Below, in pieces: positions 1 through 64,000 of a stretch of 64,000 bases of DNA. Source of the stretch: Haliotis rufescens (lineage: Eukaryota); contig NW_025964235.1 in NCBI RefSeq assembly GCF_023055435.1, positions 1,612,001 to 1,676,000 of the forward strand, given 5' to 3'. The notes beneath the pieces were generated by a model, which was not told the origin of the DNA, did not search any database, and worked only from the letters and a program-made list of their open reading frames with translations. Both the position numbers and the translations under genes were made by a program. Position 1 is the first letter of the stretch, and each line of letters opens with the position of its first letter.

Positions 1-185
1 TTTTCATGTTGCCAGAATTACATGACAGCGGCATAAACTTACATTGACTCCTTTACTCCCTGACCACTATGGGGGATATAGTAGCGCAATTTCATTTGAA
101 TGTTCTCTTCACTCTAGTGTAGTGTACACTCAATGAATGCTCACATTTTATTCGTAGATTCATATTATCATAGTTCCCGTTTTAG

Positions 186-330
186 GTGAGCTAAAAGATG
201 TTGCTGAAACCCCTTACGACCTGCGGAGCCCGGTGCGGCTGGGAGATGACATGACGTCAGTTCCGGGTGGAACAGGATACACTGTCAGCTATAACTTGGA
301 GGATTCGGGGACCCTGAAACACGTGGCAAG
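186..330 (+). CDS. GALM: Aldose 1-epimerase (galactose mutarotase), internal exon
   Basis: ttttag acceptor and gtggg donor. Translates (G)ELKDVAETPYDLRSPVRLGDDMTSVPGGTGYTVSYNLEDSGTLKHVA(R), which aligns to the GEV..V..T.FDLRKPV.LG region of GALM. Upstream exons lie outside the window. Confidence 0.88.
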
Positions 331-545
331 GTGGGAATAACGTTAGTCACGTGGTGAGCGTGACATTTGTATCTCAGAGCTTCACGTAGCAGGGTGGGCG
401 TGACGTTTTGTATCTCCGAGCTTCACGTCACATGGTGAACTAGGCAATCAGCAGGATGGACAAATATGTCCTGCTCAGTAGGAATCCAACATGCTTCAGT
501 TTCCCACCGTGTCCAGCCACTTGCCTTGTTTCTCCTCATTTACAG

Positions 546-720
546 AGTGGAGCATCCCCCATCAGGCCGTGTCCTCGAAATGTCCACAACAGAACCCTCT
601 GTCTTATTCTACACCAGCTACTATCTGGATGCCAAGGGCAAAGGCAAAGGTGGCGCCACCTATGGGAAGTTTGCAGGCGTTTGCCTTGAAGCCCAGCATC
701 ACCCGGACAGTGTGAATCAG
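546..720 (+). CDS. GALM: Aldose 1-epimerase, penultimate exon (catalytic Glu motif)
   Basis: tttacag acceptor in a phase matching the previous exon. Encodes VEHPPSGRVLEMSTTEPSVLFYTSYYLDAKGKGKGGATYGKFAGVCLEAQHHPDSVNQ, with the CLExQ..PD..N mutarotase signature. CAG/gtgagt donor at 721. Confidence 0.92.
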
Positions 721-1110
721 GTGAGTCAACGCAATCGCCTTGAAGCCCAGCATCACCCGGACAGTATGAATCAGGTGAGTCAACGCAATCGCCTTGATGC
801 CCAGCATCACCCGGACAGTGTGAATCAGGTGAGTCAACGCAATTGTCTTGCAGCCCAGCATCACCCGGACAGTGTGAATCAGGTGAGTCAACGCAATCGC
901 CTTGAAGCCCAGCATCACCCGGACAGTGTGAATCAGGTGAGTCAACGCAATTGTCTTGAAGCCCAGCATCACCCGGACAGTGTGAATCAGGTGAGTCAAC
1001 GCAATCGCCTTGAAGCCCAGCATCACCCGGACAGTGTGAATCAGGTGAGTCAACGCAATCGCCTTGAAGCCCAGCATCACCCGGACAGTGTGAATCAGGT
1101 GAGTCAACGC
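685..1110 (+). repeat. 54-bp tandem repeat (8 copies) spanning the GALM exon end and 5' splice site
   Basis: Unit cttgaagcccagcatcacccggacagtgtgaatcaggtgagtcaacgcaatcgc; gtgagt donors at 721, 775, 829, 883, 937, 991, 1045 and 1099. Confidence 0.95.
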
Positions 1111-1459
1111 CATATCCTGAAATGTAACACAGACTTGAAGCATTTTGTAGCACAGTTGATGGAAGCACCTGAAACAGACATAAAATACTCACAACACACC
1201 TTTTTGGGGCATAAATACTATTTTGCTATCTCGACAACTACGCTACAAAGCGGTATTGTACGTGACCCACGTGACCCATGTGTACCCATATGGCGGAGTC
1301 CTGGCAGGGAAGATGTACATATTCTTTAAGATGTTTATTCAGGTGAGGAAGTGATAAAATCAAGGGAGGTCACCCAAACGAGCAGCTTCATTTCATCATT
1401 TATCCTCGTGCCAAATTTGCCAATGTCGAGAGACTTTATTGCAAGAGACATTGTTTCAG

Positions 1460-1543
1460 CCCAGTTTCCCCAGTACGATCCTCCGACCCGGCGAGACCTA
1501 CAGACAGACAACCGTCTACAGATTCAGTGTAGACACCCAGTAG
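1460..1543 (+). CDS. GALM: Aldose 1-epimerase, terminal exon
   Basis: tgtttcag acceptor (phase 0). PSFPSTILRPGETYRQTTVYRFSVDTQ-stop matches the P.FP..LLRPGE.Y...T.F.F C-terminus of GALM. Confidence 0.92.
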   Translation, partial: PSFPSTILRPGETYRQTTVYRFSVDTQ

Positions 1544-1871
1544 ACAAGCAGACACTGTCTACAAATTCAGCGTAGACAGGCAGTAGACTGGCAAACACAG
1601 TCTACAGATTCCATATAGAGGTCCAAAAGACTGTCCTCCCTCGCCATGTTGTCTGCGGCTTCGTCCATGGTAGAGTCACTCCGAGGGGCCGGATGAGGAC
1701 CACTCCTTTCCAGTAAATATCTATGTAGAGCAAATATATTATTCCTCGGTCATATAAAGTAAAGCTGCTCTCAGTTTAAATCATCATGCGTTGTATTTCA
1801 TGGGCGACGCTAAAGAACTCATTGCTGTTTATGTGTTTACCTATAGTGATAAGGAATTAAATGTGCTACTT

Positions 1872-3680
1872 AGAAGATAAATACTATGTGTGTGTCTATT
1901 TCCGGGATTTTATCGAGTATTTGCATCTTGAAAATTCATCTCGAGACCCGAAAGCGTTAGCTTGTGGGGCTCGAATGAAAATTTCCAAGATGCAAATACT
2001 CGATAAAATCCCGGAAATAGACACACACATAATATTTATCGATATTGTAAACCTATTGTTTTATTTAGAAAAAAACATGCGCACTCTTTAACACCTCGTA
2101 CTTACTCGGTTGTGAGGCGTCAACATCGGACGTTCTGTCGCTGCTATGGTGATTGTGATTTTGGTAATTAACGAACACCGGTAATGAGACGCAAATATCA
2201 TCACGTATATTTCAGCTGCGATACCTACATCCTTGAATTCCTCATACATTTTAGAATCAAATGCCAAATGGTCTTTGTCACCAATACAAATTGTCTAAAT
2301 GTAATGAAGCAAAATAAATGAGGTGTGAAAACGAACGCTGAAAAAACTGCACTTGATGGAAATGTAAACAAAGCCATTCGTCTATTCGTTGAGTACATTG
2401 GCTCGAGATCTGCATTTTCAGAATATACACGGGAAGAGAATCGTAGGAAGAATTAGGGAATTAAACATATATACATTGCAATAATTTGATATTTTCAACA
2501 GAACTTGTCGAAGTTCCCGTCCTGTGTGACGCCATGACTGACGCAAAATCAAGCACAACGACAACGGCATTTATCAGAATTTCTGACTATTTTCGTTGGT
2601 TTCAATAAAAATACAACAGCAAAAAACAGTACACAGATTGTCAGAATGTTTCTGATTACTTACATGTCACATTTATGTATATACGAACCCTGAATCAACG
2701 AAAGTCCCCTCGTAAAATCCCGCGCACTGTTGACAGTCAACACGCCATTTTGTAAAATTCGGTCACCGGTAGTGATGTCAAACTTCAACATATTTGTTGT
2801 ACATATTTGGTAATTTCTCTGAGGTGAAGGTCCTTGAATGAAAGTACACACACGATCATTGTTAACTGCTTTTTTACTGTTTCATGATGTAGATCTTTCA
2901 TATCTTTTGTACATTTTTTTCACACAATTAATTTCACTTTGGATATTAATCAATGTTCAATATGATATCATACGTAGATATAGGCCACAACATATATGAA
3001 CGTTTGATAATCTCCTGTTTGTTTGAACAATGTTCACATATGAAGTTGATAAGTTTATAGTGTCGTATACGATATTTCTTTAATTTGAACAAGTGTACAT
3101 GTGACAGGTACATTTACATTTCATCTTGTATGTATTTCTAGGAAGTGTAATAGTCAATATTATAAGTTCATATAAATAGTGTCCATGAATAGCCGTTTGA
3201 TTTTATTTTAAAACTAAAACTGACGATATAACTTAACCAAAATCGATATTATTTTTCGTTAAATTATATGCACACATTTCTTGAAGAATTGGCTTGGTCT
3301 TTGAATTTTTTTTATGCGGTTTGATATACAGAACAGTGTTATCTGAGGATTCGCCAGGAGCGCGTTAGTCGCTATGGTGATTGTGATTTTGGTAATTATT
3401 TCATTGTAAAAAATTTTAATTAAAAATTTAAAATCCCAATAATTCCCACGAATAGAGAAAATCAAAATATGTGTTATGAATGTTAATTTTGTATTTCAAT
3501 TTGCGTCCATTGTTAATTAGTATGCAAAAAATGCTGAGTAATTATGTATTCCTACACAGTGATTCGGTCGCTTGCTTCAGGGAATGCAAATCATATTTTC
3601 ACCCTTTGACATTTGGTCATGTGACCCAAATTAGCCAATCACAACACAGAACACACTTTCTATATGTTTACAATTTTGGT
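1872..3680. mobile_element. Putative non-autonomous element with a long terminal hairpin, bounded by 50-bp direct repeats
   Basis: Near-perfect inverted repeat at about 1876-2040. The same 50-mer occurs at 1822-1871, 3684-3733 and (one mismatch) 3739-3788. Internal duplicated motif gctatggtgattgtgattttggtaatta at about 2143 and 3371. No ORF. Confidence 0.45.
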
Positions 3681-3949
3681 TGCTTGCTGTTTATGTGTTT
3701 ACCTATAGTGATAAGGAATTAAATGTGCTACTTGTTGCTTGCTGTTTATTTGTTTACCTATAGTGATAAGGAATTAAATGTGCTACTTGTTGCTTGCTGT
3801 TATTGTTTGTGTGCCTTGTTAGTATTAGTTTCTCGTGGAAACACAAGAGACAAAAAGGAAAGAAATCAGTATATTTTCTTGTGACAAACGGGGGATAATT
3901 AGAAGGTTTTTTTCACCGTACACCTCCGTGCCGGGTAGTTTTTAAATAT

Positions 3950-4240
3950 GAATGCTCCACAGACAGAAGATAGCTTTCTACCGTTGATTTGACTGTGGTT
4001 ATTGGCATCTTCCCGAGGCAAGGGAGTTGACCGACTATAAAATTCCAGTTTCCACCCTTGCCGAACTAGGCTGGGTTTTCGGAGTTCTATTTGGCTGGAC
4101 TAACGAGTCTATGCATAGTCCAATCAAAATCTCGTAACGAAATCGACATCCGGTTCTACTCGGGATTTACAAAGCAATGTGTACCGCCAACTCGGCGTTG
4201 ACAGAATTCCAAATATATTCATGTCTTTAATCAAGGTGCT
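3950..4240. mobile_element. Dispersed repeat (non-autonomous DNA element fragment), second copy at about 36500-36790 in opposite orientation
   Basis: ttggctggactaacgagtctatgcatagtccaatcaaaat and the flanking tttccacccttgccgaact match the reverse complement of 36635-36720. Confidence 0.65.
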
Positions 4241-4244
4241 CAAG

Positions 4245-5354
4245 TAACTCGATGCAACTCGCGTGGTAAGACCCATTTTGTAATTAAAGCTTGTAAAATG
4301 AAAACATTGTCCATTGTTGAATATCCAGCTCTAAATCCTGCTTGTTCTTCATAAATGTTTCCCATTGCATCTGACCAAAACGTTAATCTGCCATTAAGAA
4401 TCATGGGATATAATTTTCCAAAACAACTCAGTACAGATATTCCCCGATAGTTATCAACATTTTTCTTATCACCCTTTTTATGCAATGGAACAATGATTGT
4501 TTTTTACCATTCCGAAGGAAAAACTTCTTAATCATATAGAGAATTGAACAATACAAGTAAATATGGAACAAGGATACTATCTGAACACTGAAACATTTCA
4601 CTTATTACAAAATCTGTTCCAGCTACTTTATTACATTACAACTTACGAATATTGTTTTGTATTTTCTCACTGCTGATAGGGGCATTAAATATATCATCAG
4701 TGGCAGATTTAACCCAATTAGTACCAGTATACTCATCCGTTACTCATCCGTACACTTTCAGTATTCAAGGTGTGTGTATCGTCTTCATAAAAAAAGTAGA
4801 TATGTCTGACTCTGCAATGCTGAACAGGTTTTTAAAATACTCTGAATTTATGTTATTTTTATCCTTACTAGTACCTGATAAAGCTTGAACTTTGTGCCAA
4901 ATTATCCTTCATTGAATCTATCAATTCAGATTGACGTTTAATCTCGAAAGAACTTTTCGCATTCCTACATACAGCTTTATACGTATTTCTTGCAGCAATA
5001 TAGCTCTGAAGAGACACTTTGTCTTTATATTTACAAAATACATTGAGATAATGACATCTCTGTTTTTTAACATTCACATTTAGCATCATACCAATCTTTA
5101 AAACCTGCAAATGGTCTTACACAACGCTTGATACAATCAACTGATCGCAATAAGATATCTGTGAACAGTTTAATCCCGTAATCAATGTCTGGTGAGGCTA
5201 TGTGTACCACATCCTCCAATTCTTCATTGAGAGATGCTAACATTTCAATGAATATATACCTATTATCCTCATTCCATGAATACTTACTACCACTGATCAG
5301 TGGGTCACCTGAACGGGCCTCTGTTGTGGTCCCTGATAGATCAATATTCGTAGA
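4245..5354 (-). mobile_element. CR1/L2-like LINE ORF2 fragment (linker and N-terminal RT), degenerate
   Basis: HKKGDKKNVDNYRGISVLSCFGKLY...EEQAGFRAGYSTMDNVFILQALI is typical non-LTR RT domains 1-2; DWYDAKC matches the linker PW/WF motif. Frameshifted. Confidence 0.85.
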
Positions 5355-6465
5355 TATACCGAACAACAAAAGTTCCTGTGACATTGAATAAGATTTAATG
5401 CAAAGTTATGTTTTTTACCAAATCTGAAACAATTTCGGTTTGCAACAGATAAAATACTCCTGTAAGTGCCATACTGACTTCAGAAAATGCGTGATTTCAT
5501 AAAAAAAACAACATGAACATGCCAAAATGTCAATTTACAAATCAATAGCGTGTGTGTCCACCTCTGGATGCGATTAAAGCAACACATCTTCGTCTCATGG
5601 AATGGACCAGGCGTCGCACAAAGTCCTGTGGGATATCTGTACATATCTGCTGGAGCATGTCTGGAAGTTCCTGGAGTGTCTGTGGAACACGTGGTTGACG
5701 TCGAAGGCGCCAATCCATCTCATCCCACATGTCCTCGATTGGTGAGAGATCAGGGGAGCGAGCCGGCCAGGGGATGACATTCACGTTGTTTTGTTGAAGA
5801 GAATCCTGAACAAGTCGAGCAATATGAGGCCGGGCGTTGTCATGTTGAAAGGTTATGCCTGGGCCATGACGACGCAAAAACGGTAGAACAATAGGGCCGA
5901 TGATCTCGTCGCGGTAGCGCTGTCAATCGAGATTTCCTTCTACCACTATCAAACGGGTCCTCTGTCTGTCTGTTATCCCATCCCATACCATAACACTGCC
6001 GCCGCCGAGCCGATCTTCTTCCATGACACAATGTTGCCAACGTTGCCATAAACACCAGATGGTGTTTCTGTGGACGTTAAATTGTATCGCAACATCACGT
6101 TGACTCGATCATGCTTCAAGCATACCAATGGCTCGCAGACGCTCATTTTCGGACAGGCGTGGCATTTCGTAATGTTGAATGATTGAGTAATTTTGTTGTT
6201 TTTCTGAGTGGTTGGTGTCAGCACGATGCTAAACAATGCATATGGAATCCCGTTAACGCACATGTTTTTATACCAATTCTTGGGTAGTGAAATGCATGGG
6301 GCTTGCATAAAAGTAAACTTTTGCTTGGAATGCATGCTTTTCTGTAGCAGTTGCGTTTTTGTGACTTGATTCCATACATGTACTACAATATTGAAAACCA
6401 AACTTTACTTGTTTGAAAAATACACTAAAATATTGGTGTCACAGGAACTTTGGTTGTTGAGTATA
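5355..6465 (-). mobile_element. Tc1-like DNA transposon (degenerate), inserted at TA in the LINE
   Basis: TIRs tataccgaacaacaaaagttcctgtgaca and tgtcacaggaactttggttgttgagtata. Transposase remnants FQHDNARPH...WPARSPDLSPIEDMW...GGHTRY at 5542-5877. Confidence 0.9.
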
Positions 6466-6700
6466 GATTAAATGCTATGGGAGATGTTCTGATTCACTTC
6501 TTGAAATAATTTTAAAAGACAGAACTTTCTCAAATAACCAGCATGACCCAATGACATAATCAATTACACTGCATCCACTATCTCCAACAAATGTATAATC
6601 GCCTTTTTCTTTGTCAGTTTCACATCGACCGTTTAGAATGTGCAAATTCAATAGTTTCATTCTCTTATACAAACACCATCTCATTCAAGTTGTTCAGTTA
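6466..6700 (-). mobile_element. LINE APE endonuclease fragment, continuous with 4245-5354 once the Tc1 is removed
   Basis: LHILNGR...GDYTF....GCSVIDYVI...SESEHLP is the C-terminal APE motif set. Confidence 0.85.
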
Positions 6701-6781
6701 TAGGAACATGTTGCAGAACGTGGACTTGGCAGGTCCTGTTGAACATGTCACTACCTGAGTGAGTGAGTGAGTGAGTGAGTC

Positions 6782-7600
6782 CTGAAGGACGCTGGGTATG
6801 GAGTGTCAAGCGATTTGACCAGACGCCAACGACAACAGCTGAAAGATCTCAAAGACACAGGGATGCGCGGTTACTGAAAGAAAAGAAAAAAGAATGTTAC
6901 AAACATGTATAAATACCTCGGTGTTGTTTTACCGTTTAACCTTAATCTTAAACATCTAGTTAACGATCTCGCCCTACGAGCAAAAAAGGCCCTAATAAAT
7001 CTATTTGTCGTTCTAGATAAATTGCGTGTTATCTCACCTACTATTTTTTTCAAAATGTTTGATGCTCAAGTTCAACCAATCTTATTATATGGATCAGAGG
7101 TCTGGGGTTTTGAAACCTATTACAATATTGAAAAGGTACACTTAACTGCATGTAAAAGATTTCTAAATGTTTATAAATCAGCTCCAAATCATATGGTCTA
7201 TGGCGAATGTGGTAGATACCCGTTATATATTTGTTCATATTTACGTTTACTCAGATACTGGCTCAAAATAACAGAGATGTCGCGGGAACGAATCCCAAGA
7301 AAATGCTACGAAATGCTTGTCTATCGTGATAGTGTTGGTTACGTAACCTGGGCATCAAACATTAAGCATTTACTCTTCTCTCACGGATTTGGATATGTTT
7401 GGCTAAATTAAAGCGTTGGAGACAAAATGTATTTTCTTAGCTCTTTTAAGCAGGTAGCAATTGATATGTTTACTCAAAACTGGAGGTCGTCACTAGATAA
7501 CAGTACACGCTACGACGTCTATAAAACCTTTAAATATTGTCTAACACCAGAGGTTTACCTGCATACTATAACAGAGAGAAAAATTAGAGACACATTTATT
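6782..7600 (+). mobile_element. LINE ORF1-like fragment followed by the RT C-terminal region
   Basis: LKDAGYGVSSDLTRRQRQQLKDL (ORF1-like, tentative), then YKYLGV...FDAQVQPILLYGSEVWG...IEKVHL..CKRFL...VYGECGRYPL. Confidence 0.85.
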
Positions 7601-8161
7601 CTTCCCCGCCCTTAAGGCGGGGAAGTATACGGGAAACGTTAAATTTGTGGCATGTATGTCGACATGTTGGTTTATTTGAAATTTCAAGCCACGCATTCAC
7701 GGAAACAAAACATACAAATCATGTGCGTCGAATGTTGATGCTATTCTTTTCCAGCATTAAGAGATACTTCAAAATCGTCTTTATGTAGTTAATTGATGCA
7801 TCTGACCGTTTCTGGTCATAAGCTGACATTATTAAACCATTCATGTGTAATCCGATGTCCTTTTTTCCTCAAGGACTAATTTTCTGATTTTCACGGTGTA
7901 TACAAAAGAAGAACTGTGCTCCGGAGATCGTAAATAACAGCATAATAAAAAATATGTTCTGAATATGCTTATTCATGAACAACGACGACATCTCAATTTA
8001 AATGTAATATGGCTGAATTCCATATTCTACATACCACACTTTTGATTGTTTGGATGCACATGTTCACTGGAAATATTTGGAATAGTTATATTCCGTATTT
8101 TGAATTAACCCTGTCCCCCGTGTGTGTTTTTTAATCAGTGCACCGCACATAACCACATGTG

Positions 8162-8945
8162 AAACGTTTGGTAGCAAAGTCAAAGCAAAATCGGAGTAGT
8201 GTGTCAGCGAATTTGCATCAAGGCTGTAGTATTTTTCAACCGTTTAATGGAATTCAATGTACAGCCGTAGCTCTGGTCATTCATATATTTTGTGTCCCAT
8301 AGCTCAAATCTATTTGCGTCTGTAACGTGTTCCACTGACCTCGATTATCTGTTGGATGAAGGCACAGCTCTCTACAGCCACAAAGTTAACACCGAAGGTT
8401 ATGAGGAGTATTTAGGTCATAATCAGTCCCCAGCAGCCACTGCCTCAAGCGATATTTTCTACATAACAGATCAGTTTTATGGCTCCGTCACAGGTGCTCC
8501 AAATATTGAAGCAGGGAAAACAAATTTCATAGAATCATTTCAAAAAGCAATATTGATATCCACGTCACTTTTGGTAACTTTTAATGATGTCTCCATTGCA
8601 ATTTTTACGGATTTCGATTCGTATGCATTATTTGACTGTCATCAGCGGAATGGTCTTGGTCAGATTGATCCGAATGGACAAGCGGTTTTACTTCTGTTAA
8701 GTAGTATGGATGAATTGTCATGTTACATCTTAACAGTGTATATATATCAGGCTACTATGCTTGTCGTAAGAGGCGTCGATCCCAATTGCGTGGATCGATG
8801 CTCATGATATTAGGCACTGGATTGTCTGGTCCAGACTCGATTATTTACAGACCGCCGTCATATAGCTGGGATATTGCTGAGTGCGGCGTTAAACGACAAA
8901 CCAATCAATCATCATCATATGAACTCAAACCAGTCATTGTTACAA
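8162..8945 (+). pseudogene. Decayed herpesvirus-tegument-like (peptidase C76/VTD) deubiquitinase domain inside the Helentron
   Basis: SANLHQGCSIFQPFNGIQCTAVAL (Cys codon 8258), frameshifted to LDYLLDEG...YALFDCHQRNGLGQIDPNGQAVLL; SINE fragment at about 8750-8910, then YELKPV. Confidence 0.7.
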
Positions 8946-9394
8946 GTAAACCACATTCCACAACAGTTACTGACACTGGATAAAAGACAGTATATAGAAA
9001 AAAACCAAGTAACTCAACTCATCATGATCACAATTACTATTCTTTGAAAGAAAGAAATACAAAAAAAACTGACCAAAAAACGTAAAACAAGGGATCTCCG
9101 TTATTGATTAGTCCCGGTATTGAAATGTTCTCCAACTACGTGATAATATTTTGAGTATGTGCATCTGTGGTTGTGACAAAAAGACCTTATCTAGTATGAC
9201 TTTTTTTTGCCATATGGAGCCCTTAGTATTTTCATTTACATTATTATAACCAAATGCTAAGTGTAAAAAGAATGTGATCTATTTTTTGAGTATGTGCATC
9301 TGCCAATGTTGTTGGCAGTTTTGATACTATTTCCACATGTTTACATTTGTGCAAGAAATTGCTTCCATTTCCTTCGATCTACTTTTTAAATAAA

Positions 9395-9620
9395 GACCCA
9401 GGTAAGAATAGGTCTTCAGCAACCTATGCTTGCCGTAAGAGGCGACTAACAGGATTGGGTAGTCAGGCTCGCCGACTTGGTCGATGCATAACATCATATT
9501 CCAATTGCGTAGTTCGATGCTCTTGGTGTCAATCACTGGATAATCTGGTCCAGACTGGATTATTTACAGACCTCCGTCATATGGCTGGAATAATGCTGAG
9601 TGCGGCGTTAAACAAGAAAC
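9395..9620 (+). mobile_element. SINE family A copy (partial copies also at about 8750-8910, 11855-11950 and 19875-19960)
   Basis: Matches the consensus ...tagaataggtcttcagcaacccatgcttg...ccagactcgattatttacagaccgccgtcatatagctggaatattgctgagtgcggcgttaaacaacaaa, repeated throughout the window. Confidence 0.85.
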
Positions 9621-9830
9621 TATTTTTAAATAGACCTACCCTATGCAAATGTATCAACTGTATTGCCCAATACTCAAAATAAATAATATTTTTTTCCACA
9701 ACAGCGTTGTGTTATTTGTGGTTAATTTAATTATGCTCCATCATGCCTTTCAGTAACATCATAATTATGCGTTTGTGAGGCATCACATATGGCGGGGAAC
9801 TTTGATGCTCTGCATCAATGTTTTCTTGTT

Positions 9831-10498
9831 AAACTTAGGCTAGGGTTAAATGATTTGATGTGCAACAGGGGTCGCTTCTCCTCTATTCCTAAGGATATGC
9901 GTTTTTGTCCATTCTGCGAAAACCATATTGAAAACGAATTACACTTTTTGTTTATATGTCCAATTTACGACAACCTAAGATTGAAATATATGCCTGATAT
10001 CACTAAGAACCACTATTCCATGAACAAAATACTATCTTTTAATGGTATCCCTAGTCAAAAATTAACTAAGATATTACAATACATCTATCAAAGTCTACGA
10101 GTGCGTAGTAAATTACTTAGTGAATCCGATATGTCCAGAAATAATTAGTTCTTTTGAAACTTTCGCATCTAGATCAGGAGTATATACATTTCATTTTTGT
10201 CTGTTTGTTTCTACTAGAAATGCATATACATTTAAATTGTCAAATTGTCATGACATGATATTACTGATAGATTCTTTTGTATTGAACGTCGTGCTATGCT
10301 ATTCCATTCCTTTTGTATTTTATACTACTACTGCCACTGTGGTTATTACCACTGTTATTACAATACCTCTATTACATGTCAAGCATCATATTAGTTATCC
10401 AATAATTATATAATGCGCTGTACAGCTGTAAATGATATTGTTTATCTGTATGTGTATATGGGCCAATGGCCTTTCATACAATAAAGATTGATTGATTG
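9831..10498 (+). mobile_element. LINE 3' end: CCHC-like C-terminus, 3' UTR and (GATT)n tail
   Basis: KLRLGLNDL...RFCPFCENHIENELHFLFICPIYDNLR; ends caataaagattgattgattg. Confidence 0.85.
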
Positions 10499-10768
10499 AG
10501 TGAGTGAGTGAGTTGGGTTTAACGCCGCCGTTTACATTATAACAGTTATAGCGCGGCTTGTCACCTTAATGTGAGAGGAAAGCCCAAAGTGATGAAGGCC
10601 TCAGACGTGAAACCCACGAGCATGGGTATGGTGCTGACAAACCTGGAAATATAACCAGGGCGAGCTGGGATTCGAACCCACAACCATAGGTTTCTGGCAT
10701 GCCCATGGGACGCAACTCTGCACTGCGAATCGCGGCGCCTTCGACGAATGAACCACCCGGGCCCCCCT
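10496..10768 (-). mobile_element. tRNA-derived SINE family B (copies at about 38822-39100, partial at 17168-17300 and 38168-38230)
   Basis: Minus-strand head with B-box-like ggttcgaatccc, shared body and (CTCA)n tail; collinear with the 38822-39100 copy. Confidence 0.8.
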
Positions 10769-12229
10769 TCACTACCTGAGACTGCTGCTCTTTTAAAACA
10801 TCGAAATTACGATTTTTTTTTCACATAACTTCGATTATTCTCTCATTATTTCAAGTTTATTTTATAAAATTCGAAATTTCAACTTTTCTCCCCGTTACCT
10901 TTTTTCGCACTTCTTCGATTATTTTCTCGTAATTTCGATTGTCTTTCTCGTTATTTCAAGATTATTTTCAAACATCGAAATTATGATTTTTTCATCGTTA
11001 CTTTGATTATTTTCTGGAATTTTAGTGAGGAAAAACGCGTCATTTCGAGTTTTTGATAAACACTTGAAATAAGACAATCATAAAATGAACGAATAATTTA
11101 AATAACGAGAAATTTAGATGTAAAAATAAATAAAAAATATGCTGCCAAAGTCGCACCATTAATCTTTCGTACAACCGAGAATACTCTTTCAACGAAGATG
11201 TCAGTCAGCATGGTACGACTCTACGACCTGACTGAACCGTTCACGACGTTTTGGGATAGACATGTAGAGTAAATTTTAAAATTGTACGCATCAGTGACAA
11301 AACTGATTTCTGACTTTCTGATTTTGATACTTTGACTTGTACCGTACAATCCGGTGTTTCGTTGTGCCTTTGCTTGTGTTCGTGACGGGTGACGTACGCT
11401 CACCTTTTCCCGAACACCTCCCATGTTTATGACACAGTCGGAATCGTCCAATGGAAAGAGATGTCTTATGATTATGTAAAGGTTTTTGTCGTACAGATTT
11501 AGGATCGAGAGCTATAGAAGTGAGTGTTTTTGCTCTTTTTTTTGGAGAGACAGATATGCTATTGAGGAGAGCCAGATGATGGTTAGAATGAATGAGACAG
11601 TCTGCAGGATGTGACTCAAGGCTCATCGTGGGTATGTGGGTCAGCTGCTTCCGTCCTGGTTGCTGATGCTGAGGAAGCATTCATAGGACCCATGATCATC
11701 AATCGGTCAAGGTCATCTGTAGAGGGCTGCACCAAGCGACCCCTGATCACAGGTTGTTGAGAGGAACAATTTATTACAAGTACCTTGCCATAGAATCGAT
11801 ATTTCAAACATATATGATGAATATATATATATATACGTATATAATATCTAGGTTTAAATAGGTCTTCGGGAACCCATGCTTGTTTAAGGGGCGACTAACG
11901 GGATCGGGTGGTCAGGCTCGCTGACTTGGTTGATGCATGTCATCGTTTCCAAATCACTGATTTAAGTACCAAACAAACAAACACATAGTATTAACATAGC
12001 TATTCACTATACAACAATACCAACTTTTATGCGGAGCTGGTCGTACGGTATTTTCTTTGTCTTTCAAAGGGTCAACATTTTGTGTACAGATTTAAGCAAA
12101 CACATGTTGCTTCATGCGAAGATTTCTGTAATTTAGTGTAAGATAACTCTCTTCTCTTTCGACTTTGATTGGATAACAACCTTTTAATGTTGAAAGTCAT
12201 CAACAGACTGATGATCATGTGTGCCCTAC

Positions 12230-13695
12230 ACCATTTACATACTGTATTTACACTTTATTTACATACCTTATTTACATACCTTATTTACATAGTTTATTTA
12301 CATACCTTATTTACATAGTTTATTTACATACTTTATTTACATACCTTATTTACATACTGTATTTACACTTTATTTACATACCTTATTTACATACCTTATT
12401 TACATACCTTATTTACATACTGTATTTACATAGTTTATTTACATACCTTATTTACATACCTTATTTACATACCTTATTTACATACCTTATTTACATACCT
12501 TATTTACATACTGTATTTACACTTTATTTACATACCTTATTTACATACTGTATTTACACTTTATTTACATACCTTATTTACATACCTTATTTACATACCT
12601 TATTTACATACTGTATTTACATACCTTATTTACATACCTTATTTACATACCTTATTTACATAGTTTATTTACATACCTTATTTACATACCTTATTTACAT
12701 ACCTTATTTACATACTGTATTTACACTTTATTTACATACCTTATTTACATACCTTATTTACATACCTTATTTACATACTGTATTTACATACCTTATTTAC
12801 TTACCTTATTTACATACCTTATTTACATACCTTATTTACATACCTTATTTACATAGTTTATTTACATACCTTATTTACATACCTTATTTACATACCTTAT
12901 TTACACACCTTATTTACACACCTTATTTACATACCTTATTTACATAGTTTATTTACATAGTTTATTTACACACCTTATTTACATACCTTATTTACACACC
13001 TTATTTACACACCTTATTTACATACCTTATTTACATACCTTATTTACATACCTTATTTACATACCTTATTTACATAGTTTATTTACATACTTTATTTACA
13101 TACTGTATTTACACTTTATTTACATACGTTATTTACATACTGTATTTACATACTGTATTTACACTTTATTTACATACGTTATTTACATACTGTATTTACA
13201 TACTGTATTTACACTTTATTTACATACCTCATTTACATACCTTATTTACATACTGTATTTACACTTTATTTACATACCTTATTTACATACCTTATTTACA
13301 TACTGTATTTACACTTTATTTACATACCTTATTTACATACCTTATTTACATACTGTATTTACACTTTATTTACATACCTTATTTACATACCTTATTTACA
13401 TACTGTATTTACACTTTATTTACATACCTTATTTACATACCTTATTTACATACTGTATTTACACTTTATTTACATACCTTATTTACATACCTTATTTACA
13501 TAGTTTATTTACATACCTTATTTACATACCTTATTTACATAGTTTATTTACATACTTTATTTACATACTTTATTTACATACTTTATTTACATACTGTATT
13601 TACACTTTATTTACATACCTTATTTACATAGTTTATTTACACAGTTAATTTACATAGTTTATTTATATACTTTATTTACATAGTTTATTTACGCA
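12230..13695. repeat. 14-bp AT-rich minisatellite
   Basis: Unit tatttacatacctt with variants. The 12219-12947 ORF is a by-product of the repeat. Confidence 0.97.
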
Positions 13696-13870
13696 CCTAA
13701 GTTCATTTTCATGTGAAGGCATAGTAAATTTACACATACACACGGATGTATAGTTACACATGTGCTAGATTACTTTCGTGGTTAAATGTTGTACATGTGA
13801 ACGGGGTATTAGATATGCATACGTGATCAATAGTTGATACGTGTATATCTGCGTGTGCGTGCGTGCGTAA

Positions 13871-13901
<31 letters not shown>

Positions 13902-15021
13902 CGTGCGTGCGTGTCGTGCGTGCGTGTGTGTGCGTGTGTGCGTGTGCATTCTGATCAAATTATTGACTTGGCTTGACTTGACATGGGAATAGGGAGATAT
14001 AATATACAGAATCAGTAACAGTCACGTGACGGACCGTTGCGAGAACCTGGGGCTGTCGACACATATGGTCGTTATCAACACTGAGCCAGGGCGTGCAGTA
14101 CGCCCGTTCCGCTGTTTACTTGTAACCACTGCCATTTGAACAAAAGCATATTTACAGAAATTAGCAATGTTAACAAATGTACATGTAGTAGCTCGCAAGG
14201 CTCCGGTCGGGGCAGCAAACACAGAACAGGCTACACACCAATGCATAAACGGCTCATCCAATTTAATATGCTATGCATACTATAAACATTATTTATACTT
14301 GATATTTTACATTAATGTATCAAACAAGCTAAGCAGTAGTTACACTTACCCTTGTGGTTTTAAGCCAAATTACATCTAAAAATACTTAAGACGGTTACAT
14401 AAATACCGCCTCTACAAATTGCCATGATATAAACATAATATAAACACAATATACACAAAATATACACATAACTTACCACTGTGTGGCAATGAGCTGGCAA
14501 CTATGTTAGCGTTGGAAGATCACAGGCATCGTAACATCGATTGCCATATTCTTATAGAGATCCTGAACACAACAAACATATCATCCACTGATTTGAATGC
14601 AATCCACAGAACCACTGATTCCTTCAAGTGTAAGTGACCAACTAATTTAGCAAAGTCAGCTGAAAACAGAAGAAACCTTTTACTTACATAATACAGAAGC
14701 TGGGAAGGAAAACAAAGCAAGACGCTTGTGCTGTTGGTGACTGTATAGGTGAAAGTGGCTAGTGTTATGTAAGTAGTTATGTAAGTACTGGAGCTGGTCT
14801 AATTGTTGTTGTTTTTATACTGCTCAAGTAATCTAGCTTGAGACAGAAACAGGCTAAAACAGAAACAAGACAATTAAAAGACTTTACTAAAATATTTACA
14901 AAATAGCAATAAAATCAACTCGGCCACATACACATAAAAGATGCGTGTCTTTATCAGTGACGTGTCGAATACGTTATATATGTAAACAGTTGCTTCAGAC
15001 AATTCTACGCTGTCGCCTTCT

Positions 15022-15460
15022 TGACAGTCTGCCGTATGGTGGTGGGGGACCCAGTTTGTCCCCCGAGACAGTCTGCCGTATGGTGGTGGGGGACCCAGTT
15101 TGTCCCCCGAGACAGTCTGCCGTATGGTGGTGGGGGACCCAGTTTGTCTCCCGAGATGTTCTGTGGGTGGTGGGGGACCCAGTTTGTCTCCCGAGATGTT
15201 CTGTGGGTGGTGGGGGACCCAGTTTGTCTCCCGAGACAGTCTGCCGAATGGTGGTAGGGGACCCAGTTTGTCCCCCGAGATGTTCTGAGGGTGGTGGGGG
15301 ACCCAGTTTGTCTCCCGAGATGTTCTGTGGGTGGTAGGGGACCCAGTTTGTCTCCCGAGATGTTCTGAGGGTGGTGGGGGACCCAGTTTGTCCCCCAAGA
15401 TGTTCTGTGGGTGGTGGGGGACCCAGTTTGTCCCCCGAGATGTTCTGTGGGTGGTAGGTG
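15022..15460. repeat. 40-44 bp GC-rich minisatellite
   Basis: Core ggtggtgggggacccagtttgtcycccgaga, about 10 copies with two spacer types. Confidence 0.95.
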
Positions 15461-15752
15461 ACCGTGCAGACCCACTGTACAACACGTGGTGTCTCTGAGA
15501 TCTATGTTCACATGAAGAAGTTGGCACCCGGTAGATTGTGATCATGTATATCGGCACGTTGCGAAAAGTCCTCGGAGTGTTGAGATGTCGGCCAATCAAC
15601 AGCACAGCTCAATCGACGTGCTGCTTTGCGCGGTCAGAGCCTGTGTCTGCAGTGTGGACACACAAGAGATAGCACGACGTCGTTAATGGCGGTTGTTACT
15701 GATGATAATGTTGTTGAAGATTACACCGCATTCGGCTGGTTGTTGGGGAGGC

Positions 15753-15940
15753 TTAGCACACGAACCACCGTGCTAGAACCACACACGCCATATGAAGTGT
15801 GTAGGCAGTACTCTTGGCAAGTCCTGAACATGACTTAGATGACTGGGGTGTAACTGTGGCTGTGGACGGGGTGGCTGTTGACGGGGTGGCTGTTGACGGG
15901 GTGGCTGTTGACGGGGTGGCTGTTGACGGGGTGGTTGTCT
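15753..15940 (-). CDS. Novel secreted/surface protein exon 3: (TPSTA)n stalk and hydrophobic GPI-like tail
   Basis: tatgcttcag acceptor, phase 1. ETTTPSTATPSTATPSTATPSTATPSTATVTPQSSKSCSGLAKSTAYTLHMACVVLARWFVC-TAA. Confidence 0.75.
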
Positions 15941-15964
15941 CTGAAGCATAAAGTACACACTACA

Positions 15965-16664
15965 TTCTCATGACACACACACTCATTCACATACCTCGTC
16001 TCTCACTCACTCACACATCTCTCCTCTCACACACACTCTCTATTCACCTCATCTCTTTTACTAACTCACACATCTCTTCTCTCTCATAAACTCACTCCAT
16101 TCATTTCACTTCGTTCACTCACTCACTCATCCCTTCTCTCTCTAACACACTCTCTCTATTCATCTCATCTCGCTCACTCACTCACTCATCTCTTCTCTCT
16201 CACACATCTCTTCTCTCACACACTCTCCATTCATCTCATCTCGCTCACTCACTCACTCATCTCTTCTCTCACACACTCTCCATTCACCTCATCTCGCTCA
16301 CCCACTCATCTCTTCTTTCACACACTCTCCATTCATCTCATCTCGTTCACTCACTCACACATCTCTTCTCTCTCACACATATCTTCTCTTTTCTCTCACA
16401 CATCTCTTCTCTCTCAATCATCTCTTCTCTTATCTCTCACACATCCGTCTCCTCTCTTTTACTCACACATCTCTTCTTATCTGTTAATTTACTCACTTAC
16501 CCCGTCACTCACACATTCACTCACACACACATCTCATCTCTTTTACTCACTGACACATCTCATCTCATCCCCCTCACTCACACACAACTCATCTAATCTC
16601 ATTCACTCACTCACTCGATCACTCACCCGCTAATCTCACCTCACCTCACCTCACCTCACCTCAC
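15965..16664. repeat. CT/CA-rich low-complexity intron sequence ending in (TCACC)n
   Basis: Degenerate ctca/ctct repeats; the (gtgag)n run on the minus strand starts exactly at the exon 2 donor. Confidence 0.85.
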
Positions 16665-16970
16665 CTGGTGCAGTTTCTATTGTTGACATCGTTTCATTGT
16701 GACAACATCGCAGGCTCCATGTCCCAGCATCGATGGCTTGAAAGTTTAGAATGACAAAGGCTAAAGTTGTCTCATTGCTGGACATGCAGTCCATCACATA
16801 GCCATCCCGATTACGTAGGCAGTGGCTTTTGTTTGCACACGTAAATACTATTTTCCCATCAGGCCCAATCAGGTTCGTTTCTGTTGCACCACAGTCACAC
16901 AAAGCTCTGATGTAGGAAGCCGCGCCCTGCGCCACCGTCTCCTCCGTCTGTAGTTTTATATCAGCTGCAA
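16665..16970 (-). CDS. Novel secreted/surface protein exon 2: Cys-rich Ig-like domain
   Basis: ttttccctctcag acceptor, gtgag donor, symmetric phase 1-1, 306 nt, stop-free. (V)AADIKLQTEETVAQGAASYIRALCDC...LAFVILNFQAIDAGTWSLRCCHNETMSTIETAP contains a D-x-G-x-W F-strand-like motif. Confidence 0.78.
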
Positions 16971-17089
16971 CTGAGAGGGAAAATACTTGTAATCGCTTAG
17001 AATTGTGTGTGTGTGTGTGTGTGCGCGCGTGCGCGCGTGCGCGCGTGCGCGCGTGTGAGTGCGAGAGAGCGAGAGAGTGCGATAGAGAG

Positions 17090-17142
<53 letters not shown>

Positions 17143-18129
17143 TCTGAAATGAACACATTTTACAGAAAGTGAGTGAGTTGGGTTTAACGCCGCTTTTAAC
17201 AGTGTTCAAGTTATATCGCGGCGTGTCAGATTAATGTGGGAGGAAAGGCCGAAGTGATGCAGGTCTCAGACGTTTACCACTTCAGTGTAACCCACGAGGT
17301 GGGGAGAATGGCGTTACAGGTGTGTTTTAATTGAGTTTCGGCGTCGTCACGTGACATTTTTCAATATCGCCTTGGTCTTAGTCAAGCTCGCAATTTTGCG
17401 ACAAGTAGAAGAGAAGAAGAGTCAGAGAGTCGGAGATCCGGGGTAGCATCGTTCCTTAGCAGCCTAAAAAGGCGACTAGTCGTAAGTGGCGTGGGGCATG
17501 CAGCCATGCTCCGTGTGTCGTGTTTTACAGTGGAATCTCATTTACCCCGGTCACTGCCTCGCGTGGTTTTCCTGTGACTATTTCGTGATTCTGTTTAAAG
17601 CGACACGTACGTGGTTTGCGGGTTCAAGTATGTGCTTGTTTCTGTTTCAATTTAGAGTCGATATTCGACTTTCTCTTGTCAGCAGTTCTATATTACATAT
17701 GTATATGTTACAGGAAATATGTATAATCAGGGAATATGTGTACAGTACAGTACAGTAGGGTACAGTACAGTACAGAATTACCTCACATTTTCAAGATGGA
17801 GTTAGAGGAGAATTTCCGAAAAAACCTGTACAAGAGCTATTGTTTGTTAAGTCTATCCTATGTTTAATGTAGCATTGTTTTGATTACAGTGAAGACTAAG
17901 TGTTAAGTTGATTGAAAGGTAATTGTTATCATGTCAAATAAATTTGTCTTCTGATAAATAATTTGGCTTTGTTATCAAGTTTGATTATATAAGAGCCTCA
18001 AAAGTAATATCAGGGAATATGTATAATACCTGAAAATTTTAGGGATTATGTATAATCCCTAAGTGAAACAAACATTAAATATATATCCTCTTAAAATTTC
18101 AGGGATTATACATATTCCCTGATTATACG

Positions 18130-18435
18130 TTGTTGTTGTTGTTGCATTAGGTGTTTAAGAGGTCGCCTTCTGCCTAGGCAATTTCGGCTGACCTGTCCCT
18201 CTTTGGGACTCCTGTGTGTGAGTAGGGTTGCATGTCTATGACAGATGTCTATGACAGATAGCGTATCTAAATGCAATTCTTGTTTTAACCTAGCCCGGGC
18301 TGGGGCATTGTCTTGACATTCTAGTAACACGTGATCAATGGTTTCAGCCTGATTGCAAGTTGAACAAACCTTGTCATAGTGCTTTTTGTGACCGAGTCTG
18401 AGGCGTGAGATAGCAATTTCAATTTTCCTTTCATT
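18130..18435 (-). mobile_element. 3' end of an I/Jockey-group-like LINE with (CAA)n tail; second copy at about 31340-31545
   Basis: IAISRLRLGH...CSTCNQAETIDHVLLEC zinc-knuckle C-terminus; homologous sequence at 31380-31540. Confidence 0.75.
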
Positions 18436-18612
18436 TGAGTATGAGTTTGGCTTTTGTCCTGATATATATACGTGACCCCATTGGGAAACCATACCGTGTG
18501 TTTTAGATATATGAAAGCTCTTGGAAATGTGCATTTAACGGTATCATAAGAAGTAATCAAAAACTACCAAACGAATGACCTAATAGCCATTTAAACGCGC
18601 TGTCCTACTTAC

Positions 18613-18667
18613 CCCCGACTATCATCACCAGGCCCAGCACATAGAGGGAACAGGAGATTATTGCCAT
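18613..18667 (-). CDS. Novel secreted/surface protein exon 1: signal peptide
   Basis: gcagcATGG start; MAIISCSLYVLGLVMIVG plus one base, gtaagt donor (phase 1), joining exon 2 in frame as ...IVGVAA-DIK. Confidence 0.78.
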
Positions 18668-18738
18668 GCTGCAAGTATCGTGGTTATCGTGAAATCTGTT
18701 CTCTGAGGCACAAATGTTTAACGAGAGATACAACACAC

Positions 18739-18954
18739 GGGAAACTTCCAATAATAGATGATACGTCATGTGTGAAAATCCGGGTTTTTCCATGTATTTT
18801 TAGCCACACGTATCAGTGGGTGTGAAATTGCAGTCGTGTGTCCTCGTTTGGTGTTGACATTAAATACTGTAGGTACCCTCGCCGGCTACAAACCTCTTAA
18901 TGTACGGTCTTAGGTCTTCAAATTTGAAGAGAGATAAAATATCCGGGATTTTCC
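18739..18954. promoter_or_regulatory. Cluster of kB (Rel/NF-kB)-like sites upstream of the Ig-like gene
   Basis: GGGAAACTTCC at 18739-18749, GGGTTTTTCC at 18782-18791 and GGGATTTTCC at 18945-18954. The last two lie in a duplicated segment. Confidence 0.45.
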
Positions 18955-19086
18955 ATGTATTTTTAGCCACACGTGTCAGTGGGTGTGAAATTGCAGTCGT
19001 GTGTCCTCGTTTGGTGTTGACATTAAATACTGTAGGTACCCTCGCCGGCTACAAACCTCTTAATGTACGGTCTTAGGTCTTCAAAT
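18778..19086. repeat. Tandem duplication, period 163 bp
   Basis: About 146-bp near-identical copies starting at about 18778 and 18941. Confidence 0.93.
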
Positions 19087-19139
19087 TACCTCTTCAAAAA
19101 CAATAAATGTCCTTTATCCCCCATACCCACTCCCAATTC

Positions 19140-19300
19140 AGAGTGAGTGAATGAGTTTGTTTTTACGCCGCTTTTAAAAATATCACGGCGGGGAACACCA
19201 GAAAGGGGCTTCACATATTGTACCCACGTGGGGAATCTAACCCGGATCTTCTGCGTGACGAGCGAACGCTTTAACCACTTGGCTACCCGACCGGCCCCCA
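19140..19300 (-). mobile_element. Short tRNA-derived SINE family C (second copy at about 37757-37912)
   Basis: Minus-strand head gggtagccaagtggttaaagcg...ccgggttagattccc with A/B-box-like motifs and a ctca tail. Confidence 0.8.
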
Positions 19301-19367
19301 TTCAGAGACAACGTGATCAGTCTCGTGAGTAGTTCAATGGTGCGAATAATGGCAACTGGCAATTACG

Positions 19368-19520
19368 TTTGTTTGTTTGTTTGTTGTTTAACGCCGCACT
19401 CAGCAATATTCCAACTAAATGACGGCGGTCTGAAAATAATCGACTGGACCAGTTAAACCAGTGATTGACATCGTGAGCATCGACCCACGCAATTGGGATA
19501 CGATGACATGCATCAACCAT
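19368..19520 (-). mobile_element. SINE family A, 3' half
   Basis: Reverse complement of the family A 3' end with a (caaa)n tail. Confidence 0.85.
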
Positions 19521-20454
19521 GTTTTTCCTCAATCTTGTCAGTCACATTGGTGTTAAAAGGGACAGAAAATTATGAGATTATGTCCCACATCCCTGGCGCG
19601 TTTGCGAAAACTGTGGAATGCCTTGTTTTCATCACGAGTCTTGACATGCTTCATCATGGATCATCAGACAAATAAATGTGTGCAAAAGTGCACAACACAA
19701 TTCTATCACGAAGAGCCTCCACATTAATCAAACCACGCCTCCCATTATGACTAGTAAACATAAGCGATTGAGGGAAGACCGAGGGTGGTGGGATCTATTG
19801 TCTGACATGATTCTTCGTGTAAGGGTGTCAATACCCCTGAATTTCTTGTTTCGTCCAATCAACGATTATTATTAATCGACTCGATTATTTACAGACCGCA
19901 TTGGCCGTCACATAGCTGGAATAGTGCTGAGTGCGGCGTTAAACAACAAACAACCAACCAACTATGAGACGGTGGGCACGATGAAGCTGCTTCATTGGAA
20001 ACCTTCACAACAGCGGAACAAAATAGTCAAGGAGGAGGTTACTGGTTGATGCAGCTTGAGAAGATGTGCAGACGAGCAGTCGACTCCAGCTTGCAGATCG
20101 TTAGACAACTCAGGAAAGCCTGCACAAGGTTGCACAGGGCTTGCAGCACTATGAAAAGCCATACAATGATATACAAGGCGCTATATACAAGGCTATACAA
20201 GGTGGGGGTGGTGTCCGCTACAGAGACAGGTGAATCAGACCACGCACCCGGTACTCGTGTGTTTGTTGATGAACAGAGATCACGTCACAACCAGGGACCT
20301 ACGGGTTTGGAATGTTGTAGGTAGGTCGAGGTGATCCCTGCCAGACAAGAACTTATTACGTGTCTAGTGTATAATGTTGTCAAACTTATAGATTATAAGT
20401 GTATCAGAGTACGCTTAGAGTAGTATTTCTTATATAATCCAGTGTGAGAGACTG

Positions 20455-21282
20455 AATTTTCTGAAGCTGAAAAAAGTGACATTTTTATTGCAGTGAGCAA
20501 AACACTTGAAATTTCACTGCAGTGAACATAACACTTGAATTTTCACTGCAGTGAACATAACACTTGAATTTTCACTGCAGTGAACATAACACTTGAATTT
20601 TCACTGCAGTGAACATAACACTTGTATTTTCACTGCAGTGAACATAACACTTTGACGGAACTTGTCATACCGCTTCTCAAATTGTCTCCCTTTACCATAA
20701 GTGTCAAGTCCCAACACAAACGTCCTTTTTACGTTAGTTTCAAATTGACAAGGCAAATAATGACAGATGGTCATTTATGGGGTTAATACCATTTGTTATT
20801 CTCTTGAAAATGTTTCGTTATAAACTGTAAATTTCTCATTTAACTTGTCAATCGAGAATGTTCGTTTCGCAAAGTGCCTTTTTTTGTGACTTGACCAGCG
20901 TGTATTCCTCCGCTTCTAACATAGGGCTCGTAGCTTTCAAGAATATTTTTTTGAAGTTGATTTTGCATATAAACATATCCAAATGTATGATAAAGAATTT
21001 TCGTGACCCTTAAATATTTTTTGAAACTTTTGTTTATATCGAAACAACTTTTTAAGTCTCCATTACAAGAGATGGTGAAACGTCCCTGCGTGTTAGGTAG
21101 GGAGAATTTACGTTTCAAGGTTTTACATTTGTAAGGAAAAAAAGGAAATTCCGGTTGAAACCTACACAAAAAGTATATAATAAATAAGTTATCCCATGTG
21201 TCTCGTGAAATATCATGTTTCTCTCATCTCGTGACGGGGGAAAGGAGATATTTCACTCGACACATGAAATATCCTCTATACA
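20455..21282. mobile_element. Putative non-autonomous element with a terminal hairpin and internal 29-bp palindromic repeats
   Basis: catgtgtctcgtgaaatatc / gatatttcactcgacacatg inverted pair at about 21195-21266; about five copies of aacataacacttgaattttcactgcagtg at 20500-20650. Confidence 0.45.
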
Positions 21283-21414
21283 GTAATGCAGTAAGTCAAT
21301 ACAAACACAATCAGACAAGCAGAATGACATGTCAGGCTTAACCTATATAACGTAACGTACCGTCCCATTGTGGTACACGGGGAATATTAGCAAAACACAT
21401 GACTTCATGAATGT

Positions 21415-21637
21415 GTATATAAAGATAGCCTACAGAGTGTTCACTGTAATAAGATCACTGGTAATCTATATCTGAAGCTTTCACGTAAAGCTACGCGTAC
21501 GTGTACCATATCACGGCAGGGTGGCACGATATATAGATTATCTCTTTATATAGTTGTCCTATCAGTTGATTATATCATTTCGATCCCAACCGCACGTGGA
21601 CAGATCCCCAGTCCGGTGTCTGACAGCCACATTGCAG
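21415..21637 (+). promoter_or_regulatory. Candidate TATA box and non-coding first exon of CARD gene 1
   Basis: TATATAAA at 21416, CAG/gtaaat donor at 21638, and an AG acceptor just before the CARD1 ATG (taag at 22696-22699). Confidence 0.4.
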
Positions 21638-21894
21638 GTAAATATTCTTCTGTCTACAAACTTGTCTCCAAATTGGTGTGCTCTTGACAGTTTTCTTGTA
21701 TTAATTTAGTTCCGTGAATAGGTAATCCTTTAAACACTGGATGTCAGACACTAAATACTTTGTTAGACAGTCACAGTCTGCATTCTAAGAGTTATACAAT
21801 ATTTCACCTTGTCGTTAAACAAAACATATATCCTTGAAGGATAAAAAAAGTTAGTATTTACTCGTCTTACTGAGTACCCCATACCCTTATCAAC

Positions 21895-22527
21895 GTCGTA
21901 CCAAGTACCCGCATAAAGTTTACCTCCCGCACCAAGTACCCGCATAAACTTTACCCCCCGCACCAACTTCCCGCATAAATTTTACCTCCCTTACCCTCTA
22001 CCCGCATCAACTTTACATCCCGCACCCTCTACCCGCATCAACTTTACCTCCCGCACCCAGTACCCGCACCCAGTACCCGCATAAACTTTACCTCCCGCAC
22101 TAAGTACCCACATAAACTTTACCTCCCTTACCCTCTACCCGCATAAACTTTACCTCCCGCACTAAGTACCCTCATAAATTACACCCCTCGCACCCTGCAC
22201 CCGCATAAACTGTACCTCCCGCCACCAATACCCGCATACATTTTACCTCCCGCATCCTCTACCCGCATAAACTTTACCTAGCTTACCCTCTACCCGCATA
22301 AACTTTACCTCCCGCACCAAGTACCCTCATAAATTACACCCCTCGCACCCTGCACCCGCATAAACTGTACCTCCCGCCACCAATACCCGCATACATTTTA
22401 CCTCCCGCATCCTCTACCCGCATAAACTTTACCTAGCTTACCCTCTACCCGCATAAACTTTACCTCCCGCACCCAGGACTCGCATACATATTATCTCCCT
22501 TACCCTCTACCCGCATAAACTGTACCC
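21895..22527. repeat. 31-bp minisatellite
   Basis: Unit tacccgcataaactttacctcccgcaccaag and variants, about 20 copies. Confidence 0.95.
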
Positions 22528-22714
22528 CCCCCCCCCCCCCTCAACCACTGAGTGTACATACAGTAGCGACCCACATGTTAAATCAGTAAAGTTGTACATC
22601 AGTATATGTTACGGGTAGGTTAGTTCCATCTTTTCCTACACATTTGTTTAATGTATGCGTGCTATCAAGTTTTTGTCAAGTTTTATTTTCATTAATAAGG
22701 TAAACGGAGACACC

Positions 22715-23791
22715 ATGGCTGCAGAACGGGGGAAGATGCCTGCTGCAGATGAGAAGTGCATCCAGACACATATAATGGACATAGAGGTGGAGCTGGACGC
22801 CAAGGACATCACTGGAACTCTCTACTCCAAGAACGTCATCGACCTGAAGGACATGCAACACATCGAGTCTGGAGCCACCCGAGCTGACAGAACCAAGAGA
22901 CTCCTGGATATCCTCATGTTCAGAGGTACCAATTCCTTCAGTGTCTTCTTGTATGCACTCGACACTATGGGATACAAGGACCTTGTGCAGAAGCTACGAA
23001 CCACCAAGGAGTCCAATAGTCTGACTTCATCATTACAGAGAAGACATGCTGAAACACAGCTTGCTAGAGAGTTCACTGATCTGAACAAGCGTATTGAGAC
23101 TATCATGGGAGCCTTAGATAGACAGGCGCGTAGGATTGATGAAATGTTTGAGTCAAAGGAAAGCTATGCAACGAAAGAAGAACTCGAGGGTTTGAGGCTG
23201 GAATTGGCAACCAAGGAAGAATTGCAAACCTTTCGGGAAGAAATATCAGCATCAATGGCGAATCTGACAACAACGTTGAACAACATCAAGGAGATGTCTC
23301 ACGTGAAGGATGACAATCTGGTCACGATTCAGTCACTAAAAGAACAAGTTCGAAAAAAAGATGAACTGCTTGAAATGGCTCGAAGTCAAATCGCTGACCT
23401 TCAGACAAAGGTTTCAAATCTGGAGGAAGAAAACAGATGCCTTAGAAAGACCATTCAGCAACAGCAAGGGGATATCGCAAACTTGGAGGCGGTGGTCCAA
23501 GAGGAAATATTCGAGCGCAGGACAGCAGAAGCACGGTATCGCAGAGACATTGCGGACATTCAGAAGAGGAGAAACGAAGACCTGCAGCAGATGGAGATGA
23601 AGAGAGAAGAAGACAGAAGAAGACGGGAGAGCGAAAGACGAGAAGATCGACAGCAAATTGAAGAGTTGAAGGAAAATATTGAGAATCAACTCAAGACCAT
23701 CAGTCAGGCAAATACCGGTCGTGCGCAGACAGCTGGAACCGCTGTCTATGGTGTCAGGAAACCCATCCACCGTAGAAACGCCTGGAATTGA
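22715..23791 (+). CDS. CARD-domain plus coiled-coil protein 1 (358 aa, single coding exon)
   Basis: caccATGG Kozak context. N-terminal CARD (...ELDAKDITGTLYSKNVI...TRADRTKRLLDILMFRGTNSFSVFLYAL...YKDLVQKL), then about 250 aa of heptad- and E/K/R-rich coiled coil; no catalytic domain; AATAAA at about 24618. Confidence 0.88.
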   Translation: MAAERGKMPAADEKCIQTHIMDIEVELDAKDITGTLYSKNVIDLKDMQHIESGATRADRTKRLLDILMFRGTNSFSVFLYALDTMGYKDLVQKLRTTKESNSLTSSLQRRHAETQLAREFTDLNKRIETIMGALDRQARRIDEMFESKESYATKEELEGLRLELATKEELQTFREEISASMANLTTTLNNIKEMSHVKDDNLVTIQSLKEQVRKKDELLEMARSQIADLQTKVSNLEEENRCLRKTIQQQQGDIANLEAVVQEEIFERRTAEARYRRDIADIQKRRNEDLQQMEMKREEDRRRRESERREDRQQIEELKENIENQLKTISQANTGRAQTAGTAVYGVRKPIHRRNAWN

Positions 23792-23967
23792 GACTGTAGC
23801 CAGTGCCATTGTCTGTGTGATACTCTCGTTCATGATGTCCATACAATGTAAGCTTCCAACTTGAGTCAGTTAAACTGTTGTGACTTCTGTGGCTTCCGAT
23901 GAGACACACGCACCCGTTAAGTCTGATATGATTATTGCACTTTTCTCATTATTCGTGTGTGTGTTGC

Positions 23968-24300
23968 ACTGACAGAAATAGTTAGTAAAGTTTACTTACT
24001 TACTTGGTGAATTTAACTGTCTACTAAGACACTAACTTGTTAAATTTTACTAACCAGTAAGTAACTTTTTGCTAATTAGACTAGTATAGGTGGCCTATCG
24101 TAGACTAGTACAATTTACTTATCAGTTGGTAGAGATTACTATCCAAGAATCTCCTTCTCATAATTTTCTAACTGCAATAGTATCTTTACTAGTTTTACTA
24201 GATTTTACTAAAGGCTCGTATGTTGATCATTTTGCGTTCCCTGAATTTGCCCCCAAAACAAGTAAATAGCATAAACAATACAGGAGAATGATTATCAGTG
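23968..24300. mobile_element. CACT-ended MITE-like element; related longer copy at about 28871-29680
   Basis: cactgacagaaatagtt at 23968 is the reverse complement of aactatttctgtcagtg at about 29664-29680; both copies share (agtaa/ttact)-rich subterminal repeats. Confidence 0.5.
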
Positions 24301-24447
24301 GCAATTGTAAGTTTATTTACACAGTGCTACGAAAATGTAATTGACGGGTAAATAAACTAAACTAGTAGTGTTTCACACTGGGAAACTTAACAAAACCTCC
24401 CTTCTCCCTTCTTTATTGAGTACATGCTCATGCTAAGCTCTTAGTTC

Positions 24448-24483
<36 letters not shown>

Positions 24484-25167
24484 CTCTCTCTCTCCTCTCT
24501 CTCTCTTTCTCTCTCCCTGTGTCTGTAATTGACGTTCCGTGTGGATATGGATTTCTTGAATCTGTAGATTTACATCTGTTGTATGTACCTGCTGTGAAGA
24601 ATTAGATTTCATGTGTGAATAAAGGCTTGGCTACACTCTGGACACCTGTAATCTCGAAGACACTTTGTTTTAGTTTTGGTTAAAACTAAGTTCTTCATCA
24701 CTACTTATCAACTAATACATATTGATGTTGTGGGTATATGCACTTGCACTCACGCTTAACACTGTCCACAACAAGTGGGTATGATACGATTTCCGAACGT
24801 TTGTTGTGTGCCTGAAACGCTGATATATGTGAACGCATATCCCGGCATATTGTATTAATTTCCTAGAGCTCGTTTCGTGACGGCGGTTTGTAAACAATCG
24901 GGCCTTGTCCCGATAACGCAGTCACATGGATTGCATATTACTGAGCACTGGGTTACAACAAAAACCAACATATCGTGATCAGTCCTTTGAACATGTATGG
25001 CCTGGTGCCAATAGACCACGTTATCTCGTTGTATCAACAGACTTAAGTTATTCAAGTACGTTATGTAACACGCATATATCTGGCGCTAGGAATAGCGCCA
25101 CGACCATGTAGCTAACCTGACACAAACATGGCAGTATACAAATATTACTTGTTCACATGTTCACATG

Positions 25168-25415
25168 CTTTGTTTGTTTGTTTTGTTTCTTGTTTAGCGT
25201 CGCACTCAGCAATATTCCAGCTATATGACGACGATCTGTAAATAATCGAGTCTGGACCAGACAATCCAGTGATGGACATCATGCGCATCGATCCACGCAT
25301 TTGGGCTACGATGACATTCATCAACCAAATCAACGAGCCTGACCATCCGATCCTGTTAGTCGCCTTTTACAGCAAGCATGGGTTTCTGAAGACCTACTTT
25401 ACCCCGGATCTCTAT
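25168..25415 (-). mobile_element. SINE family A, near full length
   Basis: Reverse complement of the family A consensus. Confidence 0.88.
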
Positions 25416-25734
25416 GGATCCGCTTCTTCTTTAGTTGGTCCACTTCTTCAGCAGCCGTCCAACAGCTAAACAATTATTAATATCAGCATGGACCGTTAGC
25501 TTTAACGTCAGTGAATATCGCACCATAAATAATGCACAGAAGATTCAGCTTCTTTGTTTTTGGAAAATGTCTGATTGGCCTATCCGAATTATTCTAGTTT
25601 AAGCGATGCCGGCGACCTAGAGTCTTATCGCTGGGGATGTAATAATGTTATAAGAGGTGTTTGAGGGCCTGGTCAAAATGCAATTGTAAAATCAATACAA
25701 GGTATCAATAAACGGAAACACACGTACTACATCG

Positions 25735-25978
25735 CAACGTTCACTGCGTTCTGACAACGTTCACCGCGTTCTGACAACGTTCACTGCGTTCTGACAACGT
25801 TCACTGCGTTCTGACAACGTTCACCGCGTTCTGACAACGTTCATTGCGTTCTGACAACGTTCACCGCTTTCTGTACAACGTTCATTGCGTTCTGACAACG
25901 TTCACTGCGTTCTGACAACGTTCACCGCGTTCTGACAACGTTCACCGCGTTCTGACAACGTTCACTGCGTTCTGACAA
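25735..25978. repeat. 20-bp minisatellite (about 12 copies)
   Basis: Unit acaacgttcacygcgttctg. Confidence 0.96.
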
Positions 25979-26237
25979 ACCGAATGACGAATGAATGGAC
26001 GCATACTAGCGCAGACAGCTGACAGCTGATAGAGCTTCACGCAAACCTGGATTAGCTCCAGCGATTTGGTGATGTTTTTTTCACCTGGCTCAGGTGAGCC
26101 ACATATCCAAACTCTACTTCCCTCTTTGCGTGTATAGCAAATTAACAATGCAGATTATTACGGTGGCGCAATAGTATTCAAAGGGTAGCCGAGCATTGAG
26201 AAACAAACAAACGTTTCACGCCACTCTGAGATCATCG

Positions 26238-27853
26238 CAGTCGGTACACCTACCAGCACAGTCGATACACCTACCAGCACAGTCTATACACCTACCAGCA
26301 CAATCGATACACCTACCAGCACAGTCTATACACCTACCAGCACAGTAGGTACACCTACCAGCACAGTCGGTACACCTACCAGCACAGTCTATACACCTAC
26401 CAGCACAGTCGATACACCTACCAGCACAGTCGGTACACCTACAGTCGGTACACCTACCAGCACAGTCGGTACACCTACCAGCACAGTCGGTACACCTACC
26501 ACCACAGTCTATACACCTACCAGCACAGTCGATACACCTACCACCACAGTCGGTACACCTACCAGCACAGTCTATACACCTACCAGCACAGTCTATACAC
26601 CTACCAGCACAGTCTATACACCTACCAGCACAGTCGATACACCTACCACCACAGTCGGTACACCTACCAGCACAGTAGGTACACCTACCAGCACAGTCGA
26701 TACACCTGCCAGCACAGTCGGTACACCTACCACCACAGTCGGTACACCTACCAGCACAGTCGGTACACCTACCAGCACAGTCGGTACACCTACCACCACA
26801 GTCTATACACCTACCAGCACAGTCGATACACCTACCACCACAGTCGGTACACCTACCAGCACAGTCTATACACCTACCAGCACAGTCTATACACCTACCA
26901 GCACAGTCTATACACCTACCAGCACAGTCGATACACCTACCACCACAGTCGGTACACCTACCAGCACAGTAGGTACACCTACCAGCACAGTCGATACACC
27001 TGCCAGCACAGTCGGTACACCTACCACCACAGTCGGTACACCTACCAGCACAGTCGGTACACCTACCAGCACAGTCGGTACACCTACCACCACAGTCTAT
27101 ACACCTACCAGCACAGTCGATACACCTACCACCACAGTCGGTACACCTACCAGCACAGTCTATACACCTACCAGCACAGTCTATACACCTACCAGCACAG
27201 TCTATACACCTACCAGCACAGTCGATACACCTACCACCACAGTCGGTACACCTACCAGCACAGTAGGTACACCTACCAGCACAGTCGATACACCTGCCAG
27301 CACAGTCGGTACACCTACCACCACAGTCGGTACACCTACCAGCACAGTCGGTACACCTACCAGCACAGTCGGTACACCTACCACCACAGTCTATACACCT
27401 ACCAGCACAGTCGATACACCTACCACCACAGTCGGTACACCTACCAGCACAGTCTATACACCTACCAGCACAGTCTATACACCTACCAGCACAGTCTATA
27501 CACCTACCAGCACAGTCGATACACCTACCACCACAGTCGGTACACCTACCAGCACAGTAGGTACACCTACCAGCACAGTCGATACACCTGCCAGCACAGT
27601 CGGTACACCTACCACCACAGTCGGTACACCTACCAGCACAGTCGGTACACCTACCAGCACGGTCTATACACCTACCAGCACGGTCTATACACCTACCAGC
27701 ACAGTCGGTACACCTACCAGCACAGTCGGTACACCTACCAGCACAGTCGGTACACCTACCAGCACAGTCGGTACACCTACCAGCACAGTCGATACACCTA
27801 CCAGCACAGTCGATACACCTACCAGCACAGTCGATACACCTACCAGCATAGTC
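26238..27853. repeat. 21-bp minisatellite with a 294-bp (14-unit) higher-order repeat
   Basis: Unit cacagtcggtacacctaccag; identical variant blocks recur every 294 bp (track ORFs start at 26799, 27093 and 27387). Confidence 0.96.
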
Positions 27854-28120
27854 GTGGGGTGTTAGTATGACGTCACTGCCTTATGCACCCGGGAATAACA
27901 CATTATAACTCATTATGATAATAAATAAGGCGACAAAACCTTTCCATATCCAGAAATCTGTACATACAGCAGAGTCGAGACACGCTTCCGAGTTTTTTTA
28001 TGAGCATGTGTTTATGAATCACTATTAAATAGTAATGACATGTTTGTTCAGAACAAACAACGAAATGCATAAAACAGAACAAATTGAATCAAGCTGTTCT
28101 AATTCGATTACCGACCTTGG

Positions 28121-28367
28121 TGACCCGTGAAGATCCGGGGAAGAATGGACAAATTCATGCTTGTCGTAAAAGGCGACTCACGGGATCGGGTGGGTCAGGC
28201 TCGCTGACTTGGTTGATACATGTCATCGTTTCCCAATTGCATGGATTGAAGCTCGTGATGTCAATCACTGGATTGTCTGGTCCAGACTCGATTATTTAAA
28301 GACCACTGTCATATAGCTGGAATATTGCGGAGAGTGGCGTTAAATAACAACTAAACAAATAAACAAA
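28121..28367 (+). mobile_element. SINE family A
   Basis: Head gacccgtgaagatccgggg through the aacaa tail. Confidence 0.88.
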
Positions 28368-31300
28368 CCGACATTGGTCCTGTTCGAATCATGAAGTGGT
28401 TTGTTTGTATACACCGTCAACCGGACAGCTCTTGTTTGGGGGTACCTCGCTACTATCACAGCTGGGTACTTAAGCAGTATCTCTTGTGGTTTTAAACCTA
28501 TTTCGGACATTGGTCAACAACTATCTTGAATCGGTTTCTTGTATAAAGTTCGAGAATTGACATTTCGACACAACACTGACACAGGCCTCACGAACGAAAG
28601 TAGGAAAGATTTGAGAAATACCACAGCAGGATTTCCCAGGCGGACACCCACCAAGTACTGTCCCCGCCCATATGTGATTCACTTCGCTCAGCGGATGTGC
28701 TTTCACAGCTTTTGCCTCATTTTAAACGCGACTATCAAAACAAAATATGAGCAATGAGTTTGAGAGAGTGAATCATTTACGGGACAGCCGGTATGGCCAA
28801 AACCGGTGTGTCGGGAGCTCTGGCTCGGTCAGAGACGGGAACGCCGACCCCCAACTGCCAACAACACACTCACTTAGAAAATAGTCTAGTGAATTCTACT
28901 AACTTAATTAGTAACAGCGGCCAGAAGGGTAGTAGGTCAATTTACTATCCTGCCTGGTAGATTTCACGAAGATGCTGAAGATTAGTAAATATCACTTATT
29001 AAATTAGTTTAATCCACTACTTTAACCACATTGTAAAACATGTTTTAAGAATGTTAACATATACAAGACATGTTTAGGAATGTGTTTCAACCCTAAACGA
29101 TATACATTTGGTGTGTTCTATCTAAACGCGTTTAGGGTCTAAACAGATGAAATGAACTATCGCCTCATTTCCTAAACATCACCTTAACATGTTTAGAATT
29201 TATTAATAAAGTGCATATCATGAGGTTATAAGTCGAAAATGGATGAGAAGTATATATATTGACATTGAATGTGCAAATATATATGAAATAGCATATACGA
29301 AACGAACCTGGAAAATAGTAACAGAAACAAAACAAATAAACCAAGCAAACGGTGACCAGGAAATCAGCAGTTGTTACGACAACAGTCTCAGCAGCACAGG
29401 GGGTAGCGTGACGGACTATACATCGTGAGGTTGTAGGTTCGAATCCCACCGAGGTGTAAAATGATTTGTGTTCTCATCAATGTTTTGTTGCTGGATGCCA
29501 AATAGAACATATTTCACACCGGAAGCTGACAATTAAAGTATATCTGGTTACTACTTAAACTTTTAGTTTGTGACGATTGGCCACCAAGTAAAAGAAAAGT
29601 CTGCTAACATTTAAGTGTCTGAGGGAACAGTGCAATTCACTGACTATGTGAGTAAACTTTACAAACTATTTCTGTCAGTGCTGTAGCTTGTATATCACGT
29701 GACTGTTGTTGATGTTGCAAGGGTAGATACGGTCGAGGTAGATGCAGGTCACACCAAACATATCACGGAACATCGCTAGTATTCTTGAAGTTGTAATGCA
29801 TTCTAATCCCATAAACCACTGCGTGAACACGTGGCCGACCACCCGGGAACAACAACTGTCAGCGGTGGTCAGTCACGTGGACATTCCCAGATCGCTGTCA
29901 CACTGTCGACCATCTTCATGGGCCATTCTCTGAAACTATTTCCAACAATCACGAGACAGCAGGACACGATATTGAAACATGTTACTGTGTTAGACAAAAC
30001 TTAAAGTTTGACAACTGTAAGGAAAATATATTACATTATCTGGATGAGACGTGTAACTTAGCAACATAATCCAGGGGATAATTGTTATGATTCTTCATTA
30101 ATGTAGGTCGTAATTGCAATTAAGGATTTGTTTTCACTGATTTTCATATTAAAAATATTTCAAGATATTCGGTAACTACAAATATATCATATAGGTAAAC
30201 ATTCAGTTTCTAAAAAGAACCTGAACTATTTTGATGTAATACACAACAAGCAAGCTTCAATAGGTCAGTTATTCGTATTACTTAACTTGTTACCGTCTAT
30301 ATATATATGTGTGTGTGTGACTACAGCATACACTTGAGGGTGTGGCCTGGTTTGGCGCGTTGTAAACCATGTGCTCACTAGGTCGTGAAGTCGCTACATT
30401 CATTCTTAATCTTCCCAGCCCATCAGTGGCCGTCTAACACAGGGAGCAGTGTCAGGTGTCTTGTTAGCCCGGTAATAGTGTGATTGATTGTCTTTACCTC
30501 AGTGTATATGTTGGACTACCACACATGAGTGTGACTGCTATCTTGGCTGAAGGTACGTTGCAAGTGCTACTATAGTGCTGAACTTTTCAGTTTGAATCAC
30601 ATCTTATTAACAACACCAAGTATCAAAGTAACTTGTACGTCTGGGGCAGATATTTAGGGGCTAAACCTACTGTGTCCTGACATTTAAGGTAGTCTAACTG
30701 TATTTTAATTTCGAACTGAGCGCTTTATGTAATGTATAAATAAAAAGCATCTGATCTACGGCTAGACAACCTCGAACTTCAAAACACAGTAGGCTTATCT
30801 CCTCTCAACCATGGCGATACAAGAACGCATTGAAAACGGTACGTTTTGGACGCGTAATCACATATGGTAATTATTGATTAGTTCACACGACAACCTCCCA
30901 ATTGTCGGACAGCTTATTCCAGGAGTAGTCAAGGCTGGTTAGTCAAGCAATAGTTACCTGTTTACCTTTCATTGAAGTAGAACAGACCAGAATACAGACA
31001 TTTGGAGGAATTTACAGGAGAGGTTTATCACGCTCTTTTAATCATCAACTCATACGAGAAACCACCCATTTTGACACATTCACCAGAAATCACATATTTG
31101 AATTATTTACAGGATATATGTATTCAGTTTTAATGTGGAACATTTTCACTATAACCATGCATACAGCAGACGGTAATGTTATCACTTTACATAAGAATTA
31201 ATAGTATAACATTTCTAGAAAGACTCTATATACACAATATACACTGAAACGTGTGATATCACACATTTTGAAGTATTGATACACTTGTGTTGATATGATT

Positions 31301-33102
31301 TCATTTTGACTTTTGGCTGCTCTGTTTATATAAGTTCGAGTAGCTGTCCATCTGTCAGAAATTGAGATAGGTTGGCCCCGGTATTGCATCTCTTGGCTAC
31401 AGGAGAGATCTACAGTTAGCGGATCTAACGGCAATTCTTGTTTTAACCGAGCCCGGGCTGGGACAATGTCTTAAGATTCCAGTAACAAGTGAGCAATGGA
31501 TTCAGGTTGATTGCATACATGGTCATAGTGCTTGTTGTGAATTCCTCAAAGCAAGTATATAGTACATGTGAGATTATACTCAGGTCATTAAACTCAGGTC
31601 ATGGAGAAGTTTAATCTATATAACGTGTTCTTATTCTACCTAAAAATGTATTTAATGAAAAGAATGCAAAACAAACTCAACGCTTATAAGGTTTTTATTA
31701 ATCTTCACTGAGTTTCCTATATTCTATATTTCCATAGCGACTGATTTACGACTACCATTGTCTGAAGTACATTTGACTCCAAAGGCAAATTACCCTGTAG
31801 CCATGTCTCCATAACTTAATTGTCATTACGTTTTAGGCGCTAATCCCCGTTGTTAATCCTCACCAACATTTCATTGTATATTGACTGACAGCCAACCTGG
31901 GCTACCTTATCACTTCCCGTTAATTACTGTTATTTATAGTATGACACGTATTAATTGTTGGGCTGCCAAATAAGTTGCTCACGGTGACGATGCCATTTTG
32001 AAATTGTACAAAAGAAGAGGACAACCCGGATCTGTAATTATTGCCAACATTAGCTCGATGAAACGGGCCGTGGCACAACCATTGCCCACGGAACCGGAAG
32101 TATGTTTAGTTGAAGACAAGCCGGTAATGCGTCACGAAACCTCCTCATGTGTCTGACACAGTGGTTCGTGTATATGTCACTTAATTGTATGTGTTCTGAA
32201 AATAGATTTGATCATGTTTGATAAGCTGTCATAACCAAGTGTTTGTGCAGTGTTCAGTCACTGACTACTCCCGGTAATACTCAACTATCCAATGTATACA
32301 GATCTAATCAGGAACTCTTTCTCACAGCTATAGCTGAACCTCTCCATGTGGAGGGTCACACCAGGTTAAGGATTAGTAAGCACAGAAGTCATGTTATGTT
32401 AAAGGTCACTAAACAATGAATCCATAGTGAAGTGTGCCGTGGTGTGCTCGTCTTGTTTGACGCTGCTGGGCTGGTGAAGAAGAAATTTGGCGTGCCCCAT
32501 CCTTCTTATGATGGTTGTGTTTCAATGGTTCTGATTTGTTTATAATAAGAAAATGCTACAACTGATGAAGCAAGATCATCTTCTTAAGTTAATGCAGCTC
32601 AGAAGGCTGCGAATGATAACTATGAGTAGTTTAGTCAAGATCTCATCATCTACCGTTATCTGTGGACGATGTTGATAAAACTGTTGATCTGAATGTGGTT
32701 TTAGCGTAGGAGTGTGGTTCGCCATAATAAATAAGGAATATTGAACAGACTAAACCTTAGAAATCTAACTTCTTAAGATAATGTTCTTATGGCCCATCAT
32801 CATTACCATCATCATCATTTATTCACAAAGTATAGGCCTACGGTGCTACAGCCAATCTTTAACATTTCTTTTCTCAAATTATAAGCCTAGAAAATAAACA
32901 TTCCAATTATTTTGCAAAGTATTCAAGTTGTTATCAGACATTAACATTTCTTTTCTTTTTTTTTGGGGGGGGGGGGGGGGGGGGGGGTCATCAAATTACG
33001 ATGTCACTGGTGTCCTAAGAAAAATGCTTCTTTGGCTTCTTGGCAAGTGTAGCGTCTGTGTATTTCATCATTCTCGTCACCTTTTAGATACACTGATACA
33101 CC

Positions 33103-33852
33103 ATGGCTGCAGAACGGGGGAAGATGCCTGCTGCAGATGAGAAGTGCATCCAGACACATATAATGGACATAGAGGTGGAGCTGGACGCCAAGGACATCAC
33201 GGGAACTCTCTACTCCAAGAACGTCATCGACCTGGACGACATGAAACACATCGACGCAGGCACAACCAGAGTTGAGAGAACAAACCGGTTCCTAGATATC
33301 CTCATGTCAAGAGGTACAGAGGCATTTCCGGTCTTCTTGCATGGACTCGAAGTTATGGGGTACAAGGACCTTCACATGAAACTCACAGCTACAAAGGATT
33401 CCATCAAACCGATTATAAAACAACCTTCTGAAGCACAATTTAGAAGCCAGTTCCGGGTCCTGCATCAGTACATCGAGAGGGTTGTGGCAGAGGTGGATAC
33501 ACGGGCTTCCAAGATGGATCTGATATTTGAATCAAAACGAAAATATGCCACGAAAGAAGAACTTAAAGTTTTGAGAAAAGATTTAGCTACCAAAGAGGAA
33601 TTGATAGCATTTCGGGATGAAATAGCCAGGTCAGCTGCAAATGTGACAGAAACTCTGAACAACATATATAAAATGTTTGAGGAAAATGTAGACCAACAGA
33701 CCTTGAAGGGTCAGAATGTAGGAAAGGATGACCTCGTGGCCACTGCTCAGACACACACTGACGAGCTGAGAGAAAAGGTTTCCTGTTTGGCAGAAGCAAG
33801 TAGAAAGCTGGAGAAGATCGTCAACCGCCACGACATAAATGATTTGAAATAA
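33103..33852 (+). CDS. CARD-domain plus coiled-coil protein 2 (249 aa; C-terminally truncated paralogue, possibly pseudogenising)
   Basis: ttttag acceptor and caccATGG. First 44 aa identical to gene 1; intact CARD; homology to gene 1 continues past the TAA with further stops. Confidence 0.78.
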   Translation: MAAERGKMPAADEKCIQTHIMDIEVELDAKDITGTLYSKNVIDLDDMKHIDAGTTRVERTNRFLDILMSRGTEAFPVFLHGLEVMGYKDLHMKLTATKDSIKPIIKQPSEAQFRSQFRVLHQYIERVVAEVDTRASKMDLIFESKRKYATKEELKVLRKDLATKEELIAFRDEIARSAANVTETLNNIYKMFEENVDQQTLKGQNVGKDDLVATAQTHTDELREKVSCLAEASRKLEKIVNRHDINDLK

Positions 33853-34639
33853 GTTATACAGAAATGAATATAAAAGAGAAAGAATGCTGAATCGCATTCT
33901 GAAAGCAACAGCGGGCAGATATGGTTCAGTCGAGGCCTGCCGGAAACGAAAAGAAGATATTGTAAGATTTTATAATATGTAATATGGAAATACCCATGCA
34001 TGGAGCGTGGCAATAGTTTAATCAAGATCCTAAAGTAAATGAATTTCCAGTGGATTGAGTAAGTTGAGACACTCATGGGTCCTTACTGCCGGAGGTGAGG
34101 CAAAAATTCGTGGTGCTTCCTTTGCATATTCCTGGTATATATTGATAACATTTCCATACGCGCTAGACAGAGGTCCCATACATACAGCAACACGTCGGCC
34201 ACAGCCGAAGCAGACCCGGTGAAGTGTGGTATTAGTTAGTCGTTCATGGGGCTGGTGGTGATACACACTAGGCCCTAACCCGGGGTTCAGTGAAGTCAGA
34301 TTAGGTTTTGCAACACAAGCTACTGCCATTGTTAGACAGGCCTACCAACTGGGACGTGGCAACACGGAGCTGTACCACAGTGTAGATGTCCCCCAGGTCG
34401 AGGTGTTGGAGTGTGACTGTAGTGGAGCAGTGCCACAGTGGAGATGTCCCCCAGGTCGAGGTGTTGGAGTGTGACTGTAGTGGAGCAGTGCCCGACATTG
34501 TGGCTACATGTGTTCTTGTATGTTTCACTGACTTTGTTGAAGCGGGATAAATGTATTGATCACAAATGCCAATGATAACATATGAAGTTCATGTAAGATC
34601 AGTGTTTTCCCGTTTTACTGTTATAGGTTATCAGGTTTC

Positions 34640-34833
34640 TGCGGCGACTAACAGGATCGGGTGGTCAGGCTCGCTAAATTGGTTGATGCATGTCATCGTA
34701 TCCCAGTTGCGTGGATCGATGTCAATGATGTAAATTACTGGCTTGTCTGTTCCAGACTCGATTATTTATAGACCGCCGTCATATAGCTGGAATATTGCTT
34801 AGTGTGGCATTAAACAACAAACAAACAAATAAA
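34640..34833 (+). mobile_element. SINE family A (5' truncated)
   Basis: ggcgactaacaggatcgggtggtcaggctcgc through aaacaacaaacaaacaaa. Confidence 0.88.
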
Positions 34834-48036: not shown

Positions 48037-49350
48037 TATACTCTTCAAAAAGAGAAACGCAAAGCCAGATTTGTTTGAGATAGGAAAATACATTTATACG
48101 AGGAACCGTACAAGGTATTGAGCCAAAATGTTGTGGAGAGAACACTTGGTGATTGTAGTCATCTCAGTTATCGGTCCAAGTCCAAGGTGAATGTCAGCTA
48201 CCATCAATAACGCGTATATCCCCAGTTGGAATCGACAGCGGCCTGACATCTCCTGACCATGGACGAGACGAGTATGCGAAATACATCCTGGGGAATGGTA
48301 GCCCACTCGGCCTGCAAGGCAAAAGCCAACTGCTGCAACGTCTTGGGTTGTGGTTGACATCGCCGTCTATCCAATTCATCCCACAGGTGTTGTATCGGAT
48401 TCACATCCGGGGACCTGGAAGGCCAGGGGAGAACGTCAACGTTGTTGTTATGTACACAGGCTTTTGTGAACCGTGCTGTATGCGGTCTAGCGTTGTCCTG
48501 CTGGTGTACACCGTTGTCGTTTGCTGCAATTGGGAGGACGTGTGGCAGGAGAATGTCGTTGATGTATCGTTGAGCCGTAAGACTGCCCTGGATATGGACC
48601 AAAACTGTTCTGCCATGATGAGAGATATCCACCCACATCATAACGCTACCCCACCAAACATGTCCACTTCCTGTACGCAGTTTCCGGCGTAACGTTCGCC
48701 CCGACGTCTGCAGACCCGTGCTCTTCCATCCCTTCGACGGAGGAGACATCTTGATTCGTCGCTGAACCATACATCTCTCCATCGCAGTTGAAGCCATACC
48801 CTGTTTTGACGACACCAATGCAGTCGTTGTTGACGATGTTGTCTACTCAATATGACGCATCAAACAGGACGTTTAGACCTGCTGCTCTTACAGCACGTAC
48901 GTTCTGGTCGGAGTTTCTGCGCAGTCCGGGTATTCGGGATGCGGTTGAGGTGGCTGTGGCCGTCCTTTCACGTAGGTGGCGCAGTCGGATGTATGGATAT
49001 TGGGTGGGGGTGGTACTCATGGTCGTCCCGACCTTGGCCGATCACGTGTTGACCCATGCTGTTGAAACCGATCCCATGGTGATGGTGCTGGGCGCTACAT
49101 TGAAAACCCTGGCTACAGCTGATCGGGATTCCCCTGCCTGCAAGCGGCCTTGTTTCTTTGCACTATTGTTAATGTCGGCATGTTGTTGAACTGTCACTGT
49201 TCGATTGACGCCGATGCCAGGCAAGCAAAGACCCTATAATATACTGACACTATACGATATTAAACCTCTTCATTTTGCACGTCTTGGTCCGCGAATTTTG
49301 CTTTTATGGCCAAAGATTTCCGAACTGCGTTTCTCTTTTTGAAGAGTATA
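48037..49350 (-). mobile_element. Tc1-like DNA transposon (degenerate, about 1.3 kb)
   Basis: TIRs tatactcttcaaaaagagaaacgca and tgcgtttctctttttgaagagtata; VWFSDESR, QQDNARPH and WPSRSPDVNPIQHLW motifs across frameshifts. Confidence 0.92.
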
Positions 49351-49354
49351 CAGT

Positions 49355-49552
49355 AACCAGCATACCCCCTGACAATATACCACTGTGCAGGGCAACCAAC
49401 AAACCAGCATTCCCCCTGACAATATACCGCTGTGTAGGGCGACCAACAAACCAGCATTCCCCCTGACAATATACCACTGTGTAGGGCAACCAACAAACCA
49501 GCATTCCCCCTGACAATATACCACTCGGTAGGGCAACCAACAAACCAGGGAC
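49355..49552. repeat. 47-bp tandem repeat (4 copies)
   Basis: aaaccagcattccccctgacaatataccactgtgtagggcaaccaac; a related single unit lies at about 47868-47910 on the other side of the Tc1. Confidence 0.9.
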
Positions 49553-49954
49553 CCCTTGGGTGTGGCTCACTGTATATGCTATATATTCTGGTCTAGCTAC
49601 ATGGTTATGCGTGTGGGTGTGGCTCACGGTATATGCTATATATTCTGGTCTAGCTACATGGTTATGCGTGTGTTTCGACCTCGTTATTTCTAGATGGTTG
49701 CTTCTGTCCCGGAAGTTTTTCTACCGCTATGTTCTGAATCCAAACAATCACAGCAAAGTAATGTTTAATGTTTATTTGCTTATACTATTGGTCATTTAAA
49801 ACACATTGTATTATCATCAAAGTTGTAAAAATAATATTCACAATGCATTATATCGCATGATAAAATGACATTAAGTTATCGTCGCCTCCGTGAGTTAATC
49901 ATTGGAGTACAGATGCTTGATTTCTGCCGAAGACTTGGAGAGACCTCCGCGTGG

Positions 49955-50038
49955 CTACCTGGGAACCGCCTGACAGTTGAACTGGCCGGCCGAGTGAGAG
50001 TCACGTACTATCCACGCCTTATCAATCACAGCCCCCTT
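49955..50038 (-). CDS. ACP7: Purple acid phosphatase ACP7, terminal exon
   Basis: tttcttgcag acceptor; KGAVIDKAWIVRDSHSAGQFNCQAVPR-TAG; AATAAA (minus strand) at 49771-49776. Confidence 0.85.
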   Translation of the reverse strand, partial: KGAVIDKAWIVRDSHSAGQFNCQAVPR

Positions 50039-50189
50039 CTGCAAGAAAAAAACACAACTAGAATCAACTTCTTCACATTTCTGACGACCAACCAAGTAAT
50101 ACCCGCCAAGTTAAATCCACCCGACTGAAAACTGTCGTCGTTATACCCGTGGTTCGGGCGGCCAGCCAACTGGTCCCCGCCGCCATCAC

Positions 50190-53100
50190 ATCCACCCGAC
50201 TGACAACCGTTGTTGTCATACCAACGCATATATCCCACATCCACCCGACTGACAACCGTTGTTGTCATACCAACGCATATATCCCACATCCACCCGACTG
50301 AAAACCGTTGTTGTCATACCAACGCATATATCCCACATCCACCCGACTGACAACCGTTGTTGTCATACCAACGCATATATCCCACATCCACCCGACTGAA
50401 AACCGTTGTTGTCATACCAACGCATATATCCGACATCCACCGACTGAAAACCGTTGTTGTCATACCAACGCATATATCCCACATCCACCCGACTGACAAC
50501 CGTTGTTGTCATACCAACGCATATATCCGACATCCACCGACTGAAAACCGTTGTTGTCATACCAACGCATATATCCCACATCCACCGACTGAAAACCGTT
50601 GTTGTCATACCAACGCATATATCCGACATCCACCGACTGAAAACCGTTGTTGTCATACCAACGCATATATCCTACAAGTATATTTGATAGATCATGTGCT
50701 GTGCAATACGTGACTCCTACAAGCATATTTGATAGATCATTTGTTGTGCAACACATGGCTCCTACAAGTATATTTGATAGATCATGTGTTGTGCAGTATA
50801 TGGCTCCGACAAGTATATTCGATAGATCATGTGTTGTACAATACGTGACTCCTACAAACATATTTGATAGATCATGTGTTGTGCAATACGTGACTCCTAC
50901 AAGCATATTTGATAGATCATGTGTTGTGCAATACATGGCTCCTACAAGTATATTTGATAGATCATGTATTGTGCAGTATATGGCTCCGACAAGTATATTT
51001 GATAGATCATGTGTTGTGCAATACGTGACTCCTACAAGCATATTTGATAGATCATGTGTTGTGCAATACATGGCTCCTACAAGCATATTTGATAGATCAT
51101 GTGCTGTGCAGTATATGACTCCGACAAGTATATTTGATAGATCATGTGTTGTGCAATACGTGACTCCTACAAGCATATTTGATAGATCATGTGTTGTGCA
51201 ATACATGGCTCCTACAAGTATATTTGATAGATCATGTATTGTGCAGTATATGGCTCCGACAAGTATATTTGATAGATCATGTGTTGTGCAATACGTGACT
51301 CCTACAAGCATATTTGATAGATCATGTGTTGTGCAATACATGGCTCCTACAAGCATATTTGATAGATCATGTGCTGTGCAGTATATGACTCCGACAAGTA
51401 TATTTGATAGATCATGTGTTGTGCAATACGTGACTCCTACAAACATATTTGATAGATCATGTGTTGTGCAATACATGGCTCCTACAAGTATATTTGATAG
51501 ATCACTTGTTGTGCAATATGTGACTCCTACAAGTATATTTGATAAACCATGTGTTGTACAATACGTGATTTCTACTAGTGTATTTGATAGATCAGGTGTT
51601 GTGCAATACATGGCTCCTACAAGTATATTCGATAGATCATGTGTTGTGCAATATGTGTACACGTGTTTTTCAGAGATCGCATGTTGGGCAATATATGTAC
51701 ACGTGTTTTTCAGAGACCACGTGTTGGGCAATATGTAGACGTGTTTTTCAGAGATCACATGTTGGGCAATATATGTACACGTGTTTTTCAGAGATCACGT
51801 GTTGGGCAATATGTAGACGTGTTTTTCAGAGATCACGTGTTGGGCAATATATGTACACGTGTTTTTCAGAGATCATGTGTTGGGCAATATATGTACACGT
51901 GTTTTTCAGAGATCACGTGTTGGGCAATATATGACTCCTACATGTACTTTTCAGAGATCATGTGTTGGGCAATATATGACTCCTACATGTACTTTTCAGA
52001 GATCATGTGTTGGGCAATATATGACTCCTACATGTACTTTTCAGAGATCATGTGTTGGGCAATATATGACTCCTACATGTACTTTTCAGAGATCATGTGT
52101 TAGGCAATATATGTAGACGTGTTTTTCAGAGATCATGTGTTGGGCAATATATGTAGACGTGTTTTTCAGAGATCATGTGTTGGGCAATATATGTAAACGT
52201 GTTTTTCAGAGATCATGTGTTGGGCAATATATGTACACGTGTTTTTCAGAGATCACGTGTTGGGCAATATATATACACGTGTTTTTCAGAGATCACGTGT
52301 TGGGCAATATATGTACACGTGTTTTTCAGAGATCACATGTTGGGCAATATATGTACACGTGTTTTTCAGAGATCACGTGTTGGGCAATATATGTAAACTT
52401 GTTTTTCAGAGATCACGTGCTGGGCAATATATGACTCCTACATGTACTTTTCAGAGATCATGTGTTGGGCAATATATGACTCCTACATGTACTTTTCAGA
52501 GATCATGTGTTGGGCAATATATGACTCCTACATGTACTTTTCAGAGATCATGTGTTGGGCAATATATGTACACGTGTTTTTCAGAGATCATGTGTTGAGC
52601 AATATATGTACACGTGTTTTTCAGAGATCACGTGTTGGGCAATATATGTAAACTTGTTTTTCAGAGATCACGTGCTGGGCAATATATGACTCCTACATGT
52701 ACTTTTCAGAGATCATGTGTTGGGCAATATATGACTCCTACATGTACTTTTCAGAGATCATGTGTTGGGCAATATATGTAGACGTGTTTTTTCAGAGATC
52801 ACGTGTTGGGCAATTTATGACTCCTACATGTACTTTTCAGAGATCATGTGTTGGGCAATATATGACTCCTACATATACTTTTCAGAGATCATGTGTTGGG
52901 CAATATATGTACACGTGTTTTTCAGAGATCATGTGTTGGGCAATATATGTACACGTGTTTTTCAGAGATCATGTGCTGGGCAATATATGACTCCTACATG
53001 TACTTTTCAGAGATCATGTGTTGGGCAATATATGACTCCTACATGTACTTTTCAGAGATCATGTGTTGGGCAATATATGACTCCTACATGTACTTTTCAG

Positions 53101-55562
53101 AGATCATGTGTTGGGCAATATATGACTCCTACATGTACTTTTCAGAGATCATGTGTTTGGCAATATATGACTCCTACATGTACTTTTCAGAGATCATGTG
53201 TTAGGCAATATATGTAGACGTGTTTTTCAGAGATCATGTGTTGGGCAATATATGTAGACGTGTTTTTCAGAGATCATGTGTTGGGCAATATATGTAAACG
53301 TGTTTTTCAGAGATCATGTGTTGGGCAATATATGTACACGTGTTTTTCAGAGATCACGTGTTGGGCAATATATATACACGTGTTTTTCAGAGATCACGTG
53401 TTGGGCAATATATGTACACGTGTTTTTCAGAGATCATGTGTTGGGCAATATATGTAAACTTGTTTTTCAGAGATCACGTGCTGGGCAATATATGACTCCT
53501 ACATGTACTTTTCAGAGATCATGTGTTGGGCAATATATGACTCCTACATGTACTTTTCAGAGATCATGTGTTGGGCAATATATGACTCCTACATGTACTT
53601 TTCAGAGATCATGTGTTGGGCAATATATGTACACGTGTTTTTCAGAGATCATGTGTTGAGCAATATATGTACACGTGTTTTTCAGAGATCACGTGTTGGG
53701 CAATATATGTAAACTTGTTTTTCAGAGATCACGTGCTGGGCAATATATGACTCCTACATGTACTTTTCAGAGATCATGTGTTGGGCAATATATGACTCCT
53801 ACATGTACTTTTCAGAGATCATGTGTTGGGCAATATATGTAGACGTGTTTTTTCAGAGATCACGTGTTGGGCAATTTATGACTCCTACATGTACTTTTCA
53901 GAGATCATGTGTTGGGCAATATATGACTCCTACATATACTTTTCAGAGATCATGTGTTGGGCAATATATGTACACGTGTTTTTCAGAGATCATGTGTTGG
54001 GCAATATATGTACACGTGTTTTTCAGAGATCACGTGCTGGGCAATATATGACTCCTACATGTACTTTTCAGAGATCATGTGTTGGGCAATATATGACTCC
54101 TACATGTACTTTTCAGAGATCATGTGTTGGGCAATATATGACTCCTACATGTACTTTTCGGAGATCATGTGTTGGGCAATATATGACTCCTACATGCACT
54201 TTTCAGAGATCATGTGTTGGGCAATATATGACTCCTACATGGACTTTTCAGAGATCACGTGTTGGGCAATATATGACTCCTACATGTACTTTTCAGAGAT
54301 CATGTGTTGGGCAATATATGACTCCTACATGTACTTTTCAGAGATCATGTGTTGGGCAATATATGACTCCTACATGTACTTTTCAGAGATCATGTGTTGG
54401 GCAATATATGTACACGTGTTTTTCAGAGATCATGTGTTGAGCAATATATGTACACGTGTTTTTCAGAGATCACGTGTTGGGCAATATATGTAAACTTGTT
54501 TTTCAGAGATCACGTGCTGGGCAATATATGACTCCTACATGTACTTTTCAGAGATCATGTGTTGGGCAATATATGACTCCTACATGTACTTTTCAGAGAT
54601 CATGTGTTGGGCAATATATGTAGACGTGTTTTTTCAGAGATCACGTGTTGGGCAATTTATGACTCCTACATGTACTTTTCAGAGATCATGTGTTGGGCAA
54701 TATATGACTCCTACATATACTTTTCAGAGATCATGTGTTGGGCAATATATGTACACGTGTTTTTCAGAGATCATGTGTTGGGCAATATATGTACACGTGT
54801 TTTTCAGAGATCACGTGCTGGGCAATATATGACTCCTACATGTACTTTTCAGAGATCATGTGTTGGGCAATATATGACTCCTACATGTACTTTTCAGAGA
54901 TCATGTGTTGGGCAATATATGACTCCTACATGTACTTTTCGGAGATCATGTGTTGGGCAATATATGACTCCTACATGCACTTTTCAGAGATCATGTGTTG
55001 GGCAATATATGACTCCTACATGGACTTTTCAGAGATCACGTGTTGGGCAATATATGACTCCTACATGTACTTTTCAGAGATCATGTGTTGGGCAATATAT
55101 GTAGACGTGTTTTTCAGAGATCACGTGCTGGGCAATATATGTACACGTGTTTTTCAGAGATCATGTGCTGGGCAATATATGACTCCTACATGTACTTTTC
55201 AGAGATCATGTGTTGGGCAATATATGACTACTACATGTACTTTTCAGAGATCATGTGTTGGGCAATATATGACTCCTTCATGGACTTTTCAGAGATCACG
55301 TGTTGGGCAATATATGTACACGTGTTTGTCATAGATCACGTGCTGGGGAATATATGACTCCTACATGTACCTTTCAGAGATCACGTGTTGAGCAATATAT
55401 GTACACGTGTTTGTCATAGATCATGTGTTGGGCAATGTATGACTCCTACATGTACTTTTCAGAGATCATGTGTTGGGCAATATATGACTCCTACATGCAC
55501 TTTTCAGAGATCATGTGTTGGGCAATATATGACTCCTACATGTACTTTTCAGAGATCATGTG
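50190..55562. repeat. Compound intronic satellite: 48-49-bp, then 45-bp, then 40/45-bp units with higher-order structure
   Basis: Three adjacent arrays (50190-50670, 50671-51650, 51650-55562); blocks recur at 1061-bp and 781-bp spacing. Confidence 0.96.
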
Positions 55563-55585
55563 CAGTGATTCCTGACGGGACAGAC

Positions 55586-55723
55586 CTTGTCAACCGACAT
55601 TTCCTCCAGGTAGAGATGTGTTGTATTCTGCACTGTCACTCGGGTGTACCCATAGTCGTCTGTGTGGAAAGCGGTCCAGGGGAACAGTGTATGTTCAAAT
55701 TTTGTTTGTCCTTCTATGTCACC
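55586..55723 (-). CDS. ACP7: ACP7 exon
   Basis: GDIEGQTKFEHTLFPWTAFHTDDYGYTRVTVQNTTHLYLEEMSVDK; ag/gt bounded, phase 0-0. Confidence 0.9.
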
Positions 55724-55782
55724 CTGAAATAAACCAACAGTTGTGTCTTTATGCTACATCCCTACATTGACCCCCGTTTCAC

Positions 55783-57245
55783 ATAAACTGAAAGTCAAAG
55801 AAACTTTACCACTTAAAAAACAAATTGCAAAAATGTTAAAGCACAAGTTCAAATAAATGCAAAACACATCGACCAAACACAAGAATGCCCCGTTCAGAAA
55901 GTGACACACTTCCACGCTAAGTATTTATTTAAGAAAATGCGAAAACGTTTAAAACATGTGCAGCTTGGACAGTCGAAACTACACGTGGAATATGGGTGGC
56001 GCCGTATATAAATGCCAGACACTCACACTAATAAAACACCACCATAGAATACCACGCCAGACACCCCAACAACGCGAACGGGCCCTGGGTATGACACAGA
56101 TCGGAGCCACACATGCGCACATTGCTAGCTCCCGAGTTGCTCTAATTAACCTGATGCAACGTTACAGACCGGTCAGACATCAAACAGGCCAAGAACAGGC
56201 AGACCAAGGGTAACTTCGCCCAATGAAGACCGGTACTTGTTGGTACTTTGCATCTCCGGAATCGTTTCCTGACATTGACGTCATCAGCGACGAATGCCTT
56301 AGGGCATATGGTTAGTCGACAACCAGGACTCAGGACTCAGGCCTCAGTGAATTAGGGCTTACAGACCTTACAGAGGATATTTATTGACAGCGAAAGATCG
56401 TCGTCAGAGATTGTGATGGGCCCGGACTTTACGTCGTTGGCAGCTGATGAAACCGGTTCTGTTTGTTCAGAGCTGACAGAAGACAGCCTATATCGCCGAA
56501 GGAGAGAACGAATCGCGGCAGGGTGCGTTCAGGATGTCGTGCGGTCTGGTGGATGGGGTGTTATGGTGCTGGGCGGAATTTGTGGGCAGGAGCGAACATC
56601 ACTGGTCATCTTTAACGGAAATCTGACACCTCAGCTTTACATGGATGACATTCTTCGTCCGACTGTCCAACCATTAATTTTCTACAACGGCTGCCACGCG
56701 GTGTCCTTTTTTAGCATGACAATGCCAGACCCAATACAGCCCGAATCGTACAGAACTTCCTTGCAGCCAACAACGTCAACGTGTTGCCCTGGCCTGTGCG
56801 CTCCACCGACATGTCCTCCATACAATACCTCTGGGATGTCATGGATCGCCTTGTTCGGCAGCGACCACAACCGACAAGAAATGATCCAGGCCCTCAAAGA
56901 AGAATGGCGACGTATTCCACGTGACGTCATCAGACGACTGACTCTTTCTTGTGTGTCTTGTATCAGGGGCAGTCATACACGCTATTAATGTGACGTGTCA
57001 TTGAACATTGAGCGATTTTAGATGTGTGCCCTTTGTCGATGATGTGGAAAGCTTGTTTTGCTACCCCACCTCAGTTCGGGCAACTGTCATGCCAATATCG
57101 GATGCTGTATGACTGCCAGTATACAAGTTGATTGGTTGAGATTTAGATCTTTAGCTACGGTTTACTTCATGCATATTTCTTTTGTGGTTTTAAAAACTAA
57201 GCGATTTAAAACTTTGGTAAAGTGTCTTTTGGACGTCAGTTTATA
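55783..57245 (+). mobile_element. Tc1-like DNA transposon (degenerate) in an ACP7 intron
   Basis: Imperfect TIRs (taaactgaaagtcaaagaaactttacca and tggtaaagtgtcttttggacgtcagttta); AADET, GVMVLGGI and ...GSHTRY transposase remnants. Confidence 0.85.
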
Positions 57246-57410
57246 TTATTGTCCTCAGCATTACATATATAATTCTCTTCAACATTAAATATACCATATG
57301 TATATAAATTATATATATACCAATTGTTTGCTGCACTGAAACCTAACAATATATATATATATATATTTGTAGCAACATTTGTACATATCAACTGTTTCCC
57401 CTGGACTCAC

Positions 57411-57482
57411 GGCAGATCCAGTAACAATGTGCACGGGCGCCTTGGGGTTGACGTAGGGCTTGTCAATGCTGCCGTTGCAAAT
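57411..57482 (-). CDS. ACP7: ACP7 exon
   Basis: ICNGSIDKPYVNPKAPVHIVTGSA; tttcag acceptor, gtgagt donor. Confidence 0.92.
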
Positions 57483-58427
57483 CTGAAAATCATGCCATGG
57501 AAATAAAGTGTACATCATCCTATCATAATTTTTTTTATACAAAACCATTTAAAACAAGAAAACAGCGTTATCACTATACCCCGCCACGGGGCACATTAGA
57601 ATTATGTTTGTTCATATAATAGTGACTAACATGGAAGTTCATGTTAGCTATAGAAAAAAGAGTCCTATATATCCACATAAAGAGATGGGCACAAGGGTTG
57701 CTTTATTAATTACACAATAAATACACACAAAATAATCAATTATGCATTACATTTTCAAACAAAGATGAGTATCTTTGTAACTTCAGTAGTTTCTGAGAAA
57801 AATTCCCTATTAGAGACACCATGCATTTAATAAAGAAAAATAGACCAAAGTCTGCAACTGTGTGTACACAATATCTGAAAACATATACGTAACTCTGGAA
57901 ATACAAAATTTACGGCCCCAATTTCGAACTCATTCTTAAAAAGTATCTCTTCTAAGAAAAGCTTGTGAACATATATTCATATAACTTCAGAAGTTTCTGA
58001 AAAAATGTCCCCATTGCAGACACTCTGCACCAGTTTAAAAAGCAGCGAGCAAGGAGGAAAATTCTGAAAAACAATAATTTAAGAACCTTATTCTCGAACT
58101 CATTATTTTGAATTCATGACCAGTAAGACCAGTGTGTTACATTTCATTTCTGTAACTTCAATAGTTTGAGTAAACATACAAATCAAGATTTAACGTCGAC
58201 CTTAGTGATGAATATCTGAATTAAAACACATATTTGAATTGAGATGAGGACATGTCACCTTCACTAGGGGGCGCAGCTCAGTGATCCGGATGTAGACGTG
58301 ATCGTGTGGGACTTCGAGACGTCCATATTGCAAACAGGTATTGAGAGTTTGGGAATATCCTGTGCAGGATGTGGACATGGTAGGTTTGTGGATGTAGGCA
58401 GGTTCTCGATGCAGACAGTGTACCCAC

Positions 58428-58553
58428 CTTGGTCTTGTACACTGGCCAAAGCCGCTCGTACGAATGTTCATGGGCATAGAACTCCAGGTCCACGCCATAC
58501 TTGTAGAACAACTCCTCTAGACTAGCAGGGTAGTACTTGTTGCCATTTCTGAT
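58428..58553 (-). CDS. ACP7: ACP7 exon (AHEH metal-binding motif)
   Basis: IRNGNKYYPASLEELFYKYGVDLEFYAHEHSYERLWPVYKTK; ag/gt bounded. Confidence 0.93.
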
Positions 58554-58848
58554 CTGTGAACAGATATATCTCAAACTAGAGCGTCAAAGTACCGCTTTGT
58601 TCACATGCAAAATATATTCCTTTTATTAAGCCACCTTTCTTTTGATAAAACAACCAGCGTCTTGTAGTTAATACGTCATGGAGAAGTCAAAGACTCTCAC
58701 TGTCATAATAATGTCGGGGAAAAATGTTAATTCACTGATGACAAAAGTGAATCAAATCCGTTTGGGTGACTGTCTACTTTACTGATTATAATTTGAAGAG
58801 TGAAGCCAGCCATGTTGGTCCCCGTAGTGATGTCGGTGGTCGACGTAC

Positions 58849-59077
58849 CGGGTTGTTGACGTTGTCACACAGGGCTTCCTCCCCCATGTTGGAGCAGTAC
58901 ATGGGTTTGTGGCCCATCACGATGATCCATGGCCGAGCTGCTCTGTTGCCCGGTAGGTTGGCCGCCTGGAGGTCCTTCTCCAGCCACTCGTACTGGGCGC
59001 GGATGCTCTCTGTACTCACGCCGTAGTAGTACACCTCAGTGGAGAAGCTGATGATGTGGGCGGGGCCGATGTTCCAG
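58849..59077 (-). CDS. ACP7: ACP7 exon (VxxH motif)
   Basis: (S)WNIGPAHIISFSTEVYYYG...QYEWLEKDLQAAN...RAARPWIIVMGHKPMYCSN...NNP; phase 2 to 0. Confidence 0.93.
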
Positions 59078-59091
59078 CTGCAGATGTGTGG

Positions 59092-60918
59092 AACACTTGT
59101 CAATGTGTGTCTGTGTGACACTTGTCAATGTGTGACTGTGTGACGCTGTGTGTGTTTGTGTAACACTTGACAATGTGTGTCTCTGTGACGCTGTGCACGC
59201 TTCACCAGTAAATGTGTGTCTGTGTAACACTTGTCAATGTGTGTCTGTGTGACGCTGTGCACGCTTCACCAGTAAATGTGTGTCTGTGTAACACTTGTCA
59301 ATGTGTGTCTGTGTGACGCTGTGTGTATGCTTCACCAGTAAATGTGTGTCTGTGTAACACTTGTCAATGTGTGTCTGTGTGACGCTGTGCACGCTTCACC
59401 AGTAAATGTGTGTCTGTGTAACACTTGTCAATGTGTGTCTGTGTAACGCTGTGTGTGTATGCTTCACCAGTAAATGTGTGTCTGTGTAACACTTGTCAAT
59501 GTGTGTCTGTGTGACGCTGTGTGTATGCTTCACCAGTAAATGTGTGTATGTGTAACACTTGTCCATGTGTGTTTGTGTGACGCTGTGTGTATGCTTCACC
59601 AGTAAATGTGTGTCTGTGTAACACTTGTCAATGTTTGTCTGTGTGCATGCTTCACCAGTAAATGTGTGTATGTGTAACACTTGTCAATGTGTGTCTGCGT
59701 GACGCTGTGCACGCTTCACCAGTAAATGTGTGTCTGTGTAACACTTGTCAATGTGTGTCTGTGTAACACTTGTCAGTGTGTGTCTGTGTAACACTTGTCA
59801 ATGTGTGTCTGTGTAACACTTGTCAGTGTGTGTCTGTGTAACACTTGTCAGTGTGTGTCAGTGTAACACTTGTCAGTGTGTGTCTGTGTAACACTTGTCA
59901 ATGTGTGTATGTGTGACGCTGTGCACGCTTCACCAGTAAATGTGTCTGTGTAACACTTGTCAATGTGTGTCTGTGTAACGCTATGTGTGTATGCTTCACC
60001 AGTAAATGTGTGTCTGTGTAACACTTGTCGATGTGTGTCTGTGTAACACTTGTCAGTGTGTGTCTGTGTAACACTTGTCAGTGTGTGTCTGTGTAACACT
60101 TGTCAGTGTGTGTCTGTGTAACACTTGTCAATGTGTGTATGTGTGACGCTGTGCACGCTTCACCAGTAAATGTGTGTATGTGTAACACTTGTCAATGTGT
60201 GTCTGTGTGACGCTGTGCACGCTTCACCACTAAATGTGTGTCTGTGTAACACTTGTCAATGTGTGTCTGTGTGACTCTGTGTGTATGCTTCACCAGTAAT
60301 TGTGTGTCTGTGTAACACTTGTCAGTGTGTGTCTGTGTAACACTTGTCAATGTGTGTCTGTGTGACGCTGTGTGTATGCTTCACCAGTAAGTGTGTGTCT
60401 GTGTGACACTTGTCAATGTGTGTCTGTGTAACGATGTGTGTGTGCACGCTTCACCAGTAAATGTGTGTCTGTGTAACACTTGTCAATGTGTGTCTGTGTG
60501 ACTCTGTGTGTATGCTTCACCAGTAAATGTGTGTCTGTGTAACACTTGTCAGTGTGTGTCTGTGTAACACTTGTCAATGTGTGTCTGTGTGACGCTGTGT
60601 GTATGCTTCACCAGTAAGTGTGTGTCTGTGTGACACTTGTCAATGTGTGTCTGTGTAACGATGTGTGTGTGCACGCTTCACCAGTAAATGTGTGTCTGTG
60701 TAACACTTGTCAATGTGTGTCTGTGTGACTCTGTGTGTATGCTTCACCAGTAAGTGTGTGTCTGTGTGACACTTGTCAGTGTGTGTCTGTGTAACACTTG
60801 TCAGTGTGTGTCTGTGTAACGCTGTGTGTATGCTTCACAAGTAAGTGTGTGTCTGTGTGACACTTGTCAATGTGTGTCTGTGTAACGATGTGTGTGTGCA
60901 CGCTTCACCAGTAAATGC
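59092..60918. repeat. Intronic TG-rich minisatellite (approx. 25-bp and 65-bp composite units)
   Basis: Alternating gtgtgtctgtgtaacacttgtca and gcttcaccagtaaat motifs. Confidence 0.95.
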
Positions 60919-61131
60919 GTGTATGCGCGCATGCCCAGATTCACTGATGTTCAATTATATTGAATATATTGAGAACACATTCACATTAACGGCCGTGTGT
61001 GGTTTTGTGAGACTAGTATGTAGAAATAATGGGTGATAGGCAGTAGGGTGTCTGAGGTTTTATATCGCAGGCTGATGCTAATATCCATACAAAATAGGCA
61101 CATCTGGCTTGTAATGGTTAAATATTCCTAC

Positions 61132-61197
61132 CTGAAATACATGCCCTCTCCATCACCGCCAGGCATTGTGAATCTGTTCCTGTAGTTGGAGAAGTTG
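61132..61197 (-). CDS. ACP7: ACP7 exon
   Basis: (Y)NFSNYRNRFTMPGGDGEGMYF(S); phase 2-2. Confidence 0.92.
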
Positions 61198-62023
61198 CTG
61201 AAAGAGGAGGTATGTGTCGTATGTAAAGATGCTGCAAGTATTTACGTTTGTTTTACAACAGATAGCAACAAGACAAATAGCAACACACCTATATGGTCAC
61301 GTGACAAGGCGTATGGGGCTGCCAGACGTCCCGTGGGTGAGGTGGGGGGGGGGGGGGGGGGGGGGGAGTCCTGCAGCTATATAGATATACTGTTGGTCAT
61401 GGTGTCTTCAGTTGCTATGTACGGTGCCATATTAGGTTACCAGAATGTTTGTTTATGCTAACCTAATATGACACCGCATACGGCAACTAAAAACACCATA
61501 ACGAATTTATTATGTCGATAAGTTTACACTCTCTGGTATCTATATCGCACATTTTGCCTTTTATCAGAGATTTCCTCATCGGTGCTACAAGCAAAGCGTT
61601 TGACAGCCATTGCTGATGTCCAAGGGAGACCACTCTTCAAACCTTAGAGGCCAAACCTTGTTGAAAATTTTAACTATAATTTTTATCAAAAAGGTCACGA
61701 ACTAGATCTAAAAATCAGATTAATGTCCTTGCACATCACAATTAATGATAGTAAAACACAAAACTAGCATTTCCATGTGAAATATGTGAGGTGGGTGTTG
61801 GAAAATCCAAGATGGCTGTTACTGACGGTGTACGGTCTCACATAGGTCAGTATCAACCATCTTGGATTTTTACTGACGGTCTACGGACTCATGTGGAGTC
61901 AGTAGTTCTGCTCACTTGTGAAATAAATTAGTTTTAGAAGCAAATTTATCATTTTTGTTGTATATGATGTCCCCGTTACATCGATATCTCTGCTACCAAA
62001 TGTGACGTAACGGAAGTACTCAC

Positions 62024-62121
62024 TATGCGTTTTCATGGTTGCCAACACACACCATATACGGCACCATGGCAGCGACGGGCTCCAACTGACGCATGAACTC
62101 ATCTCCGAGTCGGGCATTATC
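62024..62121 (-). CDS. ACP7: ACP7 exon (GNHE motif)
   Basis: DNARLGDEFMRQLEPVAAMVPYMVCVGNHENA(Y); tttccag acceptor, gtgagt donor. Confidence 0.93.
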
Positions 62122-62179
62122 CTGGAAACGGTTCATGTTATTTATTTCTCATGACAACTCTCAAACCTTACCTATTACC

Positions 62180-62560
62180 AACACATAACACTCCACCTCC
62201 CCGACTACCCACAGACAACACTCCACCTCCCCGACTACCCACAGACAACACTCCACTTTACCCCACTGCCCACAGACGACACACTCCTCCTTCCCCCAAC
62301 TACCCACAGACAACACTCCGCCTTACCCCACTACCCACAGACAACACTCCACCACCCCCACTACCCACAGACAACACTCCAACTTCCCGTATTACTCACA
62401 CATAACACTCCTCCCCCCCCTCCCCCCCCCCCAAACTACCTACATACAACACTCCACCTCCCCCACTACACACAGACAACACTCCTCTTTCCCCCACTAC
62501 CCACAGGCAACGCTCCACCTCCCCCACTACCCACAGCCAACGGTCCATCTTCCCCATCAG
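62180..62560. repeat. Approx. 30-bp C-rich minisatellite
   Basis: Variants of actacccacagacaacactccacctcccc. Confidence 0.9.
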
Positions 62561-62601
62561 ACCTCTCCACCCTCCCCCATCACCCTCCAGCTGATACTCA
62601 C

Positions 62602-62627
62602 GGTGTCAAAGTCGTAGGCGAAGTCCC
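62602..62627 (-). CDS. ACP7: ACP7 26-nt micro-exon (GDxxY motif)
   Basis: ttctttacag acceptor; (G)DFAYDFDT; gtgagt donor; in frame with the next exon. Upstream exons lie beyond the window. Confidence 0.88.
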
Positions 62628-62856
62628 CTGTAAAGAAAACCACGCGTAGATGTTAAGGAATTATGTAAACAAATGATACTGCACCGCAAAAGAAACGTCA
62701 CGTCATGAAAATAATTAATGAAGTTCACATTGATGTGGATGTGTGTGTATCTGTCTGTCTGTCTGTCTGTCTGTCTGATACCATACCGCAATTTAACACG
62801 AAAACCAACACGAACCTAACTAACCAAAGCTCTACAAAAGGAAAATGAAGACCAAA

Positions 62857-64000
62857 AGCTTGTCACTAACCAATGTGGATATATCACCAACACAAGCTTG
62901 TCACTAACCAATGTGGAGATAACACCAACACAAGCTTGTCACAAATCAATGTGGAGATATCACCAACACAAGCTTGTCACTAACCAATGTGGAGATATCA
63001 CCAACACAAGTTTGTCACTAACCAATGTGGATATATCACGAACACAAGTTTGTCACAAACCAATGTGGAGATATCACCAACACAAGCTTGTCACTAACCA
63101 ATGTGGATATATCACCAACACAAGCTTGTCACTAACCAATGTGGAGATAACACCAACACAAGCTTGTCACAAATCAATGTGGAGATATCACCAACACAAG
63201 CTTGTCACTAACCAATGTGGAGATATCACCAACACAAGTTTGTCACTAACCAATGCGGATATATCACGAACACAAGTTTGTCACAAACCAATGTGGAGAT
63301 ATCACCAACACAAGCTTGTCACTAACCAATGTGGAGATAACACCAACACAAGCTTGTCACAAATCAATGTGGAGATATCACCAACACAAGCTTGTCACTA
63401 ACCAATGTGGAGATATCACCAACACAAGCTTGTCACAAACCAATGTGGAGATATCACCAACACAAGCTTGTCACTAACCAATGTGGAGATATCACCAACA
63501 CAAGTTTGTCACTAACCAATGTGGATATATCACGAACACAAGTTTGTCACAAACCAATGTGGAGATATCACCAACACAAGCTTGTCACTAACCAATATGG
63601 AGATATCACCAACACAAGCTTCTCCCAATCAATGTGGAGATATCACCAACACAAGCTTGTCACTAACCAATGTGGAGATAACACCAACACAAGCTTGTCC
63701 CAATCAATGTGGAGATAACACCAACACAAGCTTCTCCCAATCAATGTGTAGATATCACCAACACAAGCTTGTCACAAATCAATGTGGATATATCACGAAC
63801 ACAAGTTTGTCCCAATCAATGTGGAGATAACACCAACACAAGTTTGTCCCAATCAATGTGGAGATATCACCAACACAAGTTTGTCCCAATCAATGTGGAG
63901 ATAACACCAACACAAGCTTGTCACAAATCAATGTGGAGATATCACCAACACAAGCTTGTCACTAACCAATGTGGAGATATCACCAACACAAGCTTGTCAC
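62857..64000. repeat. 38-bp minisatellite (runs off the window)
   Basis: Unit caagcttgtcactaaccaatgtggagatatcaccaaca. Confidence 0.96.

Follow-up and report, generated by a model that had tools for sequence, protein, structure and literature searches.

Which protein does the Haliotis rufescens gene LOC124140633 encode? RefSeq labels it 'PLASMODESMATA CALLOSE-BINDING PROTEIN 4-like' (isoforms XP_046364255.2, X1, and XP_046364256.2, X2), and plasmodesmata callose-binding proteins are plant proteins with an X8 domain. The gene lies in a stretch of 64,000 nucleotides that was analysed as a whole (hereafter, the window). Its 182-residue product is letter-for-letter identical to XP_046364255.2, and the gene is therefore not hidden, as the preliminary description of this DNA had it. 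The identity as a callose-binding protein was rejected because no X8 match was found for exon 2 in a Pfam search and the predicted fold is that of an immunoglobulin (Ig) domain; the whole protein has no recorded Pfam domain. The label probably arose from the low-complexity stalk of the protein, and our analysis corrects this misleading public annotation. The gene identifier was not found in the literature searched (few subscription journals; supplements of abalone omics studies may list the locus), where the gene, its family and an array of GTGAG-repeat donors are undescribed. The first reading is extended by the annotation of the gene, its paralogues, a missing Cys-Trp-Cys pin, one apparently fast-evolving face and frame-shifting tandem splice donors. 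Word-based protein searches with the exon-2 domain matched only the two RefSeq forms of LOC124140633; since no orthologue of another species was found in the protein collection, the cross-species data rest on contigs.

The three coding exons (55, 306 and 188 nt, minus strand; Table 1) splice into a stop-free frame of 182 codons plus stop, all three exons having AG/GT ends and both junctions being in phase 1. In contigs from sequencing runs presumed to be RNA (a kind flagged 'RNA?' by guess), intron 1 is absent with an exact join 16970/18613 in four of four runs from three studies, and the start of exon 3 is joined to 16665 in four of four runs from four studies and four organism codes. The three exons, canonical sites, phase-1 joins and 182-residue frame first claimed from the letters are thus borne out by the sequence and by the junctions of transcript contigs. 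With a single genomic match for exon 2, the spliced joins are not accounted for by a retrocopy, which was ruled out; a chance reading frame was rejected as well. No ATG was found in the 93 nt scanned upstream of the start codon. The motifs initially read in the protein (seven cysteines, DAGTW, two NET sequons, (TPSTA)x5 and SCSG) are all present, the count of sequons being one short: a third, NKS, lies at residue 65. One contig of run X13 (organism C) has intron 2 spliced yet continues into intron 1 (16971-16990), which would be partly spliced RNA or an alternative acceptor, and run X7 also has a contig with intron 2 unspliced. Intron 1 contains CA/GA microsatellites and, presumably, a SINE-like element near 17168-17298 and an RNase-H-like fragment, both labelled from motifs.

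Table 1. Features of LOC124140633, in positions of the window
Feature	Positions	Strand	Remarks
3' UTR, at least to 15403	15403..15752	-	X1, X4, X5 and X7 contigs run on from exon 3
Exon 3, coding part: stalk, predicted GPI signal, stop	15753..15940	-	
Predicted GPI signal: omega candidate C158-S159-G160, spacer, hydrophobic end, stop TAA (TAG in organism B)	15753..15830	-	putative
15-bp repeat x5.5, (TPSTA)n in main frame	15856..15938	-	
Intron 2, 724 nt, largely GA/GT-rich repeats	15941..16664	-	
(GTGAG)6 microsatellite at intron-2 donor; donors after 16665 (main), 16660 (+5), 16655 (+10)	16635..16664	-	
Exon 2, predicted V-type Ig domain, residues 19-121, phase 1-1	16665..16970	-	
Strand F codons L105-R106-C107; Leu at Cys104 place, Cys +2	16705..16713	-	
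Codons 49-59: strand C, CC' turn, C' start; L52 at Trp41 place	16849..16881	-	9/18 nonsynonymous variants
Strand B codons A41-L42-C43; Ala at Cys23 place, Cys +2	16897..16905	-	
Intron 1, 1642 nt	16971..18612	-	joint in 4/4 runs
Exon 1, coding part: signal peptide, phase-1 donor G|GTAAGT	18613..18667	-	
5' UTR part of exon 1	18668..18727	-	X1 and X5 contigs extend to 18727; 5' extent is a lower bound

Symmetric phase 1-1 exons of about 300 nt are typical of Ig-superfamily domains. The AlphaFold2 model of exon 2 built from 6 sequences is all-beta, with C' and C'' strands, 10 strands in total and a pLDDT of 81.4; the one built from 16 sequences is again all-beta with C' and C'' strands (pLDDT 89.0; 9 strands of at least 3 residues, A' being shorter). 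An exhaustive structure search gave T-cell-receptor V domains as best match (Z 13.5, rmsd 1.9 over 99 residues), and every structural match listed by Foldseek is an Ig-superfamily V or I domain. The Ig-like domain of the preliminary description is thus supported by a predicted beta-sandwich in two models and by Ig-superfamily matches throughout. At the sequence level, exon 2 alone gave nothing usable against Pfam and PDB sequences (best E 0.16 and 0.26) and no Pfam V-set match was found for the domain; a profile of six paralogous exons matches Ig proteins in PDB (best E 2e-4). In the language model, the domain alone has mollusc clusters without a name as its neighbours (0.93-0.94) and the full protein has Thy-1 clusters (0.91-0.92); the homodimer prediction scored 0.31 (mark 0.32). 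From the models, the product of LOC124140633 is almost certainly a real V-type Ig protein.

Paralogues do exist, as the preliminary description had suggested looking for: genome searches found weak paralogous exons on two other contigs. A profile search yielded 108 proteins, mostly generic multi-Ig proteins matched on the E-F-G part. The family set (n = 23) comprises LOC124140633 itself, 5 genome exons and 17 stored proteins, picked by eye, whose best domain covers most of the profile and carries the family motifs. Among the members are two 'obscurin-like' proteins (XP_071080389.1 and XP_046375953.2), LOC124113681, LOC124113685 and LOC121390234 of Gigantopelta aegis. Family-wide traits are a P-x-G CC' turn, a C'/C'' cysteine pair and D-x-G-x-W, and 21 of the 23 domains have no Trp on strand C. 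LOC124140633 carries these motifs in P55, C63, C69, D99 and W103, and shares with the family phase-1 acceptors, a signal peptide and a hydrophobic end; LOC124113681 has the same layout of one domain plus stalk. A family profile built without LOC124140633 scores it 63 bits, the members having first been picked with a profile that contained it. Identity to the family is 19-33%, LOC124140633 has three extra cysteines (45, 80 and 108), and it alone among the 23 domains has neither of the core B and F cysteines, both of which are kept in 22 of 22 others. On its sequence, LOC124140633 is a derived variant of an unnamed gastropod Ig family. Whole-domain relatives labelled with a species come from the gastropods Haliotis and Gigantopelta aegis, two further ones being ENA records; together with the absent core pin, this upholds the earlier wording 'lineage-specific, atypical'. 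The set sketches a family, so far without a name, of small Ig proteins that occur in abalones and a vent snail and have GPI-like ends.

No other family exon was found among 1991 frames of at least 50 residues, taken from the window and its two 100-kb flanks. The family loci lie elsewhere in the genome, on G000:C223 (55.80-55.81 Mb and 66.96 Mb) and G000:C556 (20.08-20.10 Mb; loci L002-L019). They hold two-domain genes with CxC on both strands B and F and near-identical tandem domains (RefSeq 'obscurin-like'), as well as a single-domain exon with stalk and hydrophobic end; LOC124113681 and LOC124113685 belong here too.

How far the domain departs from a canonical V set can be read at eight residues: Gly16, Cys23, Trp41, Arg75, Leu89, Asp98, Tyr102 and Cys104 (PMC9546547, excerpts). 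Gly16 is kept as G34 and Asp98 as D99, and the hydrophobic Leu89 place is held by F90, by spacing from D99, with I92 two residues on. The Arg75 place falls on G75 by spacing only; R73, close by, is replaced by Leu or Gln in organisms C and D. At the tyrosine corner, Tyr102 is replaced by an aromatic substitute, W103, a Trp found in 23 of 23 family domains. All three residues of the Cys-Trp-Cys pin are missing, in a register that is ungapped in profiles built without LOC124140633: A41 stands at the Cys23 place (strand B), L52 at the Trp41 place (strand C), where 2 of 23 family domains have Trp, and L105 at the Cys104 place (strand F). According to the excerpts of the same source (2022), Hydractinia Alr was the only case known to its authors of a V- or I-set domain lacking both the disulfide and the Trp (PMC9546547).

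The exon-2 domain contains seven cysteines (43, 45, 63, 69, 80, 107 and 108). C43 and C107 stand two residues beyond the core places on strands B and F, an arrangement shared with seven closely related rows of the family set that have CxC on both strands; one row has the additional cysteine on strand B only and the other 14 on neither strand. C43-C107 would stand in for the core B-F bond and C63-C69 would tie C' to C''. Most simply, the gain of a second B-F bond would have preceded the loss of the core bond in LOC124140633, the paralogues suggesting such a route for the relocation of a bond. In the family tree, where 13 of 20 inner branches are open, LOC124140633 was not grouped with the CxC/CxC paralogues. 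With seven cysteines in the domain and C158 beyond it, one thiol may stay free or a bond to another chain may form.

Downstream of the domain, a stalk of 36 residues (75% Ser/Thr/Pro) leads to the candidate anchor signal. Such a stalk would be O-glycosylated and would raise the domain off the membrane, and the tail after about C158 would be exchanged for GPI. A hand-written rule scan recovers the signal peptide, an omega triplet, a spacer and a weak hydrophobic end, with no cytoplasmic tail among the 24 residues after C158-S-G. From this layout the protein is quite likely to be GPI-anchored, and we consider it very unlikely that it is instead secreted or single-pass, with a C-terminal end that is not a GPI signal. 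The latter reading draws on the short, weak hydrophobic end (best 11-mer 2.04, best 19-mer 1.22, with His and Arg inside) and on the absence of such an end in 7 of the 25 family records; 18 have one, many of these being isoforms or orthologues. It has to contend with an end too short for a usual transmembrane helix, with the lack of a cytoplasmic tail, with the clearer GPI-like ends of the nearest paralogues and with a small-residue triplet that sits at the expected distance and is unchanged in organism B, where S155, K156, S157, K163, V175 and V181 are changed and C158-S159-G160 is kept (22 of the 23 contig differences listed). In many family members, a cysteine adjoins the likely omega site.

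Variation in exon 2 is unevenly distributed. Across four organisms, 23 distinct variants were listed, 18 of them nonsynonymous and in 12 codons; they were read from assembly contigs and comprise polymorphisms as well as fixed differences, and for run X13 14 of its 19 differences were listed. The nonsynonymous variants are clustered by codon (P 7e-4), cysteines are unchanged and there are no stops or gaps. The half of the domain formed by C-C'-C'' and F-G carries 16 of the 18 nonsynonymous variants and 10 of the 12 codons (Fisher p 0.007, the halves having been drawn after seeing the variants), and no amino acid has changed on strands A', B, D and E. V domains usually bind through their GFCC'C'' face. 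In codons 49, 57 and 73, the same nucleotide has changed to different letters in different organisms.

Over the whole gene, omega is 1.2-1.3 and does not differ from 1 (p 0.6-0.7); part of the pattern therefore fits a relaxation of constraint on an exposed face. The comparison of M2a with M1a gave likelihood-ratio statistics (LRT) of 16.8 and 17.4 on two trees (5 sequences, purpose-written code), and none of 42 null simulations exceeded 5.99. Sites 49, 51, 57, 73 and 104 fall in the selected class, as does 54 on one tree. The statistic is 19.8 with the window row masked and 9.8 without codon 57; without codons 51 and 57 it is 4.66 (p 0.10) and the site result is lost. As far as these alignments tell, one face of the domain has probably been under positive selection. 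In organism B, exon 2 has diverged less (6/306) than the 3' UTR (at least 12/350). At window position 16850, six of six runs read Thr59; the window and RefSeq carry Ile59, a private allele or an assembly error.

What would such a face be for? We put at about an even chance that LOC124140633 acts in recognition at the cell surface, as a receptor whose binding face evolves in conflict with a ligand from outside, most plausibly a microbial adhesin or a virus; that a microbe is the driver of the conflict comes slightly short of even. The GFCC'C'' face would then bind a changing, presumably microbial, ligand, and since the tail would be swapped for GPI, any signal would have to pass via raft partners, as for Thy-1. 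Counting against a receptor in conflict, the gene is alone within 100 kb on each side, unlike the clustered, paired receptors of the CEACAM type. The protein could also be an ordinary, weakly constrained GPI protein of Thy-1 type, serving in adhesion or as a tissue marker, its clustered changes marking a tolerant exposed surface and its extra splice forms being noise from near-identical donors. An overall omega of about 1, the lower divergence of exon 2 than of the 3' UTR in organism B, the Thy-1 clusters nearest in the language model and the dominance of a main donor that better fits the consensus all agree with that account. We hold it rather unlikely, given the recurrent different letters at the same nucleotides in codons 49, 57 and 73, an LRT above every null simulation and the lack of amino-acid change on strands A', B, D and E. 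A gamete-surface recognition protein, on sperm or egg membrane, would fit the site pattern equally well, and in mammals the binding of gametes involves GPI and Ig proteins (Juno, Izumo1). It would diverge like abalone fertilization proteins, in which positive selection is known (PMC9022041, PMC3567151, excerpts). Such a role appears improbable to us, as contigs from five studies (tissues not on record) suit broad expression over one gamete type. As a single-copy surface protein with apparent selection on one face, LOC124140633 is a candidate determinant of specificity, between host and microbe or between gametes, in abalones, which are farmed and endangered animals.

Known systems help to place the receptor reading: LOC124140633 would work like Thy-1 or a CEACAM, resembling the former in its layout and the latter in its evolution, and is a member of neither. 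Thy-1 is not known to have a mucin stalk, and no sequence match to it was found in Pfam, PDB and profile searches. According to excerpts of one source, Thy-1/CD90 has a single V-like domain, a GPI anchor, no intracellular part, N-glycans and a B-F disulfide, and a squid Thy-1-like glycoprotein is mentioned (PMC6497726). The likeness lies in the single V-type domain (predicted), the likely GPI anchor, the absent cytoplasmic tail and the top language-model neighbours; the B-F disulfide is kept in Thy-1, whereas the core cysteines are absent here. Orthology to Thy-1 was rejected on the absence of those cysteines and of a sequence match. In domain 1 of Hydractinia Alr, a V-set fold has Cys23, Trp41 and Cys104 all replaced by hydrophobic residues (PMC9546547, excerpts), the same three that are missing from the predicted V-set fold of LOC124140633. 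From what the excerpts give, Alr proteins span the membrane, have several domains, are encoded in a complex of 41 genes and fill the pin places with bulky aromatics, whereas LOC124140633 is a lone gene whose pin places hold small residues (Ala, Leu, Leu) and whose B-F bond has likely been displaced; homology beyond the fold was not seen, and the two losses of the pin are likely independent. As for primate CEACAM N-domains (CEACAM5, CEACAM6), positively selected sites cluster on the face bound by bacterial adhesins (PMC8860441, excerpts). An IgV-like domain, GPI-anchored members and selected sites clustered on the binding face are, as far as those excerpts go, the points of likeness; CEACAMs differ in being a clustered vertebrate family with IgC domains and known bacterial ligands, and have no sequence relation to LOC124140633.

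The start of intron 2 adds another layer. It opens with (GTGAG)6, the sole such array in the window, so that a donor is offered at every fifth base. Run X7 has joins after 16665, 16660 and 16655, with contig depths of 149, 14.5 and 9.3 that are not an expression measure; the other three runs use the first donor only, the +5 and +10 donors thus being seen in one of four runs. RefSeq isoform X2 (XP_046364256.2) is the +5-donor form. The main donor, CAG|GTGAGG, is closer to consensus than GAG|GTGAGG and dominates. After the +5 donor the 15-bp stalk repeat reads (QQPPR)n and after the +10 donor (NSHPV)n; donors from +15 on, or intron retention, lead to a stop four codons past the domain. The hydrophobic end is absent from the +5, +10, later-donor and retention products. 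Since the +5 and +10 stops sit in the last exon, decay of these transcripts would not be expected. Donor slippage along (GTGAG)6 would yield a minority of forms that keep the binding domain and lose the anchor, and these would be soluble decoys or tolerated noise; that soluble forms are functional seems unlikely to us from the sequence at hand. A (GTGAG)n donor would be a simple route to anchor-less forms without new exons. The most far-reaching reading joins these elements: an independent second origin of a pin-less V domain with living CxC/CxC intermediates, in an arms-race receptor whose microsatellite donor is a tunable switch that uses all three exon-3 frames for anchored and soluble decoy forms. 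We regard this combination as quite unlikely.

Repeat-multiplied donors occur a second time in the window: at 683-1110 (+), a 54-bp repeat x7.9 copies, in frame (18 codons), an exon end and its donor CAG|GTGAGT, the exon being one that we take, from a motif, to encode an aldose 1-epimerase. Two intronless frames with a CARD and a coiled coil lie at 22715-23791 (+; 358 residues) and 33103-33852 (+; 249 residues), with CARD matches at E 1e-11 and 3e-11; they are 55% identical over 258 columns, and the first is 4 kb upstream of the Ig gene on the opposite strand. A single-exon bHLH frame of 392 residues is found at 45601-46779 (+) (HLH E 3e-16), and is presumably Delilah/taxi-like. Exons at 58200-59130 (-) carry what we take to be purple-acid-phosphatase-like motifs; similar text recurs beyond the window in loci L040 and L041, which suggests tandem copies. 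In addition, a 21-bp minisatellite x77 (26238-27854) has long open frames on both strands, one of them Thr/Pro/Ser mucin-like. Finally, presumed Tc1/mariner-like transposase remnants and LINE-like fragments are scattered over the window (5542-5922, 48204-48842 and 56356-56988 (-); 6878-7411 and 9765-10148 (+); 18106-18534 (-)).
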